From: Myxococcota bacterium | Lineage (GTDB): Bacteria; Myxococcota_A; UBA9160; UBA4427 | Length of the DNA: 64,000 bases | NCBI GenBank assembly: GCA_965250285.1 | Contig: OZ252299.1 | Coordinates: 3,744,001-3,808,000, forward strand | Direction of reading: 5' to 3' | In this document: piece by piece, positions 1-64,000 of the stretch | Numbering within the stretch: the stretch's first letter is position 1 | How the letters are laid out: every line of letters starts with the position of its first letter | Notes under the pieces: model-generated | What the model saw: the letters and a program-made list of their open reading frames with translations, nothing else | What the model was told of the DNA's origin: nothing | Databases searched by the model: none | Made by a program: the position numbers and the translations under genes

Positions 1-80
1 CGCGATCGGCCGAAGACGAAGCGCCGAACGCGCTGTGGAACCGACGGTGCAGGGTCGCGGCCGAACTGAACCCACACTCG

Positions 81-305
81 ATGGCCGACGTCATCTGGAC
101 GGTGAAGGCGCACCGACTCGACGAGGCGGGTTACCCGTTCGCAGCGTCGTTCCCGTGGCTCCGCGCCTGGTTCGATCGCGCGCGGTCTCGGAACAGCGAC
201 CGCGAGGCGATCGGCCGAGACCTCGGTGCGGCTTCGCGCTTCATGCGCGTGCGGGGAGCCGTGCAGAACATGCTCGGCCGCGGGCTGCGCAGCGCGGCGG
301 GCTGA
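81..305 (+). CDS. Possible C-terminal part or remnant of a glutathione S-transferase-like protein
   Basis: SMADVIW...RL..AGYPF..FPWLRAWFDR resembles a GST C-terminal domain; the frame is open back to the window start but the upstream part does not look GST-like. Confidence 0.35.
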   Translation: MADVIWTVKAHRLDEAGYPFAASFPWLRAWFDRARSRNSDREAIGRDLGAASRFMRVRGAVQNMLGRGLRSAAG

Positions 306-382
306 GCGAGAGGCCACGGCCCCGAGACGCCGCGCAGCGGGGTGCGCGGGTGGGCTTGCTTCGGCGCGCGTCCTGTGATTCA

Positions 383-400
383 TTCAACCATATGGTTGAA
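383..400. promoter_or_regulatory. Perfect 18-bp palindrome, probable ArsR autoregulatory operator
   Basis: TTCAACCAT/ATGGTTGAA, overlapping the ATG at 392. Confidence 0.75.
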
Positions 401-733
401 CATTCGACGGTTCTCGATCGCACCTTCGCTGCGCTCTCCGACCCGACGCGGCGCGCGATCCTGTCTCGGCTTCGCGCGGGTCCGTGCACGGTCAGCACGT
501 TGGCCGAGCCCTTCGACATCAGCCTGGCCGCGGTCTCGAAGCACCTGCGCGCGCTCGAGCGTGCGGGCCTGGTCGCCCGGGCCGTCGAAGGGCGCGAGCA
601 CCACCTCTCTCTCGATGCGAACCCGCTGCGCGCCGCGGCCGAGTGGACGGCCGAGTACCGCGACTTCTGGTCGGATCGACTCGACGCCCTCGAGGCCATG
701 CTCGAGCAGACCGATCCGCGAAGGAGTCGCTGA
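392..733 (+). CDS. ArsR/SmtB family transcriptional regulator
   Basis: FAALSDPTRRAIL...SLAAVSKHLRALERAGLV winged HTH; stop overlaps the next start (TGATG). Confidence 0.92.
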   Translation: MVEHSTVLDRTFAALSDPTRRAILSRLRAGPCTVSTLAEPFDISLAAVSKHLRALERAGLVARAVEGREHHLSLDANPLRAAAEWTAEYRDFWSDRLDALEAMLEQTDPRRSR

Positions 734-1167
734 TGGCGCGCCCCCCGCTCGTCTTCGAACGCATCCTGCCGGCCCCGCCCGACGTGGTGTTTCGGCACTG
801 GAGCGACCCCGAGCACCTGTCGAAGTGGATGCGCCCCGAGCCGACGATGAGCGAAGCCAAGGTCGAGGTCGACTTTCGTGTGGGCGGGCACTTTCGCATC
901 ACGATGGTGGGTGAGCAGGAGTACACGCAGCACGGCGAGTACCTCGAGATCGAACCCGACGCGCGCATCGTCTTCAGCTGGGTCTCCGAGTGGATGCCGC
1001 CCGGCGAGCAATCAACCCGGGTCAGCGTGTCGCTCTCGCCGGTGGGCGACAGCGAGACCCGACTCGAGCTCGTGCACGAGGCGCTGCCCGACGGCGACGC
1101 CTACGCCGGCCACGAAGGAGGCTGGAATCACATCCTCGACGATCTGGCCAAGCACCTCGTCGACTGA
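733..1167 (+). CDS. SRPBCC/AHSA1-like domain protein
   Basis: ERILPAPPDVVFRHWSDPEHLSKW, DFRVGG, GEYLEIEP, HEGGWNHILD. Confidence 0.9.
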   Translation: MARPPLVFERILPAPPDVVFRHWSDPEHLSKWMRPEPTMSEAKVEVDFRVGGHFRITMVGEQEYTQHGEYLEIEPDARIVFSWVSEWMPPGEQSTRVSVSLSPVGDSETRLELVHEALPDGDAYAGHEGGWNHILDDLAKHLVD

Positions 1168-1188
1168 GCATCGATCGGAGACACGACC

Positions 1189-1827
1189 ATGAGCCAAGCG
1201 ACCGACCTCGATCTACGCGAAGCGCTCCGCCAGGCAGAGGTCGCACTGCGCGATCAGCGCGAACGCGTCGCCGAGCTGCGCCGCGCGCTGCCCCGTGACA
1301 CCCCGACCGAGGACTACGTGTTCGAAGAGCGCGTCGGCGACGACGTGCGCACCGTTCGGCTCTCGGAGCTGTTCTCGGGTGATGCCAAGCCGGTCGTGTT
1401 GATGCACTTCATGTACGGCAAGGCCCAGACCTCGCCCTGCCCGATGTGCACGATGTGGGCCGACGGGTACGTCGGCGCCGTGCCGCACCTGTCGCGACGC
1501 ATCGACTTCGCCATCCTCGTGGCCGGCGACCTCGACGGCTTTCACGCCCACGCTGCGCGGCGTGGCTGGCAGGGCGTGCGGATCCTCTCGGCGGCCGACA
1601 GCACGATCAAGCGCGAGCTCGGCTTCGAGAACGAGGCCGGGGGCCAGATGCCGGGCGTGTCGGTCTTCGAGCGCGACGAGTCGGGAAAGCTCACGCACTT
1701 CTACTCGGTCTGCGCGTTCGGTCCCGACGGTGGTCGCATGATGGATCTGCTCTCGCCGGTCTGGAACTTCCTCGACCTGACGCCCGAGGGCCGAGGCGAC
1801 TTCATGCCGAGCCTGCAGTACGACTGA
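1189..1827 (+). CDS. DUF899 family thioredoxin-like protein
   Basis: RERVAELRRALP, HFMYG..SPCPMCTMWADG, LWN-like VWNFLDLTPEGR; RBS GGAG. Confidence 0.88.
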   Translation: MSQATDLDLREALRQAEVALRDQRERVAELRRALPRDTPTEDYVFEERVGDDVRTVRLSELFSGDAKPVVLMHFMYGKAQTSPCPMCTMWADGYVGAVPHLSRRIDFAILVAGDLDGFHAHAARRGWQGVRILSAADSTIKRELGFENEAGGQMPGVSVFERDESGKLTHFYSVCAFGPDGGRMMDLLSPVWNFLDLTPEGRGDFMPSLQYD

Positions 1828-2318
1828 GCCTCTGATCCGGGTGCCTGCGCTTGCAAGCGCGCGGCAGCCCGCCGTGAGAAAGCAAGATCCCGCCCCGCGG
1901 AGATCGCGGAGTGAGCTCGCATGCTTCGTTCGCGAGTCGATCCTGCGACGTGCCGATGAAGTCGATCCCGGACGAAAGCGCGCAGGATCATGCACACCCG
2001 GCGGGGGATACGGAGCATCGAGAGGGCTCTCCCCCTCACCCGAACGAGCAGCCGCGTGAGCGCGACGACGAGGATCGTTGCGAGGCCGCGCGAGAAACGG
2101 ACGGATGCGAACCGCTCGAATTCGTCGGGCACGGTGTCATCCAAGCGCAACCCTTCACGCACGCTTCGATGCAGCGGGCCGCAGCGAAGCGCCGTGCCTC
2201 GGGCGACGGTCGATGCTACGTGTCGGCCGCCGCCGACCGCATGATCGCATCTCGCGAGACGAGAGCGCTCTCAGGCCGGTCCTAAACCTGCACCGCCCGA
2301 GACTGAATTGGGGTTATC

Positions 2319-3311
2319 ATGACCCCGTCTCAGAATCGGTACGGCCAGGGCTCGACGCGGAGAGGGATCGGCATGATGAGCAGGGTGGTTCCTGCGTGGC
2401 TCCGCCGGCGTTCTGAAGCCTTCTTGACGCGTCTTCAGCCCCGTTTCGACGCCATTGGCAGTCCGCTCTTCCGCATCGCTTCCGACGACTTCAATCGTCG
2501 CCCGAGCGCAGAGGCCGTCAGAGCATCCGACACACCGTCCATCGAATCGACCCTCGAACGTCTCGATGCACGCGGCGCCTCGATGTGGGTCGTCACGACG
2601 TTCGATCGGCCCGAAGCGTGTGGAAGGGTGATCGACGGGCTCCGCCGCAGTGCGCCGTCGCTCGACGAGAAGCCTCTGGTCGTCGTCATCTGCGACGCAT
2701 GTGATGCGGACTACGGGGACGTGCGCAACTCGCTGCAGCGGGGATTCGGCGAGCGCGGTGTCTTCATCGAAGCCACACGGCACCTCGGGAAGAAGGAATT
2801 CTGGCGGATCCACCAGCTCATCTTCGATCTGGTGCGCGTGTATCGGCCATCGTCGGTGCTTCAGCTGCAAGACGACGTCGAGCTGATTCCAGGCGGGCTC
2901 GAGAGCGCGCGTGCGATCCTCGATCATCTCGGCGAGCCCGCCGTGGCTGCGCTCTCGCTGTTTCCGGGCGCCGAAGATGATCCCGCTGGACGTTGGATCC
3001 GATTCGAGCGCGAAGCGACCCCGTGTGGACGGGCCTGGCTCACGCAGTGGCTGGATCTGCCCGGCTTTCTGGCGACCCCCAGATTCTTCGAGGCGCTCGA
3101 GTACCGACTGCGCCCGATTCACGCTCTGCGCTGGGCGTTCGACTCGACCAAATCGAGCGGAGTGGGGCGCCAGATCACCCGCCGCCTGCGTGCCCACGAC
3201 GTGGGGTTGTATCAGGTGGTCCGGCCCCTCGTCCTGCACGGCAGCGAGCCGAGCCGAATGAACCCGGAGGCGCGCTCGCTGCGGCCGATGAACAATCGCG
3301 CGGACGCGTAG
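2319..3311 (+). CDS. Hypothetical protein, possibly GT-A glycosyltransferase-like
   Basis: 330-aa ORF with VVTTFDRP, VVICDAC and LQDD motifs reminiscent of the GT-A fold; start uncertain (2319 or 2373). Confidence 0.55.
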   Translation: MTPSQNRYGQGSTRRGIGMMSRVVPAWLRRRSEAFLTRLQPRFDAIGSPLFRIASDDFNRRPSAEAVRASDTPSIESTLERLDARGASMWVVTTFDRPEACGRVIDGLRRSAPSLDEKPLVVVICDACDADYGDVRNSLQRGFGERGVFIEATRHLGKKEFWRIHQLIFDLVRVYRPSSVLQLQDDVELIPGGLESARAILDHLGEPAVAALSLFPGAEDDPAGRWIRFEREATPCGRAWLTQWLDLPGFLATPRFFEALEYRLRPIHALRWAFDSTKSSGVGRQITRRLRAHDVGLYQVVRPLVLHGSEPSRMNPEARSLRPMNNRADA

Positions 3312-3470
3312 GGCTTGGCCCGAGGCTGGCCCGGCGGTCGAAGCGACCGGGCGCACAGCTCGGGCACGGTGCGCGCCCGGCCACGGCGGACCATGGGTCG
3401 CTCAAGAGGGCCTCGGGCGTCGCGCCGCAGACCGCTTGGATCTTCGCCACCCCGCATCTCGGGAGACTCG

Positions 3471-4724
3471 ATGATGAGCGATCCTGACCGCTTCGATCCC
3501 GACCGCGGCAGCGAGTACGAAGTGGTGCTCGACCGCGCTGGCACGCGCACGGCCGCACACCCGACCCGCCCCGAGATCAGGCTTCTCGACCCCGAGTTCT
3601 ATGTCGACCCCGAGCCGCTCTTCGCGTGGATGCGCAGCAAAGCGCCCGTCTACTGGGACGACGCCACCGGCATCTGGGGCATCACCCGCTACGCCGACAT
3701 CATGACCGTCTCGCGCGACGCGGCGACGTTCTGCTCGGGCCAGGGGTCGCGGCCCGAGTCGTCGGTGCCGAGCATGATCAACACCGATCCCCCCGATCAC
3801 AACCGGCGACGGGGCATCGTCTCGGCCGGCTTCACGCCGCGGCGCGTGCAGGCCCACGAGCGGTTCCTGCGGCAGAAGGTCGGCGAGCTGATCGAGGCGG
3901 TATCGAAGCGCGGGGCGTGCGACTTCGTCCGCGAGATCGCGACGCCCCTGCCGATGTGCATGATCGGCGAGCTGATGGGTCTGCCCGAAGCCGACTACGA
4001 CAAGCTGCTCGAATGGTCGGATCTCTTCGCGACCGGCGGCGACGAGATCCGCGGTGAGGTGGGCCCGGCCGTCGTCGACTACGCCGACTACATCATGGCG
4101 ATCATCGAGGCGCGCCGGGGCAGCTCGAGCGACGATCTCGTCAGCCTCGTCGTGAATGCCGAGTTCGAGGGCCAGCGCCTCACCGACCCCGACCTGATCT
4201 TCGAGACGATGCTGATCCTCGTGGGCGGCGACGAGACGACCCGCCACGTGATCTCCGGCGGCCTCGAAGCCCTGATGCGTCACCGAGATCAGTGGGATGC
4301 GCTGCGCGAAGACCGGTCGCTGTTGCCGGGTGCGATCGAAGAGATGCTGCGCTGGGCGACGCCGATCCAGAACATGAACCGCACGGCGACCCGAGACGTC
4401 GAGCTCGGCGGGCAGACGATTCGCGAGGGCGACCGACTGCTGCTGCTCTATCCGTCGGGCAACCGCGATGAAGACGTCTTCGATGATCCGGCGCGCTTCG
4501 ACATCCGACGCCAACCCAACCAGCACATGGCCTTCGGTGGCTACGGACGCCATCACTGTCTCGGTGCCCAGCTGGCGCGCCTCGAGCTCACCGTGCTCTT
4601 CGATGAGTTGCTCGACCGAATGCCCGACATCGAGCTCGCCGATCCCGGCGCGCCGCTCGTGCGCCGTCGAGGCAACTTCGTGCTCGGGCTCGAGACGCTG
4701 CCCGTCGTGTTCGGGGTCGCGTAG
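3471..4724 (+). CDS. Cytochrome P450 (CYP142/CYP125-like steroid or lipid oxidase type)
   Basis: GGDETT I-helix, EMLR (ExxR), [11 protein letters not shown] heme-Cys; RBS GGAG before ATG. Confidence 0.95.
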
Positions 4725-4875
4725 CGAGGGGCTCGGCGCGGGCGGCGGCGTCACGCGGCTTCCGAATCATCCTTCGAACGCGCTGTGGCGGACCGGGTCG
4801 GCGCCCTGCCATGATGCAGGCCTGACCGGACCCGTTTCTGGGTCACGTCCGACACGCGACCGGAATCGAACCCCC

Positions 4876-6357
4876 ATGACACTCACGCCGCAGTTCGAAG
4901 CGACCTACGCCCGACTCCCCGAGCGGTTCTTTGCTCGCCTGGCCCCGACGCCGGTCGCTGCACCGAGCCTCGTGAGGCTGAACGAGCCGCTGGCACGCGA
5001 GCTCGGCCTCGACCCCGAGCAACTCGCGTCCCCGGACGGCGTAGCGATGCTGGCGGGCAACGCCGTGCCCGAAGGCGCCGAGCCGATCGCGATGGCGTAC
5101 GCGGGGTTCCAGTTCGGCAACTGGACACCCCAGCTCGGCGATGGCCGCGCGATCCTGATCGGCGAGCGCGTCGGGGCCGACGGCGTGCGACGCGACGTCC
5201 AGCTCAAGGGCTCCGGACCGACGCCGTATTCGCGACGCGGCGACGGACGTGCCGCGCTCGGGCCGGTCCTGCGCGAGTACATCGTCAGCGAAGCGATGTG
5301 GGCGCTCGGTGTTCCGACGACCCGCTCGCTCGCGGCGGTCGCCACCGGCGAGTCGATCATGCGCGAACAGCCCGAGCCCGGCGCGGTACTGACGCGCGTG
5401 GCCGAGAGCCACGTGCGGGTCGGCACGTTTCAGCTGCTGGCGAGCCGCAGCGATGAAGAGGGGCTTCGCGCGCTCGCCGACTATGTCATCGAGCGCCACT
5501 TCCCCGAGGCGGCCGAGACCGAGCACCCCTACCTCACGATGTTCGAGACGGTGCTCGACCGGCAGGCCCGGCTCATCGCGCGCTGGCAGAGCATCGGCTT
5601 CATCCATGGCGTGATGAACACCGACAATACATCGGTCGTCGGTGAGACGATCGACTACGGCCCGTGCGCCTTCATGGACACGTTCGGCTACGACACGGTC
5701 TACAGCTCGATCGATCAGATGGGTCGCTACGCGTACGGCAATCAGCCCGCCATCGGCCAATGGAACCTGATGAGCTTCGCGAACGGCCTGCTGCCCGTGC
5801 TGGGCGCCTCGCAGGAGGAAGCAGTCGAACGCGCTCAGGGGGTGCTCGACCTGTACCCAGCCCGCTTCGACGCGGCGTATCGCGCGGGGTTCGACCGCAA
5901 GCTCGGGCTGAGCGGGCGCCGCGAGGGCGACGACGCCCTCGCAGATGACCTGCTCGAGATCATGGCCGCCCAGGGTGCGGACTTCACGCTCACGTTTCGC
6001 GGTCTCGGCGAGCTCGTCGAAGGCGCCGAGGGCCCCGACGAGGTCGTTCGCTCGCTCTTCGACGACCCTGCGGCGTTCGATGCGTGGGCCACGCGTTGGC
6101 GCGCGCGCCTCTCCGACGAGGCACGATCTTCGACCGAGATTCGGCGCGACATGGATGCCGTGAACCCCGTCTACATCCCGCGCAATCATCGCGTCGAAGA
6201 GGCAATTCGCGGCGCCGTCGACCGCGCTGACCTCGGCCCGTTCGAAGATCTCATCGCGGTGCTGTCGAAACCGTACGAGCGACAGCCCGGTCGCGAGCGG
6301 TACGAAGCGCCGCCGCGCCCCGACGAGGTGGTGCACGCGACCTTCTGCGGCACCTGA
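4876..6357 (+). CDS. selO: Protein adenylyltransferase SelO/YdiU
   Basis: [51 protein letters not shown]-terminal TFCGT. Confidence 0.96.
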
Positions 6358-6682
6358 TCCCGAGCTTCTGACCAAACGCATACGCAGCGCGCATGCATGC
6401 TCTGCGCCTTCGGGCGAAACGGCACGCGTGCACACGCGATTCGAGCGGGGTCGTGAGCGGATGCGCACACGCGCACGACACGGAAAGCGCCCGGGTCAGC
6501 CCGCGAATCGTGATAGGCTCACGAGCGACGAATCGCCCCGCGGCATGGACCAGGTCGTCGGGTGCCCCATGACACGCAAGCGTCTTGGTGAGACCAACTT
6601 CGGTTGGCCGCCCCTCGCTTGCGTGCATGCAGCCAGCAGGAAGAAGCAGAAGATGCAGTCGATCCCGAGCAAGACGTGGAAC

Positions 6683-7222
6683 ATGCGAGCCGCCGTCCTC
6701 ATTCTGATGCTGGCCGGGTCGGCGGGCCTCACTTCGACGGCCGAGGCGTTCCCATCGATCCGCAACGCCTGGAAGGCGCAGTACCCCGGCTCGACCACCG
6801 ATGACAACGTGCAGGCGGGCACCGGCGCCGAGTGCCAGATCTGCCACCGCTTACCGGGGGGAGGCAACGGCTGGAACCCGTACGGCTGGCAGGTGCGCCA
6901 GGGCGTCGTCGGGAGCGGCCTTTCCGCGACCGATGCGATCATCGCGGCCGAGGTCTTCGACTCGGATCTCGATCCGACCGGCTCGACGAACATCGCCGAG
7001 ATCAACGCGGGCACTCAACCCGGGTGGACTCCGGGGGCGAGCAACACGATCTTCTTCAAGAACGGAACGACGCTCGTTGCGCAGTCCCCGCCCCCGATCG
7101 CCGGTGACCTCGATCCGACGGCGACGCCCGTGCCGATCGCCGGCCCGTGGGCGCAGGGCCTTCTCGTGCTCGCGATGGGGCTGCTCGGCTCGGTCGCGCT
7201 GCGACGTCGGCGAGTGGCGTAG
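6683..7222 (+). CDS. Exported monoheme (CxxCH) protein with a C-terminal IPTL/PEP-CTERM-like sorting tail
   Basis: Signal peptide ending AEA, CQICH, tail PVPIAGPW + hydrophobic helix + RRRR; start could also be 6653. Confidence 0.75.
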   Translation: MRAAVLILMLAGSAGLTSTAEAFPSIRNAWKAQYPGSTTDDNVQAGTGAECQICHRLPGGGNGWNPYGWQVRQGVVGSGLSATDAIIAAEVFDSDLDPTGSTNIAEINAGTQPGWTPGASNTIFFKNGTTLVAQSPPPIAGDLDPTATPVPIAGPWAQGLLVLAMGLLGSVALRRRRVA

Positions 7223-7237
7223 TCACCGACGCCGGGC

Positions 7238-9265
7238 TCAGCCCGGCGGATCGATCCAGATCGGCGACGACCAGGCGCGTTCGCGAATCGTCGCGGGCAC
7301 GCGCGGGTCGGGATCGCGCCCGAGCCGAATCGCATCGTACGTCGACCAGCGGCACGTCGGATTCTGCAAGACGCGAACGTAATAGAAGGCGCCTCGACTC
7401 GGGTCGTAGTCTTCATCCTGCCAGGCGGCCATCAGCTCACCGGCGCCGAGGCCAGCCTGCGGGCGGCAGTTCGCGAGATCGACCGAGGCGCCGTTGTCGG
7501 GGCATCGACGCGTCACGGGGTCGACCTCGAGCCCATCCGAACAGACGACGTCCTGCACCGACTCGTGCGTCTCGCCCGCCTCGTCGATCCACCCCTTCAC
7601 GACCTGAACGCGTTGCAAGGGTGCGCTCATCCAGTCGGCACCGGCCCAGACGAAGAAGGTCGGGCTCTCGTCGCCGACCTGGTTGAGCCGCAAGACACCG
7701 CCCATCGGAACCCCGCCATTGGTGGCGACGGCGACGGGCTCGCTCTCGCCGACGATCGACTCGTCGAAACCGAAGCCCGCGAAGAACCGCAGCGTGATGC
7801 GGGGACCGGATGTGGCGTAGGCTTCGCGGCGCTTCATGCCTTCGAAGATCGAGTCGCGGGTGTTCTCTTCGGCCCAGACCGCAGCGAGCCCGCCCGAACC
7901 GTGATCTTGCAGGATGCCCTGGTGCGGCTTCGCACCCGGCTGCGTGCGCAGCCTCCGCACCGCCGGTGAACCGACGGCGCCGACCTTGCCCGTGAAGTCC
8001 CACTCCTCGGCGTCCCCGGGGTTCGAGTTGTGGGCGTCGGTCGCGGCGACGAAGCCGAAAGCGAGGGGGTTGAAGCCGAGCTCGCGATCGAGCTGCATCC
8101 CGATCTTGAGACCCTGTCGGGCGAACGACGACTCGAAGGCGCAGCCTGAATCCTGCCCCGGCTCGCAGGGCTCGAGCACCTGCTCGAACGCGCACTCTTC
8201 GTCGGTCGCCCCGACACCGAGTGCGCACTCGGAGGCGCCCTTCACCTGATACATCTCGGCCAGAGGTTCATGCCGCTTGCGCAAGCGCCAGGCATCACTG
8301 TCATACGCTCCGCCGTCCCACGTATGGCGGCTGTAGAAGAGACCCCACCCCTTGTTCATGTTGTGCGGAATCGTCAGGAAATCGCAGTCACCGGTGCACG
8401 CCGCCTCGAGCCCGCGCCACAGCTCGACGGCATTGGGGACGTCCTGGGACGAGATCGCACGTTCGGGCAGCGCATCGCCGTTGAAGATCACGTTGCGATG
8501 GTGCTTGCCCGCGCCGTCGAGGACGGGCGAGAACTCGTAGGCCGCAAATGTGGTGAACACGCCGGGCTCGTTGTGCTCGTCGGCGAGCGACTTGTAGCGT
8601 GCCCAATCCGAGCGGCTGTCGCGCACGCATCGCTCCATCCCGCCCTCTCCCCGAGTGCAGATGGGGAACGCGGCCAGCGAACGCGGTGTGCGGGATCGAT
8701 TCTGATACACGCCGGCCGGCACACTCGGATCGGGCGCGAAGTCGCCCCCCCGGCTTTGGCGCTGCATTAGGAAGAAGGCGGTCATCCAACCCGGCGTCTC
8801 CATGAGCCAGCAGTTGACCTGCTCGAGCAGCGTGGTGTCGTCGTCACCGCATCGCGTGCGCAGGCCGAAGCCCTCGGCGTGGTCGGTGATCGCGACGAAG
8901 TCGAGGGGCCGCGAGAGCTGCATGAGCTCCCCGCCCGCGCTGCGTAGGGGCTCGCCCCGCGCGAACGCGTAGGCATCTTCGACGCTGGCCGTCGTGCCGA
9001 AGAGCACGGCGTCGAGGCTCTCGACCGTGTGCACGTGCACCTCGCCCCAATAGACGTTCTTGAGCTCGTCGTAGGGTCGGGGCTCGAGCACCTCGGGTGT
9101 CGGGATCTCGATCCGGCTGTCGTCCTGCAGTGCGAGGTCACCCGGTGCAGTGGCGGGCACGATGGCCTGCGACAGCTCGTACACCGGCCGCAGGACGAAC
9201 CAGCCGATGATCCCCACGACGAGCAGGGTGAGTGCGCCTGCCCCGAGCACGATCCGCTTCAGCAC
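7238..9265 (-). CDS. DUF3604 domain protein (PHP-like putative metallohydrolase)
   Basis: YWGEVHVHT..SLDA, PLDFVAITDHAE, IPHN, TDAHNS, RERAWSSPIW; N-terminal TM; GTG start with GGAGG. Confidence 0.9.
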   Translation of the reverse strand: MLKRIVLGAGALTLLVVGIIGWFVLRPVYELSQAIVPATAPGDLALQDDSRIEIPTPEVLEPRPYDELKNVYWGEVHVHTVESLDAVLFGTTASVEDAYAFARGEPLRSAGGELMQLSRPLDFVAITDHAEGFGLRTRCGDDDTTLLEQVNCWLMETPGWMTAFFLMQRQSRGGDFAPDPSVPAGVYQNRSRTPRSLAAFPICTRGEGGMERCVRDSRSDWARYKSLADEHNEPGVFTTFAAYEFSPVLDGAGKHHRNVIFNGDALPERAISSQDVPNAVELWRGLEAACTGDCDFLTIPHNMNKGWGLFYSRHTWDGGAYDSDAWRLRKRHEPLAEMYQVKGASECALGVGATDEECAFEQVLEPCEPGQDSGCAFESSFARQGLKIGMQLDRELGFNPLAFGFVAATDAHNSNPGDAEEWDFTGKVGAVGSPAVRRLRTQPGAKPHQGILQDHGSGGLAAVWAEENTRDSIFEGMKRREAYATSGPRITLRFFAGFGFDESIVGESEPVAVATNGGVPMGGVLRLNQVGDESPTFFVWAGADWMSAPLQRVQVVKGWIDEAGETHESVQDVVCSDGLEVDPVTRRCPDNGASVDLANCRPQAGLGAGELMAAWQDEDYDPSRGAFYYVRVLQNPTCRWSTYDAIRLGRDPDPRVPATIRERAWSSPIWIDPPG

Positions 9266-9416
9266 CGAAGACGCCCTCCTCCGCGACGTCCTCCTCGCCA
9301 GACACGGCTCGGGGCGACGCGAACGGTGACCACGCGATGCGTTCACATATCACATCTGACGATGTCATCGGCGCCGAACTCGCGCCGTCGCTGCTTCGGA
9401 ACGAGGGCGAGGCCCC

Positions 9417-10940
9417 TCACACCTCGCCGGAGTAGGCCTCGCAGAGATTCCAGAGGCGCGCGCGGTCTTCGTCGGATTCACGCGTCCACGGAAGGAGGTG
9501 CGTCTTTCGCGCACGGCGATCGAAGTAGAACCGACCGCTCTCGATCGTTTCGCTGTCGCTCGCCGCGAGCCACACGACCGTATCGGCCCCCTCCGCCGGC
9601 GAGCGCAGGATCGCCTCGGTGACCCGGTGAAAGGTGGGGAGCGACGAGGCGACGGCTGGGGTGTCGGCCCAGCCCGGGTGCATCGACGTCACGGTGACGC
9701 CCTCGGCCTCGAGTCGCTCGGCCCACATCTCGGCCAGCACGACCTGCGCGCGCTTCGTCTCGGCGTAGGCGAGCACGCCGTCGTAGTCGCGCCGCGACCA
9801 ATCGGGATCGTCGAGGTTCAGCGCTCGCGTGTACATCCCCCCGGACGAGACCCAGATCAAGCGACCATCGGACGACGCCGCGAGCCGGTTCTGGAGCATC
9901 CGCGTCAGCAGGTAGGGGCCGATGCAGTGCGTCGCCCAGGTCAGCTCGATGCGTTGCGGCGACAAGACGCGCATGTCGGGCAGCACCCCGGCGTTGTGCA
10001 CCAGCACGTCGACGGGCGACTCAGCCAGCCGCTTGCCCGCTGCACGCACCGAGTCGAGATCGCTCATGTCGACCACCTCGAGATGCACCGCCGCGTTGCC
10101 GGTGCGGGCCCGAATCTCTTCGACGGCGGCGCGCCCTCGCCCCTCGCTCCGGCAGAGCAATACGACCTCGGCACCGAGATCGGCCAGCGCCTCCGCGGTC
10201 GAGCGGCCGATGCCCGAGTTGGCGCCGCTCACGAGACATCGCCGTCCGCTGAGATCGACCTCGAGGTCGTCGGGCTCGAACGTGAGCGAGTGGATGCGAT
10301 AGCCGGTGCGATCGAATGAGCCGACGATCAGCGGGTCGACGACCCGCGAGAGCGCCTCGCCGACGATGCGCTGCGCGCGTGACACCTCGATGCGCTCGTC
10401 GAGGCTGGGTGCATCGCGATCGAGCGCCGCGAGAATGTCCTCCGGGCGGGCGTGGTCACCCGCGACCTCGCTTCGATGGCTGAACGTCAGGCGCCCACCG
10501 GGTTGGATCACGAAGGCGCCGCCGAGCTGCCAGGGGTCGCCCTGGACGCCTTCCTGGCGATGCCCCGCGGCCAGCGCGCGCCCGGCATTCACGGCGAGGC
10601 GCGGTGACAGCACCTCGACGCGGCCGCGCCGCAGCCCCGCGGCGCGATAGGCGCGCAGCTCGGGGTCGACCAGGAGCGGGCCCTCGAGTGCGAAATCCTC
10701 ACGAAACGCCTCGGCGAAGGAGCGAGCGCCGTTGCCGACGATGACCAGCTCGGCGCCTTGTTTTTGGATCTCGGGAAGGGCGTCGCGCAACTGCGCGACC
10801 TGCTCGCGGCAGAACAGTCAGCCGAAGTGGCGCAAGAAGACCAGGACCGCCGGGCGGTCACGCCAGTACGAGCCCAGCGCGAAGCGGTCGCCCGCCGCGT
10901 CTTCGAGCTCGATCGGCGTGAGTTGGCGCACGATGTCCAC
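9417..10940 (-). CDS. Selenocysteine-containing AhpC/TSA (peroxiredoxin-like 2/SelL-related) redoxin fused to a DHRS12-like SDR
   Basis: GGAG-N6-GTG at 10940; codon 41 is TGA (10818-10820) in VFLRHFG*LFCRE, in frame with the 457-aa ORF; redoxin motifs LVDP..RAY and QGDPWQLGGAFVI; SDR motifs SGANSGIG, YAETK, MHPGWADT. Confidence 0.9.
10782..10817 (-). promoter_or_regulatory. Candidate bacterial SECIS element
   Basis: GTCGCGC-AGTT-GCGCGAC: perfect 7-bp stem, loop 25 nt after UGA, G at loop position 2. Confidence 0.7.
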
Positions 10941-11065
10941 GGTCGACTCCAGTCGGTGAACCAGGCAGATGCCGGCCGCGGCCCGAAGGTCACGCTCCGA
11001 CCCCCGGGCCGGCGCTGAGGATCGTCTCGAGCGCCGGGCCGCGGCGACGCGGCGAAGCAGCCGCT

Positions 11066-11239
11066 CTACGCCACGCGTCGCAGCCTTCGCGATCGCTCGC
11101 CGCGGCTGTGCTGCGCGCGGACCCGCACTTTGGCCGTCTGCGTGCGCGCCAGGTAGCGCTCACGCAGAAACACGTAGGCGCCGCCGAAGGCGATGAACGA
11201 GATCGCCACCCCGAACGTGAGGATCTGCATGTCATTCAT
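11066..11239 (-). CDS. Small single-TM protein with a basic tail
   Basis: MNDMQILTFGVAISFIAFGGAYVFLRERY; start overlaps the end of the upstream ORF. Confidence 0.6.
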   Translation of the reverse strand: MNDMQILTFGVAISFIAFGGAYVFLRERYLARTQTAKVRVRAQHSRGERSRRLRRVA

Positions 11240-11468
11240 GGTCATGACTCCCGATGAGCAGGTTGGCGGCCGAGAGGATCGACGGGACCCAGAGTCCGAC
11301 GAAGATCCCCTCCTCGCGCTGACCAGCGAAGAAGAGGTAGACGGAGGCGGCGAGCGACAGGCCCGCAGCAAGAAAGAAGAGCGCCTTTGGCGTGGTGACC
11401 CCGAGCGCCGAATCGATCGCGGCATCCTCACGGTCTTCGCGCCGGACGTGCTGCACCTTCACCTCCAT
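11232..11468 (-). CDS. Small membrane protein
   Basis: GGAGG RBS; two hydrophobic segments, GIFVGLWVPSIL motif. Confidence 0.7.
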   Translation of the reverse strand: MEVKVQHVRREDREDAAIDSALGVTTPKALFFLAAGLSLAASVYLFFAGQREEGIFVGLWVPSILSAANLLIGSHDHE

Positions 11469-11574
11469 GACTGACCTCCGCGCTGATCCGGGCGATGAGG
11501 ACCCGGCCTGGGCCACGCAGCGCGGTCTCTCGCCGCTTCGCGTCTCCCAATGGCTTCTCAGATGCACCCTCTGA

Positions 11575-11635
11575 TCATGAAGTATCGTTTTTGTTTAATA
11601 TTACTTGTTCAAAATTGATATTCGGGGCATGTTCT
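11575..11635. promoter_or_regulatory. AT-rich divergent promoter region
   Basis: Sharp AT-rich patch (TTTTTGTTTAATATTACTTGTTCAAAATTGATATT) between divergent small genes. Confidence 0.55.
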
Positions 11636-11653
11636 CCGTGGGAGCACGCCACG

Positions 11654-11827
11654 ATGAGTGAGGCGAACGAGACCAATCGGCGGGAATGGGCGGCGCGAGC
11701 GTTGGGGGTTGCGGTGGGCCTTTTCGCCGCGGCCGTCGCCTGGTCGACCCTTCGCTGGCCAGCCCCTGCGATCGCGTTCGCGCTGGGCTTCGGGGCCTAT
11801 CTCGCGGCGAGCCCGAAGGAACACTGA
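11654..11827 (+). CDS. Small two-TM protein
   Basis: GGAG RBS, 57 aa, two hydrophobic helices. Confidence 0.55.
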   Translation: MSEANETNRREWAARALGVAVGLFAAAVAWSTLRWPAPAIAFALGFGAYLAASPKEH

Positions 11828-11884
11828 GCGTCGCGGCCAGGTGATCCGCGCGCGCTGGTCGGCGATCCGCCATTCGGCGTAGGC

Positions 11885-13369
11885 TCAGACCTGGCCGCGC
11901 GTGAGCCCGCGCAACAATCGATCAGCCGTCTCGAGCGTCTCAGCCCGGTCCGCCAACCTGTCGAGGCTTCGAACGGCCATCGACGTACGGGGGTAGCGAC
12001 TCAACCGGTCGCGATGTCGGTCGACGAAGCGCCAGTAGAGCGCCGTCAGCGGGCACGCCGCGTCGCCGACGCGCCGCTTCGGATCGTACGCGCAGTCGCC
12101 GCAGTGATCGCTCATGCGGTTCATGTACGCGCCACCCGCCGCATACGGCTTGGACGCCATCTGTCCGCCGTCGGCGTGGAGCCCCATGCCGATCACGTTC
12201 GGCACCATCACCCACTCGGCCGCGTCGACGAAGCTGCGCTCCATCCACGCGAGCAGATCCAGCGGACGCACGTCGGCCAGAAGCCCGAGATTCGCGAGCA
12301 CCATCAAGCGCTCGATGTGATGCGCCCAGCCCCGCTCATGCACGTTGCCGACGGCGGCGCGCACGCAGGCCATCGATGTTCGAGCCGGATCTTCGAAGCT
12401 CGGCAGCAGCTTGCGCCGCGCACCCAGTGCGTTGAGGCTTCGGTAGTCGGGCATCCAGAGCCAGTAGACGCCCCAGACGTACTCACGCCAGCCCGCGATC
12501 TGACGAACGAAGCCCTCGGCGGATGCGATCGGGACGCGCCCTTCGCGGTAGGCGCGCTCGGCCGCCTCACAGACCTCTGCGGGATGCAGCAGCCCGATGT
12601 TGAGCGCCGGGCTCAGGAGCGCGTGGGCCAGATGCCACGACCGCGTCGTCATCGCATCCTGATGCGGGCCGAACTGCGGCAGGCAGTCGTCGACGAAGTG
12701 ACGCAGTCGCTTGAGCGCCGCGCGGCGCGAAGTGGGCCACCAGCCTTCGGGATCGGCTCCAAAGCCTGCTTGCCCGATCTCATCGAGCACCTCGCGATCG
12801 ATCGCGTCGAGCTGTGAGCGTACAGGCGCCGGCCAGACGCCCTCCTTCGGCGGGGGCTTTCGGTTCTCGGGGTCGAAGTTCCAGCGCCCGCCCGCCGGCT
12901 CGTCGCCATCCATCAAGTACCCGAGTCGGGCGCGCTGCCAGCGGTAGAAGTTCTCCATGCGCAGCGCGCCGCGGTCGTTGGCCCAGGCGCGAAATGCGTC
13001 GGGATGACACAGGAACTGGTCGTTGGCCACGAGCTCGACGCCCCAGTGCTCGAGCCGTTCGGCCGCGCCGAAGCGGCTCGGCTCCATCGCGACCACGCGC
13101 TCGGGAGCGTGCTGCGCCACATGCGCTTCGAAGCCGACGCGCATGCTGGTCGCCTTGCGATAGTCGACTTCGAAGCCCGCCCCTTCGAGCTCCGAAGCGA
13201 ATCGGCGCATCGCAGTCATGTAGAGATGAAGTCTCTGACGGTGCCAACGGTGGGCGCGAAGGCGGGCCTCGCTCTCGACGAGCAGCACGCGTGTATCGGC
13301 CGGGGTGCAATCGCGCAGCGAGGCGATCTGGCGGTTCAGCTGATCTCCCAGGATCCAGACGGTCTGCAT
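11885..13369 (-). CDS. Fe-S bacterial cryptochrome/(6-4) photolyase family protein (FeS-BCP/CryPro)
   Basis: WILGDQL, RMENFYR, GGRWNFD..NR, EGFVRQIAGWREY, HHIERLMV, SKPYAAGGAYMNRMSDHCGDC, ACP (Fe-S cysteines). Confidence 0.95.
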   Translation of the reverse strand: MQTVWILGDQLNRQIASLRDCTPADTRVLLVESEARLRAHRWHRQRLHLYMTAMRRFASELEGAGFEVDYRKATSMRVGFEAHVAQHAPERVVAMEPSRFGAAERLEHWGVELVANDQFLCHPDAFRAWANDRGALRMENFYRWQRARLGYLMDGDEPAGGRWNFDPENRKPPPKEGVWPAPVRSQLDAIDREVLDEIGQAGFGADPEGWWPTSRRAALKRLRHFVDDCLPQFGPHQDAMTTRSWHLAHALLSPALNIGLLHPAEVCEAAERAYREGRVPIASAEGFVRQIAGWREYVWGVYWLWMPDYRSLNALGARRKLLPSFEDPARTSMACVRAAVGNVHERGWAHHIERLMVLANLGLLADVRPLDLLAWMERSFVDAAEWVMVPNVIGMGLHADGGQMASKPYAAGGAYMNRMSDHCGDCAYDPKRRVGDAACPLTALYWRFVDRHRDRLSRYPRTSMAVRSLDRLADRAETLETADRLLRGLTRGQV

Positions 13370-13438
13370 GGTTGCGGCCCCTCGTTGAAGTCGTTCGAGC
13401 GCACGCACGCCCGATCCGGAGCCGCGGCTCGCCCCGCT

Positions 13439-14215
13439 TCAGCGCTCGTCGGCGTCCCGCGACAGCTTGAGCTGCCCGAGCGCCTTGCGACGCAGGTAGG
13501 CGTACTGCTCGAGCAGCGGCAGCCCTTTCGGACAGACGTCGTGACAGCCCATCAGCCCCACGCAGCCGAACACACCCTGGTCGCTCGCGACGACGTCGAA
13601 CCAGTCGTCCTCGTCTCGGGCGTCCCGGGGATCGCGCATGAATCGCGCAATCCGATTCAGGCCGGCCGCTCCGACGAAGTCGTCGCGCACGTTCGCAACC
13701 CCGCAGCCGGCGATGCAGCAGCCGCACTCGATGCAGCGCTCACCCTCGTAGATCGCCTGGGCCAGCTCATCGTCCATTCGTTCTTCGACGGCCTCGGGAT
13801 CGAACGGCGCCTTCTCGTGCACCCAGGCACCGACGCGCTCGGCCATGTTTCGAAACCACGTGCCGGTATCCACCGAGAGATCGCCGACCATCTTGAAGAC
13901 AGGCAGCGGCTGCAGCCGAATCGTGTCGGGCAGGTCGCGGGTGAGCGTCTTGCAGGCGAGCGCCGGCCGACCGTTCACGACCATTCCGCACGAGCCACAG
14001 ATGGCCGACCGGCACGCAAAGTCGAACTGCAGGCTCGGGTCGAGTTCTTCACGGATCTCGTTGAGCGCCGTGTACAGGGTCATGTACGGCTTCTCGACCA
14101 GCTCGAACGTGTCGAAGCGCGGCTTCGAGTCGGGGGCTTCCGGGTTCAGTCGGAAGACTTCGAACACGAGGGTGCGGCCGACGTCGATCGAGACTTCTTG
14201 CACGATCATGGACAT
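13439..14215 (-). CDS. frdB: Fumarate reductase Fe-S subunit
   Basis: CRSAICGSC..LAC, CIECGCCIAGC, CVGLMGCHDVCPK; RBS AGGAG. Confidence 0.93.
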   Translation of the reverse strand: MSMIVQEVSIDVGRTLVFEVFRLNPEAPDSKPRFDTFELVEKPYMTLYTALNEIREELDPSLQFDFACRSAICGSCGMVVNGRPALACKTLTRDLPDTIRLQPLPVFKMVGDLSVDTGTWFRNMAERVGAWVHEKAPFDPEAVEERMDDELAQAIYEGERCIECGCCIAGCGVANVRDDFVGAAGLNRIARFMRDPRDARDEDDWFDVVASDQGVFGCVGLMGCHDVCPKGLPLLEQYAYLRRKALGQLKLSRDADER

Positions 14216-14232
14216 TCGATCACTCCTGCACG

Positions 14233-16200
14233 CTACTCGCTGCGCTGCGGCGGCGACGTGTGATCCGCCGAGTCTTGCCAGCGCCCCCACCGCATCCGGC
14301 TGCCCAGCGGTTCGGAAGGGTCAGGTGCACCGCCGGCGCCCCAGGCAGCGCCGACGGCGCGGTTGTAGTCCTCGATCGAGGACTCCATCCCGACGGTGAG
14401 ACTCTTGCCGTAGCCCCGGTCGCCCGGCGGCAGATCGATCAAGCCCACCGGCTCGTACGAGAGGCGGGCCGCGCCTTCGTCGTGGGACCAGTGGGCGAGT
14501 GTGCGGTTGAGCCAGCGATCGTCGTCCCGTGCCGGATGGTCGGTTCGGTAGTGGGCACCGCGGCACTCCGTACGAGCGAGGGCGCCCTGCGCGGTGATCA
14601 GCGCGAGGCGCGCCATGCCCTCGAGGCGCAGCGCGAACGTGAGCTCGGGGTTCGCGCCGGGCGCCTTCGAACGCAGGGCCGCACGGCCGACCAGCGCGAG
14701 CTGCCCTTCGATCTCCTTCGTCGCCTGCTCGAGCTCTTCACCGTTGCGAAAGACGCCGACCTTGTGATTGAGCGTCTCGGCGATCGCGTCGCGAATCGCG
14801 TACACGGTCGGGCCATCGGCGGATCGCTCGAGCCAATCCACGAGCCGGCGGTCGACGTCGTGGTGGAACGCATGCGCGACGGCCGTGTCGAGGGCGAGCG
14901 ACGTCTGCGACGCGAACTCGGCCACGTGGCGCCCGACGAAGCGTCCGGCGACCACCGTCTCGGCGAGGCTGTTGCCGCCGAGCCGATTGAAGCCGTGCAG
15001 ATCCCAGCAGGCCGCCTCACCGACGGCGAAGAGACCGCGCAGGCCGTAGGCCTCGCCGTGCTTGTTGACGCGCACACCGCCCATCGAATAGTGCTGGATC
15101 GGCCGCACCGGGATCGGCTCGCGCGCCGGATCGAGGCCGTTGAAGTCGCGACAGATGTCCCAGACCTCGCGCAGCTTCGTTCGCAGATGCTGCTCACCGA
15201 GATGTCGAAGATCGAGCCACAGGTGCTGGCCCGCGTCGCTCTCGACGCCACGCCCATCCTTGATCTCGGCCATCATGTGGCGCGAAACGACGTCGCGGCT
15301 CGCCAGCTCCTGCTTCTCGGGCTCGGCACGCACCATGAAGCGCTCGCCCTGGGTGTTGAGCAGATACCCCCCGTCCCCGCGACAGCCTTCGGTCACGAGA
15401 ATGCCGCTCGGGACGAGCCCGGTCGGGTGAAACTGCACAGCCTCCATGTTGCCGAGCGGAACGACACCGGTATCGAGCGCGAGCGAGGCGCCAGTGCCCT
15501 CGTTGATCGTTGCGTTGGTCGTGTAGCGACCGTAGATGCGGCCGTGGCCCCCGGTCGCGACGACTGTCGCCTTGGCGACGAAGGAGGTCAGCGCGCCGGT
15601 GCGCAGGCATCGGGTCACGGCGCCCCAGCAGCGGCCAGCGTCGTGGATCAGCGAGAGCGCCTCGATGCGATCGATCACGCGAATGCCGAGGCGCACGACC
15701 TCGCCATCGACGGCGTACAGAACGGCGTGGCCCGTGCCCGCCGACGCGTAGCAGGCGCGCCACTTCGCGGTCCCGCCGAAGTTGCGGTGCATGATCAGGC
15801 CGGCCTTCTCGTCGGGCTCGTCGATCTCGACCTTCTGCCCCTTGACGAAGTAGGTGTTTCGGCCGGGGCGCACGCGCGTCCAGGGCACGCCCCAATGCGC
15901 GAGCTCGCGCACGGCGACGGGCGCCTCTTCACTGAAGATCCAGGCGACCTCCTGGTCGGCGCCCCAGTCGGATCCACGCACGGTGTCGAGGAAGTGCAGC
16001 GTCGGGTCGTCGCCCTCGGCCTTCACGCAGTTGCCGAGTGCCGCCTGCATCCCGCCTTGGGCGGCGCAGCTGTGGCTGCGGCGCGGCGGCACGAGTGAGA
16101 GCAGCGTGACGTCGTGCCCCGCGACTGCGGCCTCGATGGCGCAACGTTCACCGGCCAGCCCGCCGCCGATCACGAGGACGTCGGTCGATCGCAGGTCCAT
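14233..16200 (-). CDS. frdA: Fumarate reductase flavoprotein subunit
   Basis: GGGLAG, RSHSCAAQGG (covalent FAD His), QFHPT, TEGCRG, HYSMGG, HGFNRLGGNSL. Confidence 0.95.
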   Translation of the reverse strand: MDLRSTDVLVIGGGLAGERCAIEAAVAGHDVTLLSLVPPRRSHSCAAQGGMQAALGNCVKAEGDDPTLHFLDTVRGSDWGADQEVAWIFSEEAPVAVRELAHWGVPWTRVRPGRNTYFVKGQKVEIDEPDEKAGLIMHRNFGGTAKWRACYASAGTGHAVLYAVDGEVVRLGIRVIDRIEALSLIHDAGRCWGAVTRCLRTGALTSFVAKATVVATGGHGRIYGRYTTNATINEGTGASLALDTGVVPLGNMEAVQFHPTGLVPSGILVTEGCRGDGGYLLNTQGERFMVRAEPEKQELASRDVVSRHMMAEIKDGRGVESDAGQHLWLDLRHLGEQHLRTKLREVWDICRDFNGLDPAREPIPVRPIQHYSMGGVRVNKHGEAYGLRGLFAVGEAACWDLHGFNRLGGNSLAETVVAGRFVGRHVAEFASQTSLALDTAVAHAFHHDVDRRLVDWLERSADGPTVYAIRDAIAETLNHKVGVFRNGEELEQATKEIEGQLALVGRAALRSKAPGANPELTFALRLEGMARLALITAQGALARTECRGAHYRTDHPARDDDRWLNRTLAHWSHDEGAARLSYEPVGLIDLPPGDRGYGKSLTVGMESSIEDYNRAVGAAWGAGGAPDPSEPLGSRMRWGRWQDSADHTSPPQRSE

Positions 16201-16205
16201 CGCAG

Positions 16206-16997
16206 CTACCCCTTCAGCAGGAAGGCGAGCGGCGGATCGGCCCACCCGGCCAGCACGACGAGCGTGACGGCGCCGAGGCCGAGAAAGCCGACGAGCAGCA
16301 CGCGCTCGATTCGGAGCAGGGTGCGACGACCCAGCCGGGCCCCGATGCCCCACTTCACGGCAAAGCGATAGAGCCCGACGCTCGCATGGAATTCGACGCA
16401 GAGCAGAAGTACGGCGTAGACGACCCAGAGCCCTGCCCCCACCCGGGCCTGCGACGTCGCCGCCTCGATCCCCGTGCGCTCGCCGAACAGCGGCGTCAGC
16501 ACGTCGACGGCGACCAGCACCAGATGGAAGCTGCCCAACACGAGCAGCGTCATGCCCGTCCAGACCTGCCAGAGCCAGAGAGACGACTCGACATGCGGCG
16601 TGTAGCCCGTGCCGCGTGCCTTCAGCTCGTCGCCGAGAGCGCGCAGCCGCCTTCGCTCGCGAATCTGGGCGGGGATCTTGCGGCTCGCGAGGGCGGCGTG
16701 CGTGAGAAAGAGCGCCGAGATCGCAAACACGGTTGGCTGCGCGATGTAGACGTGCTCGAGCCCCGACGCGAGCCAGTCGAAGCCGCGCGCGCCCGTGAGG
16801 ATCGAGCCCACCAGCACCATGTGGCCCCACATGAAGAAGGCCAGTCCCACCCCCGAGAGGCCACTGGCCAGCTCGTACACGAGCTGGCGCTGGGCCTCCC
16901 GGCGGAGAGACGTTGCCCCCGCCCGCCGCTGCCAGGGGAGAGGGGATGCGCGGCGGGCGGGGGGTGAAGTGCGGTCCTGGGGGGTGGCAGCTGCCAT
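16206..16997 (-). CDS. frdC: Fumarate reductase di-heme cytochrome b subunit (Wolinella/Desulfovibrio type)
   Basis: About 5 TM; FMWGHM, HAALASRKIP, WLWQVWTG..FHL, VEFHASVGLYRFAVKWG. Confidence 0.9.
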   Translation of the reverse strand: MAAATPQDRTSPPARRASPLPWQRRAGATSLRREAQRQLVYELASGLSGVGLAFFMWGHMVLVGSILTGARGFDWLASGLEHVYIAQPTVFAISALFLTHAALASRKIPAQIRERRRLRALGDELKARGTGYTPHVESSLWLWQVWTGMTLLVLGSFHLVLVAVDVLTPLFGERTGIEAATSQARVGAGLWVVYAVLLLCVEFHASVGLYRFAVKWGIGARLGRRTLLRIERVLLVGFLGLGAVTLVVLAGWADPPLAFLLKG

Positions 16998-17026
16998 GAC
17001 TGGAACGTATGGCACCCGCATCCCAA

Positions 17027-17079
17027 TGTAAACTCTTTGAATACATTTTATTTGACAAAGAGTGTTCTTTCGATAGCTT
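17027..17079. promoter_or_regulatory. AT-rich divergent control region with an inverted repeat and a sigma70-like promoter
   Basis: ACTCTTTG-N16-CAAAGAGT (17032-17063); TTGACA (17052) -N16- TAGCTT (17074). Confidence 0.65.
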
Positions 17080-17237
17080 CCCGTTCGTCGAGATATAGGA
17101 CCGCGCGGCTCACCGGCCCGTCGGCTCGCGCACAAATCCTCGAACCGGGCAGGAACAGCGATCGTGTCCACGTTCTAGTCGGCAAAAGATGTACCGTCGG
17201 CGAACCCGTCGACGCGAGAAAGAGGAGGTCGACGGCG

Positions 17238-18272
17238 ATGACCCCGCAGCCCCAGGGACCGTCCAATGGAGGGGGAGCACACGTGGCCCAGCAGGATCCC
17301 GATCAGTCGCTGTATCGCGTCGGCACGGCGGCGCAGCTGAGCGGCGTGCCGCCGGCCACCATCCGTGCCTGGGAGCGGCGGTACGGTGCCGTCGACCCGA
17401 AGCGATCCGAGACCGGGCGGCGACTCTACGACGATGAAGACGTCGCGCGGCTGCAGTTGATGAAGGCGCTGACGGATGTCGGCGATCCGATCAGTGCGAT
17501 CGCCAACCTCGATTATGCCGAGCTCCGCGATCGACTCGATCGCCACGCTGCCCGGCCCCAGCCCATCGACGGCGATTCGACGATGGCGACGCGGGTTGCC
17601 CTACTCGACCCCGAGATCGAGGAGCAGATCCGCGCGAACCCCGGCGACTTCTCGCCGCTCGAGGTCGCCGGGGCGGATGGCTCGATCGACTCGTTCATCG
17701 AGCGGCTGCCGGGCATGCAGGCCGACGCGCTCGTCATGCACATCGACCGACTCGGCCCCGACCCGGTGACCGCCGTCGATCAGGCGCTCAAGGCGGCCGG
17801 CGCGAACGTGGCGGTCGTCCTCTACCACTTTGCCGCTGCGCCCACCCTGCGGCGACTCGCCGATCGAGGCGTGCGGCTGCTCATGCTGCCGACGCGCGTC
17901 TCGTCGCTTCGACGCACGATCCGCGACTTCATCGACATCCGCCGGGCGACGGCGGTCCGCGACGCCCTCATCGCGATCGAGTCGCGCGCACCGGATGACC
18001 GCGCGTCGGCGGCCGCCGAGCGACGCTTCACCGATGCCCAGCTGGCCCGGCTGCAAGAGATCACCAGCTCGGTGGAGTGCGAGTGTCCGAGCAACCTGTC
18101 GGGTGTGATCAAGAGCCTGGTCGCGTTCGAGCGCTACAGCAGCCAGTGCGTGAGCGACAGCCCCCGAGACGCCGAGCTGCACCGGGCGCTCGAACGCGGC
18201 ACCGGCCACGCCCGCGCGCTCATGGAAGAGCTGCTCATGCGCGTCTGCGAGCACGACGGGCTGACGATCTGA
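17238..18272 (+). CDS. MerR-family regulator with a CarH/LitR-like HTH and a Cys/His C-terminal domain
   Basis: YRVGTAAQLSGV..TIRAWERRY..R.Y; C-terminal ECECP...FERYSSQC..DAELH; GGAGG RBS. Confidence 0.9.
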   Translation: MTPQPQGPSNGGGAHVAQQDPDQSLYRVGTAAQLSGVPPATIRAWERRYGAVDPKRSETGRRLYDDEDVARLQLMKALTDVGDPISAIANLDYAELRDRLDRHAARPQPIDGDSTMATRVALLDPEIEEQIRANPGDFSPLEVAGADGSIDSFIERLPGMQADALVMHIDRLGPDPVTAVDQALKAAGANVAVVLYHFAAAPTLRRLADRGVRLLMLPTRVSSLRRTIRDFIDIRRATAVRDALIAIESRAPDDRASAAAERRFTDAQLARLQEITSSVECECPSNLSGVIKSLVAFERYSSQCVSDSPRDAELHRALERGTGHARALMEELLMRVCEHDGLTI

Positions 18273-18300
18273 CCCCCGCGCTGCCTGCGAGCCCCCTGCC

Positions 18301-18747
18301 GTGACCACCGCCCTGCTGCTCGTCCACTTTGCGTGCACCTGGTACCTCGTCGGTCTCTGCTGGCTCGTGCAGCGCGTGCAGTACCCGCTGATGAGCGCCG
18401 TCGGCGAGGAAGCCTTCACCGAGTACGAGCAGGGTCACGTCGCGCGTATTACGCCCGTCGTCGCACCGCCCATGCTGCTCGAGGCGGCGAGCGCGATGGC
18501 GCTGGTGATCGCGGCGCCCGCCCTGCTGACCTCCCCGCTCTTCTTGGCCACGGGCGTGCTGCTCGCCGTGATCTGGATCTCGACCTTCGCAGTGCAGGTG
18601 CCGCTGCATACCCGGTTGAGCGAGCGATTCGACGCCGCCGCGCACCGACGACTGGTGCGCACCAACTGGATCCGGACGGTGAGCTGGTCCCTTCGCGGGC
18701 TGCTGCTGCTCCCGATCGTCTTCTCGTGGATCCGCGGGACGGTGTGA
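18301..18747 (+). CDS. Hypothetical membrane protein
   Basis: About 4 TM; WLVQRVQYP, QVPLH..L, LVRTNWIRT. Confidence 0.8.
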   Translation: MTTALLLVHFACTWYLVGLCWLVQRVQYPLMSAVGEEAFTEYEQGHVARITPVVAPPMLLEAASAMALVIAAPALLTSPLFLATGVLLAVIWISTFAVQVPLHTRLSERFDAAAHRRLVRTNWIRTVSWSLRGLLLLPIVFSWIRGTV

Positions 18748-18795
18748 GCTGAAACGCCTTCAGGCGATGCGCAGGACGGCGTCGCCCGTGCGTGC

Positions 18796-19935
18796 TCACG
18801 GCGTAGCGGCCGGTTCCTCGCGCGGCGCCTCGGCTTCCGTACGGCGCAGCACCACGGTCCAGTACCAGAGCTCACAGGCGTAGCGGGTCGTGTGACGCCG
18901 GTAGAGCGCCTCGAAACGGCGGTAGAAGGCATCGCTGAGTCGCTGCACCTCCGTTTCGTTCTCGGCCGACGGCTCGAAGAGCTGCGTCCGCAACGTCGAG
19001 TCAGCGAAGGCCCGCGTGTAGCCCGTGTAGCGCTCGGCATACAGATCGGGGCGATCGACGAGATCCGCGAAGACGTCGCCCGGGTTCACCGCCGCGGGCT
19101 CGACCGCGACGTGCTCGATCTCGAACGCCCGCGCGAGCGCCGCATCTTCGACGAGCGGCCGTCGCACCTCGGCTTCGGTCATGAACCAGAGGCCGAAGAC
19201 GAACGCGTCGAGCACGTCCGGGCGCAACAGGCCTTCGTCGACCATCTCGCGTGCGACCCGCTGCAGAGCGCGGTAGATCCCCCGCCCGGAACACGCCGAC
19301 CCGTTCGCCTCGTTCGCATCGGGGACCGAGCCGAGGGACGAGACCAGCAGCGCACCGCCAGGGCGAAGCTCACTGGCCCGGCACTTCAAGAAGCGCCGCC
19401 AGTCACGCTCGGCGAGTGCGGCGAGCGCATCTCTCGGTGCGCCGTCGAGATCAGCGAACCAGACTGCGTCGGGCGCCTCGACGTGCGGCGCCGCGCTCAG
19501 CCAGTGGGCCGCCGCGAACGAAGTGCCCAGAACGATGGACCCCGGCGCAGCACATACGTCGTAGAAGCTGCCGATCGACGCCTCGGTGCGCACAGGGCCG
19601 GGACCAGCGCCGTACCCCTGCTCACCGGTCGCGCGCCGAAAGAGGGCGTTCCAATCGTTCCCCGGCTGATCCACGTGGCGCACCGTGATCGGCGCTTCGG
19701 CGAAGCGCGCGCGCAGCGCCTGCACCGCTGGAACGACGGCCTGCACGGCGGTGGGCCCCGGGCCACAGCCGTAGTCGGCGATCTCGATCTGGGCCGCGCC
19801 CACGTCCACCCGAGCCGCGAGCGCTCGGATCCGCGCTTCGTGAAATCGGATCAGCTCGAACTGCGCCCGCGAGTTCTCGCCGTACTCGACCATGCCCTCG
19901 GTCGAAGGGGGCGCGGCTCGCTCCGTTTCCTGCAT
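18796..19935 (-). CDS. SABATH-like SAM-dependent carboxyl methyltransferase
   Basis: IADYGCGPG, DQPGNDWNALF, GSFY, AHWLS, DWRRFL..RASELRPGG. Confidence 0.85.
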   Translation of the reverse strand: MQETERAAPPSTEGMVEYGENSRAQFELIRFHEARIRALAARVDVGAAQIEIADYGCGPGPTAVQAVVPAVQALRARFAEAPITVRHVDQPGNDWNALFRRATGEQGYGAGPGPVRTEASIGSFYDVCAAPGSIVLGTSFAAAHWLSAAPHVEAPDAVWFADLDGAPRDALAALAERDWRRFLKCRASELRPGGALLVSSLGSVPDANEANGSACSGRGIYRALQRVAREMVDEGLLRPDVLDAFVFGLWFMTEAEVRRPLVEDAALARAFEIEHVAVEPAAVNPGDVFADLVDRPDLYAERYTGYTRAFADSTLRTQLFEPSAENETEVQRLSDAFYRRFEALYRRHTTRYACELWYWTVVLRRTEAEAPREEPAATP

Positions 19936-20265
19936 GTGTTCCTCGCGTCGGCTCACTCGACGAATCGCCGTCTTCCGCCCGGACGGCCGACTTCACGTCG
20001 ATCAAGATACCAGGACGGCTCGCCTCCGAGCGGATCGCGAGGGCGTGAGGAGAGGTAGCGGAGCGCTCCGCGACTCGGAGGTCGCGGGGTCTCGCTCGTC
20101 GCAGGGCCCGGCTCGCCGGCTGCTCGCGACGCACACCCGATCCGGCCCGTTCGGGCCGTCTCCGAGTGCACGCTCGGCGCGAGATCGGGCGTAACCTCGA
20201 GCGCGCCAGGGCGTATCGAGATCTGCGACCCGCGATGTCGCAACGCCTCGCTGAGGAGGGACTCG

Positions 20266-21288
20266 ATGAGACCGACAGCATCCTTCGCACCGACGGTGCC
20301 CCTGCCTTCCTTCGTCGATCGCCGCCGACGCGCAGCGCTGTGCATGATGCTGGGCGTGATCCTCGCGGCGATCCAGCCACAACCGACCCACGCAGACGTG
20401 CCCCCCGAGCTCGGCCGCGTCGACTGGCAGCGCGATCTCGACGCCGCGCTCGCCGAGTCGGCCCGCTCGGGGCGGCCGGTCTTCGTGCTCTTTCAGGAGG
20501 TCCCGGGCTGCGCCACGTGTGTCTCGTTCGGACGCAACGTGCTCGATCACCCGCTGCTTGCCGAAGCGATCGAGACCGCGTTCGTTCCGATGCTCGTGTA
20601 CAACAATCGCGGCGGCCGCGATCGTGCGTGGCTCGCGCAATTCGGTGAGCCCGCCTGGAACAATCCGGTCGTGCGACTGCTCGATGCGAACGCCCGCGAT
20701 CTGGTGCCGCGTCGGTCGGGCGTCTGGACCCCCGAAGCCATCGGCGCACGCATGATGCAGGCCCTGCAGGCGGCAGGGCAGCCCGTACCCGACTATCTGT
20801 CTCTCGCCGTCGAAGAGCTCGACGCGCGGCCGGCGCGCCGGGCCGTGTTCGCCATGCACTGCTTCTGGGTCGGTGAAGCGTGTCTGGGTGAGATCCCGGG
20901 CGTGCTGTCGAGCCGTGCGGGCTTTCTCGCGGGTCGAGAGGTCGTCGAGCTCGAGTTCGACGAGCGCGTCGTCTCGTACCCGGCGCTGCTCGCAGCGGCC
21001 CGTGCGCAGGGTTGCGCGCGGGCCGTCTACGCTCTGACGCCGAGCGACCTCGAGGTGGCACGCAAGGTCTTCGGCGACGCCGCGAGTCTGGCCGAGACGA
21101 TTCCGCGCAGCGCACCCGACTCGGATCAGAAGCGTTCGCTGCGTGGCACACCCTTCGCGCAGCTCGAGCTCACGCCCCGCCAGCAGATGCGCGTGAACGC
21201 CGACCTCGCAGCGGGCCGATCGCCGGTGCGCCACCTGAGCCCACGCCAGCGCCGTGCGCTGTCCGCCGCGAGCGGCCGAAACTCCTGA
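20266..21288 (+). CDS. Exported thioredoxin-like protein (VPGUxxT-family Cys form) with an MsrA-like C-terminal domain
   Basis: Signal peptide; ELGRVDW, FQEVPGCATC, EPAWNNPVVR; FAMHCFWVGE. Confidence 0.8.
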   Translation: MRPTASFAPTVPLPSFVDRRRRAALCMMLGVILAAIQPQPTHADVPPELGRVDWQRDLDAALAESARSGRPVFVLFQEVPGCATCVSFGRNVLDHPLLAEAIETAFVPMLVYNNRGGRDRAWLAQFGEPAWNNPVVRLLDANARDLVPRRSGVWTPEAIGARMMQALQAAGQPVPDYLSLAVEELDARPARRAVFAMHCFWVGEACLGEIPGVLSSRAGFLAGREVVELEFDERVVSYPALLAAARAQGCARAVYALTPSDLEVARKVFGDAASLAETIPRSAPDSDQKRSLRGTPFAQLELTPRQQMRVNADLAAGRSPVRHLSPRQRRALSAASGRNS

Positions 21289-21414
21289 ACCTCCCGCGAG
21301 CACACCGCGCTGCGGTTCGCCCGCGCGAAGCGGCGCCCAGAGCGCGCACATTCGCCTTCGGGGCTTCGAAGGCGCGCATCCGGCCCCACCCCTTTCGAAT
21401 AGCGTGGTACTCGA

Positions 21415-21436
21415 TATAATTAGAGCATGGCTCTAA
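21415..21436 (+). promoter_or_regulatory. -10 box and palindromic operator centred on the TetR start codon
   Basis: TATAAT 21415-21420; TTAGAGC-ATG-GCTCTAA 21420-21436. Confidence 0.7.
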
Positions 21437-22077
21437 AAAAGACTCGAGTCGCGGGGCGCCGTCGACGAGGCAGACCGCCTGCGGATGCAGCCGCCACCCA
21501 CGCCTGCCGCGATCGCATCGTCGATACCGCCGCGGCCCTGTTCGCGCGCAACGGCTTCGCGCGCACCACCACCGCCGCGATCGCGCGCGAATCGGGCACA
21601 TCCGATGGAACGCTCTTCCACCACTTCCCGACCAAGCGCGCCCTGCTGGCCGAAGTCGGCCGCCGCGAGGGGCAGCGCGTGCTCGATCTCGCCTTCGACG
21701 GAGTCGATCCGGCCGCGCCCCCGCCCGATCCCCGACAGCTGATCGGCCCGCTCTTCGACTACGCCCATCGCGCCCCCGACACCTATCGACTCTTCGCGAT
21801 GGACGGCGACCTCGAAGATCTCGAGAGCGGCTTCTCGGCAAAGCGAGACCTCATCGTCGGTGGTCTCGCCGGGCTGCTGGCGGGCTGGAGCGCACGCGGA
21901 TTCGTTCGCCGGATGGATCCCGACGTCGTCGCGGCACTGGTCTTCGCCGTCGTCGACGCCGCCGTGCGCCGGCTCGTGCTCGAAGACCGCTGGTCGGAGC
22001 GCGAGGTGTGGGAGTCGGAGTCGTGTCGCGCGGTGCGCACGCTCCTCGGCCTCGCGGCGGCTCCGAGCACCGGGTGA
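21427..22077 (+). CDS. TetR/AcrR family regulator
   Basis: RIVDTAAALFARNGF..TTTAAIARESG...TLFHHFPTK. Confidence 0.92.
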   Translation: MALKKTRVAGRRRRGRPPADAAATHACRDRIVDTAAALFARNGFARTTTAAIARESGTSDGTLFHHFPTKRALLAEVGRREGQRVLDLAFDGVDPAAPPPDPRQLIGPLFDYAHRAPDTYRLFAMDGDLEDLESGFSAKRDLIVGGLAGLLAGWSARGFVRRMDPDVVAALVFAVVDAAVRRLVLEDRWSEREVWESESCRAVRTLLGLAAAPSTG

Positions 22078-22093
22078 TCGAGAGGAGACGAGC

Positions 22094-23035
22094 GTGGATC
22101 GAAACGACGGCGCACATGTCACACGAAGGCCCACCACCTCGATCGCCCGCCGCATGGCGGCCGCGATGTGGCGTCAAGCCGAACGCAGTGTCGTGTGCCC
22201 GGCCGAGCCCCGGCTCGACGAACGCGTCGCCCTCGTGACCGGCGGCGGCCGGGGGATCGGGTTCGAGACGAGCCGCGGGCTCGCCCGGCGCGGCGCCGAG
22301 GTCATCCTCGCCGCCCGCGGCGAAGCTGCGGGGCAGAGCGCGGCCCGCGCGCTCGAGGCCGAAACGAACCGACCCGCCCACTTCGCGCCCCTCGATCTCG
22401 CCGACCTGCAGCAGATCCCCAGGGCCCTCGATCACATCGAGAAGCGGCTCGCTGGGCGTCGGCTCGACGTGCTGGTGGCCAACGCCGGCCTGTGGCCCGC
22501 GCGCCATGCGCGCTCTGCGCAGGGATACGAGATCGCGTTCGCGACGAACGCGCTCGGTCATCACGCCCTGATTCGAGGGCTCCTCGAACGCGGTCTGGTC
22601 GGCGACCAGGCGCGCGTCGCGGTGCTGACGGGCGACATCTATGTCTTCTCGAACGAGTGCACGGCCGACTTCGAGTATCGCGGGCGACTCGGCGGCCAGC
22701 TCGCGTACTGTCGAAGCAAGCTCGGCAATCTCTGGTACGCACGGGAGCTGGCGCGCCGTCAGCCGCGCCTGCGCGTGCACGCAGTGCACCCCGGCGTCGT
22801 GGCGTCCGAGCTCGGGGGCATCGAGGGCGGGCTCGCGGCCTGGTTCAAACGCAGGACGATGATCTCGCTCGAGCAAGGCGCCCAGGCCTCGCTCTACTGC
22901 GCGACGCAGCGCGACCTACCGAGTGGCAGCTACTTCCACAACGTACTGGGCCGCATGGAGCTCGATCCGCGCGACGCCGGCGCCGACGAGGCGAAGGCGC
23001 GCGCCTTCTGGGACTTGCTCGAGCGCCTGTGCTGA
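22094..23035 (+). CDS. SDR oxidoreductase (retinol dehydrogenase-like)
   Basis: TGGGRGIG, NAG, YCRSK, HPGVV; GTG start with GAGGAG. Confidence 0.9.
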   Translation: MDRNDGAHVTRRPTTSIARRMAAAMWRQAERSVVCPAEPRLDERVALVTGGGRGIGFETSRGLARRGAEVILAARGEAAGQSAARALEAETNRPAHFAPLDLADLQQIPRALDHIEKRLAGRRLDVLVANAGLWPARHARSAQGYEIAFATNALGHHALIRGLLERGLVGDQARVAVLTGDIYVFSNECTADFEYRGRLGGQLAYCRSKLGNLWYARELARRQPRLRVHAVHPGVVASELGGIEGGLAAWFKRRTMISLEQGAQASLYCATQRDLPSGSYFHNVLGRMELDPRDAGADEAKARAFWDLLERLC

Positions 23036-23072
23036 CCGGCGGCGACTCGAGCAGGCGCTTGGTTCGGCTCGA

Positions 23073-23783
23073 TCACGCGTCGCGCATGATTCGCCGCGCG
23101 AGCCCGGGGGCGAGCCGCATGAGGGGAGGGAGCAGGCGCGCCTTGCCGATGTAGATCTCGTCTTGACCGGCGTCGAGTTTGGCCAGCAGCGCAGCACAGA
23201 ACGCGCCGGGCTCGATCGCCCCGTCGTGGCGCCCTTCGGTCATGGGCGTGCGCACGAGCGGCGTCACCACGTCGACCACGCGCACGCGACGGCCCGCGGT
23301 CTGGTACCGCAGCGTCCGTGAGAAGCTCGAGAGCCCGGCCTTCGCCGCGCAGTAGATCGGCGCGCTGGCCTTCGGTGCGATCGCGAGCCCCGACGAGAGA
23401 TTCACGATGCAACCCGAGGCCGCCTCGACCTCGCCCATCAACCCCGCGCAGAGATGCATCGGCGCCACGAGATCGATCGCGATCTCACGCTCGATGTCGC
23501 CTGACTCGAGCTTCGGACCCACCTCGCAGAGCTGCTGCACGCCGGCGTTGTTCACCAGCAGGTCGAGCCGGGGCGCTTCGCCGCGTACCCAGTCGATCAG
23601 TGCATCTCGCTCGGCTCGCTCCGCCAGATCGAAGCGGCGATAGGTGGCAGCGGTGGCCAGCTCTCTCGGCGCGTCGGCTCGGGATCCGGTCGTGAGTACG
23701 CGCATCCCGCGTTCGCAGAGTCTCGACACGAGCTCGAGGCCGATCCCCGAGCTTCCCCCCGTCACGAGTGCAGTGGCTTCCAT
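23073..23783 (-). CDS. SDR oxidoreductase (DltE-like)
   Basis: TGGSSGIG, NNAG, SSGLA..PK, YCAAK. Confidence 0.9.
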   Translation of the reverse strand: MEATALVTGGSSGIGLELVSRLCERGMRVLTTGSRADAPRELATAATYRRFDLAERAERDALIDWVRGEAPRLDLLVNNAGVQQLCEVGPKLESGDIEREIAIDLVAPMHLCAGLMGEVEAASGCIVNLSSGLAIAPKASAPIYCAAKAGLSSFSRTLRYQTAGRRVRVVDVVTPLVRTPMTEGRHDGAIEPGAFCAALLAKLDAGQDEIYIGKARLLPPLMRLAPGLARRIMRDA

Positions 23784-23872
23784 CCTGCGTCCTCCTCGAT
23801 GCTCGATCTTGCCGGCCGCGTGGCTGCGGGGCTTGAACGATCGCGCCAGAATCGAGGCGGAGAGGAGAATCG

Positions 23873-24823
23873 ATGTCACGACGCACGCCGACGACCGACG
23901 ACGCCTTCGCGCACGCCGGCCTCGTCGCGCTGATCCTCGCTTCACTGCGCCAGGACGCGCCCGAGCTCATCCCGGCCGAGCTCGCGGCGCCCGACGGCGT
24001 GCGCCGGGCCCACGCGCCTCTCCACCTGAAGCGCGACCTGCTCGTTCTCGCCTGGCAGACCCGCGGGCCGCGCTTCGTGTTCGACATGGGGCGCTGCATC
24101 GAAGGCTTCGAGACGCACCCGATCCTCGAAGCGATGCTGCGATCTCGGGACGGCGACGTCCTGCTCGAGAAGTGGGCGCGATACGAACGCTATGCGCACG
24201 GCCGCCACCGCACGCGTCGACTGCGAGCCGCGGCGGGCGACTACGAGCTCGAGCACTTCGCACGCGCGGGCGCGCCCCCGACCCCGGCCGAGGACATCTT
24301 CATCCTCGGTTTCCTCGCCGCCCTGCTCGAGCGGCTCGCGTTGCCCGACATCGGGGTCGGCTTTTCGCGCCGCGATCGCCGCCTGATCGAGGGGGGCGTG
24401 CGACTCGAAGTCGGCGAAGAAGCGTTCCAGGGCGACACGTCGCGCTGGCGGCTGACGTTCGCGCCCGGGTTGCACGCGATCAGCGCAGCCCCCGCGCCGG
24501 CCGACCCCGGTGACGCCGCCGGGTGCGTGCGTGCGCTGCTCCGGGAGGATCCGGCCCGAAGCTGGAGCGTCGCACAGGCCGCGCGCGCCACCGGCCAATC
24601 TGCTCGCTCGCTGCAACGTCGGCTCGCCGCGAGCGGAACCGCCTTCGCCCAGCTCGTGCGCGAGGCCCGGGTGGCCGAAGCCTGTCGCCTGCTCGAGACG
24701 ACGTCGCACTCGCTCACCGAAGTGGGCTACGCCGCCGGCTTCAGCGACGCGGCCCACTTCTCCCGCGACTTCCGGGCATCGACGGGCGCCACCCCGACGG
24801 AGTTTCGGGTGGTGGTTTCCTGA
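23873..24823 (+). CDS. AraC family regulator
   Basis: SARSLQRRL...GFSDAAHFSRDFR..G.TP. Confidence 0.9.
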   Translation: MSRRTPTTDDAFAHAGLVALILASLRQDAPELIPAELAAPDGVRRAHAPLHLKRDLLVLAWQTRGPRFVFDMGRCIEGFETHPILEAMLRSRDGDVLLEKWARYERYAHGRHRTRRLRAAAGDYELEHFARAGAPPTPAEDIFILGFLAALLERLALPDIGVGFSRRDRRLIEGGVRLEVGEEAFQGDTSRWRLTFAPGLHAISAAPAPADPGDAAGCVRALLREDPARSWSVAQAARATGQSARSLQRRLAASGTAFAQLVREARVAEACRLLETTSHSLTEVGYAAGFSDAAHFSRDFRASTGATPTEFRVVVS

Positions 24824-24888
24824 CCGAGACCGAGAGGGGTGTTGTTGCGCACTCATCGCTCATGATCGATGAATGGAACGTTGTCGGC

Positions 24889-25773
24889 TCAGGCCTCTCC
24901 GACCGTCCCCGCCCAGGGTTCGAAGTCACCGCGAAAGGCGAACTTGCTGCGCATGATCCGCGGCGCCGCGCGCGCGTTCGGCGCCCCCGAATGCCCCACC
25001 AGGGGGTGGAGCAGCCAGGCGTCCCCGGCTCGGCCAACCATCTCGTGCACGCGCAGCACGATCGGCTCCTCGAGATCTCGCCCCCCGACCGACTCGACGA
25101 TCTCGTCGCGCTCCATGAAGGTTCGGATGCGCTCGTCTCGCGAGCGCGCGCCGCCCTGCTGGAGCTCGTCGAGCCAGGGATGACTGCGAAACACGGCCGC
25201 TCTTTGCACCGCCTGCTTCGCGCTCCGCTCCTCGTCGGTCCACGTGCGGTAGAGATGCACCGAATAGGCGTGCAGGCCCTCGATGAAGAGTGTGGTGCCC
25301 CCGCCCGGCTCGTGATCCTCGAGCAGAACGAACAAGTGCACGCCCGGCGTACCGGGCGCACGCCAGTCTGCGTAGGGCGCGATCGGACTGTCCCAGTGCC
25401 AGCGCTGCTCTGGCAAGAACCACTGATCGACGCGCTCCAGCTGGGGAAAGGTGAACATCATCATCCCCCAGTCGGACCCGCCGTGAAGCGCCCATTCAGG
25501 CGAACTGAAGACCTCGCTCAGGGCCGCGTCGAGGTGCGGCGAGCCTCGCTCGTGAACCCGCGCGAGACGACGGGGGCGCTTGAGATTCTTCGGCGGTTGA
25601 ACCCACGTGCCCGGATCGCCCCGCACGACCCCATGCAGGTCGGCGAGCTCGCGCCACGCGGTGTCGACGATGCGCTCTCGCTCGGTTTCGTCGATCGCGC
25701 CCGCGAGCCGGCCGAATCCGCGTCGGCGGATCCCGTCGAGATCGAGCTCGGTCGTTCGCGTCGACTGCATCAT
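24889..25773 (-). CDS. Phytanoyl-CoA dioxygenase (PhyH)-like Fe(II)/2OG enzyme
   Basis: WHWD (HxD), GGGT, GRAGDAWLLHP..H, PR. Confidence 0.75.
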   Translation of the reverse strand: MMQSTRTTELDLDGIRRRGFGRLAGAIDETERERIVDTAWRELADLHGVVRGDPGTWVQPPKNLKRPRRLARVHERGSPHLDAALSEVFSSPEWALHGGSDWGMMMFTFPQLERVDQWFLPEQRWHWDSPIAPYADWRAPGTPGVHLFVLLEDHEPGGGTTLFIEGLHAYSVHLYRTWTDEERSAKQAVQRAAVFRSHPWLDELQQGGARSRDERIRTFMERDEIVESVGGRDLEEPIVLRVHEMVGRAGDAWLLHPLVGHSGAPNARAAPRIMRSKFAFRGDFEPWAGTVGEA

Positions 25774-25806
25774 GTTCGCAGCGTGCTCAGCCGTCGTGGC
25801 GCGTGC

Positions 25807-28800
25807 TCACGCCACCTGCTGAAGCAGTGACCTCGCCGTACCGAGCTCGGGGAACACCGCTGCGTCATCGAAGCGTGCACACGTCGAAGAGAGCACGGCC
25901 CGCGCCTCGTCGGTTCGGCCCTCGGTCAGGCGAAGTCGCGCGAGCCCCGCGACGGCTCGTAGCTCGAAGAGGGTCGCACCCTGCGCGCGGGCGGTGGCGA
26001 TCGCCTGCTCGAACGTGCTCGCGGCCGCGAGACCGTCCCCGGTCTGCGTCAGGACGTGGCCCTTGTCGGAGAGCAGCCACGGATCACTCCAGATCTCGCC
26101 GGTCTGGCTGCTGAGACCGAGGCCGCGATCGAGGGTGGCGATGGCCTCTTCGTGCTGTCCGGCGAGCGCGAGCGCACGCGCCAGATGGCGCATGCCGGTC
26201 GGCGCGAAGATCAACCCGCCCGTCGCGCCATAGCTCGCGAAGCCCGCCTGCATCTCGACGAGCCCCTCTTCGACGGCGCCGCCCTCGGCGAGCGACAGCG
26301 CGTGAAAGACCCGCGCCATCCGCCAATTGGGAAACTGCTCGTCGCGCGCATAGCCCATCGCCCGCTCGGCGAGGTCGGCGAGCTCGTCGCCGCGGCCTTC
26401 GAGGGTCGCCGCGAGCCCGGTCGCGAACGTCAGCGAGTAGCCGATGCTGTGGATGTGCCCGAGCTGCTCCGAGTGCGCGATGCCCTCTTGGCTCGCCTCC
26501 CAGGCCGACGTCGGATCGCCGCGGACGGCCAGAATGAGCGGCAGGTAGCAGAGTGACGTCGTCTTCTGATCCTGCGCGTTGATCGTCGCGTGCTCGAGCT
26601 CGGCCGGGGACGCCATGTCATAGAGCTCGATGGCGCGGCGGATGGAGCGCTCGGCCGTCTCGTGCTCGGCCATGGAGAAGGCGGCGCAGCCGATCGTTCG
26701 CGTCGCCGCGACCCGGTGGATCAATCGGCCGTGCTGCTCGGCCGTCTCGTGGAACTCACGGGCCACCTGCTTCGCCTGCTCGAGACGACCACCCATGTGG
26801 TGGAAGCCGAAGAGCCCCGGATAGGCTTGCAGCTTCGCATCGGCCACGTCGAGACGAGCCGCCGTCTCGAGTGCGTGCGTGTACGCCTCGCCGGCGGGCG
26901 GCGACGCGAAACCGACGGCCCCTGCGTGCGCCTCGCCGAGGCCGAGCCGCAGCTGCATCTCGGTCTCTTCCCGGTCGGTGTCGTCGGGCAGGTGCTCGAG
27001 CAGACCGATCGCCGTGTCGTAGGCCGAGATCGCCTCCGAGAAGGACGACCGCGACGCCGCGCGTCGACCACCGCGAAGCCACGCCGCGATGCTCTCGGGG
27101 AACATCCGCGCCTCGCCGTAGTGCCGCGCGAGGAGCTCGGGCTGAAGCCTGGCGACGTCTTCGAACTGCCCTTCGATCGCCAAAGCGATGCGCGCGTGCA
27201 GGTCGATGCGCTCATCGCGCAGCATCAGGTCATACGCCGCATTGCGCAGCAGGTCGTGACGGAACGCATAAGCCGCTTCTCCGTCGCCGAAGACACGCTG
27301 CAGCACGCCCGCGCGCTCGAGCGCCTCGAGACTGTCGACCAGCTGGTCGCCTGCGAGGGCGCTGACGGCTTCGAGGAGCGCGTGCGAGAAGCTCCGCCCG
27401 AGAGCCGACGCCGTGCGCGCCACCCGGCGCGCCGAGCCGAGACCGTCGAGGCGCGCGACCAGCGAGTCGCGAACGAGCAGCGGCATGTCGTCGGGCTTGC
27501 CGCTCGATTCGAGTGCATCGGCGCCCACGTCGATCGCCGCGCGCGTGAGCTCTTCGACGAACAACGGGACGCCAGCTGCCCGGTCGATGATCGATTCGAC
27601 GACTTGGGCGGCGAGCGGCGACGAACCCGTCATGGCGTCGATGATGCCCTCGGCCTGCGTCCGGTTGAGCCGATCGAGCGGGACGTGTTCGACGTGCTCA
27701 CCGAGGGCGCCGGCGAGTCCATCGGTCCAACGCGAGGTCACCAGGACGAGCATGCGACGATCCCGCGCCCGCAGGCAGAGCTCGCGCAGCACGTCGGCCG
27801 TCGACGGATCGATCCAGTGCGCGTCTTCGAAGATCGCGACCGCGACACCGTCTCGGGTGAGGGCATCGATGGCGTCGAGGGTCAGCCGCGTGACGTCCGA
27901 CTTGATCTGCGCTTCAGCGGCGGCCGTCCGGGGCTCGGCCGCCGCGTCGGTGAGGCCGAGCATCTCGGCCGCGACCGCGGCGTACCGATCCTCATCGAGC
28001 GAGAGGGCAGACAGCAGCGCGCGAATGCGATCGGGCGTCGAGCTGCCGGGCGGCGTCGCGATCCGCGCGAGGCTCGCTCGCAGCTGACCCACGATGGGAT
28101 GGAAGGCCGTCGCCTGATGGTCGGCCGAGCACTGAAGTAGGTGACGCCGCCCTCGCGCCCCTCCACCTGCTCGCGAAACTCGGCGACGACGCGCGATTTG
28201 CCGATCCCGGCTTCGCCCGACACGAAGACCGCGCCGCCGCGTCCGGCCCGCGCCTCGGCATAGCGCGCGTCGAGATCGTTGATCTGAGCCGTACGACCGA
28301 CGAGCGGGGCGTGGGGCGCGACCCGGGCCGCGAATCGCCCCTCGACCGCGCGCGGCGCGTCGACGCGCCAAGCGGGCACGGGCTCGGAGAAGCCTTTCAG
28401 CCCCGAGCGACCGAGCGAGACGCCGTCGAAGTAGCCCGCCGTCAGGCTCCGCGTCGACTGACACACGATGACTTCATCGGGGGAGGCGAGGTTCTGCAGG
28501 CGCGCCGCCAGCGGCAGCGCCTCACCATGCGCCGTGAGCTCGCGGGCAGGACCATGGCTCTGCACCTCACCCACGACGACCTCGCCCGTCGCGATCCCGA
28601 CCCGCGTGTGCAGGGGCCCGCCATGGGGGACGTCGAGCTTCGGGATCGCCTCGGCGAGTGCGAGACCGGCGTCGATGGCGCGGCGCGCGTCCTCGCCCCC
28701 CGACTGCCGCACACCGAAGTAGGCGAGACTGCCGTCCCCCGCGTAGCGAGCAATCATGCCCCCGTGCTCGTGGATGATGCGCGTCCCGCACTCGTTGAAG

Positions 28801-28985
28801 ATGTGGATCGTCTGCTGAACGTCTTCAGGGTCGAGCCCCGACGCCAGCTTCGTGTAATCGACGAGGTCGTAGATGAGCACGCTCAGCGGGCGTCGTTCGA
28901 CGACGATCTCGGCCGTCGGCATGCCGCACTGCGAGCAGAATCGGCTGCCCTCGGCGAGTTCGAACTGGCAGCTCTCGCATCTCAT
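25807..28985 (-). pseudogene. Zn-ribbon + class III nucleotide cyclase + ATPase + TPR-like protein, split by a 1-nt frameshift near 28134
   Basis: CESC..CSQC, YDLVDYT, YAGDG, GEAGIGKS in one frame; QCSADHQ, FEDAHWID, GVPLFVEE and TPR-like tail in the next; TTC-AGTGC lacks one C for F-Q-C. Confidence 0.85.
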
Positions 28986-29187
28986 CGAGTGGGCCCCGTT
29001 CGTGCGCTTCGCGGACGCACCCGCGGCGGCCCCGAAGCGAACGTGGCGCACCGGCTGGACGACGTCGCCCGGCCGGGGTGCGTTCAAGCCCACACCTTAT
29101 CATGAGGGACTCGCGCCTACCGATCGAAGTCGATGGGCGCTTCTGCTGGGGACGTGTCAGGGGCGACCCGTGGCCCCGCGACGGCGA

Positions 29188-30531
29188 TCAGAAAGTCGCC
29201 AGATCGAGTCGGCCGGCGCCCACATAGCGCGGCAGCGCATCGGGGACGGGCGTCACGGCGTGCCGCATCAGATCGCGTCGGATGTCTGCCGGCAGCGCAG
29301 CGCAGCCGAGCCGCAGGCGCTCTTCGATGAGCAACGCCACGGCCCCCGCAACGATCGACGTCGCGACCGATGTGCCACTCGATCGAACGAAGAGCTCGGA
29401 TCGCCGGGTCGCCGATGCCGATGCTTCGGGACCGAGGCGCGCAGCCGGAGCCGTCGACCACACGTTCAGGCCCGGCGCCACGAGGTCGGGCTTCTGGCCG
29501 AGCGGAGGTTCGACCTGGGCGCCGAGGCGGGCCGGCTTCGCCCCGCTCGCCGGGGCCGTCGCCACCGTGATCGCGCCCGGTGCCGCGGCGGGACACGTGA
29601 TCGCGTGGCGCGTGGGGGCGCTTCGGCCGTGCCCGCAGCTCTGGACGAATTCGTTGCCCGCGGATGCCACGACCACGTGCCCGAGCGCCACGGCCGTCTC
29701 GACCGAACGACACAGGACGCACTCGGCGGCGCGGCAGAGCCAAGCATGGCCGTTGCGACGATCCGCAGATTGATGATTGAAGCCGAGGCTCAGGGAAAGG
29801 ACGTGTGCCCCGCCCGCCACCGCCGCCTCGATGCCGCGGATCACGTTCGTGTGGCGCCCGCGGCCATGAGCATCGAGCGCCTTGACGTTGAGGAGCTCCG
29901 CATTCTGCGCGATGCCTCGATGGATCGAGTCGCGCGAGGCGATCGTGCCGGCGCAGTGCGTGCCGTGTAGACCCGGGACGCGGTCGGATTCGTCGCACAC
30001 CGAGACCGACTCGGCGACCTCGAGATACGGGTGATCGAGGTCGACACCCGAGTCGATGACGGCGACGCGCACCCCTTCGCCTCCGCAGCCCGGATGATTG
30101 CGCGTGAACGAGTCGAGACCGATCTCAGGGGGCCCGAGGTGAACGCCGCCCCCCGCCGTGACGAGATGGGGGTCGTCGAGCTCGATGCGCTCGACGCCGG
30201 GCAGCTCGGCCAGACGTGCGATCTCGTCGGGATCGGCGCACAGAGCCAAGGCGTTTGCCGAGGGCAACGCGTGAATCCGGGCCGCGACCGACGGCTCGAG
30301 CCGTTCGCCGAAACGCTCGATCGCGTTCTCGGCGCGTCCACGGTACGCGACCCAGCTCGAGGACGCCGCGGGGGCGATGCGCGGCAGGCGCACCGAGATC
30401 GGCAGCGCGTCGGCGGCAGCGGTCGTGCCGCTGCATGCGCCGCCACCGAGCTCCTCGGCCAGTGCGGCGCGCACGCCGCTCGAGGACGCTTCGAGTTGAC
30501 TCATCGCATCGAGAAGTCGGTCGGCGATCAT
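29188..30531 (-). CDS. S8 (subtilisin-like) serine peptidase, no obvious signal peptide
   Basis: VIDSG, HGTHCAG, SAGN, KPDLVAPG, SGTSVA; GGAGG RBS. Confidence 0.9.
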   Translation of the reverse strand: MIADRLLDAMSQLEASSSGVRAALAEELGGGACSGTTAAADALPISVRLPRIAPAASSSWVAYRGRAENAIERFGERLEPSVAARIHALPSANALALCADPDEIARLAELPGVERIELDDPHLVTAGGGVHLGPPEIGLDSFTRNHPGCGGEGVRVAVIDSGVDLDHPYLEVAESVSVCDESDRVPGLHGTHCAGTIASRDSIHRGIAQNAELLNVKALDAHGRGRHTNVIRGIEAAVAGGAHVLSLSLGFNHQSADRRNGHAWLCRAAECVLCRSVETAVALGHVVVASAGNEFVQSCGHGRSAPTRHAITCPAAAPGAITVATAPASGAKPARLGAQVEPPLGQKPDLVAPGLNVWSTAPAARLGPEASASATRRSELFVRSSGTSVATSIVAGAVALLIEERLRLGCAALPADIRRDLMRHAVTPVPDALPRYVGAGRLDLATF

Positions 30532-30634
30532 CGATCACCTCCAATTGCACGCTCGAGTGTCGGGACGGAGTGGGGGGCGGGCGAATCCTGCGACGCTGCA
30601 CCGTGCGCCGCGGATGGATACGCCCGCCCCAAGC

Positions 30635-30946
30635 TCAGGGCGCCCGCCTGCCCCACCCGGTGCAAGCACACACGGTGGTTCGACACGGCCTGCGGCGGTC
30701 GGCCCGACTGCGGCTGCAGTCGAAACCGGCGCGTCGCACACCTAGGCCCCCACGAGCCCGATGACCCGCTGCGGCGGTGAGGGTCATCCCGAGCCCCGAG
30801 TACTCTCGGGTCCCAACCGGTCGGTTTCGAGTCGAGCTCGACGAGGTGGTCGACGCGCCCGTCGGATTGCCGCGCGTCGCGGCCACGCGACGGCGTCCCT
30901 GGCATCGCCACGCTCGAGCGATCGTGGTCGCACGATCTCTGCTCAT
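30635..30946 (-). CDS. Small hypothetical ORF, possibly a frameshifted peptide precursor
   Basis: Strong RBS GGAGGAGAGG-ATG; IARAWR...NPTG; lies between the CRP-like box and the S8 gene. Confidence 0.4.
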   Translation of the reverse strand: MSRDRATTIARAWRCQGRRRVAATRGNPTGASTTSSSSTRNRPVGTREYSGLGMTLTAAAGHRARGGLGVRRAGFDCSRSRADRRRPCRTTVCACTGWGRRAP

Positions 30947-31038
30947 CCTCTCCTCCGATCCCGGTTGACCGAGTTCGGAGACGAGCGTGGCATGCGATGC
31001 GATCTGGATCTGTAAAGCAGGCGACAGGCCCGGCGAGG

Positions 31039-31054
31039 TGTCAACCAGATCACA
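31039..31054 (-). promoter_or_regulatory. CRP-like binding box
   Basis: TGTGA-TCTGGT-TGACA on minus (one mismatch to TGTGA-N6-TCACA), just downstream of the Crp gene. Confidence 0.6.
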
Positions 31055-31085
31055 CGGGCGCCCGCGAGGCGGGCAGAGGCGCGCC

Positions 31086-31823
31086 TCAGCCGGTCCGGGT
31101 GACTCGGCTCGGCGCCCGGCCATCGAACGCGGCCGACGCCAGCGCTTCGAAGTCGGGGATCGTGATGGTGCGACGCTCGTAGGAGATGAGCCCTGCACGA
31201 CGCCACTCGGAGAGGTGCCGGTTCACGCTCACGCGCGTGAGCCCCACGCTGTCGGCCAGATCCTGCTGCGAGAACCCGTGCTCGATCACGATGGTGCCGC
31301 TGGGCTTGCGCATGCCGTACTGCTCGGCGAGGCCCCGGATGCGCAGAAAGAGCCGAGCCGCCGCGGGCAGCAGCACCGCGCTCTCGGCGAAGCTCGATGT
31401 CTGGCGGATCCGCTGGCAGAGCACGGCCATCAGCTCGCGGCTGGCGTCGGGATGCTCGGCGAGCACGTCGAGAAAATCGCTGCGTTCGATGACCACGGCC
31501 GTCGTGCGGGCCGCGGCGATCGCATCGGCGCAGCGGGGCTCACCGTCGAGGAGAGACATCTCGCCAAAGAGCTCACCCGGCTCGATCACGTTCAGGATCA
31601 CTTCGCCGCCGTCCGGTGCGAGCGCGCAGATCTTGATGCGCCCCTCGAGCACGACGAAGACCGACTCGCCCTCGTCGTCGCGCCGAAACACGAACTCCCC
31701 ATCGGCCAGCTGGACGTGGCGGGCGCGTGCGGCGAGATCTTCGAGGTCGTCGCGGTGCAGGACACCGAGCAGAGTCGAGGCCGCGAGCGACTCGACGACT
31801 TTTTCGTTGGGCGTGCTGGACAT
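31086..31823 (-). CDS. Crp/Fnr family regulator (cNMP-binding type)
   Basis: FGEMSLLDGEPRCAD cNMP cassette; SQQDLADSVGLTRVSVNR HTH. Confidence 0.93.
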   Translation of the reverse strand: MSSTPNEKVVESLAASTLLGVLHRDDLEDLAARARHVQLADGEFVFRRDDEGESVFVVLEGRIKICALAPDGGEVILNVIEPGELFGEMSLLDGEPRCADAIAAARTTAVVIERSDFLDVLAEHPDASRELMAVLCQRIRQTSSFAESAVLLPAAARLFLRIRGLAEQYGMRKPSGTIVIEHGFSQQDLADSVGLTRVSVNRHLSEWRRAGLISYERRTITIPDFEALASAAFDGRAPSRVTRTG

Positions 31824-31995
31824 GGCTCGTCATCTCGCTGGTGCGACGCGATCACGGGCGCTCGAACGATCGCTTGATCATCGCGCGTCTCACCGTGCAC
31901 CGCCAAGCCCCGGCCCGTAGATCCGGGGCCACGAGCGGTCGCTTGGGCGCCCGTTCGGGGCGTAATGAGGCCGCCTGCGCGACGCGCGGTACGGG

Positions 31996-32857
31996 TCAGC
32001 GCTGGGGGCCGCCCCGGCCCTGGCCGCCTCGGTACTCGGCATAGAAGCGCATCACGGCCGCGCCGAGCGGCGTCGCGCGCATGGCGCGGACCCAGTGCGC
32101 GCGATCTTCGTCGAGCTTGTCGATCGGCGGCCCCTCCCACGCACCGCCGGCGTACTCGGGCGGCATCAGCGCGAGCGAAGCCAGGCTCGAGGTCGCGATC
32201 CACCACGCCCTGCCCTCGGCGCCGGCCTCGGGCGACGGCCACGCCGAGGCATCCCGCGACAGCTCGTCGAAGAACGCGGCGAGGTGTTCACGATCTTCTG
32301 CTTCTCGCGCGTCGGACAGCCCCATCAGATCGGTCACCGTCGCCATCACGATGGGCTCGGCCCGCTCGAAGAAGGCCTGCTCGGCCTCGGTGAAGCCCTG
32401 CATCATGCGGGCCTTGAGCTCGGGGCGCGTGGGCTCGAGCAGCGCGCGGTAGCCGATGCGCCTCGAGGCCGGCCCGATCTCGTGATCCAGGCGCTGCTTC
32501 CAACCCGGGTCGATCGCGGCGACGTAGTGCTCGAGCACCGCCCACGAATCGCTCAGCATCTCACCGCCCGGGAGACACACGAGCGGCACCCCGTGCTGGC
32601 GACGATCGACGTCCTTGCCGGTCTCGGCGCCGGGGAAGCTGCCGTCCGACCAGGTCGACCGGTCGGCGCGCAGCGAGGCGATCGGCTCCATGTGCGAACC
32701 GATCGCATACGCCACCTCGGTGTAGGCGACACCGGCATCGTCGAGCGCCCAGCGCGCGAGCTCACAGAAGTGCGAGTAGCGAATCGTCAGCAGGTGAGGA
32801 CGATCGATGGTCTCGGGGTCGAATCGAAGGGGAAACAGAGGGGACTCCGTGAATCAC
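31996..32857 (-). CDS. Glutathione S-transferase-like protein; start apparently displaced by a 1-nt indel near 32840-32843
   Basis: In-frame LLTIRYSHFCELARWALDDAGV upstream of the ORF-track start; VPLV..DSWAVL. Confidence 0.7.
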
Positions 32858-32951
32858 GCGCAGGGGCCTCGATGAGGGTCTCAAGCGGGCGCGCCCGTCG
32901 AGACGCGCAGCATAGTCGATCCCGAAGCGCGAACCGGAGAGAGTGGCCCGT

Positions 32952-33977
32952 TCACCGCGGCCGAAATGCGCTCGGCGGCGAGCCCGTCCACTTCTTGAAC
33001 GCGCGTCGAAAGTTCGTGGTCTCCGTGTACCCGAGGAAGCTCGCGATCTCGTCGATCGTGAGCTCCGACTGGGCGAGGTAGTCCTTCGCCAGATTCGACC
33101 GCACGTCATCGAGGATGCACCGAAAGGACGTACCGAGCGCATCCAGCTTGCGACGCAGGGTGCGCGACGTCATTCCGAGCTCGCGCGACACGGCTTCCAT
33201 GTCGGCGAGTCGACCGGGTGTCCGCAGCAGTGCCTTGCGAGTGCGAACGATCAGATCATCGGCCTCGTCGTGCGAAGCGAGCAGATCCTCGACGAGCCGC
33301 AGCGACATCGCGGCGCTCGCCGGATCGGCGTGCTTCAGCGCGCGGTCGCCCGGGATGTCAGTCCAGAAGACGTTCTGCGCCTGGTCGAAGCGAGGCTTGC
33401 ACCCGAACATCCTCGTGTACGCTTCGGCGTGCGCGGGACGCGCGTAGCTGAGCGACAGGTCGAGTGGGCGCACGGGTCGGTTCATGTAGACCGAGCCGAC
33501 CGTGCAGATCCCGGCGACCATCTCTTCGACGCAGAAGGGCAGCAGCGGGCCGAGCGGGATCGGCGCATCGAGCTGGAGGCGCATCCGGCCGTCGTCTTCC
33601 GTGGCCGAGATCGAGAGCAGCGTCGACGCCGCGTTCTGGAATCGCAGCCCCACGTCGAAGGCCTCGCGCTCGGTGGCACAGCTCATCACCGCGTAGCCGA
33701 GGGCGCCCCACGTGCCGAGGTTCTCACGCGCCCCGACGACCAGACCGAGCTCGGGCAGCTTCGAGAGCGCGATCGCGCGCTCGATCACGGCGAGCATCTT
33801 CTCGAGCGAGATCCAACGATCGACGTCGGCGAGCTGCGCGGGCCCGAGCCCGGTTCCGGCCAGCACGTCGCCGGGGGCGAAGCCGCGCTCTTCGAGCACC
33901 GAGACGATCAGCCCCGCGAGCTGCGGCGGCAGCGTCCGGTGGATCGGGTCGGTCGTCGAGGTCGGCGTCGGGGGCAT
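32952..33977 (-). CDS. AraC family regulator
   Basis: GALGYAVMSC; RTLRRKL, LGYTETTNFRRAFKKWTG. Confidence 0.93.
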   Translation of the reverse strand: MPPTPTSTTDPIHRTLPPQLAGLIVSVLEERGFAPGDVLAGTGLGPAQLADVDRWISLEKMLAVIERAIALSKLPELGLVVGARENLGTWGALGYAVMSCATEREAFDVGLRFQNAASTLLSISATEDDGRMRLQLDAPIPLGPLLPFCVEEMVAGICTVGSVYMNRPVRPLDLSLSYARPAHAEAYTRMFGCKPRFDQAQNVFWTDIPGDRALKHADPASAAMSLRLVEDLLASHDEADDLIVRTRKALLRTPGRLADMEAVSRELGMTSRTLRRKLDALGTSFRCILDDVRSNLAKDYLAQSELTIDEIASFLGYTETTNFRRAFKKWTGSPPSAFRPR

Positions 33978-34082
33978 GTCCGAAAATGATCAGGTCTTCG
34001 TCCGAATTGAACCTCTCCCCGACCGGCCCTGCAAGGCAACCTGCTCGCACCTTCTCCCCCCTGCTTCATGGAGGCCCTGACC

Positions 34083-34994
34083 ATGGCCAAGCTCACGACG
34101 CTCGATCCCGATGCGATCCTCGACGAGATCATGGACGCGGTCGATCGCGACGGCGCTGTCATCGTGCGGGACGTTCTCTCTCCCACACAGGTCGATCAGC
34201 TGCGGAGCGAGCTCGACCCGTTCCTCGAGTCGACATCGAACGGGGTCGACGACTTTCACGGCAAGTGCACCACCCGCACGGGCGCCCTGATCGCGCGATC
34301 GGCGATGTGTCGAGAGATGGTGCTCGACCCGCGCGTGCGCGGCGTCTGTGATCGTGTGCTCCTCGAGCATTGCGAGCGCTACCAGATCCATCTGACCCAG
34401 GCGATTCGCATCCGGCCGGGTGAGTCGGGCCAGCTGATCCACAAGGACAAGTGGGCTTGGAGCTCGTACTTCAACGACCTCGAGCCCCAGATCAGCTCGA
34501 TGTGGGCGCTGACCGACTTCACGCGGGAGAACGGCGCCACACAGGTCGTCCCCGGCTCGAGCGATTGGCCCAACGAGCGGCAGCCGACCGAGGACGAGAT
34601 CGCCTTCGCCGAGATGACGAGGGGCTCGGTCCTGATCTTCACCGGATCGGTGCTCCACGGCGGCGGTGCGAATACGTCGGACGGCGACCGCATCGGCGTG
34701 CTGCTCGACTATGCGCTCGGCTGGGTGCGGCAGGAGGAGAACCAGTACCTCTCCTGCCCTCCCGAGATCGCGAAGCACTTCGAGCCCGAAGTTCGGGACC
34801 TGCTCGGCTACACCATGGCCACCTTCACCCTCGGCTACTACACCCCCCCGCTCGCACCGGGTGAGGGCCCCGAGGCCGTCAGCCCGGCATACGCGCTCGA
34901 CCCGACGGTCGAGACCGGTGGGTTCGGCGGCGATGCGCTCCGCGAGGCGATGGAGCGCGACATCCTGGGGGACGCCGAGGTCGTGCACGGCTAG
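34083..34994 (+). CDS. Phytanoyl-CoA dioxygenase family protein
   Basis: QLIHKD, ALTDFTRENGAT.VVPGS, HGGGAN, RQEENQYL. Confidence 0.92.
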   Translation: MAKLTTLDPDAILDEIMDAVDRDGAVIVRDVLSPTQVDQLRSELDPFLESTSNGVDDFHGKCTTRTGALIARSAMCREMVLDPRVRGVCDRVLLEHCERYQIHLTQAIRIRPGESGQLIHKDKWAWSSYFNDLEPQISSMWALTDFTRENGATQVVPGSSDWPNERQPTEDEIAFAEMTRGSVLIFTGSVLHGGGANTSDGDRIGVLLDYALGWVRQEENQYLSCPPEIAKHFEPEVRDLLGYTMATFTLGYYTPPLAPGEGPEAVSPAYALDPTVETGGFGGDALREAMERDILGDAEVVHG

Positions 34995-35309
34995 CCCGCT
35001 TCCAGAAAGCCCGCGCTCCTCGATGGGGCGTGCGACCTCGGCGCGCGCGGGGGGCGCGATGCGATCCGGTCGAACGCTGCACGCTCGGGCGCGGGACGTG
35101 GCGCCGTCGAACCACGGCTCGGGCGCGCGATCCGCCCGGACATCCACGACTGGCAGCCGACGCCCCGCCTCCCCCGAATGGGTTCGCGCAGCGCGCTCGA
35201 CTTGCGGGTTGCCCGACGCACAGTGTCCGCCGTTCGTCACGCCAATGCCCTCGAATCGATGCCGTAGGGTCATCTCGCGGGTCGACCATGTTCGCTGGGG
35301 GGTTCGGTC

Positions 35310-36476
35310 ATGTTCGAGCCGCAGTGGATACCCGCGCTCTCGGCCGCCGCCGCGACGGGCGGCAGCGCCCTCGTCGCGCGCGACTATCTGCGCCGTCGGC
35401 TCGTCGGGCAGGAAGACCGCTTCATGGCGCTCTTCAGTCGAGACGACTGGGACGCCTGCAACATGGACATCGTCTTCCAATTCGACGCTGGATCGGACGA
35501 CCATGTCAAGCGCGTCTTTCGCGAGCGGCTCGTGCGACTGATCGAGGCCGCTGATCCCGAAACGAGCCTGCTTCACGAGGTGGGGCGCCTCGACGGGCCT
35601 GGTCTCGACTTGCGACGCGTCCCCTTCGTCGACCTCGACGACCTCTGCCTACCCCAGCGCCACGGGGTGCGACTCGAATGGGACGCGCCCGGCGAGATCC
35701 GCATCGTCTGGAATCACGTGCAGACCGACGGCGTCGGTCTGTGGGAGACGTTCCGGCCCGCATTCGACCCGAGTCCGCCGCTCGTCACGTACGACGATGC
35801 ACCGACGCCCCCACCCTTCCTGCCCGAGCTGATGGCGATCCCTGCAACGACGCGCCGCCTGCTCTGGCGCGGTCGCCTCAATCGGCTCTGCGGGGATGAG
35901 CAGAGCACGCTCGTCCACATCTGGCCGACCGAGCCGATCCGGGCCCTGCGCCAGGAGCTGAAGGCCAACTTCAATCTGGTGTCGGCCGCGTTGATGCTCG
36001 AGCAGATCTTCGAGCGCCATCCGGAGGTTCCCTACCTCGTCACCGGGATCATCGTGTTCTTCCCGTTCCTCGAGGGCCGCAACCGGTACGGCGTGCTGAC
36101 GACGAAGGTGCAGCGCGCGCCCGTCGACGACATGGTCCGCCAGATCGAGAGTCAAGTTCGGTTCCCGATGCTGCGGTGGGGCACGGCATCGACGCAGACC
36201 TACACCCTCGCTCGCCTGCCCGAGCTGATCTTCGAACCGGTCATGCGCTACTACCGGCGCCAGGTCGACGTGCTGATCAGCAACCTGCCGGTCGGGACGA
36301 CGCCCGCGCTGATCGACGGCGTACCGATCACGATCTCGTGTCATCCCTGGGAGCTGAGCGCGCCGTACTACCTGCTCGCCGTCGGCACGCGCGACACGCT
36401 GCACATGTCGATCAACTCGCGCTTCGACCAGGCCGCCGACTTCATGAGGGGCCCGATCGGCTCGGCTCACCGCTGA
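35310..36476 (+). CDS. Hypothetical protein, CoA-dependent acyltransferase/condensation-like
   Basis: HVQTDG (HxxxDG), ISNLP; good codon bias. Confidence 0.6.
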   Translation: MFEPQWIPALSAAAATGGSALVARDYLRRRLVGQEDRFMALFSRDDWDACNMDIVFQFDAGSDDHVKRVFRERLVRLIEAADPETSLLHEVGRLDGPGLDLRRVPFVDLDDLCLPQRHGVRLEWDAPGEIRIVWNHVQTDGVGLWETFRPAFDPSPPLVTYDDAPTPPPFLPELMAIPATTRRLLWRGRLNRLCGDEQSTLVHIWPTEPIRALRQELKANFNLVSAALMLEQIFERHPEVPYLVTGIIVFFPFLEGRNRYGVLTTKVQRAPVDDMVRQIESQVRFPMLRWGTASTQTYTLARLPELIFEPVMRYYRRQVDVLISNLPVGTTPALIDGVPITISCHPWELSAPYYLLAVGTRDTLHMSINSRFDQAADFMRGPIGSAHR

Positions 36477-36483
36477 CGCGTGC

Positions 36484-37299
36484 TCAGAACGAACGGGTGA
36501 TGCTGAAGAAGGGGCGCGGCGCGCAATTCGACGTGCGCCCGCAGTCCGCCTCGGACCGGTTCGTGTCGACGTAGGCGAGGCGCGCGTCGAAGCCCCAGTG
36601 TGACGCTGCGAGGCCGACACTCCAGTCGAACTCATCGGCGCCCTTGCCCGAGCCGTTGCCGAACTGGTAGCCGACGTGGGTCTCGAGGCTCAGGGTCCAG
36701 ACGAGATCGATCGCGACGTCGAAGGCGGGATAGTAGGCCGGATCGCCGGCTTCACCGTAGTTCCACGTCAGCGCGAAGAACCCCCCGGTGCGCACTCGGC
36801 CGAAGTCGTAGACCGCGTTGATCGTGAACTCGGGATAGAACGTCTCGATGTCGAGCAGCGGGTACATGAAGTAGACGAAGCCGAAATCGAGCTCGAGATC
36901 GCCGCGCTCCATCACGTAGCCGGCGAACAGGTCGAGCTCGAAGCTCGGACCGTCGCCGAAGTCGACGTTCGAGATCCACGTGCCCACATAGAGCCCGTTC
37001 GCGAAGCGCCAGTCGACTTCGGCCTGGCCCGCCGGCTTGCGGCTGCTCTGGCTGACGCCGCGCCACACGTACTCGGTCGCGAAGGTCAGCGAGGCCGAGA
37101 AGCGGCCGGGCAGCGGGCCGAGCGCGTGCCCGGCCGTCGGGACGGGCTCGGCGCGCTCGGAGCCGGGCGGGGCACCCGCGTCGCGCTCCGATTTCCTGTC
37201 TTCTGCCAGAGCCGCGAAGGGCAATACCCACACGACAGATGCGGCGGCGACCACCTGGATCCAAATTTGCCGCGCCCGCTGCGCACGATGCATGGTCAT
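36484..37299 (-). CDS. TorF-family putative outer-membrane porin
   Basis: TEYVWRGVSQS, YVGTWISNVDF, ELDLFAGY, C-terminal Phe; signal peptide. Confidence 0.85.
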   Translation of the reverse strand: MTMHRAQRARQIWIQVVAAASVVWVLPFAALAEDRKSERDAGAPPGSERAEPVPTAGHALGPLPGRFSASLTFATEYVWRGVSQSSRKPAGQAEVDWRFANGLYVGTWISNVDFGDGPSFELDLFAGYVMERGDLELDFGFVYFMYPLLDIETFYPEFTINAVYDFGRVRTGGFFALTWNYGEAGDPAYYPAFDVAIDLVWTLSLETHVGYQFGNGSGKGADEFDWSVGLAASHWGFDARLAYVDTNRSEADCGRTSNCAPRPFFSITRSF

Positions 37300-37441
37300 A
37301 CGATACAGAGCGTCGCACGCAGACCGAGCGAACGGGCCCTCCGGCCCGCCCGGCGGCGTGCTTTCGCATTCGCCGTGCGTGGTAGGCTCAGGCGTCGAGC
37401 GCGCCGCCACTGCGCGACCTGTTGACGGCGTAGGTGAACGA

Positions 37442-38722
37442 ATGGCCTCGATCCGCCAGACCGTCGAATGCCCCGAGTGCGGCCTGCGCCAGACGAAGCG
37501 CGAGCCGAAGCCCCATCGCGACGTGCTCTGCGAGCGCTGCGACAAACGCCTCGCCCGCACGCGACGCAACGGGCTCGAGCGCTCGTTCGCATTGACTGTC
37601 TGCGCTCTCGTGCTGCTCGTCATGGCGTTCGCGGCGCCCCTGATGGACCTCGAATACCAGGGACGCACGCAGCGAGCGCACCTGGTCACCGGCATCGTCC
37701 AGCTCTGGAGGATCGGTTTCGAACCCCTGGCGGTGCTGATCGCCTTCACCAGCGTGATCGCGCCTCTGGTCGGGCTCGTCGGGCTTCTCGCCGTGGTGCT
37801 TCCACTCGCCCTGAACAAGCCGATGGCCTACATCGCGCCGCTCTACCGACGCGTCATGATCCTTCGTCCGTGGTCCATGCTCGAGGTGTACCTGCTCGGC
37901 ATGATCGTGGCGTACGTCAAGATGAGTCAGCTCGCGTCGGTCGATCTCGGGCTCGGCGCGATGGCCCTCGGCGCGCTCATCCCGGTCTTGATCGGCGGCT
38001 ACGACAGCCTGGACGCACGCGTGATCTGGCAGAGCTGGGATGCGAGCCAGGCTGCGGATCCGCCCGAGAGTCCGAGCCCGGGGCCGACGGTGCTCACCTG
38101 CCCGACGTGCGGCTATGCGGTCGCAGCCGAGTCAGGCGAGGGCGACGCGCGCTACCACTGCCCGCGCTGCCACGACCGCTTCGCGCGGCGGCTGCCGTTC
38201 TCGCTGCAGCGCACCTGGGCCCTCGTCATCACAGCCGCGCTGCTCTACGTGCCCGCGAACGTCTGGCCCATGATGCACATCGACAAGATGGGCCACGCCG
38301 AGGACGACACGATCCTGGCCGGTGTCGGTGAGCTCATCAACGATGGAATGTGGCAGATCGCGGCGCTCATCTTCTTCGCGAGCATCGTCGTCCCGATGCT
38401 CAAGATCGTGGGGCTGGTGTACCTCATGTTGGCGATCCAGCTCGAATGGCCCAGTCGAAGACGCTCGCTTCACCGCTTGTATCGCATCGTGGAAGGCATC
38501 GGACGATGGTCGATGATCGACATGTTCGTCACGTCGCTGCTGGTGGCGTTGGTGCAGATGGGGCAGATTGCCACGATCGTGCCGGGACCAGCCGCGACGT
38601 GTTTCGCAGGGGTGGTCGTTCTGACGATGTTCGCGGCTATGAGCTTCGATCCGCGGCTGATCTGGGATCGGGCCGAGGCGGCCGCGCCGGTCACGCCTCG
38701 GGCCGAGGTCGCGAAGGCATGA
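37442..38722 (+). CDS. pqiA: Paraquat-inducible protein A
   Basis: CxxC pairs, PWSMLEV, YVPAN, GRWSMIDMF, FDPRLIW. Confidence 0.93.
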   Translation: MASIRQTVECPECGLRQTKREPKPHRDVLCERCDKRLARTRRNGLERSFALTVCALVLLVMAFAAPLMDLEYQGRTQRAHLVTGIVQLWRIGFEPLAVLIAFTSVIAPLVGLVGLLAVVLPLALNKPMAYIAPLYRRVMILRPWSMLEVYLLGMIVAYVKMSQLASVDLGLGAMALGALIPVLIGGYDSLDARVIWQSWDASQAADPPESPSPGPTVLTCPTCGYAVAAESGEGDARYHCPRCHDRFARRLPFSLQRTWALVITAALLYVPANVWPMMHIDKMGHAEDDTILAGVGELINDGMWQIAALIFFASIVVPMLKIVGLVYLMLAIQLEWPSRRRSLHRLYRIVEGIGRWSMIDMFVTSLLVALVQMGQIATIVPGPAATCFAGVVVLTMFAAMSFDPRLIWDRAEAAAPVTPRAEVAKA

Positions 38723-38749
38723 GCTGTAGCGCGCGAGGAGAGGTGGCCG

Positions 38750-39799
38750 ATGAGTGAAGCCGCGACCGGGTCTGATTCGTCCACGGCGAGGAAGCAGCCG
38801 TTCTGGCGCAGTATCTCGGCGGTGTGGCTGCTTCCGCTCGTCGCCGTGCTGATTGGTGGCAGCCTCCTGGCCCGCTCACTCGAACAGATGGGCCCGACCG
38901 TCAAGATCCGCGTGAGCGCGGCCGGCGGTCTGAGCGCAGATCAGACCACGATCAAGTACCGCGAGATGGATATCGGCACCGTCACCGACATCGAGTTCGG
39001 CGACGATCTAGCGAGCGTGATCGTGCGCGCTCAGCTCCACCGGGCCGCCAAGCCATATCTGACCGAGAGCGCGGCCTTCTGGGTCGCCAAGCCTCGCATC
39101 TCGGTCGAGCGCATCTCGAATCTCGATACGCTGGTGTCCGGGCACTATCTCGCCTTCGAACCGGGGCGCACCGACGACAAGCCGTCGCGCGATTTCACTG
39201 CGCTCGAAGTTCCGCCCATCGTCGTCGCACGCGGTCGGCGCTACGTGGTCGAGGCCCAGTCACTGGGCCACATCGGGGTCGGCGATCCCGTGTACTACCG
39301 GGGCGAACGGGTGGGGACCGTCACGGCCCACGAGCTGCATCCCGACGGCGACTCGGTCGGCATCGGCGTGAGCATCGACGAGCCCTACGTCCCGCTCGTG
39401 CGCACGAACACCGTCTTCTGGAACTCGGGTGGCATCCACGCCAGCCTCAGCTGGCGGGGGCTCGACGTGCAGACGCCGTCGCTGTTGTCGATGCTGGCCG
39501 GCGGCGTCTCGTTCGCGACGCCCGACAAGCCCGCCGGCCGGGCCGATTCGGGCTCGGTCTTCAAACTTCATCCCGAGGTCGAAGACAAGTGGCTCGATTG
39601 GTCGCCCAAGATCGAGCTCGGCAAGATCGACGACCGCGAGTCGCTGGTCGAAGAGCCCGTCGCGATCGTCGAACGCAACGACGCGAGCTTGTTCCATCAC
39701 AAGGGCGACGCCGCCGGCCAACCCGAAGACGTCGAGTTTCGAAAGCACTGGTTTCGCGATCTGGCCGATCGCGTCTTCGAACCGATCCTCGGGCCCTGA
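38750..39799 (+). CDS. pqiB: PqiB/MCE (MlaD) domain protein with two apparent MCE domains
   Basis: SAVWLLP, IKYR..IGTV, FWVAKP, LDTLVSG.Y, PVYYRG, FWNSGG, GGVSFATP. Confidence 0.85.
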   Translation: MSEAATGSDSSTARKQPFWRSISAVWLLPLVAVLIGGSLLARSLEQMGPTVKIRVSAAGGLSADQTTIKYREMDIGTVTDIEFGDDLASVIVRAQLHRAAKPYLTESAAFWVAKPRISVERISNLDTLVSGHYLAFEPGRTDDKPSRDFTALEVPPIVVARGRRYVVEAQSLGHIGVGDPVYYRGERVGTVTAHELHPDGDSVGIGVSIDEPYVPLVRTNTVFWNSGGIHASLSWRGLDVQTPSLLSMLAGGVSFATPDKPAGRADSGSVFKLHPEVEDKWLDWSPKIELGKIDDRESLVEEPVAIVERNDASLFHHKGDAAGQPEDVEFRKHWFRDLADRVFEPILGP

Positions 39800-39811
39800 C
39801 ACGACGGCCGC

Positions 39812-40615
39812 TCACAAGCCCAGATCGCGCCTCGAACGATCGAGATAGTCACCGAAGTGCTTCGCAAACGGCGGTGAGTCGGCCAACGCGAAGAGGTGTG
39901 CAAACGCGCGCGGATGCGCCGCCGGCTCGCCTTCGCTGATGAGATGCAGCCCCTGCGCCTCGAATGACTTGCGAGCCCCACGCTCGTTCAGGAACTGACC
40001 GAAGTCACAGGCGAAGGCGATGTCGGCGAGACTGAGGGCCTCGCCCGCGATGTGCGACGAAGACTCGAGCGCGCGCTCGATACCGTCGAGATAGAACGCA
40101 TACGCGGCGCTCATGCGCGCATGAAGCTCGGCGGTGACCTCACGAGGCCCGAGCGCCAGCAGGTAGACCTGCGCTTCACGTGCGAACACGAGCGTCGCGT
40201 CGAGAAAGCTGTCGATGCGCGAAGCGTCATAGCCATCTGCTCCGTAGAGCCCGTGCGCCGACGAACCGGCACGCGCCACGGCCCGCATGATGCTGTTCGA
40301 CTCGAAGACGCCGATTGCGCCATCTGGGCTAAACGCGGCGGGCACGGTCCCGTACGGATGCGCCTCGAGGAAGGCGTCGGTCTTGTAGAGCGTGCCCGAG
40401 AAGCCGCGCTGGCTCGTGCGCGCATGCGGGCTCGACGGGGATCGCTCGTCGTCTTTCAGAGGCCGGGCGTCGAAATCCCACAGCCAACCGGGGAGCGCCA
40501 TCGGGGCGTCGCCGCACACCTCGACCTCGACGCCTCCGAACTCGGCGGCAATCAGCGCCTTGTAGACGCGGGGGTTCGGGAGGTAGGAGAAGATGCGGAG
40601 GACCGGGTTGCCCAT
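39812..40615 (-). CDS. Glutathione S-transferase family protein
   Basis: SYLPNPR, HPYGTVP, FESNSI, LSLADI. Confidence 0.85.
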   Translation of the reverse strand: MGNPVLRIFSYLPNPRVYKALIAAEFGGVEVEVCGDAPMALPGWLWDFDARPLKDDERSPSSPHARTSQRGFSGTLYKTDAFLEAHPYGTVPAAFSPDGAIGVFESNSIMRAVARAGSSAHGLYGADGYDASRIDSFLDATLVFAREAQVYLLALGPREVTAELHARMSAAYAFYLDGIERALESSSHIAGEALSLADIAFACDFGQFLNERGARKSFEAQGLHLISEGEPAAHPRAFAHLFALADSPPFAKHFGDYLDRSRRDLGL

Positions 40616-40630
40616 GGCTTCCTCGTCGTT

Positions 40631-41110
40631 CTAGTCGAGTGCTTGGAGTCGCGCGCGCGCTTCTTCATTCGCCCCGGGACCGGGCTCGAAGGCCAGTTGA
40701 TCGGGCCGCAGGGGCGCGCCGTGTCGATCGCGAACACGCAGCGCCGGCACCGGGCGCCCGGTCGACCGGTCGACGAGCAGCACGGGCTCGTGGCCCCGAC
40801 CGAACACGTGGTGGTTCGACCATTGCATCAGCGCGATCAAGACGGTGTCGAGCGCGCGCCCCTTCTCGGTCAGACGATAGGCGTAGCGCGTGCCTCGCTC
40901 GCCGACGTCTTCCTTGACGAAGAGACCCTCGCCTTCGAGGAAGGCGAGGCGGTCACTCAGCAAGGTCTTCGCGATGCCAGTGTTGCGCTGGAAGTCGCTG
41001 AATCGCGTCACGCCATAGAAGGCCTCGCGCACCAGCAGCAGGCTCCAGTGATCCCCCAGCACATTGAGCGCCCCAGCGATCGCGCAGGTTTGCGTGTGGC
41101 GGTTCGACAT
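40631..41110 (-). CDS. HxlR-family winged HTH regulator
   Basis: CAIAGALNVLGDHWSLLLVRE, RFSDFQ, YRLTEKG. Confidence 0.93.
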   Translation of the reverse strand: MSNRHTQTCAIAGALNVLGDHWSLLLVREAFYGVTRFSDFQRNTGIAKTLLSDRLAFLEGEGLFVKEDVGERGTRYAYRLTEKGRALDTVLIALMQWSNHHVFGRGHEPVLLVDRSTGRPVPALRVRDRHGAPLRPDQLAFEPGPGANEEARARLQALD

Positions 41111-41128
41111 CTCTGGATGCGGCCCCTT

Positions 41129-41157
41129 TCATTTGGTACACAAAAGCTACCAAATGA
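41129..41157. promoter_or_regulatory. Inverted repeat, probable HxlR operator
   Basis: TCATTTGGTA-N9-TACCAAATGA between the divergent hxlR and SDR genes. Confidence 0.7.
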
Positions 41158-41194
41158 TTCGCACGCGGCAACCCCCGCGGAGGAGCCCGACGAC

Positions 41195-41896
41195 ATGGCC
41201 AGCCGATCGACCTGCCTCATCACCGGCGTGGGCCCCGGCACGGGCTCGGCGCTCGTGCGCCGCTTCGCCGAGCAATACGAAGTGGTGATGATCGCCCGCG
41301 ATGGTGATCGCCTGCGGGCGCTCGAGCAAAGTGTGCCGGGCACCCACGCCTATCCACTCGACGTCACGGATCGCGAGGCAGTCGCACAGATGGCCGACGC
41401 CGTGCGCAACGCGCACGGCGCGCCGTCGATCGTCGTCCACAACGCCGTCGGCGGCGCCTTCGCCGAAGTGCTCGATGTCGACCCCGCGGTGCTACAGCGG
41501 AACTTCGAGATCAACACGATGGCGCTCCTGCAGCTGATCCAGACCTTCGGCCCGGCGATGGTCGAGTCAGGCCGCGGCAGCATTCTCGCGACGGGCAACA
41601 CTTCGGCCTACCGAGGGCGGGCGCGGTTCGCCGGTTTCGCGCCGACGAAAGCGGCGCAGCGCATCCTGCTCGAGTCGGCGGCGCGCTCGCTCGGTCCGAA
41701 AGGGGTGCACGTCGCCTTCGTCGCGATCGACGCCGTCATCGACGTGCCGTGGGCCCGTCAGGCCTTTGCGGACAAGCCCGACGCGTTCTTCGCGCGGCCG
41801 ATCGACATTGCCGACGAGTGCTATCACATCGCGCACCAACCCCGTTCGACCTGGACATTCGACGTCATGATTCGGCCCGACGGCGAGAATTGGTAG
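41195..41896 (+). CDS. Atypical SDR oxidoreductase
   Basis: TGVGPGTG, HNAVGG, FAPTKAA, GVHVA..IDAVID. Confidence 0.88.
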   Translation: MASRSTCLITGVGPGTGSALVRRFAEQYEVVMIARDGDRLRALEQSVPGTHAYPLDVTDREAVAQMADAVRNAHGAPSIVVHNAVGGAFAEVLDVDPAVLQRNFEINTMALLQLIQTFGPAMVESGRGSILATGNTSAYRGRARFAGFAPTKAAQRILLESAARSLGPKGVHVAFVAIDAVIDVPWARQAFADKPDAFFARPIDIADECYHIAHQPRSTWTFDVMIRPDGENW

Positions 41897-41986
41897 CGCT
41901 CGACGAAGGCGAACCCGAACTTCGGCGCCGCGCGACCGCTTGCCGCCCGCCTCGCCTTCGCTGACACTGCGGGCGGGAGGTGTCGC

Positions 41987-43351
41987 ATGCGCTTCGCGCG
42001 ACCCGGCCGGTTCGCCGTCGCTCTGTTCGTCTTGCTCACGAGTGGAGCGGCCGCGATCGCCGACGAAGAACCGGCCGCCGAAGCGAAGGGTGAGCCGTCG
42101 ACGACCGCGGCGCCGACCGTGCAGGCTGTCGACGTCGCCCCGGTCGAGCCGTCGCCGGGCGAGCCGACCGAGCCGACCGAGCCGACCGAGCCGACCGAGC
42201 CGCAGCAGAAGCATCGCCGACACATCCTGCCGATCAATCTGCATCTCGAGACCGATCGCATGCACGGGATCGAAGGCATCCACCTCGACGTCCCGCAGGT
42301 GGCGACCAAGGTCACGATCTCGGGCTTCATCAAGGCCGACCTCGTGCACGACTTCGCCGAGATGGGAAGCCTCGCGAAGTTCATTCCCGCAACGATCACG
42401 GTGCCCGGTGTCGATCAGGGGCAGACAACGTTCTCGGTCAATCCGTCCCGTCTGATCATCGGCTCCGCATCGGAGAAGGGACGCCGTCGACTCACCACGA
42501 TGTTCTCGATGGACATGTTCGCGAACGCAAACTCGCGCAGCCCTGCGCCACGGCTGCGCCAGGCGTTCGCCCAGCTCGACGGGCTGCTGTTCGGCGGCGG
42601 GATTCGCATCGGCCAGTCGTGGTCGACCTGGGACGACGTACCCGCTCTGCCCGAGACGCTCGACTTCGAGGGACCGAACGGATCGGATCAGACGCGGCAT
42701 CCACTGCTCCGCTGGATCCGCCCGATCGGTGAAGACTGGCTCATCTGGGCGGCCATCGAAGATCCACAGAGTTCGGTCGAAGGCCCGGGCGACCCCGAGG
42801 AGCAGACCCGATCGCCGGACGGCGTCTTGTCGATGCAGTACCAGCGCGCGGGCAGTCACATCAAGATCGCCGCAATCCTGCGCGACATCGGCGCCAGCGA
42901 CGGCGGCCCGACGGTGCACCAGTTCGGCTGGGGCGTGCAGTCGACCGGGCGCGTCTCGTTGCCGGGCCCGTTCGAGCGCGACGACGTTCGCTACCAGATC
43001 CAGTACGGACGCGGCATCGGTCGCTACATCAACGCCGGCCTCGCCGATGCCGTCGTTCAAGGCGCAGAGATCGAGGTCATCCCCTATTTCGCCGGCTACG
43101 TGGCGCTACGCCACTACTGGTTCGGTCAGCTGCGATCGACCGGCACCTTCGGCTGGGTCGAGGTCGACAACCAGTCGCTCCAGGACACCACGGCTCTCAG
43201 TCGGACACGGTACGCGTCGGTGAATCTCGTCTATTCACTCGCGAACTCGATCGACACCGGGATCGAAGGGCTCTGGGGCGAGCGCCGAAACCGCAACGGT
43301 CAGAGCGCCGACAACTGGCGGATCCAGTTCACGACGAAGGTCGGCTTCTGA
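41987..43351 (+). CDS. DcaP-family trimeric outer-membrane porin
   Basis: Signal peptide; GFIKAD, PRLRQAFA, GQSWST, PETLDF.G, C-terminal Phe. Confidence 0.85.
   Translation: MRFARPGRFAVALFVLLTSGAAAIADEEPAAEAKGEPSTTAAPTVQAVDVAPVEPSPGEPTEPTEPTEPTEPQQKHRRHILPINLHLETDRMHGIEGIHLDVPQVATKVTISGFIKADLVHDFAEMGSLAKFIPATITVPGVDQGQTTFSVNPSRLIIGSASEKGRRRLTTMFSMDMFANANSRSPAPRLRQAFAQLDGLLFGGGIRIGQSWSTWDDVPALPETLDFEGPNGSDQTRHPLLRWIRPIGEDWLIWAAIEDPQSSVEGPGDPEEQTRSPDGVLSMQYQRAGSHIKIAAILRDIGASDGGPTVHQFGWGVQSTGRVSLPGPFERDDVRYQIQYGRGIGRYINAGLADAVVQGAEIEVIPYFAGYVALRHYWFGQLRSTGTFGWVEVDNQSLQDTTALSRTRYASVNLVYSLANSIDTGIEGLWGERRNRNGQSADNWRIQFTTKVGF
42161..42202 (+). repeat. 9-bp tandem repeat (GAGCCGACC, about 4.7 copies) encoding an EPT linker
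   Basis: Read directly from the sequence. Confidence 0.9.
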
Positions 43352-43372
43352 GCGCTGCGAGCGCGACGCCGC

Positions 43373-45079
43373 TCAGCCTGCCGGCGTCTTGCTCACGACC
43401 CCGATGATGATCGGCCCCCAGAGCGTCAAGAACACGTTCGCCACCGCGTACGTGACCGTGAACGAAACGACGGGCGTGGCGTTGCCCGCCTTCTCGAGCA
43501 GCGCGGCGAAGCCCGGGTTTGCGCTTCGGCCGCCGGCGACGCACGCCAGAAGCTCGATCGGGTTCTGGATGCGCAACAGGTAGTACGAGACGAAGAAGAC
43601 GATGACCTGCGGAATCAGCGTCACGGCGACGCCGAGGAAGAAGAGCGTCGCGCCGTATTCCTGAATGCTCGTGAGCGCCTGGGGACCGGCCTTGATGCCG
43701 ACCACGCCCACGAACACCGCGAGCCCGAAATCGCGCAAGAAGTTCGACGCACCCGTCGGCAGCGCCGCAAAGCGCGGGTGGGTGCTGCGAAGCCAGCCGA
43801 AGAGCAGCCCCGAGAGCAGACAGCCGCCGCCCGAACCGATCGTGACGGGTACGCCTCCGATCTTGAAGCTGATCATGCCGATCAGCATGCCGAGAGTCAT
43901 ACCGATGCCGAAGAAGACGAAGTCGGTGACCGCCCCGGCCGGGATCTCGAAGCCGATCAGCGACCGAACGCGCGCCAGGTCGACCGGTCGACCGGTCAGA
44001 CGCAGCTCATCACCGCGATGCAGCTCGAGGCCGGGGAGCAGGGGCAGGTCGTGGCCCATGCGCGACACGCCGGTGAGAAACGCTCCGTGCCAGCGTTCGA
44101 CGTCCGACGACCGAAGCTGCGCGACGGTCTCGCCGTGCAGCTCCTTGTTCGTGAGGATGACCTCCATGTTCGCCTCGACGAGCTGAAAGCCATCGGGCGG
44201 ATCGACCTCGGGACCGATGCGCGACGGCAGGTCTTCGAGCAGGTGCACCTGCCCCGTCAGCGCAAGGATGTCGCCCACCCGAATCGGCGTGTCGTCCTGC
44301 AGCTCGACGGCCGCATCGTCTCGAATGATCGCCTCGACCGCCGCATCGGCGAGATCGGCGTCGACCTGCAGCGCCGTGCGACCGGCCGCGCTCGATGAGT
44401 CGGTCACGCGGTAGAAGCGGGTCTTGACGCGATGGACGGCGTCGAACTGACCGGGCTCGAGCTCGGCATCGCCCCCCGCCATCTTCTTCGCGAGGGCGAG
44501 GGCCTCCTTGCGGATGTCCCACCCCATGATCGTCGGGAAGAACCACGAGACCATGATGATCGGGCCGAGCGAGCCGAAGATGTAACAGACGGCATATCCG
44601 ACCGCGACGTTGGTCTCCATGATCTTCATCGCCGCGGGCGACACGTCGAGTCGCTCGATCGCCGAGCCGGCCGTGCCGATGATGGCCGACTGGGTGAGGC
44701 CCCCGGCCGCGAGCCCGGCCGCCATGCCCCGGTCGAGATCGAAGAGCCACGCAGCCGCGAGCACGGTGAACAGGCCGACCAGGCACATGAGGAAGGCCGA
44801 CACCAGCTGATTGAGCGACTTGCGGTTCAGCGATTGGAAGAACTGAGGCCCGCCCTGATAACCCACCGCATAGATGAAGAGCGCGAAGAAGACCGACTTG
44901 ATGCTCGAATCGATCGGCACGCCGAGCTGCCCGACGACGACGCCGACGAGCAGCGTGCCGGCGATGCCGCCCAGCACGAATCGACCGATCTTGATCTTGC
45001 CGACCAGATAGCCGAGCGCCAGCGTGACGAAGAGCGCGATCAGCGGCACTTCGTCGAAGAGTTGGTCGAGCCATTCCAT
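43373..45079 (-). CDS. aspT: Aspartate:alanine antiporter
   Basis: FIYAVGYQGGPQFF, AGGLTQSAIIGTA, central soluble domains, YAVANVFLTLWGP; adjacent to aspD. Confidence 0.95.
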   Translation of the reverse strand: MEWLDQLFDEVPLIALFVTLALGYLVGKIKIGRFVLGGIAGTLLVGVVVGQLGVPIDSSIKSVFFALFIYAVGYQGGPQFFQSLNRKSLNQLVSAFLMCLVGLFTVLAAAWLFDLDRGMAAGLAAGGLTQSAIIGTAGSAIERLDVSPAAMKIMETNVAVGYAVCYIFGSLGPIIMVSWFFPTIMGWDIRKEALALAKKMAGGDAELEPGQFDAVHRVKTRFYRVTDSSSAAGRTALQVDADLADAAVEAIIRDDAAVELQDDTPIRVGDILALTGQVHLLEDLPSRIGPEVDPPDGFQLVEANMEVILTNKELHGETVAQLRSSDVERWHGAFLTGVSRMGHDLPLLPGLELHRGDELRLTGRPVDLARVRSLIGFEIPAGAVTDFVFFGIGMTLGMLIGMISFKIGGVPVTIGSGGGCLLSGLLFGWLRSTHPRFAALPTGASNFLRDFGLAVFVGVVGIKAGPQALTSIQEYGATLFFLGVAVTLIPQVIVFFVSYYLLRIQNPIELLACVAGGRSANPGFAALLEKAGNATPVVSFTVTYAVANVFLTLWGPIIIGVVSKTPAG

Positions 45080-45096
45080 GGAGAGCGTGCTCCTCG

Positions 45097-46689
45097 CTAC
45101 GACTTGCTGGTCTGCCAGCGTTCGTGGTACTCGGCCAGCAGCTCACTGATGCCGGTCCCGATCGCGGTGTACGCATCGTCTTCGAGATTCGCCAGCGAGA
45201 CGCGCACCGACATGTTCGGCGCGTCGAAGCCCCCGCCATCCATCAGCACGATCGACTTCTCCTCGGCGAGGCGCCACACGAAGTCGATCGCCTCGTTCTC
45301 GGCGACGAGCGCGTCGGCGAACGCCTGACCGTACCGTTCGGCGGCCAGCTTGGGGATGTCGATCGTCGTGTAGTAATGAGCGTCGAACGGCGTCTCGGGG
45401 TGCGGCACGCCCACGGCGGCGTAGAGCGCCTGAAAACGACTGATCACGACGTCTTGTGCGTGTTCTTTGTACACGCCCTCGCGGTCGGTCAGGCAGGCCA
45501 GCGAAAGCAGCACCATGAAGACCTGCTGGGGCGTCGACAACCCCGCCGTGTGATGCAGGGCCACCGTCCGGCTGTCGGCGACCATCCGGTCGATCAGCCG
45601 CGCCCCGTCTGGATCGAAGAAGACCGTGTGATAGCGCTCGTGCAGCGCCTTGCTGTCGCTCTCTGAAAGCGCCGCCACGGCGTCGTCGAGGATGTTGTCG
45701 CGCGCAATCCCGATCACGCCGAGCCGCCAGCCGGTCGCGCCGAAGTATTTCGAGTACGAGTAGACGAGGATCGTGTTGCGCGGTGCGATCGCGGCCAGCG
45801 ACCGGAACCCGTTCACGAACGTGCCATAAACGTCGTCAGTGAGGATGATGAGATCTTTGCGACGGGTCTCGACCAGCTCGCGGATCAGCTTGAGGGTCTC
45901 GGGGTGCATCGCGACCGAGGTCGGGTTCGATGGGTTCACGACGAAGAGCGCCTTGACCGACGGGTCGGCGAGCCGCTCGATCTGATCGGGCGCGTACCGC
46001 CAGCCCGATTCCTCGTCCTGGGTGATTTCGAGCTCGACGAACTCGAAGTCGTTGAGCAGCGGGATCTCGAGGTACGGCGTGAAGATCGGCACGCCCAGCG
46101 CGATCTTGTCGCCCTTGTGGAGGAGCTTGTTCTCCATCAGGGTGTTGAACACGTACGTCATCGCCGCCGTGCCGCCCTCGGTGGCGAACAGATCGAAGCC
46201 GCCCTTGGGCCACTGACCGCCCGCCATCTCCTGAGCCAGGTACGCGTCGACGATCCGCTCACTGCACTCGAGCATGCGATCGGGCACGGGATAGTGGTCA
46301 CCGAGGATGCCGTCGACCATCTCGCGCACGAAGTCGGCGGCGTCGATCGACAAGTCGTCTCGCACGAAATCGAGCGAGCGGCGCAGGAGATCGACGCCCG
46401 GCTGCCTCGCGTTCTCGCCGAGGAACGCCTCGAACCGCTCGACCATGCCGTCGCTGTTCGGCGTCCCACCGATGCCGGGCCGAATGGGCACGCGCTCCGA
46501 CTCGGTGATGGCGAAGCGACCCAGCTCGAAGTAGGCGCTCCGCGGCTCGAGTGCGACCCAGTTCGGGTTGCCGCGCCCGGCATTGAGCATCATCCGCTCC
46601 GAGTGCGACTGGGCCATCTCGATCAGCTTGTTCTTGATCTCGAATGGGCTCAGCTGCTCGTATCGCTGCTCTTCGGATCGACTCGCCAT
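45097..46689 (-). CDS. aspD: L-aspartate 4-(beta)-decarboxylase
   Basis: LSPFEIK, NAGRGNPNW, EGGTAAM, DDVYGTF, SYSKYFGATGWRLG (PLP Lys), HTAGLSTPQQ. Confidence 0.96.
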   Translation of the reverse strand: MASRSEEQRYEQLSPFEIKNKLIEMAQSHSERMMLNAGRGNPNWVALEPRSAYFELGRFAITESERVPIRPGIGGTPNSDGMVERFEAFLGENARQPGVDLLRRSLDFVRDDLSIDAADFVREMVDGILGDHYPVPDRMLECSERIVDAYLAQEMAGGQWPKGGFDLFATEGGTAAMTYVFNTLMENKLLHKGDKIALGVPIFTPYLEIPLLNDFEFVELEITQDEESGWRYAPDQIERLADPSVKALFVVNPSNPTSVAMHPETLKLIRELVETRRKDLIILTDDVYGTFVNGFRSLAAIAPRNTILVYSYSKYFGATGWRLGVIGIARDNILDDAVAALSESDSKALHERYHTVFFDPDGARLIDRMVADSRTVALHHTAGLSTPQQVFMVLLSLACLTDREGVYKEHAQDVVISRFQALYAAVGVPHPETPFDAHYYTTIDIPKLAAERYGQAFADALVAENEAIDFVWRLAEEKSIVLMDGGGFDAPNMSVRVSLANLEDDAYTAIGTGISELLAEYHERWQTSKS

Positions 46690-47091
46690 CGTGCTCTCCT
46701 TCGCTTCACCGCCGCGCGTGCGCCTGGGGGCGCGCTCGCCACGATTCTACTGCGTCCGCCGTCGGCGGTCGGCGGAGCCGGCCGCGATCCCACAGCTCGC
46801 GCCCGCGCGCAACGCTTGGCTGCGAGGCGTGCGGGAACGAACGCGCCGAGCCGAAGCCCTGGTCGTCCAGATTCGAGACCGGGGTGGCGGGTGCTCGCGC
46901 CAGCGTGAGCCGCGTGCCGCATGACTGTGACTCGACCGAAACAGGTCGCAGCGTCGACGCGAAACCGTCGATCCCCGACCGTGCGGCTCGCTCCCCCCAG
47001 CGCATCTCGATCGGCCGATCGGTGATCCACCGGCCGCCTGCGAGCGCTGAGCCACCTCGCCTTCAGTCTCGAGCACCCCCGCCGATGAGAT

Positions 47092-47829
47092 ATGGCAGGA
47101 GGAATCATGCTGCTCGGCCTGGGCGTTCTCATCCAGATCGCGGTCGATCTCTGGATCGGCACGAAGCTGCTGTTGCTCGCCCGGCGAACCCGCGGCTTGC
47201 CCGAGCTCGGCTTCGGTCTCTGCCTCTTGCTCTTCGGTGGCATCGGCATGCCGCTGGCGGTGGTCGCGCGGGCCGCCGCGGCCGACGCGCCCGCGCTCGG
47301 GCACGGCCTCCTGACTCTGGCCCTGGGTCTCGAGAACGCGGGCAGCTTCGCCCTCTTCGTCGCGACGTGGAAGGTCTTTCGACCCGACTCGAGCATCGCG
47401 CGCGCCTTCGTCTGGCTTGCCGCGGCGGCGTTCGTCGTCTCGACCCCGGTCAGCGGCAGCGACGGCGGCCTGCTGTACTGGCTCGGCTGCGCCTTTCGCG
47501 GGCTCGCCTTCTTCTGGAGCGCGACCGAGTCGATCCGGTACGGCGCGATGCTTCGCAGGCGTCGGGCTCTGGGGCTCGCCGAGCCCATCGTCGTCCAGCG
47601 CATGGCACTCTGGGCGCTGTCGTGCACGGCGTGCTCGATCGGCTTTCTCGTCTTCGTCGGCGTTCGCGCGTTGGGCGTCGACCCCAACGTCGCGCCCGTC
47701 ATGATCGTGCAGTCGACCGTCGCCACGATCAGCGGCGCAGCGCTGTGGCTCGCCTTTGCGCCGCCGGCCTGGTACCGGGCGCGGTTCGCCGGCCTGTCGA
47801 CTTCGGCGGGATCCACGGCGCCCCGCTGA
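47092..47829 (+). CDS. Hypothetical multi-TM membrane protein
   Basis: About 7 hydrophobic helices; RRRRALGLAEP loop. Confidence 0.7.
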   Translation: MAGGIMLLGLGVLIQIAVDLWIGTKLLLLARRTRGLPELGFGLCLLLFGGIGMPLAVVARAAAADAPALGHGLLTLALGLENAGSFALFVATWKVFRPDSSIARAFVWLAAAAFVVSTPVSGSDGGLLYWLGCAFRGLAFFWSATESIRYGAMLRRRRALGLAEPIVVQRMALWALSCTACSIGFLVFVGVRALGVDPNVAPVMIVQSTVATISGAALWLAFAPPAWYRARFAGLSTSAGSTAPR

Positions 47830-47852
47830 GCCGCCCGCGCCTCGCAACCGAG

Positions 47853-49154
47853 CTAGTCGGCGCCTCGCCCATCTTCCGAATCGACGCCGAAGCGGGTCTG
47901 GTACCGCTCGAAGGCCGCCCGTAGCTCGGCGCGATCGTGGCCGGGGAGCATGCGATCGTACGCATGGGCGCCGCGGGCATCGGCACGCGCTTGGCCGAAC
48001 ACGCTCGACATGGCGTTCTCGATGCCGTGGCCGAGCTCGAGCCCGAACTGTGCGTAGAGCTCCCGCACCGTCGCGATCGGATCGGAGCCGAAATCGCTGA
48101 ACAGGCTGTGGTGGACTTGCGGCGCGGGCAGCGTGCCGGCGTCGTGCCAGTCGACCAGGCGATCGAACGTTCCTCGGTAGCGCGCGACGTGTTCGTCGAC
48201 GATCGCCTGGACATCGACCTCGTCGGTATACGCCCACCGAAGCGTCGCGATCAGGCTGGTCAGCGACGCGAGCAGCGTCAACGGATCGCGGTGCGTGATC
48301 GCGACCCGAGCGTCGGGGTAGGTCTCGAAGAGCGTTGGCAGCGAGTGCAGATGCACGGGGCTCTTCAGCACCCAACGCGTACCGGGGCGCCCTCGCTGCA
48401 AGACCTGTAGCACCAGTCGATGCATCCGGTAGGCGGGCGTCATGTCGCAGTCGAAGAGCCAGGCGGCGTAGCTCGGGATCGCGTAGCGCGCCGTGAACTC
48501 TTCGGATTGGAACGCGAAGGACATCGCCGACAAACACTCCTTCGGCTTGCGCCCCCCGTACTCGTGGATCGACCGCAGGCCCTGAACGACGCTCTGCGCC
48601 GCGACGAGCTCGCGATCGGCGAGCTCGATGCGCGGGTCGTCGACCGCAGCGCGCGTCGCCCCCGGCGAAGGCGCCGGGCGAAGGAGCTCCCAGCCGAGCG
48701 GCACGCGGTGTCGATCGTCCGCCGCGAGCATGTCGAAGAGGATCGTGGTGCCAGTGCGCGGCGCGCCGGCGACGATGAGGGGACGTTCGATCTCTTCGTC
48801 GACTACGCCCGGGTCTTCGTCGATCTTGCGCATCAGCTGGGTGCGCACCTCGAGCAGGCGCAAGACGAACCGCCGGGTCAGCACGCGACCGATCGACGTC
48901 AGCGAGGCCTCGCGGTCGATGGCTTCGAGCAGTCGCTCGAGGTGGCTCGTCACGGCATCGGCCTCGAACCCCGGGCGGCCCAGGGCTCGGTCGATCGCAT
49001 CGGCCGAGGCGCCATCGAGCCCCTGCCTCGCCAACGCCTCGCGTACGAGCGCGTCACGATCGAGCGACAGCGCCGCCTCTTCGGCGATCGGCCCCTCGGT
49101 CGAGGCGTTCGCGGCGCGCACCCACTCGGGCCTTTCGGGCGGCTGCCAGCTCAT
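47853..49154 (-). CDS. Sulfotransferase family protein
   Basis: GAPRTGTT (PAPS loop), WVLKSPVHL, THRDP. Confidence 0.92.
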   Translation of the reverse strand: MSWQPPERPEWVRAANASTEGPIAEEAALSLDRDALVREALARQGLDGASADAIDRALGRPGFEADAVTSHLERLLEAIDREASLTSIGRVLTRRFVLRLLEVRTQLMRKIDEDPGVVDEEIERPLIVAGAPRTGTTILFDMLAADDRHRVPLGWELLRPAPSPGATRAAVDDPRIELADRELVAAQSVVQGLRSIHEYGGRKPKECLSAMSFAFQSEEFTARYAIPSYAAWLFDCDMTPAYRMHRLVLQVLQRGRPGTRWVLKSPVHLHSLPTLFETYPDARVAITHRDPLTLLASLTSLIATLRWAYTDEVDVQAIVDEHVARYRGTFDRLVDWHDAGTLPAPQVHHSLFSDFGSDPIATVRELYAQFGLELGHGIENAMSSVFGQARADARGAHAYDRMLPGHDRAELRAAFERYQTRFGVDSEDGRGAD

Positions 49155-49167
49155 CGCGACACGCGCT

Positions 49168-50340
49168 TCACGTGCGAAATCTCCAGGCCAGGTGGGCTCG
49201 GCGCGCGGCGATCGCCTGCTCGCGCTCCGACGCCGTCACGACGGGCGTCTCGGGGGGCAACGACGCTCTGACGCCATCGATCGCGACGACCCGGGTCGTC
49301 ATCGGCGGGTCCCCATTCGACCAGAACCAACGAGCCGTCAGCAACCCTTCCACGTGACCGCCGACGTCGAGCCAGTTCGGCACGCCGGGATCGGTGTGCG
49401 CGAGCACGAACCGCGCGCGACCGTCGTCATCGATGAACACCTGACGGTGGTTGATCGACGTGACCCGGTGCACGGGGTCGATCGGCGCGAACCAGCCGAG
49501 CCGCGCGAGCTGCATCCCCCAGTAGCGGGCATCGGGCACGTCGGTCTCGACGATCAGCGCTTCATCAGGCCGCAGCGCCCAGAATAGAAACGCGTACCGG
49601 GCCGCCGAGAGCCCCTTTGCCACCTGCCCCTCGATCAGGAACGCGTTCGCCGGCGCCTTCGCCTTGCGCTCGCGCAGATAGTCGTTCCAGCCGATCAGCG
49701 AGCGTTCGGTCTGCTCGAGAGCATGGTCGATCTGCGAAGCGAGCTCTTCGCCGCTGCGAGGCCGAGGTGGGTCGGGGTCGAGGCACTCGATCGTGAACAC
49801 CGCGGGCTCGATCGGCTGCCACTCGGTGTAGTACTCGCGCAACGAGACCGTCGTCACCTCGGGCGGGATCTCGATGCACGCGGGATCGCCACCGTCGCCG
49901 CCGAGGAGGATCTCGAAGCGATCGCCCTGCTCGATGCCGAGCTCGACCGAAGACCGCGAAGCTTTGGTTCCCCACTCGGGCATGTGCATGAAGCCGACAC
50001 GCAGGGTCAGTGCGAAGTGCTCACAACCTCGCATCTCGCCGCGAATGCGATAGCGACGCGACGGATCGATTCGCGCGTGCCGGTACGTGTTGTCCTGGTT
50101 CGGACCGCCCCAGGGCGTGAAAAGATCGTTCGAGCGGTGGAAAAACGGCGCGGCCGGATCGGCGTGGCTGATCGACCACCCGAGCCAACATGATACCTGG
50201 GCAGCCAGGTGCGCGATGCCCTCTGTCGGCGCGTCCGCGGTGTCGGGAAAATCGTCTTCGAGGATCCGAGTCCCGAGCGCCTCCATCTTGCGACAGAAGC
50301 GCTGCCAGGCGACCACCTCGGGCCGTTCGTCGTCGTCCAC
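49168..50340 (-). CDS. DUF1214-like protein
   Basis: WGGPNQDNTY, LRPDEAL, DPGVPNWLD; GGAGG-GTG start. Confidence 0.8.
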   Translation of the reverse strand: MDDDERPEVVAWQRFCRKMEALGTRILEDDFPDTADAPTEGIAHLAAQVSCWLGWSISHADPAAPFFHRSNDLFTPWGGPNQDNTYRHARIDPSRRYRIRGEMRGCEHFALTLRVGFMHMPEWGTKASRSSVELGIEQGDRFEILLGGDGGDPACIEIPPEVTTVSLREYYTEWQPIEPAVFTIECLDPDPPRPRSGEELASQIDHALEQTERSLIGWNDYLRERKAKAPANAFLIEGQVAKGLSAARYAFLFWALRPDEALIVETDVPDARYWGMQLARLGWFAPIDPVHRVTSINHRQVFIDDDGRARFVLAHTDPGVPNWLDVGGHVEGLLTARWFWSNGDPPMTTRVVAIDGVRASLPPETPVVTASEREQAIAARRAHLAWRFRT

Positions 50341-50389
50341 GCGTCCTCCCGATACCGACTCGGCGCGCGCCGCGGGGCACACGCGGGCT

Positions 50390-51175
50390 TCAAGCCCGCA
50401 TCACGCCCCCACCGTCGACCATCAACGTCTGTCCGGTCAGATACTGGCTGGCGTCCGACAAGAGAAAGGTGATCACCGGAGCGATGTCGGCTTCGGGATC
50501 CCCATCGCGACCGAGCGGATGATCGGCATACATCTCGGCGAATGCAGCCGCGCGATCGCCGTCGTCGTCGCCGACCGGCATGCGATGGGCGACCGATGCG
50601 GGGCAGACGCAATTGACCGTCACGCCGTACTCGCCCCACTCGCGGGCTGCACTGCGCGTCAGGGATCGAACGCCTTCCTTCGCCGCCGAATACGGGCCGT
50701 ACCCGGGCGCTCCCGTCAGGCCCATGGCCGAGCCCATCGTCACGATGCGGCCCCGACCGAGCGTCCGCATGTGTGGCAGCACCGCCTGCATCAGCCAGAG
50801 CGTGCCTTTCGGCCCCGTATCGAGCACCGTGTCGAAGTCATCCTCCGTCACTTCGGCCAGCGGCGTCACGGGTCGCAGCGACTGCGCGTTCGCGACGAGA
50901 CCGTCGATCTTGCCGAAGGCCTCGACGGTGGCGGCGGCGACGGCTCGACACGCGCCTCGTTCGCCGACGTTCGACGCGAAGACGCGAAACGGAGCGCCCA
51001 TCGCGCTGAGCTCGTCGGCGATCGCGTCGAGGCGCGCCTGCTTGCGCCCCGTCACCATCAGTTCGACGCCGGCACGAGCGAGCACGCGGGCAATGCCGAG
51101 ACCGATGCCCCGGGTGCCGCCCGTCAGAATCACGGTGCGCCCTTCGAGATCGGTGGGCATCTTCGAATCGATCAT
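50390..51175 (-). CDS. SDR oxidoreductase
   Basis: TGGTRGIG, YSAAK, YLTGQTLMVDGG. Confidence 0.92.
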   Translation of the reverse strand: MIDSKMPTDLEGRTVILTGGTRGIGLGIARVLARAGVELMVTGRKQARLDAIADELSAMGAPFRVFASNVGERGACRAVAAATVEAFGKIDGLVANAQSLRPVTPLAEVTEDDFDTVLDTGPKGTLWLMQAVLPHMRTLGRGRIVTMGSAMGLTGAPGYGPYSAAKEGVRSLTRSAAREWGEYGVTVNCVCPASVAHRMPVGDDDGDRAAAFAEMYADHPLGRDGDPEADIAPVITFLLSDASQYLTGQTLMVDGGGVMRA

Positions 51176-51978
51176 GACGCCCGATGATCGCCTAGATCGA
51201 TCGCACGTGTCACGTGGACGATCGCGGTGCTCGTCCGACGCGCGCGCCCTTCGTCGTGCAGCTCGACGCGAATCACTTCCTTGCGATGCGAGTCGAGCCA
51301 GCTCGCACGACTCACGACGGGCCCTTCGCTCACGGGGCCGAGGTAGCGAAGGTCGAGTGCCGAGACCGCGCAGGGCCCCAGTCCCGCCGACTCGGCGAGC
51401 GCGAGCGCCGCGCACTCGATCACGAGCGCCACGAGGGCCCCCTGCAGCGCGCCTTCGGGATTCATCAGCGCAGGCCGCAACCCGAGCTCGACGTGGCCCG
51501 TCGCCGCATCGCGCGTGACCACGCCCGCTTCGAGGTCGAGCGGGCGCTCGGGCGGGTGCCAGGGGATCGTTGCCGGTATCGACAGGCGAGCCACGTCGCG
51601 CGGCGGTCCGACATGTTCGACGCGCATGAACGTGCTCTCGCCGAATGCGTAGAGCGCCCCACCCGCCTCGACCCGAACGGCGGTCGTCACGAAACGCCGG
51701 CCCGTACGGAGCGGCGACGCAGTCGCTTCGAGTCGCTCGGGTGCGCCCGGCTGCGGGATGCGCAGCGACAGGTCGAGGGTGAACGTCGAGTCGTCGCCCG
51801 CGGCCTCGCGCGTCACGATGCCAGCGGCGAGGTCGACGGCCGACGCGATCACGGTCGCGCGCAGCACACCGGCGCGTAGGAGCTCGGGCACTGGCTCGAC
51901 CGCGAGCAAGGCGTCGCCCGATGCGGGCCGAGTGAAGCCGTATCGCGTGTAGAAGAGAGGTGTGGCCTCGTCGACCAA
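51172..51978 (-). CDS. PaaI-like double hot-dog thioesterase family protein
   Basis: Two hot-dog-like repeats (AVDLAAG..TLDLSLR; NPEGALQGALVA..LRYL); start uncertain. Confidence 0.75.
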   Translation of the reverse strand: MVDEATPLFYTRYGFTRPASGDALLAVEPVPELLRAGVLRATVIASAVDLAAGIVTREAAGDDSTFTLDLSLRIPQPGAPERLEATASPLRTGRRFVTTAVRVEAGGALYAFGESTFMRVEHVGPPRDVARLSIPATIPWHPPERPLDLEAGVVTRDAATGHVELGLRPALMNPEGALQGALVALVIECAALALAESAGLGPCAVSALDLRYLGPVSEGPVVSRASWLDSHRKEVIRVELHDEGRARRTSTAIVHVTRAIDLGDHRAS

Positions 51979-51983
51979 GCCGA

Positions 51984-52775
51984 CTAGCCCCCCAACCCCT
52001 CGGGCGTGGGCGTCGGGTACTGCGACGCGATCCCGCCGTCGACGGGCACGACCAGGCCGCTCACGAAGCTCGCCTCGTCGGACGCGAGGAAGAGCGCGGC
52101 GTTGGCGATGTCTTCCGGAAGGCCGAGCCGACGCAGCGGAACGCCCGACTGCATGTGGTCGCGCAGGCCGGGCACCGAGTCGAGGTACGCGCTGAAGCCC
52201 TCGGAGAGGATCGGCCCCGGCGAGATCACGTTTGCGCGGATGCCAAACGGACCGAACTCGGCGCAGATGCTCTTCGCCAGATTGATCACCGCCGCCTTCG
52301 CCATGCCGTACGCCGCCAGCCCGGGCACCGCCCCGAGCCCCGCGCCCGAGGCGGTGATCAGGATGCACCCCCCACGCTGCTCCTTCATCACGCCCAGCGC
52401 CGCCCGCGCGCCGTGGAACACGCCATCGAGGTTCAGCGCGAGCACGCGGCGCAGATCGTCGTCGTCGACCTCTTCGGTCGGGCGCGGCAGCGCGCCGCCC
52501 GCGTTGTTGAACATGACATCGAGCCGCCCCCAGCGTGAGACCGTGGCCTCGACCAGAGCGTCGACCTGGGCCGACACCGTCACGTCCGTGCGCTGCGCAG
52601 TGGCGCGCCCGCCGTCGGCGACGATCGCGTCGGCCGTGGCCTGCGCGTTCTCATCGTCGACGTCGGCGACGACGACCGCCGCCCCTTCGGCCGCGAAACG
52701 AAGCGCCGAGGCGCGACCGATCCCGCGGCCGCTCCCCGTGATGATCGCGATCTTGCCATCGAGGCGACCGGGCAT
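51984..52775 (-). CDS. SDR oxidoreductase
   Basis: TGSGRGIG, NNAG, YGMAK, FLASDEASFVSG. Confidence 0.93.
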   Translation of the reverse strand: MPGRLDGKIAIITGSGRGIGRASALRFAAEGAAVVVADVDDENAQATADAIVADGGRATAQRTDVTVSAQVDALVEATVSRWGRLDVMFNNAGGALPRPTEEVDDDDLRRVLALNLDGVFHGARAALGVMKEQRGGCILITASGAGLGAVPGLAAYGMAKAAVINLAKSICAEFGPFGIRANVISPGPILSEGFSAYLDSVPGLRDHMQSGVPLRRLGLPEDIANAALFLASDEASFVSGLVVPVDGGIASQYPTPTPEGLGG

Positions 52776-52979
52776 CCGGGCCCACCCTCCGTACGCGACG
52801 ACGCCAGACGCGGCGCTGAACATGACGCTCACGTCGAAGCGTATCGCGATCGACGAGCAGGGGCCGCCGCACCTCGACGCGTCGCGCTCTGGCCCCATCC
52901 CGTCGGCCGCACCCGATCTCGATGCGTGTTGTATTCGAGTGTCGCCGACCGGTGGAATGCGCGGGATGTCGGTAGAAGC

Positions 52980-53305
52980 GCCGGGCGTTTTTCGCGTCTC
53001 GGCCATGCACTCGGTGGCGGCATGGCTGGTCGTACAGATTGCCGACGCGACGTTCGACGTCCTCGGCATCCCGCCCTCCCCCACCGATTGCTGATCCTCG
53101 CGGCGGCCGCGGGCCTTCCAATCGCCGTGATGCCGGGCTGGCTCTACGACTGGAGCGGCGGCGAGCAGAAGCGCACCGCGCCCGCCGGGCACGACACCGG
53201 CGACGCCGATGGTGAAGTCACGCGCCTCCGCGGGCGACGACGCATCGATCTCCCCATCATCGTGTTCCTCGCGCTTGCGCTTGCGATGGCGATCTTCGAC
53301 CTAGC
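52980..53305 (+). pseudogene. Frameshifted, truncated remnant of a membrane-anchored TolB-like/TPR protein N-terminus
   Basis: GVFRVSAMHSVAAWLVVQIADATFDVLGIP, then in another frame RLLIL..GLPIAV..W.YD..KRT..RRIDLPII; resembles the 'RRxVFRV..Y..AWL..Q' N-terminal module. Confidence 0.55.
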
Positions 53306-53836
53306 TCACGCGATCAGCTCGTTGAACGGCACCGGCTCCCCCTTGAGCTTCCCGGCGCTCTCTCGGCCGGCGACCGGCAGCCCACTCGGGTCGAGCAAGC
53401 CGATCTGCACCAGGACCGACGCCTGGTCCCAATAGATGTGCTCGTGCGCCAGCTTGCCGTCGCGAAACCCGGCGACCACGACGAGGCCGACCTCGACGGG
53501 TCGACCGGTCGGCGCCACGCCGGGCAGCAGAAAGTCCATCTCGCACGTGTGCGTGAACTCGATCATCAGTTCGTCGACCAGCTGATCGCGACCGACCGTG
53601 CGCGAGATGGGCGTGGATCGAAAATCCGGCGGCAGCCGATTGACGAAGTGATGGCCGTAGAAGGCGCGCAGACCTTCGACACCGCGGCCGCCCGTCATCG
53701 TGGGGACGTGATTGACGGTCGCATCCTCGACCATCGTGCCCACCGTCGCGTCGGCGTCGTGCGTCTCGAACTCGTAGGCGAGGTGGCGTTCCCAGATTTC
53801 GATCATCGCACGCTGCTGTGCGTCGAACTCGGCCAT
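53306..53836 (-). CDS. SnoaL/NTF2-like ester cyclase family protein
   Basis: WERHLAYEF, VNHVPTMTGG, FTHT, HEHIYWDQASVL. Confidence 0.9.
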   Translation of the reverse strand: MAEFDAQQRAMIEIWERHLAYEFETHDADATVGTMVEDATVNHVPTMTGGRGVEGLRAFYGHHFVNRLPPDFRSTPISRTVGRDQLVDELMIEFTHTCEMDFLLPGVAPTGRPVEVGLVVVAGFRDGKLAHEHIYWDQASVLVQIGLLDPSGLPVAGRESAGKLKGEPVPFNELIA

Positions 53837-53982
53837 CGCGGTCTCCCGGTGATCGCGCACCGCGCGAAAGGCGCGTAGCCCGAGCGTACGAAGGCCGACG
53901 GGATGCTTCAATCACCCCCGAGCCGGTGCCGATGCGCCTCGATCGGGTACGCTCGCTCGACTTCTGCCCGTTCGGAGCTCGC

Positions 53983-55068
53983 GTGGAGAACCGTGCAGCC
54001 TCTGCCCCCGAGATCGAGTCGGCCCTGCGCCGCTGGGGACGCTCGGCGCTCTCGTTCGATCTGCTGCTCGAGCCCGAGCGCTACGACACGTTCGCCTCGG
54101 TCACGTGCCCGGGCGCAGTGGTGCCGTTTCGGCGCTATGGGCGAGTCGACGTGCTCATGGGCGACCCGCTCGTACCCGAAGATCAGCTCGAGCCGGTCGC
54201 TCGTGAGTTCTTGTCGGCACGCCGTGCCGCGCACCGCCCGCTGCTCGGCTTCGCGACCTCACGCGAGTTTGCGCTCGCATGCGTCGACGCGGGTTGCGCT
54301 GCCGTTCAACTGACGGCCGAGCCCGAGATCGACCCGCTGCACTACGCGCCGACGGGCAAACACGCGAAGAAGCTCCGCAGCCACGTGCACAAGCTCGAGC
54401 GAGCCGGCGTCGACGCAACGGCGCTGCCGGCCGGCACGGCCGAGGTGCCCACAGAGTTTCGCATCGCGGCCGAGCGCTTGGTCGCCGACTGGCTCGCGCA
54501 CGGCCCACCGCGCGAGGCGCACCTGCTCGAGGTCGACCCCTGGGTGCGCACCGCCGACAAGCGTTACTTCGCAGTCCCCGACCCCGCCGACCCCGCGCGT
54601 CTGCTCTCGCTGCTGATCGCCCACCCCATCTACGGACGGGGCGGCTGGCACTTCTGTCACCTGATCCACGCATCAGAGGCCCTGCGCGGCGCCAACGAGC
54701 TGAACGTGCTTCGCGCGGTCGAGGCTCTGGCCGCCGAAGGCTGCAGCTACGTGACGTTCGGACCGTTTGCGGCGCCCTCCGCCGGCGAGTTCCACGGCTT
54801 CGGCGGGGTTTGGCGCCCCCTGATCCGGACGTTCTACGACCGGGTCGCGCTGCGCGCGGGCTACGCCGATACGCTTGCGTTCTATGAGAAGATCAAGGCG
54901 CCACCCTTCACACCGCGATTCATGGTCATGGCGCCTCGACACTTTCCGCTGCGGGCGATGCTCGCTCTCAGCCAGGTGACCCACGTGCTCGGCACCCACG
55001 GTCGGCACCCGACGGCGGGTCATGTGCCGAGCGCGGACGCCCCCCCTTGTCCGGATTCGGCCTCCTAG
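53983..55068 (+). CDS. Stand-alone DUF2156/MprF-like aminoacyl-transferase domain protein
   Basis: MGDPLVP, E..IDP..Y...G..AKKLR, GANEL, EG.SYVTFG..P; no flippase TM region. Confidence 0.7.
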   Translation: MENRAASAPEIESALRRWGRSALSFDLLLEPERYDTFASVTCPGAVVPFRRYGRVDVLMGDPLVPEDQLEPVAREFLSARRAAHRPLLGFATSREFALACVDAGCAAVQLTAEPEIDPLHYAPTGKHAKKLRSHVHKLERAGVDATALPAGTAEVPTEFRIAAERLVADWLAHGPPREAHLLEVDPWVRTADKRYFAVPDPADPARLLSLLIAHPIYGRGGWHFCHLIHASEALRGANELNVLRAVEALAAEGCSYVTFGPFAAPSAGEFHGFGGVWRPLIRTFYDRVALRAGYADTLAFYEKIKAPPFTPRFMVMAPRHFPLRAMLALSQVTHVLGTHGRHPTAGHVPSADAPPCPDSAS

Positions 55069-55139
55069 TCGACGCGACGCGCTGCATGCGAAGTCGTCGC
55101 CAGGGCCCTACTTTTTGGGCGGCACAGGAGAGGAGCCTC

Positions 55140-55502
55140 ATGCTGGACGTACTCGACGAAACTTCGGGTGATCTCGTGGCGATTCGCGTCTCGGGTCGCC
55201 ATCTCACGGACGAGGCTCACAAGCTCGCCTCGCTCATCGATGCGCGCATCGAGGCCCATGGCCACGCGTGCGCGTTCGTCGAGATCGACGACACCGATGG
55301 CGTCAGCGCGGGCGCGCTGAAGGAGGGTCTCGAGTTCGACCTCCAGCACGGCAAGCAGATCAAGCGCTGCGCCATCGTGGGCGATGCGTCGTGGGAGCGC
55401 GGGCTGGTTCGGCTGCTCGGGCTCTTTTTCACCAACGCAGAGGTCCGCTTCTTTGGTTCGGACGAGCGCGCGACGGCGCTCGAGTGGGCGAGCGGCTCCT
55501 AG
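55140..55502 (+). CDS. STAS/SEC14 (SpoIIAA-like) domain protein
   Basis: AIRVSG, CAIVGD..W, EVRFF..A.EW; AGGAG RBS. Confidence 0.85.
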   Translation: MLDVLDETSGDLVAIRVSGRHLTDEAHKLASLIDARIEAHGHACAFVEIDDTDGVSAGALKEGLEFDLQHGKQIKRCAIVGDASWERGLVRLLGLFFTNAEVRFFGSDERATALEWASGS

Positions 55503-55687
55503 ACGACGTCGGATGAGGCGCATCGCATGACGCGCGTCGAGACCGACAGCACGAGCAACACCGCGGCCGACTCCGGCTGCTCTTCGAGCGCACCCACGCG
55601 CGGCTCGCACGGCTTCGCTGCGCCGGGCTCGCGATTGGGCGGGACGCTCTCGGGTCGAATCCGGCGCCTCGCGGGTGAAGGTCCGGC

Positions 55688-56421
55688 ATGACGCGTCTGC
55701 TGCTGCTCTACCGGAGCGTGCTCGGCAAGAAGGCCATCGTCGCCGTGACCGGCGCGATCATGATGGGCTTCCTGCTGCTCCACGCCGCGGGCAACGTGAA
55801 GGCCTTTCTGCCCGATCCGACCCCCGGTGTCCCCGACATCGACGTGTACGCGCGTTTCCTTCGCACGATGGGCGAGCCGCTCTTCCCCTACAGCGCCATC
55901 CTGTGGCTGGTGCGCGTCGTCCTCGCCGCTTCGCTCGTGCTCCACGTCGTGTGCGTGGTTCAGCTCGCGCTGCACAATCGAAGAGCAAGGCCGCGGGCGT
56001 ACGATCAATACGACTACACCGAGGCCACGACTTCAGCGCGCTGGATGCTGTACACCGGCGGCCTGCTGCTCTGCTTCCTCGTGGTGCACCTGCTGCAGTT
56101 CACCACGGGTACGATCGACGCTTCACGCTTCGTCGAAGGCGAGGTCTACGGCAACCTGTACCGAGCCTTCCATCAGTGGGGCTTCGTCGGCTTCTACCTG
56201 GCGGCGATGAGCGTGCTCGCGCTGCACCTCTATCACGGCGCCTGGAGCCTCTTTCAATCGCTCGGCCTCGACAACCCCGATCGCAACCGCGGACTTCGTC
56301 GCCTGGCCCTCGTGGTCGCCCTACTGCTGCCCCTGATCTTCGCCACGCTGCCCGTGGCCTTCATGTCCGGCCAGATGGATCCGCCGCCCGCGCAGATCGG
56401 CCGGCTCGGTGGGGACCCCCG

Positions 56422-56425
<4 letters not shown>
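55688..56425 (+). CDS. sdhC: Succinate dehydrogenase cytochrome b subunit
   Basis: [40 protein letters not shown]. Confidence 0.93.
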
Positions 56426-58338
<1,913 letters not shown>

Positions 58339-58407
58339 CGGTCACAGCGAGCATCGAACCAGCCACGCGAATCGAAGCACGACGCGCACTCGACGGGACG
58401 ACACGAC

Positions 58408-59184
58408 ATGAAGTTCACCCTGAGCATCTGGCGACAGTCCGGTCCCGACGCAGAAGGCCAGTTCGTCGACTACGAGATCGACGACATCGAGCCGACGACC
58501 TCGTTTCTCGAGATGATGGACACCCTCAACGAGCAGCTGACCGAGGCTGGCGACGAGCCCGTCGCCTTCGACAGCGACTGCCGCGAGGGCATCTGCGGTA
58601 TGTGCTCGATGGTGATCAACGGACGTCCCCATGGCCCGCAGTCGGGCGCTACCACGTGCCAGCTCTACATGCGCCTCTTCGAAGACGGCGACCGCATCAC
58701 CGTCGAGCCCTGGCGCTCGGCGGCTTTCCCGTCGCTTCGTGATCTGATCGTCGACCGCAGCGCCTTCGACCGCATCATGCAGGCCGGGGGCTACGTCACG
58801 GTGCACTCGGGCCCCAAGCCCGAGCCGAACGCGATGCCGATCGACCCCGAGGTGGCCGAGGAGGCGCTCGACGCCGCGTGCTGCATCGGATGCGGCGCGT
58901 GCGTGGCGGCCTGCCCGAACGGATCCGCGTCGCTGTACACGGCGGCCAAGGTCTCCCACCTGGGGCTGCTGCCCCAGGGTCAACCCGAGCGCTATCGACG
59001 TGTGCGCCACATGGTCGATCAGATGCAGACCGAGTCGTTCGGTTCGTGTCGCAGCTATGCCGAGTGCGAGTCGAACTGCCCGAAGGAGATCAGCATCAAG
59101 TTCATCGGGCAGATGAATCGCGACTATCTGCGCGCGATCTTGAAGGAGCCCATCGATCGGCGTGGCCCGATGGATGCGCAGTAG
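58408..59184 (+). CDS. sdhB: Succinate dehydrogenase Fe-S subunit
   Basis: DCREGICGMC, CIGCGACVAACPN, C....EC...CPK. Confidence 0.95.
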   Translation: MKFTLSIWRQSGPDAEGQFVDYEIDDIEPTTSFLEMMDTLNEQLTEAGDEPVAFDSDCREGICGMCSMVINGRPHGPQSGATTCQLYMRLFEDGDRITVEPWRSAAFPSLRDLIVDRSAFDRIMQAGGYVTVHSGPKPEPNAMPIDPEVAEEALDAACCIGCGACVAACPNGSASLYTAAKVSHLGLLPQGQPERYRRVRHMVDQMQTESFGSCRSYAECESNCPKEISIKFIGQMNRDYLRAILKEPIDRRGPMDAQ

Positions 59185-59196
59185 CGGGAGGTCGCC

Positions 59197-59712
59197 ATGC
59201 CCGAAACGCACGCACGCGCCGAGCTCAAGACGCTCCCGCCGGCCGAAACGACGACGGCGCTCGCGATGGCGCAGCGCTGCCGCGACGTGGGCGAGCCCGA
59301 AGAAGCGGAGAGCATCTGCCTCGATGTGCTCGCCGCCGAGCCGGCGCATCAGGAGGCATTGATCCTGCTGGTCCTGGCTCGGACGGATCTGCTCGACCGG
59401 GGCCTGCCGGGTGGGGTCGAGCGCGCGCGCGAGCCTCTCGAGAAGCTCGAGAGCGAATACGACCGGGCGTACTACGCCGGTATCATCTGCGAGCGGCAGG
59501 CTCGCCATCTGGTCCAGGCCCGCGGCCGCCGAAGCTCGTTCGTCGCCTGGGACTGGTTCCAGAACGCGATGCGGCATTTCGAAGAAGCGGCCCGCCTGGC
59601 GCCCGAACGCGTCGAGCCGGTGCTGCGGTTCAACACCTGCGTTCGACTCATCGAGCGAAACCCGCACTGCGAGCCGGGCCCCGACGACCTCGAAGAGCAC
59701 GGCATCGAGTAG
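59197..59712 (+). CDS. Hypothetical helical (TPR-like) protein
   Basis: GGGAGG RBS, 12 bp after sdhB; EPEEAESICLDVL, EYDRAYYAGIICER. Confidence 0.75.
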   Translation: MPETHARAELKTLPPAETTTALAMAQRCRDVGEPEEAESICLDVLAAEPAHQEALILLVLARTDLLDRGLPGGVERAREPLEKLESEYDRAYYAGIICERQARHLVQARGRRSSFVAWDWFQNAMRHFEEAARLAPERVEPVLRFNTCVRLIERNPHCEPGPDDLEEHGIE

Positions 59713-59724
59713 CCCCCGCCCGCG

Positions 59725-62154
59725 TCAACTCGCGGGTCTGGGATCCTCGTAGCGCGCAAGGTCGAGAATGCCCGCCTTCGGGCCATCGCGCCGAGCGAAG
59801 TCGTCGCGCACCCAATCCATGGCCGGCCAGAAACGGGGGCTCGAGCGGCGGATCCCCCAGCGATCGACGATGCGCAGCCAGGCGGCTTCGCCATCCGATG
59901 CGCCCATCTCGTCGACGAAATCGGACAGCTCTAACTCGGGCACGTCGAGCATGAAGTTCGGGTAGCTGGCGAAGTAGCCGCGCACGAGCGTCACGTCGTC
60001 CTTCTCAGGCTGCAGACGACGACCCTCGCGGAACATGTGGGCGACGTTCGTGTGCGCACGGTTGTGGACCACCGTGTAGACGATCGGCTCGTCACCCGGC
60101 TCACTCGGCTGAACGCGCAGGATCGTGACCTCGGGCAGCGCGGCGATGGCACCGCCCCGCCGCTGCGAGAGCGGGCGAAGCGCACGCTCGGCGCTTCGCT
60201 CGAGCGGCGTGGCGCCCGGGCGATCGCAGGGTTCAGCGCGGCACGCATTCAGCAGATCGGGCGAGTGCGCGATCGAAGGGGTCCGCGTGGCGACGCGCTC
60301 GAGCAGCTCGGCCTTCGGGTCATCCGTCTCGTAGACGATGCGTGTGCCGTGAACGTGCTTCTTGTTCGTGTCGGTGATGCGGTACTTGCGCTCCCGCGTC
60401 GCACCTTCGTACCACGAGCGCCGAATCGGCTCGCGCACGTCCGGTGGCAGGAAGCCGAGAAAGACCTCCTCGGCCTGCATCCGCAAGAAGTTCATGTAAA
60501 GCCGGGTCGAGACCTGATGCGAAACGTTTCCAAAGACGTCGAAGCCCGCGACCAGGTCGTAGTAGATGCGCTCCAGCACCGGGTAGTCGATCACCCAGGC
60601 CGTTTCGGGCGGCCCCCCGATGAAACCGCGCCGGACGGTCGCGTTGTCGAAGTTTCGGAAGACGGTCAGCAGGGCGTTCGGATTCGTGCCCCCGCCGCCG
60701 TCCCAGATCCAGTCGAGCTCGGGCCCCTGCTTCGCGGGGTCGGCTCGGTCGTAGCCCTTCTGCATGAGATCCCGGTAGCGCTTCTGCTTCGCGTCGTAGC
60801 GAGCCCAGAGCATCTCGGGCGCCCAGTCACTGCCGTACTCGGCCGGCATGGCGAGGAACTCGGCGACCTCGTCCATCAGCTCGGGCTGCGTCGAGAGCAG
60901 ATCGTGAGCGGGATCGACGAACATCACGAAGAATCGATCTTCGATCACGTCGACGGCGACCTGGCCACGGCACACCGGGCCGCGAATGAACGTCATGATG
61001 AAGTACTGAGCGTCGTCGAGCAGGAACCGGTAGCGAGCCGACACCGGCATCTCGGCGAACGAGACGAAGGGGTTCGCGGCCTGCTTCGGGTCGTAGCCCG
61101 GCAGCTCGGTCGGGCTCCAGTCTGCACCGAGAAAGAGCTCGCGCACGCGCGCCATTCGACCCTCGTCGAGCCAGTACAGGATGCGCGTCTTGTGAAGCGG
61201 CGCGCCGGTGACCGGGCGCAGTCGATAGAAGAACGGGTCGGAGCCAGGCGAGTCGAAGGGGCGCCGGGTCGCGATCGAGTCGATCGGCTCTCCGGGCCCG
61301 GTCCGCGATCGCACGATGCGGAACACCGGGCCCTCTGGATCGGTTCGAAACCCGAGATGCGCGATGAACCAGTGCTCGTACAGGTAGCGGGCGGTGATCT
61401 GCTCCTTCAGGCCGTCCTGATTGAGGAACGCCTCCCACGCGTCGACCTGCCGGCTGACCCGCTCGTTCAGCAGAGTCGGCGACGGGTCGGTCACTCCACC
61501 GGCATCGAGCCACGACGCGAGCGTCTCGTACTCGGAGCGACTGAGGGGCGCCGTGCCGTACGGCATGCCACCGTGCGGATTGGCGCGCGCGTACTCATCT
61601 GCGTCGTCGACCGTCGGGCAGGTGAGCTTGCGCGTGATGTCGAGCTCGACGTCGACGGGCAACGGCGCGCCGGGCGTGGGCGGATGCGTCCGCCCGAGCT
61701 CGACGAGCGCGCGCATCAGCGATGCGGCGCTGGGCTCCGCATCGGGCATGACCGAGAAGAAGCCCTTCTTGCGCCAGGCATCGACCGTCGTCGCGTCTTC
61801 ATCGAGCCGGGTGAGCGGCGCTTCGTGCAGTCTCGCCGCGTGGTAGACCGCCTCCTTGCTCGCCCCGCGTTCGATGCCGGCCGCTTCGCTCAGGACGAGC
61901 TGGCACGGGGCGTCGTAGCAGCCATGACAGACGACGCAGCGCCGCTCGAGCACGGGCGCGACATCGCTCGCGTAGTCGGGGCGGACGGTCGATGAGGCAT
62001 CCCGTGCGACGCCGCCGGCGGCCGGAGGAGCGACATCGGGCGACGCGGCCTCCACCCCCACGCTCTTCGGGTTCGCGCTCGAACCCGGGCGACACGCGAC
62101 ACTCCCCGATCCGAGGATCAGGACGATCAACAGTCCGCCCACGAGCGCCGGCAT
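59725..62154 (-). CDS. cti: Fatty acid cis/trans isomerase
   Basis: RCVVCHGCYDAPCQL heme c motif, RYLYEHWF..H, FIRGPVCRGQVA, VAGFDVFGN. Confidence 0.92.
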   Translation of the reverse strand: MPALVGGLLIVLILGSGSVACRPGSSANPKSVGVEAASPDVAPPAAGGVARDASSTVRPDYASDVAPVLERRCVVCHGCYDAPCQLVLSEAAGIERGASKEAVYHAARLHEAPLTRLDEDATTVDAWRKKGFFSVMPDAEPSAASLMRALVELGRTHPPTPGAPLPVDVELDITRKLTCPTVDDADEYARANPHGGMPYGTAPLSRSEYETLASWLDAGGVTDPSPTLLNERVSRQVDAWEAFLNQDGLKEQITARYLYEHWFIAHLGFRTDPEGPVFRIVRSRTGPGEPIDSIATRRPFDSPGSDPFFYRLRPVTGAPLHKTRILYWLDEGRMARVRELFLGADWSPTELPGYDPKQAANPFVSFAEMPVSARYRFLLDDAQYFIMTFIRGPVCRGQVAVDVIEDRFFVMFVDPAHDLLSTQPELMDEVAEFLAMPAEYGSDWAPEMLWARYDAKQKRYRDLMQKGYDRADPAKQGPELDWIWDGGGGTNPNALLTVFRNFDNATVRRGFIGGPPETAWVIDYPVLERIYYDLVAGFDVFGNVSHQVSTRLYMNFLRMQAEEVFLGFLPPDVREPIRRSWYEGATRERKYRITDTNKKHVHGTRIVYETDDPKAELLERVATRTPSIAHSPDLLNACRAEPCDRPGATPLERSAERALRPLSQRRGGAIAALPEVTILRVQPSEPGDEPIVYTVVHNRAHTNVAHMFREGRRLQPEKDDVTLVRGYFASYPNFMLDVPELELSDFVDEMGASDGEAAWLRIVDRWGIRRSSPRFWPAMDWVRDDFARRDGPKAGILDLARYEDPRPAS

Positions 62155-62469
62155 GCGCCTGCGGACAAGGCCACAGGAGAGCACACCGCCCGCAAGGACG
62201 GTCGTGCCCTCGAATCGACCGCGGGAAAGTGCGCACGCGTCGGCGCTCCGCGCTCGGGTTCGCAGCTTTGGATGTCGATGAATCGGCACGGCGGGCTCTC
62301 TGGGCGACTTCACTTCGGCCGGCTCGAACGGCACAGCTTCGATTCGCCGAGCGCATCGCACCCCGAAACGGAAGCTCGGCCGTCGCTCGGCCTTCGCTCG
62401 GCCTTCGCTCAGCGCGGCGAGACGGATACCACAGGCACCCCGTCGATCCACGCGATCCCGCCGGAACGT

Positions 62470-63612
62470 TCAGGCTGCGCCGATGCGCACCGAGACCTCG
62501 GCGTTGAAGTGGGCGAGCGCTCCTTCGAATCGGCCGAAGCGAAGATGCTCGTTCGCACCGGTCGAGAGCGTCCGCTGGATCCCCTCTCCGAGATCGAAGT
62601 CTTCGTCGAGGGTCGCGACGGTGAAGTCATGGTTCGCGCGCCAGTAATCGGCGCGGCCTTCGGTTCGGCTCTCGGCCGGTACGAGCGTCGTCATGCGCAC
62701 GACGGTGTCGTCGACCGCCACGGGGTTCATCTGAATCAGGATCACGTGATCGTTCTGGACCAGCAGCTGGCTGGTTGGCATGAATGAGTACAGCACGTTG
62801 GTCACGTCTCGAATTCGCCAGGCCTCGCGGGGCTTTTCCGCGAGGTCGCCGATCGTGTTGCGCGCGAGCACCGAACGCAGGTGGGGCCCCTCGGCCCGAT
62901 AGGTCGACAAGTTGTCCTCGAAGAGTCGACCGACGGTCGCGCGGTGCGCCACCTTGAAGTGATACGACTCGATGCCCCCTTCGACCAGGATCTTCCAGTT
63001 CACGCGCCGACGCTGCTCCGTGCTCTCGAACGGAACGTGGGACGCCAGATCGAGCGCCTGCAGGTCTTCGGCGAGCCCGCCAAGAAAGGCGTCGAGATCG
63101 TCGGGCTCATCGCTCCCCAGCTGGACCCACACGAAGCCGTAGGCCTCGACACACGAGACGGCGGCGAGACGAACGCGGTCCTTGTCGAGGGTCGGGAACC
63201 CCGAGCGCTGATGCGGCACGCCGACGAGCTGTCCCGACGTGTCATACGACCATGCGTGGTAGGGGCATACGAGACGACGCGTGCAGCCTGCATCGTCACG
63301 CACGAGCTGTGCCCCGCGATGGCGGCACGCATTGACGAAGGCGTGCACGACGCCCTCGCCGTCTCGGGTGAGCACCAGGGGAACGCCCGCCACCTCGCGA
63401 CGCACGAAGCTGTGAGCTTCGGCGAGCTCGGCCGCGTGCGCGGCGATCTGTGGCATTCGCCGGAGCAGGCCGTCTCGCTCGGCCTCGAACCGCTCGGGTG
63501 CGAGATAGTTCGAGACGGGCGAAGACGCCTCGGCATCGGCCAAGAAGGGGCTGCGCTCGTCGTGCAGGCGCATCAGCTCGTCCAGCAGCTCGAGTTCGGT
63601 CTCGCGATTCAT
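62470..63612 (-). CDS. Rieske non-heme iron oxygenase alpha subunit
   Basis: NACRHRG..CPYHAW; NWK..EGGIESYH...H; ED. Confidence 0.93.
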   Translation of the reverse strand: MNRETELELLDELMRLHDERSPFLADAEASSPVSNYLAPERFEAERDGLLRRMPQIAAHAAELAEAHSFVRREVAGVPLVLTRDGEGVVHAFVNACRHRGAQLVRDDAGCTRRLVCPYHAWSYDTSGQLVGVPHQRSGFPTLDKDRVRLAAVSCVEAYGFVWVQLGSDEPDDLDAFLGGLAEDLQALDLASHVPFESTEQRRRVNWKILVEGGIESYHFKVAHRATVGRLFEDNLSTYRAEGPHLRSVLARNTIGDLAEKPREAWRIRDVTNVLYSFMPTSQLLVQNDHVILIQMNPVAVDDTVVRMTTLVPAESRTEGRADYWRANHDFTVATLDEDFDLGEGIQRTLSTGANEHLRFGRFEGALAHFNAEVSVRIGAA

Positions 63613-63634
63613 GGGGAGGCCCTCTCAACCGGGT

Positions 63635-63700
63635 CGGGGTTGACATGCTTACCGATCGGTCAGATAATCCTGACCGATCGGTAAGCCGACGTCAACCCCG
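63635..63700. promoter_or_regulatory. Tandem TetR-type operators in a long inverted repeat overlapping a promoter
   Basis: GCTTACCGATCGGTCAG-N6-CTGACCGATCGGTAAGC flanked by CGGGGTTGAC/GTCAACCCCG; TTGACA(63640)-N17-GATAAT(63663). Confidence 0.85.
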
Positions 63701-63730
63701 CGCGCATGCCGCACGGATCGGAGGACCCGC

Positions 63731-64000
63731 GTGCCCGTTTCGACCCGCCAGCAGCTGCTCGATGCTGCCCTGCACCTGTTCGCCCGTCGCGGCTTCGACG
63801 GTGCGAGCCTCTCGAACATCGCGGATGAGCTCGATTTGACGAAACAGGCCCTGCTCCATCACTTCGGGAGCAAGGAGAAGCTCTACGGCGAGATCCTCGC
63901 GCAGGTCTCCGACGTGATGCTTGCGCGCGTGCGCCACACACGGGCCGAGCACGCGGCTCCCGCCGATCAGCTCGAAGCGTTCCTCCTCGATTTTCTCTGT
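63731..64000 (+). CDS. TetR family regulator (runs off the window end)
   Basis: GGAGG-GTG; TRQQLLDAALHLFARRGFDGASLSNIADELDLTKQALLHHFGSKEKL. Confidence 0.9.
   Translation, partial: MPVSTRQQLLDAALHLFARRGFDGASLSNIADELDLTKQALLHHFGSKEKLYGEILAQVSDVMLARVRHTRAEHAAPADQLEAFLLDFLC

Follow-up and report, generated by a model that had tools for sequence, protein, structure and literature searches.

Architecture of the locus

The window analysed here is a stretch of 64,000 nucleotides from a Myxococcota bacterium (GCA_965250285.1, contig OZ252299.1). On its minus strand, positions 10940 to 9417 form a single frame of 507 codons with one internal stop, a TGA at codon 41 within RHFG*LFC (Table 1). This frame joins a redoxin to a complete SDR, as the original prediction had described. 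A plus-strand reading of the same interval was rejected: it is interrupted by stops and encodes no such protein. A start codon lies 39–42 codons 5' of the TGA in 32 of the 33 fusion loci described below. A plain ORF caller starts at TTG 10790 and returns 457 residues that lack the active site.

Table 1. Features of the fusion gene and its surroundings (window positions).
Feature	Position	Strand	Details
Fusion gene, 507 aa	10940→9417	minus	start GTG at 10940; stop TGA at 9419–9417
Redoxin domain, SelL-related / PRXL2-type thioredoxin fold	10416..10940	minus	about aa 1–175
In-frame TGA, predicted selenocysteine	10818..10820	minus	codon 41, first position of UxxC motif
Predicted bacterial SECIS hairpin	10782..10799	minus	7-bp stem, 4-nt loop AGUU
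Linker	10356..10424	minus	aa 173–195; variable sequence, almost fixed length
SDR domain	9420..10355	minus	aa 196–507; PF00106, residue column counts, fold matches
Second small hydrophobic ORF, 57 aa	11066..11239	minus	overlaps stop of the 78-aa gene; no Pfam match
Small hydrophobic gene, 78 aa	11232..11468	minus	upstream, same strand; no Pfam match
AT-rich 26-mer, candidate promoter/operator	11588..11613	minus	5' of the two small genes
DPRP (photolyase-related) gene	11885..13369	minus	PF04244, 189 bits
MerR-family regulator	17238..18272	plus	no B12-binding Pfam match

In the N-terminal part, Pfam finds AhpC-TSA_2 (PF13911, 64 bits) and AhpC-TSA (PF00578, 41 bits) at residues 7–158, and the NCBIfam profile NF040769 scores 146.3 bits against a cut-off of 120, with profile positions 4–172 of 173 covered. 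The C-terminal part matches adh_short (PF00106, 86 bits, residues 236–432) and carries the complete classical SDR signature (SGANSGIG, HNAG, S366, Y392, K396). The GANSGIG and YAETK motifs named in the original prediction lie at residues 239–245 and 392–396; C263-R264, H338 and HPGW (421–424) are further residues of the domain. Counted by column over 113 sequences, S366, K396 and C263 occur in all and Y392 and R264 in 112, and His338 occupies a position that is Asn in most SDRs. These profile and residue matches place the fusion in NF040769 and among the classical SDRs. Conservation is lowest in the linker, with 32% identity versus 63–71% in the domains, and this least conserved stretch (about 10356–10424) agrees with the linker position proposed beforehand, about 10330–10430. 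AlphaFold2 models the whole chain with a pLDDT of 88.7 and a pTM of 0.84; the Atlas model of a Cys variant has a pTM of 0.69. No solved structure spanning both domains was found (best query TM 0.48). Among longer fused forms (889–2535 aa) none scored, a result of little weight.

Upstream of the fusion gene, we infer that the 57-aa ORF shares its transcript. Homologues of the 78-aa gene occur in 9 of the 33 fusion loci, the window's included, and an ORF similar to the 57-aa one follows the small gene in locus L088. Copies of the 78-aa gene type are found close to the fusion, to a stand-alone SDR and to photolyase/SRPBCC genes, and the window's genome has a second copy (L181:7856-8080). Both small genes are candidates for unnamed members of a light-stress cluster. 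The AT-rich 26-mer 5' of them has 18 of 26 bases in common with a site at 17036–17061, upstream of the MerR gene, and the genome has no other such site when up to three mismatches are allowed; this match was equalled by 6 of 400 random AT-rich pairs, the site having been chosen after inspection. A sigma-70 promoter scan of 9000–12100 returned none.

Homologues of the MerR gene are divergent from the fusion in genomes G030 and G180. The C-terminus of this MerR protein has a C-x-C...C pattern, with the third Cys 21 residues past the second, a possible counterpart of the cysteines of class III LitR. The MerR gene is separated from the DPRP photolyase by a succinate dehydrogenase/fumarate reductase operon (13439–17171, minus), which shares the divergent promoter region containing the 26-mer 17036–17061; as a curious parallel, Sdhb of fish is induced by blue light (PMC5394683). 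The downstream flank of the fusion holds a SelO-family adenylyltransferase (4876–6357, plus), a cytochrome P450 (3315–4724, plus) and a DUF3604 gene (7238–9265, minus). Neither SelO nor DUF3604 recurs among the neighbour clusters of the other fusion loci.

Decoding of the in-frame UGA

We then considered how the UGA is read. The TGA stands at the codon-41 position in all 33 genome fusion loci, aligned with a Cys of the homologues, and the second motif position, after Sec in UxxC, is TGC or TGT in 31 of 31 genes. The host genome (6.25 Mb, single contig, 95% complete) has selA, selB, selD and tRNA-Sec, all over their cut-offs. A selA match and tRNA-Sec are present in 28/28 fusion genomes; selA is also present in 23 of 25 other genomes tested. 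A hairpin begins 18 bases 3' of the TGA, with its loop 25 nt from the UGA, and the 30-nt hairpin segment folds at -14.0 kcal/mol. Its values lie within all four bSECIS criteria given in PMC13188914 (a loop of 3–9 nt on a stem of 4–16 bp, a G in the first two loop positions, a spacing of 16–37 nt and an MFE of at most -7.5 kcal/mol). Longer windows folded alone are no better than shuffles (z -0.3 to -1.9), so that the case for the hairpin stands on conservation. Over 41 sequences (33 fusions and 8 stand-alone redoxins, with the stand-alone redoxins G389 and G384 left out as their hairpin differs), 99% of 287 cells are paired, and two-sided changes are seen at 2 of the 7 pairs, a level reached by 1 of 500 shuffles. 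All 31 full-length genes have TTG at the loop codon, Leu51, versus 88 of 1812 other Leu codons (4.9%). A natural control is provided by the only Cys-form fusion found (P0014, locus L100): it has TGC in place of the TGA, retains neither the loop sequence nor the TTG, and sits among Sec forms in the tree. With the Sec machinery, the conserved UGA and hairpin, and this Cys variant, the proposal of a selenocysteine redoxin held up, and the UGA is predicted to be very likely decoded as selenocysteine.

The 40 codons 5' of the UGA are themselves conserved (50% identity, R37-G40 invariant), which argues against a true stop, that is, a 40-residue fragment followed by a protein restarting at TTG 10790, or else a pseudogene or misassembly. 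The invariant TTG of codon 51 could serve as such a start, and 119 of the 120 best database homologues are annotated from after the UGA. This TTG, however, lies inside the hairpin, is lost in the Cys variant, and persists in stand-alone redoxins, in which restarting there would yield a fragment lacking the active site; moreover, the fusion is found in 28 independent genomes. A true stop therefore has very little chance of being the right explanation. A separate internal start for the SDR was also rejected: residues 166–235 have no conserved start codon (best column 13/31). As the linker has no conserved start codon, the SDR is predicted to arise only via read-through. SelB would almost certainly read the hairpin and insert Sec41, the downstream SDR then being made only when selenium permits read-through.

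The gene is systematically misannotated, in that gene callers cut the fusion short. Among the best 120 database homologues, all have the GDxWQLGG-type redoxin motif and only one has the active-site motif; the other 119 begin 3' of the UGA. An Atlas cluster of 136 members has the same architecture under an automatic name.

Distribution and history of the fusion

When the architecture was searched for with read-through of the TGA allowed, it turned up at full length and with a single TGA in 14 of 40 relatives and 23 of 400 genomes taken from the phylum, for a total of 28 distinct other genomes and 29 genes, every one in the class of the window. Outside this class, no fusion was found among the sampled genomes (400 from the phylum). 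Three additional fusion loci came from genome contigs, and 80 metagenome loci yielded 7 Sec-form fusions and the Cys form. Record titles and cluster taxa of the matches indicate Myxococcota. Three records carrying these genes (L028, L031, L032) are titled Spirochaetaceae or Spirochaetales; the L028 protein is identical to that of a genome of the window's genus (G001), and the NCBI organism labels look wrong. Genome G306 has two divergent copies (L074 and L084), with 67% and 57% identity to the fusion of the window; each has the TGA and the hairpin.

The fusion is kept across about eight families at 54–81% identity, with an almost constant linker length. Contigs of three runs (X1, X2, X3) cross the linker without difference, although all three belong to one study that may be the source of this DNA. 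An assembly artefact was rejected on the recurrence of the fusion in relatives and in genomes of the phylum and on these bridging contigs. The supposition that no Sec-redoxin/SDR fusion had been characterised was supported, none being found in the literature searched. The architecture is common within one class.

Stand-alone UxxC and CxxC redoxins are found across the phylum. We collected 45 stand-alone redoxin loci (9 + 36). In four of them (G145, G152, G342, G343), an SDR of the same type directly adjoins the redoxin with a four-base start/stop overlap. The SDR comes first in G145 and G152 and the redoxin in G342 and G343, the last being a Cys form. Each of these four comes from a different family outside the class, and they do not cluster together in the redoxin tree; the other 41 loci have no adjacent SDR. 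With overlapping neighbours in both orders, the redoxin and the SDR appear to be partners.

We built quick trees of both domains, in which the support for the fused clades is unstarred and moderate. The fused redoxins fall in one clade (support 92; 32 fused and 3 stand-alone), and so do the fused SDRs (support 83; 39 fused, 2 stand-alone and one partial), whose sister is the SDR of the G145 operon. Both topologies fit one fusion event followed by several fissions. The two domains have come apart again at least twice, which means that the fused state is not obligatory. At L088:8950-9700 (genome G031), an SDR from inside the fused clade stands without a redoxin; its frame opens at the linker helix with no clear start codon, which suggests a recent loss of the redoxin part by deletion.

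Light-stress context

Recurrent neighbours of the fusion are a B12-binding MerR (CarH/LitR), a second MerR type, DNA photolyase, DPRP, DUF2867 and SRPBCC genes, together with ABC1 kinase, lipocalin, CMAS, DUF523/DUF1722, FolE2 and a Cys redoxin paralogue; catalase-peroxidase and glutathione peroxidase are also found. A CarH/MerR regulator or photolyase lies at 13 of the 33 fusion loci versus 1.4% of 20-kb windows of the host genome, and any scored light-cluster gene at 19 of 33 versus 4.8%, the queries having been drawn from these same loci, whose lengths are 3.7–20 kb. For the lower-GC loci L072, L074, L084, L085 and L091, neighbours were scored by tblastn. Against the light reading, a regulator or photolyase is absent nearby in 20 of 33 loci, and none of the scored light-cluster genes is present in 14 of 33. 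Genome-wide, a CarH match occurs in 25/28 fusion genomes versus 12/37 other genomes of the class, in 21/24 versus 12/27 at a completeness of at least 90%, and within one family in 11/14 versus 5/21; kin are not independent in these counts, so that p-values overstate the association. The suggestion of photo-oxidation had been made on the neighbouring photolyase. That gene alone is a weak indication, a DPRP-type neighbour being present in only 3 of 33 fusion loci, and the idea is better served by the regulators and photolyases of the 13 loci and by CarH genome-wide.

Regulator or photolyase neighbours were found at 2 of the 45 stand-alone redoxin loci versus 2 of the 3 stand-alone SDRs of the class; the SDR thus seems the older member of the light cluster. 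In the window's own genome, a Cys (CxxC) paralogue of the redoxin (L180:9286-9924; G000:C1 about 4305300-4305900) lies in an operon divergent from a B12-CarH gene, with CMAS, a flavin oxidoreductase, DUF1365 and DUF523/DUF1722. Homologues of this paralogue form a clade of their own and are found immediately 3' of the fusion in G005, G016, G306, G340 and G375. DUF1365, which is a domain of the furan-fatty-acid oxygenase UfaO (PMC7380195), is present in 13 of 28 fusion genomes versus 7 of 37 others. Since it is limited to these 13, furan fatty acids were rejected as the general substrate and are left only as a possibility.

The same kinds of genes are known from light responses elsewhere. In Pseudomonas, a LitR regulon induced by light is made up of phrB, ufaM, folE and an SDR (PMC9758184), DUF523/DUF1722 genes are frequent in light-responsive operons (PMC11417400), and fish Dhrs12 is induced by blue light along with photolyases (PMC5394683). 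In the 95% complete own genome, neither a PF00494 (phytoene synthase) match nor a crtI over the cut-off was found; without a phytoene synthase match, the regulon here does not serve carotenoid synthesis. CarH operators are tandem 11-bp TnnACA repeats (PMC9304148). No such repeats were found at 10/12 matches upstream of the window's fusion copy; G194 carries them 5' of its fusion, and G257 5' of a stand-alone redoxin. The G257 gene is a Sec redoxin (L183 / L057) with tandem TnnACA-type repeats (11/12 matches) directly upstream, a candidate CarH operator. The fusion gene is probably induced by light or singlet oxygen, judging from these neighbours and from the CarH co-occurrence, and the CarH context points to the stress under which the two halves may act.

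Proposed function and rival explanations

In the PDB, the redoxin has a single sequence match, 9US9 (E 3e-13, residues 14–173), human prostamide/prostaglandin F synthase, whose CxxC reduces the lipid endoperoxide PGH2 (PMC12938796). The two proteins align over R-x-F-G-C-x-x-C-R and G-D-x-x-Q-x-G-G. Arg40 of 9US9 is kept as R37, and Arg41, which is adjacent to the peroxide (PMC12938796), is replaced by H38 in the fusion; we counted this replacement against a lipid-peroxide reading. As to the SDR, its closest fold neighbours are protochlorophyllide reductases (LPOR, the best matches, at 22–26% identity) and 3RD5; the LPOR match reflects the SDR subgroup and does not indicate a substrate. A basic residue after the second strand of an SDR marks NADP(H) preference, and R264 (112/113) fits this criterion, so that NADP(H) is the predicted cofactor. 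Related SDRs of the retinol-dehydrogenase type reduce lipid-peroxidation aldehydes.

In our best reading, to which we give a probability of about 0.5, the fusion would detoxify photo-oxidised lipids in two steps as part of a light-stress regulon. Light or singlet oxygen would induce the gene. The Sec41/Cys44 pair would reduce a lipid hydroperoxide or endoperoxide, as prostaglandin F synthase does PGH2, and once oxidised would be re-reduced by the thioredoxin-type system of the cell; the SDR with NADPH would reduce aldehydes or ketones arising from the same damage. That both steps occur, lipid-peroxide reduction by the redoxin and carbonyl reduction by the SDR, is an even bet, and certainty falls in the order Sec insertion, light induction, redoxin step, SDR step. 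A more elaborate version, a selenium-gated, light-induced repair enzyme whose Sec redoxin opens singlet-oxygen-derived lipid peroxides (furan fatty acid peroxides, for example) and passes the carbonyl to the SDR, is speculative and rather doubtful. If it were true, DHRS12 and the SelU/PRXL2 redoxins would be an ancient pair of partners in photoprotection, present in bacteria and retained up to fish, and a common pathway would link two orphan families of human proteins.

The main rival is a plain co-expression fusion, in which translationally coupled neighbours of one stress regulon merged once and act on unrelated substrates. It has a real, if minor, chance of being correct: the four-base overlapping operons offer an easy path to fusion, a single origin with later fissions agrees with both trees, the same SDR family elsewhere adjoins or is fused with SRPBCC or DUF2878, and the linker sequence is poorly conserved. 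The retention of the fusion in about eight families with a linker of almost fixed length speaks against it, and the AlphaFold2 pTM suggests a defined arrangement, though the Cys-variant Atlas model is less confident. Alternatively, the redoxin could act on the SDR itself, by keeping its conserved Cys reduced, by switching it through redox state or by taking electrons from SDR-bound NADPH. C263 is invariant and stands beside R264 at the cofactor site, and NADPH is described as keeping the CxxC of PGFS reduced (PMC12938796). The Cys-Arg pair, however, is also found in stand-alone SDRs and so does not depend on a redoxin. An SDR passes hydride to a carbonyl and lacks a flavin that could hand electrons to the selenenylsulfide, which makes direct electron flow from NADPH to UxxC unlikely. 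An action of the redoxin on the SDR is accordingly improbable. Finally, a function independent of lipids and light (for instance, a general defence against peroxides, or a reductase for a pigment, pterin or quinone) might be read from the 14 loci devoid of scored light-cluster genes, from the protochlorophyllide reductases among the fold matches, and from catalase-peroxidase, glutathione peroxidase, FolE2 and ABC1 kinase nearby. The genome-wide co-occurrence with CarH is at odds with it and the LPOR match, at its low identity, mirrors only the SDR subgroup; we regard such a function as quite improbable.

The two-step detoxification of photo-oxidised lipids remains our preferred reading, and both halves of the protein come from poorly understood families that are also found in vertebrates. 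The conserved fusion, together with overlapping operons in both orders, is a concrete hint of their joint action.

Relation to known systems

The N-terminal domain scores above the family cut-off of NF040769, the SelL-related family (Prx-like2 / AhpC-TSA_2 group); the difference is that it is here joined to a 312-residue SDR. Eukaryotic SelL proper has a UxxU motif with two Sec residues, whereas the second position in the fusion is Cys. The protein also differs from peroxiredoxins (AhpC/Prx), whose peroxidatic motif is PxxxTxxC/U (PMC13188914): it has RHFGUxxC, AhpC-TSA being merely the Pfam name. The closest relative of solved structure is PRXL2B/FAM213B (SelU3, 9US9), which has R-x-F-G-C-x-x-C-R in common with the fusion redoxin, and SelU relatives exist in Sec and Cys forms (PMC3473315). 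Compared with PRXL2B, the fusion is bacterial, has Sec for the first Cys and His for Arg41, and carries an SDR; a prostaglandin substrate is not expected.

Known selenoprotein fusions (Prx-PP2C, Prx-like-DsbC and arsenite methyltransferase-AhpD; PMC2398784, PMC9402790, PMC13188914) likewise combine a thioredoxin-fold Sec domain with a second enzyme domain; here, in contrast, the second domain is an NAD(P)-binding SDR, in a light-stress setting. SDR fusions are absent from Table 1 of PMC13188914 (119 families) and from the fusion sections of PMC2398784 and PMC9402790. LitR/CarH clusters (the Pseudomonas PplR/PmlR regulon and myxobacterial CarH) have photolyases, a UfaM-type methylase, FolE, DUF523/DUF1722, an SDR and a MerR regulator in common with the fusion loci; they differ in that no selenoprotein is named in the cluster descriptions of the two sources (PMC9758184, PMC11417400). 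What is new is thus an architecture beyond the selenoprotein catalogues compared and the placing of a selenoprotein in a B12-dependent light-stress context; as both domains have chemistry of a known type, the fusion is not categorically new.

JGI names many homologues of the fusion 'SDR family member 12', and the DHRS12 label of the fusion SDR comes from such database names and from motif resemblance, the Atlas having given bacterial SDR clusters. A literature search listing contained no DHRS12 substrate. DHRS12-like SDRs otherwise stand alone or are fused to SRPBCC or DUF2878; the fusion differs by its N-terminal selenoprotein domain, through which translation of the SDR would depend on UGA read-through. 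The stand-alone SDR relatives (38–62% identity) adjoin SRPBCC, CMAS, DUF2867, photolyase and CarH genes.

Follow-up and report, generated by a model that had tools for sequence, protein, structure and literature searches.

Why does a bacterium of the phylum Myxococcota encode an anaerobic-type fumarate reductase (Frd) among photoprotection genes? In the window (the whole stretch of 64,000 nucleotides analysed here), frdC, frdA, frdB and a photolyase gene are co-directional, with intergenic gaps of 5, 17 and 69 bp that match the reading of the first-pass annotation exactly. Across a 240-bp gap (16998-17237) lies the divergent MerR gene with the RAWERRY motif recognised in that annotation (Table 1). 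Between positions 9000 and 20000, a single contig from one sequencing run (X1) spanned the whole length with zero differences. This run is possibly the source sample, so the agreement shows assembly consistency only; likewise, contigs of unclear kind from three sequencing runs confirm only the assembly. Based on the data presented below, we consider frdCAB a likely member of a LitR/CarH light-stress regulon, with a probability of about 0.8.

Table 1. Features of the frd locus and its surroundings (positions within the window)
Feature	Position	Strand	Remarks
frdC	16206-16997	minus	dihaem cytochrome b anchor; PDB matches 5xmj_C, 1qlb_C
frdA	14233-16200	minus	flavoprotein; PRK08626
frdB	13439-14215	minus	iron-sulfur subunit, [2Fe-2S]/[4Fe-4S]/[3Fe-4S] cysteine sets; PRK13552
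photolyase	11885-13369	minus	FeS-BCP / CryB-PhrB-type (6-4); PF04244
class III-type LitR (MerR)	17238-18272	plus	RAWERRY; predicted repressor
membrane ORF	18301-18747	plus	no Pfam match; recurs in light clusters of relatives
divergent promoter/operator (predicted)	17004-17057	both directions	sequence and layout common to relatives
second AT-rich operator-like site	11575-11625		between divergent small membrane ORFs
small membrane ORFs flanking the 11575-11625 site	11654-11827; 11232-11468 and 11066-11245	plus; minus	
SelL-like/AhpC-TSA redox domain-SDR fusion	9417-10940	minus	in-frame TGA 10818-10820

The operon is predicted to encode an intact dihaem complex II

Like the type B enzymes of Wolinella succinogenes and Desulfovibrio gigas (1QLB, 5XMJ), the operon has the gene order C-A-B, and its products carry the four haem histidines, equivalents of E66 and E180, the covalent-FAD and active-site motifs and the Fe-S cysteine sets. 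FrdA scored 913 bits against PRK08626 (equivalog cut-off 663), with intact covalent-FAD and dicarboxylate-site motifs, and FrdB scored 373 bits against PRK13552 (cut-off 264). The best model for FrdC, PRK13553, gave 117.7 bits, below its equivalog cut-off of 187. In alignments, FrdC residues H59, H100, H158 and H204 correspond to the D. gigas ligands and to H44, H93, H143 and H182 of W. succinogenes. E81 and E202 correspond to Wolinella E66 and E180; these two glutamates and the four histidines were invariant in the nine sequences aligned, and the VExH Glu/His pair highlighted in the first-pass annotation is present as VEFH at residues 201-204, aligned to both the W. succinogenes and D. gigas proteins. 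E66 belongs to the quinol site and E180 to the E-pathway (PMC6175931). The motifs, the FrdA and FrdB profile scores and the FrdC PDB alignments uphold the original assignment, indicating that FrdCAB is a predicted intact Wolinella/Desulfovibrio dihaem complex II whose FrdC belongs to a divergent anchor subfamily with its ligands kept.

The notion that a dihaem Frd makes no ROS was set aside: the evidence for this trait comes from Bacteroides, where the Fe-S subunit is held to account for it (PMC5210497), and is thus not transferable to this frd.

The divergent regulator is a class III-type LitR homologue

The regulator had been described as CarH/LitR-like. It is a homologue of class III-type LitR, but not a B12-dependent CarH: MerR_1 was its only Pfam match, with no B12 domains, and it scored 34.7 against the NCBIfam CarH model (cut-off 400). 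Its architecture comprises a MerR HTH with RAWERRY, a receiver-like beta/alpha domain and a C-terminal helical domain containing C281-x-C283, C304 and H315. C281 and C283 were invariant, and C304 and H315 at least 90% conserved, among 120 homologues. Foldseek searches with the predicted structure returned CarH as the best matches and otherwise only receiver domains.

The regulator aligned end-to-end with Burkholderia anthina WP_009687760.1 (about 32% identity over 92%), which also has a non-B12 C-terminus, and the C281/C283/C304/H315 set is common to the Burkholderia and Ralstonia proteins. The B. anthina locus encodes folE, a sigma factor, cfa, a photolyase and a fasciclin, and that of the Ralstonia homologue encodes folE, cfa and a photolyase. 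The B. anthina locus presumably represents the class III LitR of Burkholderia multivorans, the regulon of which was reportedly described by Sumi et al. in 2018. Our protein resembles Burkholderia class III LitR in B12 independence, full-length homology and the C-terminal CxC/C/H residues, with an identity of only 31-32%; in contrast, the 21-kb loci of B. anthina and Ralstonia contain no respiratory complex, whereas here the predicted operator lies directly on frdC. As summarised in PMC9758184, B. multivorans class III LitR undergoes a light-dependent absorption change and DNA release. A canonical B12 CarH with Wx9-10EH and ExHxxG motifs is encoded elsewhere in this genome (C1:4310439-4311371), and it may share the frd operator with LitR.

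frd and light genes recur together across the order

We surveyed 166 genomes of the order, 22 of which carry this frdC; a FrdC with 36% identity in a further genome (G045) was excluded from clade counts. Class III LitR was present in 18 of the 22 frdC-positive genomes compared to 12 of 144 frdC-negative ones, and a DPRP photolyase in 18/22 compared to 18/144, with the caveat that these counts include kin and that 9 of the 22 belong to one genus. This leaves 12 litR genomes without this frdC and four frdC genomes without class III LitR. Within one genus (g14), litR accompanied frdC in nine of nine genomes, compared to one of 19 lacking it.

At the level of the locus, litR lay within 5 kb of frdC in 10/22 genomes, and the linkage is therefore not unique to this assembly. 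A light gene (LitR/CarH, photolyase, BLUF or FolE) was found at 17 of 26 clade loci but at none of 58 others, and on metagenome contigs at 6/10 compared to 0/70. The arrangement exceeds chance and recurs across genera and families.

FrdA proteins from 23 such loci formed one clade (support 99), and close FrdC sequences occurred in 6 of the 11 families sampled. The relatives of this clade, mostly gammaproteobacterial, lie in loci with Nqr and multihaem genes. The single FrdA clade, its spread over families and a frd GC3 of 0.85-0.88, similar to that of host genes, argue against the first-pass suggestion of a recent insertion of frd into a photoprotection regulon.

A predicted CarH-type operator overlaps the frdC promoter

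On the minus strand, a predicted frdC promoter consists of a -35 element TTTACA (17027-17032), a 17-bp spacer and a -10 element TACGTT (17004-17009) only 6 bp from the ATG, predicting a leaderless transcript. TnnACA-type half-sites occur at 17027 and 17038, an 11-bp period, and an inverted one at 17052 reads TTGACA on the plus strand, making it a candidate -35 of litR. The same layout was found 5' of frdC in 12 other loci. The repeats match nAnnTnnACAn, which PMC8156234 gives as the CarH consensus over the -35, and likewise overlap the -35 here.

We scored this layout with an operator-promoter model built from 12 training loci. When trained with this genome left out, the model placed this genome's frdC promoter first genome-wide. 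Leave-self-out scores of at least 17.8 were obtained in 13 of 21 frdC genomes, whereas none of the 56 outside loci exceeded 12.7; among outside metagenome loci, two of 69 exceeded 15, both within coding sequence. The other eight genomes scored below 10 directly upstream of frdC: in six, frdC lies behind litR or another cluster gene, in G005 it is divergent from CarH, and in G022 there is no light gene. The T and ACA positions with 11-bp period were shared by the training loci and by four out-of-sample genomes (G000, G026, G082 and G149), and TnnACA repeats were also present in five further metagenome contigs. The operator was kept in five genomes (G023, G123, G061, G125 and G149) whose litR either lies some 120 kb from frdC or belongs to a different contig.

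When operator-only sites were ranked genome-wide, five of the top seven belonged to frd, photolyase or CarH loci; the highest-ranked of all was located between folE and a fasciclin-like gene. The 11575-11625 site ranked third in this list and second in the combined scan. With column-shuffled matrices, the top 12 still contained 2.2 light loci on average compared to 5 observed, a number reached in one of 30 shuffles, and the frd site was among the top five in 5/30; the operator model scores partly reflect AT-richness and sigma-70 boxes, and the shuffle control is modest. A generic promoter scan returned two matches, neither at 17004-17032, and thus missed the frdC promoter. A palindrome, AATGTA-N11-TACATT at 17025-17047, was rejected as the operator because it is not conserved in relatives.

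The predicted system resembles CarH/CarA of Myxococcus xanthus, Thermus thermophilus and Bacillus megaterium in its RAWERRY-type recognition helix and in tandem 11-bp repeats overlapping a sigma-A -35. It differs in that the adjacent regulator is without a B12 domain, that repeats here are often inverted pairs, and that no phytoene/squalene synthase (PF00494) was matched in this genome. The proposal of light or ROS control of frd gains support from synteny, genome co-occurrence and the conserved predicted operator.

Host respiration and phototrophy

The genome encodes menB and three COX1-family genes; searches of it for bd oxidase, DcuA/B and HiPIP found none. It also has two other complex II operons, one of E. 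coli-type (frdABCD), so frdCAB would not be needed for housekeeping. In its haem-copper oxidases, additional complex II operons and lack of a detected DcuA/B, as well as in the placement of the operon in a photoprotection cluster behind a predicted CarH-type operator, this host differs from W. succinogenes and D. gigas.

Several other ideas were rejected. A role for frd as a stand-in for an absent bd oxidase was dropped because bd is rare across the order (17/166 genomes, and 3/22 with frdC), which leaves no specific association with frd. A phototrophic host was rejected, as no PufL/M was found in the genome; a rhodopsin search of the genome also found none, a weak result given that the control gave no match anywhere. 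Replacement of carotenoids by frd is not a general rule, since 13/22 frdC genomes have PF00494, a count in which hopanoid synthases were not separated.

A light-switched electron overflow and its alternatives

The recurrence of frd beside light genes, together with the conserved predicted repressor site, implies that the operon is likely light-switched. In the dark, class III-type LitR, and possibly the B12 CarH as well, would bind the 11-bp repeats over the frdC -35; in light, the predicted repressor would release the leaderless promoter. The induced FrdCAB would then most likely oxidise menaquinol with endogenous fumarate and so serve as an electron overflow during light damage to the cytochrome c/haem-copper oxidase branch. 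The kept E66 and E180 equivalents, menB, the COX1-family genes, the lack of a detected bd oxidase and the two other complex II operons fit this reading. If frd does belong to the regulon, we regard this role as slightly favoured, while taken as a whole the light-induced menaquinol-to-fumarate overflow falls a little short of an even chance. A precedent exists in Campylobacter jejuni, in which 405-nm light causes c-type cytochromes to lose haem, lowers oxidases and raises type B frd via RacRS (PMC9426514). That response differs in that it is indirect, was seen at lethal doses in a microaerophile that has no photoreceptors, and involves no dedicated photosensor operator. Several points count against overflow: the type B Frd of C. 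jejuni works in both directions (PMC9426514); with no DcuA/B found, fumarate supply and succinate disposal are without explanation; a bd oxidase is encoded in three of the 22 frdC genomes; and this genome has no HiPIP.

The first two of these points favour the main rival, in which the regulon is the same and the enzyme runs in reverse, as a replacement succinate dehydrogenase when housekeeping complex II is photo-inactivated. All regulon evidence fits this as well, and the host encodes the oxidases. We nevertheless consider it unlikely. The E-pathway glutamate kept in FrdC makes turnover electroneutral, such that uphill electron transfer from succinate to menaquinone could not use the proton gradient. 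Moreover, the same flavin, Fe-S and haem cofactors offer no evident gain in light resistance, and the closest relatives are located with Nqr and multihaem genes. A still less probable reading gives this regulon member a non-respiratory role, in which electrons from succinate would reach repair systems of the periplasm or membrane (HiPIP, selenoprotein redoxin, desaturation) via the quinone pool; HiPIP, SDRs, epimerases and a UxxC redoxin do recur nearby, but no partner is constant and this genome is without HiPIP, leaving this the most remote of the readings considered.

Two other readings dispense with light control. The regulator might sense redox or oxygen through its Cys/His site, with frd an ordinary microoxic or anaerobic enzyme in a redox-stress regulon. 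The CxC/C/H residues may form a metal or thiol site, the literature consulted names no chromophore for class III LitR, and the enzyme's relatives occur in anaerobic-type contexts. However, photolyases, BLUF, FolE, cfa and fasciclin make up the co-regulated set, light reportedly alters the absorption of class III LitR (PMC9758184), the regulator adjacent to frd in G005 is instead a B12-binding_2 LitR/CarH, and the genome already encodes frdABCD, making redox sensing quite improbable. Slightly more improbable is passive hitchhiking, in which frdCAB landed once in an island of light genes, without LitR control, and the motif is a conserved sigma-70 promoter. The single origin of the clade, its patchy distribution (22/166) and the share of the motif ranking explained by AT-richness in the shuffle control are consistent with it. 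In contrast, nearly all genera differ in how the genes around frd are ordered while the partners are still light genes, loci in which frd has moved away from litR retain the repeats upstream of the -35, as do new metagenome contigs, and within g14 frd occurs only with litR.

Returning to the overflow reading, its evolutionary extension is more tentative still: non-phototrophic Myxococcota may have captured an anaerobic-type frd once, probably from a gammaproteobacterial Nqr/multihaem source, and wired it directly to a photosensory repressor, so that light would turn on fumarate respiration in air as a photoprotective electron valve. On this reading, a rerouting of respiration, to which HiPIP and NDH-2 would contribute in relatives, would join DNA repair and lipid protection in LitR/CarH regulons. 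In the literature consulted, these regulons comprise functions in pigments, photolyases, folate and membrane lipids, and our literature search found no described case of frd under light-regulon control. A respiratory complex under the same operator would mean that non-phototrophs redirect their electron flow when exposed to light, and would make a Wolinella-type frd in a MAG unsafe evidence of anaerobic respiration. The 54-bp predicted operator, leaderless promoter and divergent LitR lend themselves to tests in vitro or in E. coli that need no culture of the host, and the roughly 120 homologues with invariant cysteines provide a resource on what class III LitR senses.

The photolyase and neighbouring genes

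The photolyase matched PF04244 (DPRP) with 189 bits and PDB entries 9hnk, 3zxs and 4dja with E values around 1e-107 to 1e-122. Like the FeS-BCP photolyases Agrobacterium PhrB and Rhodobacter CryB, it has four cluster cysteines (C335, C423, C426 and C439), and WAHHIER fits the His-His-x-x-Arg motif; unlike them, it is the last gene behind frdB. A promoter of its own had been named as evidence against linkage to frd, and no promoter, operator or terminator was found in the 69-bp frdB-photolyase gap (74% GC), consistent with likely co-transcription. G149 has the same frd-photolyase order with a 3-bp gap, and the photolyase is the last gene behind frdB in 2/22 genomes.

In the redoxin-SDR gene, the in-frame TGA is a predicted selenocysteine within UxxC. 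A homologue adjoins litR in five genomes (G042, G057, G066, G069 and G058), and the gene is likely in the same regulon as frd. The membrane protein downstream of litR adjoins frd, litR or photolyase in many loci; an anthrone-oxygenase-like label on 11% of its members is an Atlas lead only. Beside frd, HiPIP was seen in seven loci, SOD in two and NDH-2 in one.

The cluster and its divergent regulator

The five-gene layout of the first-pass annotation was confirmed, with gaps of 5, 17 and 69 bp within the frdC-frdA-frdB-photolyase cluster and 240 bp to the divergent MerR gene, litR. The cluster shares its host's composition (GC 0.68-0.70, GC3 0.83-0.88), and a single contig from a sequencing run that may be the source sample covers window 9000-20000 with zero differences. 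In model searches, FrdA and FrdB passed the PRK08626 and PRK13552 cut-offs, respectively, and FrdC matched PRK13553 with a score under the cut-off. FrdC is alignable with that of D. gigas and W. succinogenes, and retains its four haem-ligating histidines and the two glutamates with functional roles (described in an excerpt of PMC6175931). Neither the FrdA motifs nor the FrdB cysteine sets are disrupted, and the photolyase belongs to the FeS-BCP/CryB class. Convergent with the cluster lies a SABATH-type SAM-dependent carboxyl methyltransferase gene (PF03492), from a family best known from plants.

Domain and model searches detected no B12 domain in the MerR protein. Homologues in a plasmid library, B. 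anthina and Ralstonia genes among them, share 31-32% identity over at least 92% of its length. The B. anthina locus carries folE, a sigma factor gene, cfa, photolyase, DUF2256 and fasciclin genes, and the Ralstonia locus is similar; this arrangement matches the class III LitR locus reported by Sumi et al. 2018. Class III LitR is described as B12-independent and light-responsive in excerpts of PMC9758184 and PMC6739363. C281 and C283 are invariant across 120 homologues, and the predicted structure (pLDDT 89), whose top Foldseek match is CarH, comprises HTH, receiver-like and C-terminal helical domains.

A common predicted operator-promoter upstream of frdC

In 12 of 14 loci chosen by eye, frdC is preceded by one pattern: an AT-rich tract, a TAGACA-like element, five bases, a TGAACA-like element over the -35, 16-17 bp, TAGnnT, 6-7 bp and an in-frame ATG. 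Judged by sequence, this is a predicted leaderless promoter with 11-bp repeats fitting the CarH operator consensus nAnnTnnACAn (as excerpted from PMC8156234). When both strands of the 6.25 Mb were scanned with a matrix built from these 12 loci, which exclude the genome carrying the window (G000), the window frdC promoter came out on top (27.9 bits; runner-up 21.6, window 11588). With the operator part alone the frdC site ranked fifth genome-wide. Of the seven best sites, five were at frd, photolyase or CarH loci, one was unrelated, and the top-ranked one lay between folE and a fasciclin-like gene. Column shuffling lends the operator matrix modest support: with shuffled matrices the top 12 held 2.2 light loci on average, compared to 5 observed (5 reached in 1/30), and the frd site entered the top five with 5/30.

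Among the 21 genomes with DNA upstream of frdC, 13 had leave-self-out scores of 17.8-50.7, and 56 outside loci scored at most 12.7; four of the 13 (G000, G026, G082, G149) were never in training, and genomes of genus g14 still had close kin in the training set. Among the eight low scorers, frd is downstream of litR in three (G034, G118, G058), behind a WS/DGAT gene inside a light cluster in three (G073, G074, G147), divergent from its CarH in G005, and without either site or light gene in G022. The WS/DGAT genes lie immediately upstream of frdC (the G147 locus is L127). On metagenome contigs, scores above 15 occurred in 8/9 clade members (three near-identical to training loci) versus 2/69 others, both in coding sequence.

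Scans of the frdB-photolyase gap found no site, promoter or terminator (best score -6.9), so read-through into the photolyase is likely, and the separate photolyase promoter raised earlier as a counter-possibility was not found there.

Co-occurrence and origin

A close FrdC (at least 62%; G045, at 36%, was left out) is encoded by 22 of 166 genomes of the order, each at least 80% complete; the 22 represent 12 genera in 6 of the 11 families. Class III LitR was found in 18/22 FrdC-positive versus 12/144 FrdC-negative genomes, and DPRP photolyase in 18/22 versus 18/144, these being related rather than independent genomes; within g14, LitR was found in 9/9 versus 1/19. The linkage is not peculiar to this assembly: in 10/22 genomes litR sits no more than 5 kb from frdC, and frd and light genes recur together across genera. 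DPRP photolyase adjoins frd in G026 and G149 (frdB gap 3 bp in G149), as does a B12-binding_2 LitR/CarH in G005. The frdA of G125 (L059/L124) aligns in three pieces, reflecting frameshifts or assembly errors.

A GTDB-wide scan found 528 relatives, the best 80 of which were analyzed. Before tree building, loci were split by record title and GC; five Spirochaeta-titled records were counted as Myxococcota-like, and one Nitrospiraceae-titled record was assigned to the other group. Of the 26 Myxococcota-like loci (393 kb; four are regions from order genomes, two of these from one genome), 17 had a LitR/CarH, photolyase, BLUF or FolE gene, versus 0 of 58 others (872 kb), whose neighbors include Nqr, ApbE, MtrB/MtrC-like and NapC-type genes. 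Likewise, among the best 80 of at least 552 metagenome contigs, light genes were present at 6/10 clade versus 0/70 other contigs. Gene order around clade frd varies between genera, and 77 selected ORFs added HiPIP, Nei, SOD, DUF2256, ferritin-like and NDH-2 neighbors.

In a FastTree phylogeny of FrdA (74 rows; hits of at least 600 aa, omitting duplicates and truncated or frameshifted loci), the 23 Myxococcota-like rows were monophyletic (support 99) and nested among gammaproteobacterial rows. The single, old acquisition contradicts the recent insertion proposed initially, and the tree, rooted on one long outgroup, suggests a gammaproteobacterial donor. Among the sister loci L044-L100 (Woeseiaceae and other Gammaproteobacteria), FrdCAB of many sediment Woeseiaceae has MtrB/MtrC-like multihaem genes on one side and an Nqr operon on the other, a candidate respiratory island.

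Regulation and possible role

We consider it probable (roughly 0.8) that frdCAB belongs to a LitR/CarH light regulon. Passive hitchhiking of frd among light genes is improbable; the strongest counter-argument is that the site persists in G023, G123, G061, G125 and G149 despite litR being elsewhere. A regulator sensing redox rather than light is only slightly less improbable. Since M. xanthus CarA and CarH share one operator (excerpt of PMC8156234), both RAWERRY regulators of G000, the class III-type LitR and a canonical B12 CarH, could bind the frdC operator.

As to purpose, our favored but tentative reading, somewhat short of even odds, is that frdCAB would serve respiratory overflow, with quinol oxidized by fumarate. 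Menaquinone and an intact E-pathway glutamate energetically favor this direction. G000 carries menB and three genes of the COX1 family, of which two are aa3-like judging from context and one is cbb3-like, and every oxidase found is cytochrome c-dependent. In C. jejuni, according to an excerpt of PMC9426514, 405-nm light strips haem from c-type cytochromes, oxidase transcripts fall and type B frd rises; however, the same paper terms that enzyme bidirectional, and no Dcu transporter was found in G000. That frdCAB instead replaces SDH is unlikely, though the best placed of the alternatives, and a role in supplying repair electrons is the least probable of all. G000 encodes two further complex II operons, giving three distinct types in one genome with the Wolinella-type operon, and two further photolyases. 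Searches of this 95% complete genome did not find bd oxidase, DcuA/B, futalosine genes, reaction centre, rhodopsin (the search control itself matched nowhere), HiPIP or phytoene/squalene synthase.

Seven loci of non-phototroph-like Myxococcota (L025, L027, L036, L037, L041, L066, L069) carry, next to frdCAB, a gene for a HiPIP that has a twin-arginine-like leader at its N-terminus and might serve lit cells as a haem-free carrier.

All components are of known kinds, and the wiring of frd to a light regulator appears new. The literature searched does not describe it, nor does the main text of a 2026 Myxococcota preprint mention fumarate, frd or photolyase; most subscription papers fell outside the search, and one of them, the class III LitR transcriptome with its supplements, might name a respiratory gene.

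Candidate regulon members

Coordinates of candidate regulon members and other features in G000 (C1, contig)
Feature	Location	Strand	Remark
SelL-like/AhpC-TSA domain fused to SDR	window 9417-10940	-	in-frame TGA 10818-10820, RHFG-U-LFC motif
Small unnamed membrane ORFs	window 11066-11245 and 11232-11468	-	behind second operator-like site
SABATH-type methyltransferase	window 18796-19956	-	
b558-type sdhCAB	window 55688-59184	+	
E. coli-type frdABCD	C1:3298.7-3302.1 kb	-	
folE/fasciclin-like; two CPD photolyases; folE-BLUF; cfa/DUF1365-like cluster with B12 CarH; glutathione-peroxidase-like/FAD oxidoreductase genes	C1 (dispersed): 175-179, 795-800, 4061-4062, 4304-4311, 4592-4595, 5937-5941 kb		operator-like sites

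The dispersed candidates were named mostly from reading translations rather than family scans. The SelL-like gene encodes a predicted selenoprotein and is a likely member of the light regulon: G042, G057 and G066, in which it adjoins litR, share its UGA and the bases downstream, and G000 encodes tRNA-Sec. Short ORFs similar by eye to the small membrane ORFs occur between CarH and frdC in G005 (L018:10501-10773) and upstream of another G000 photolyase (C1:4593.8 kb).
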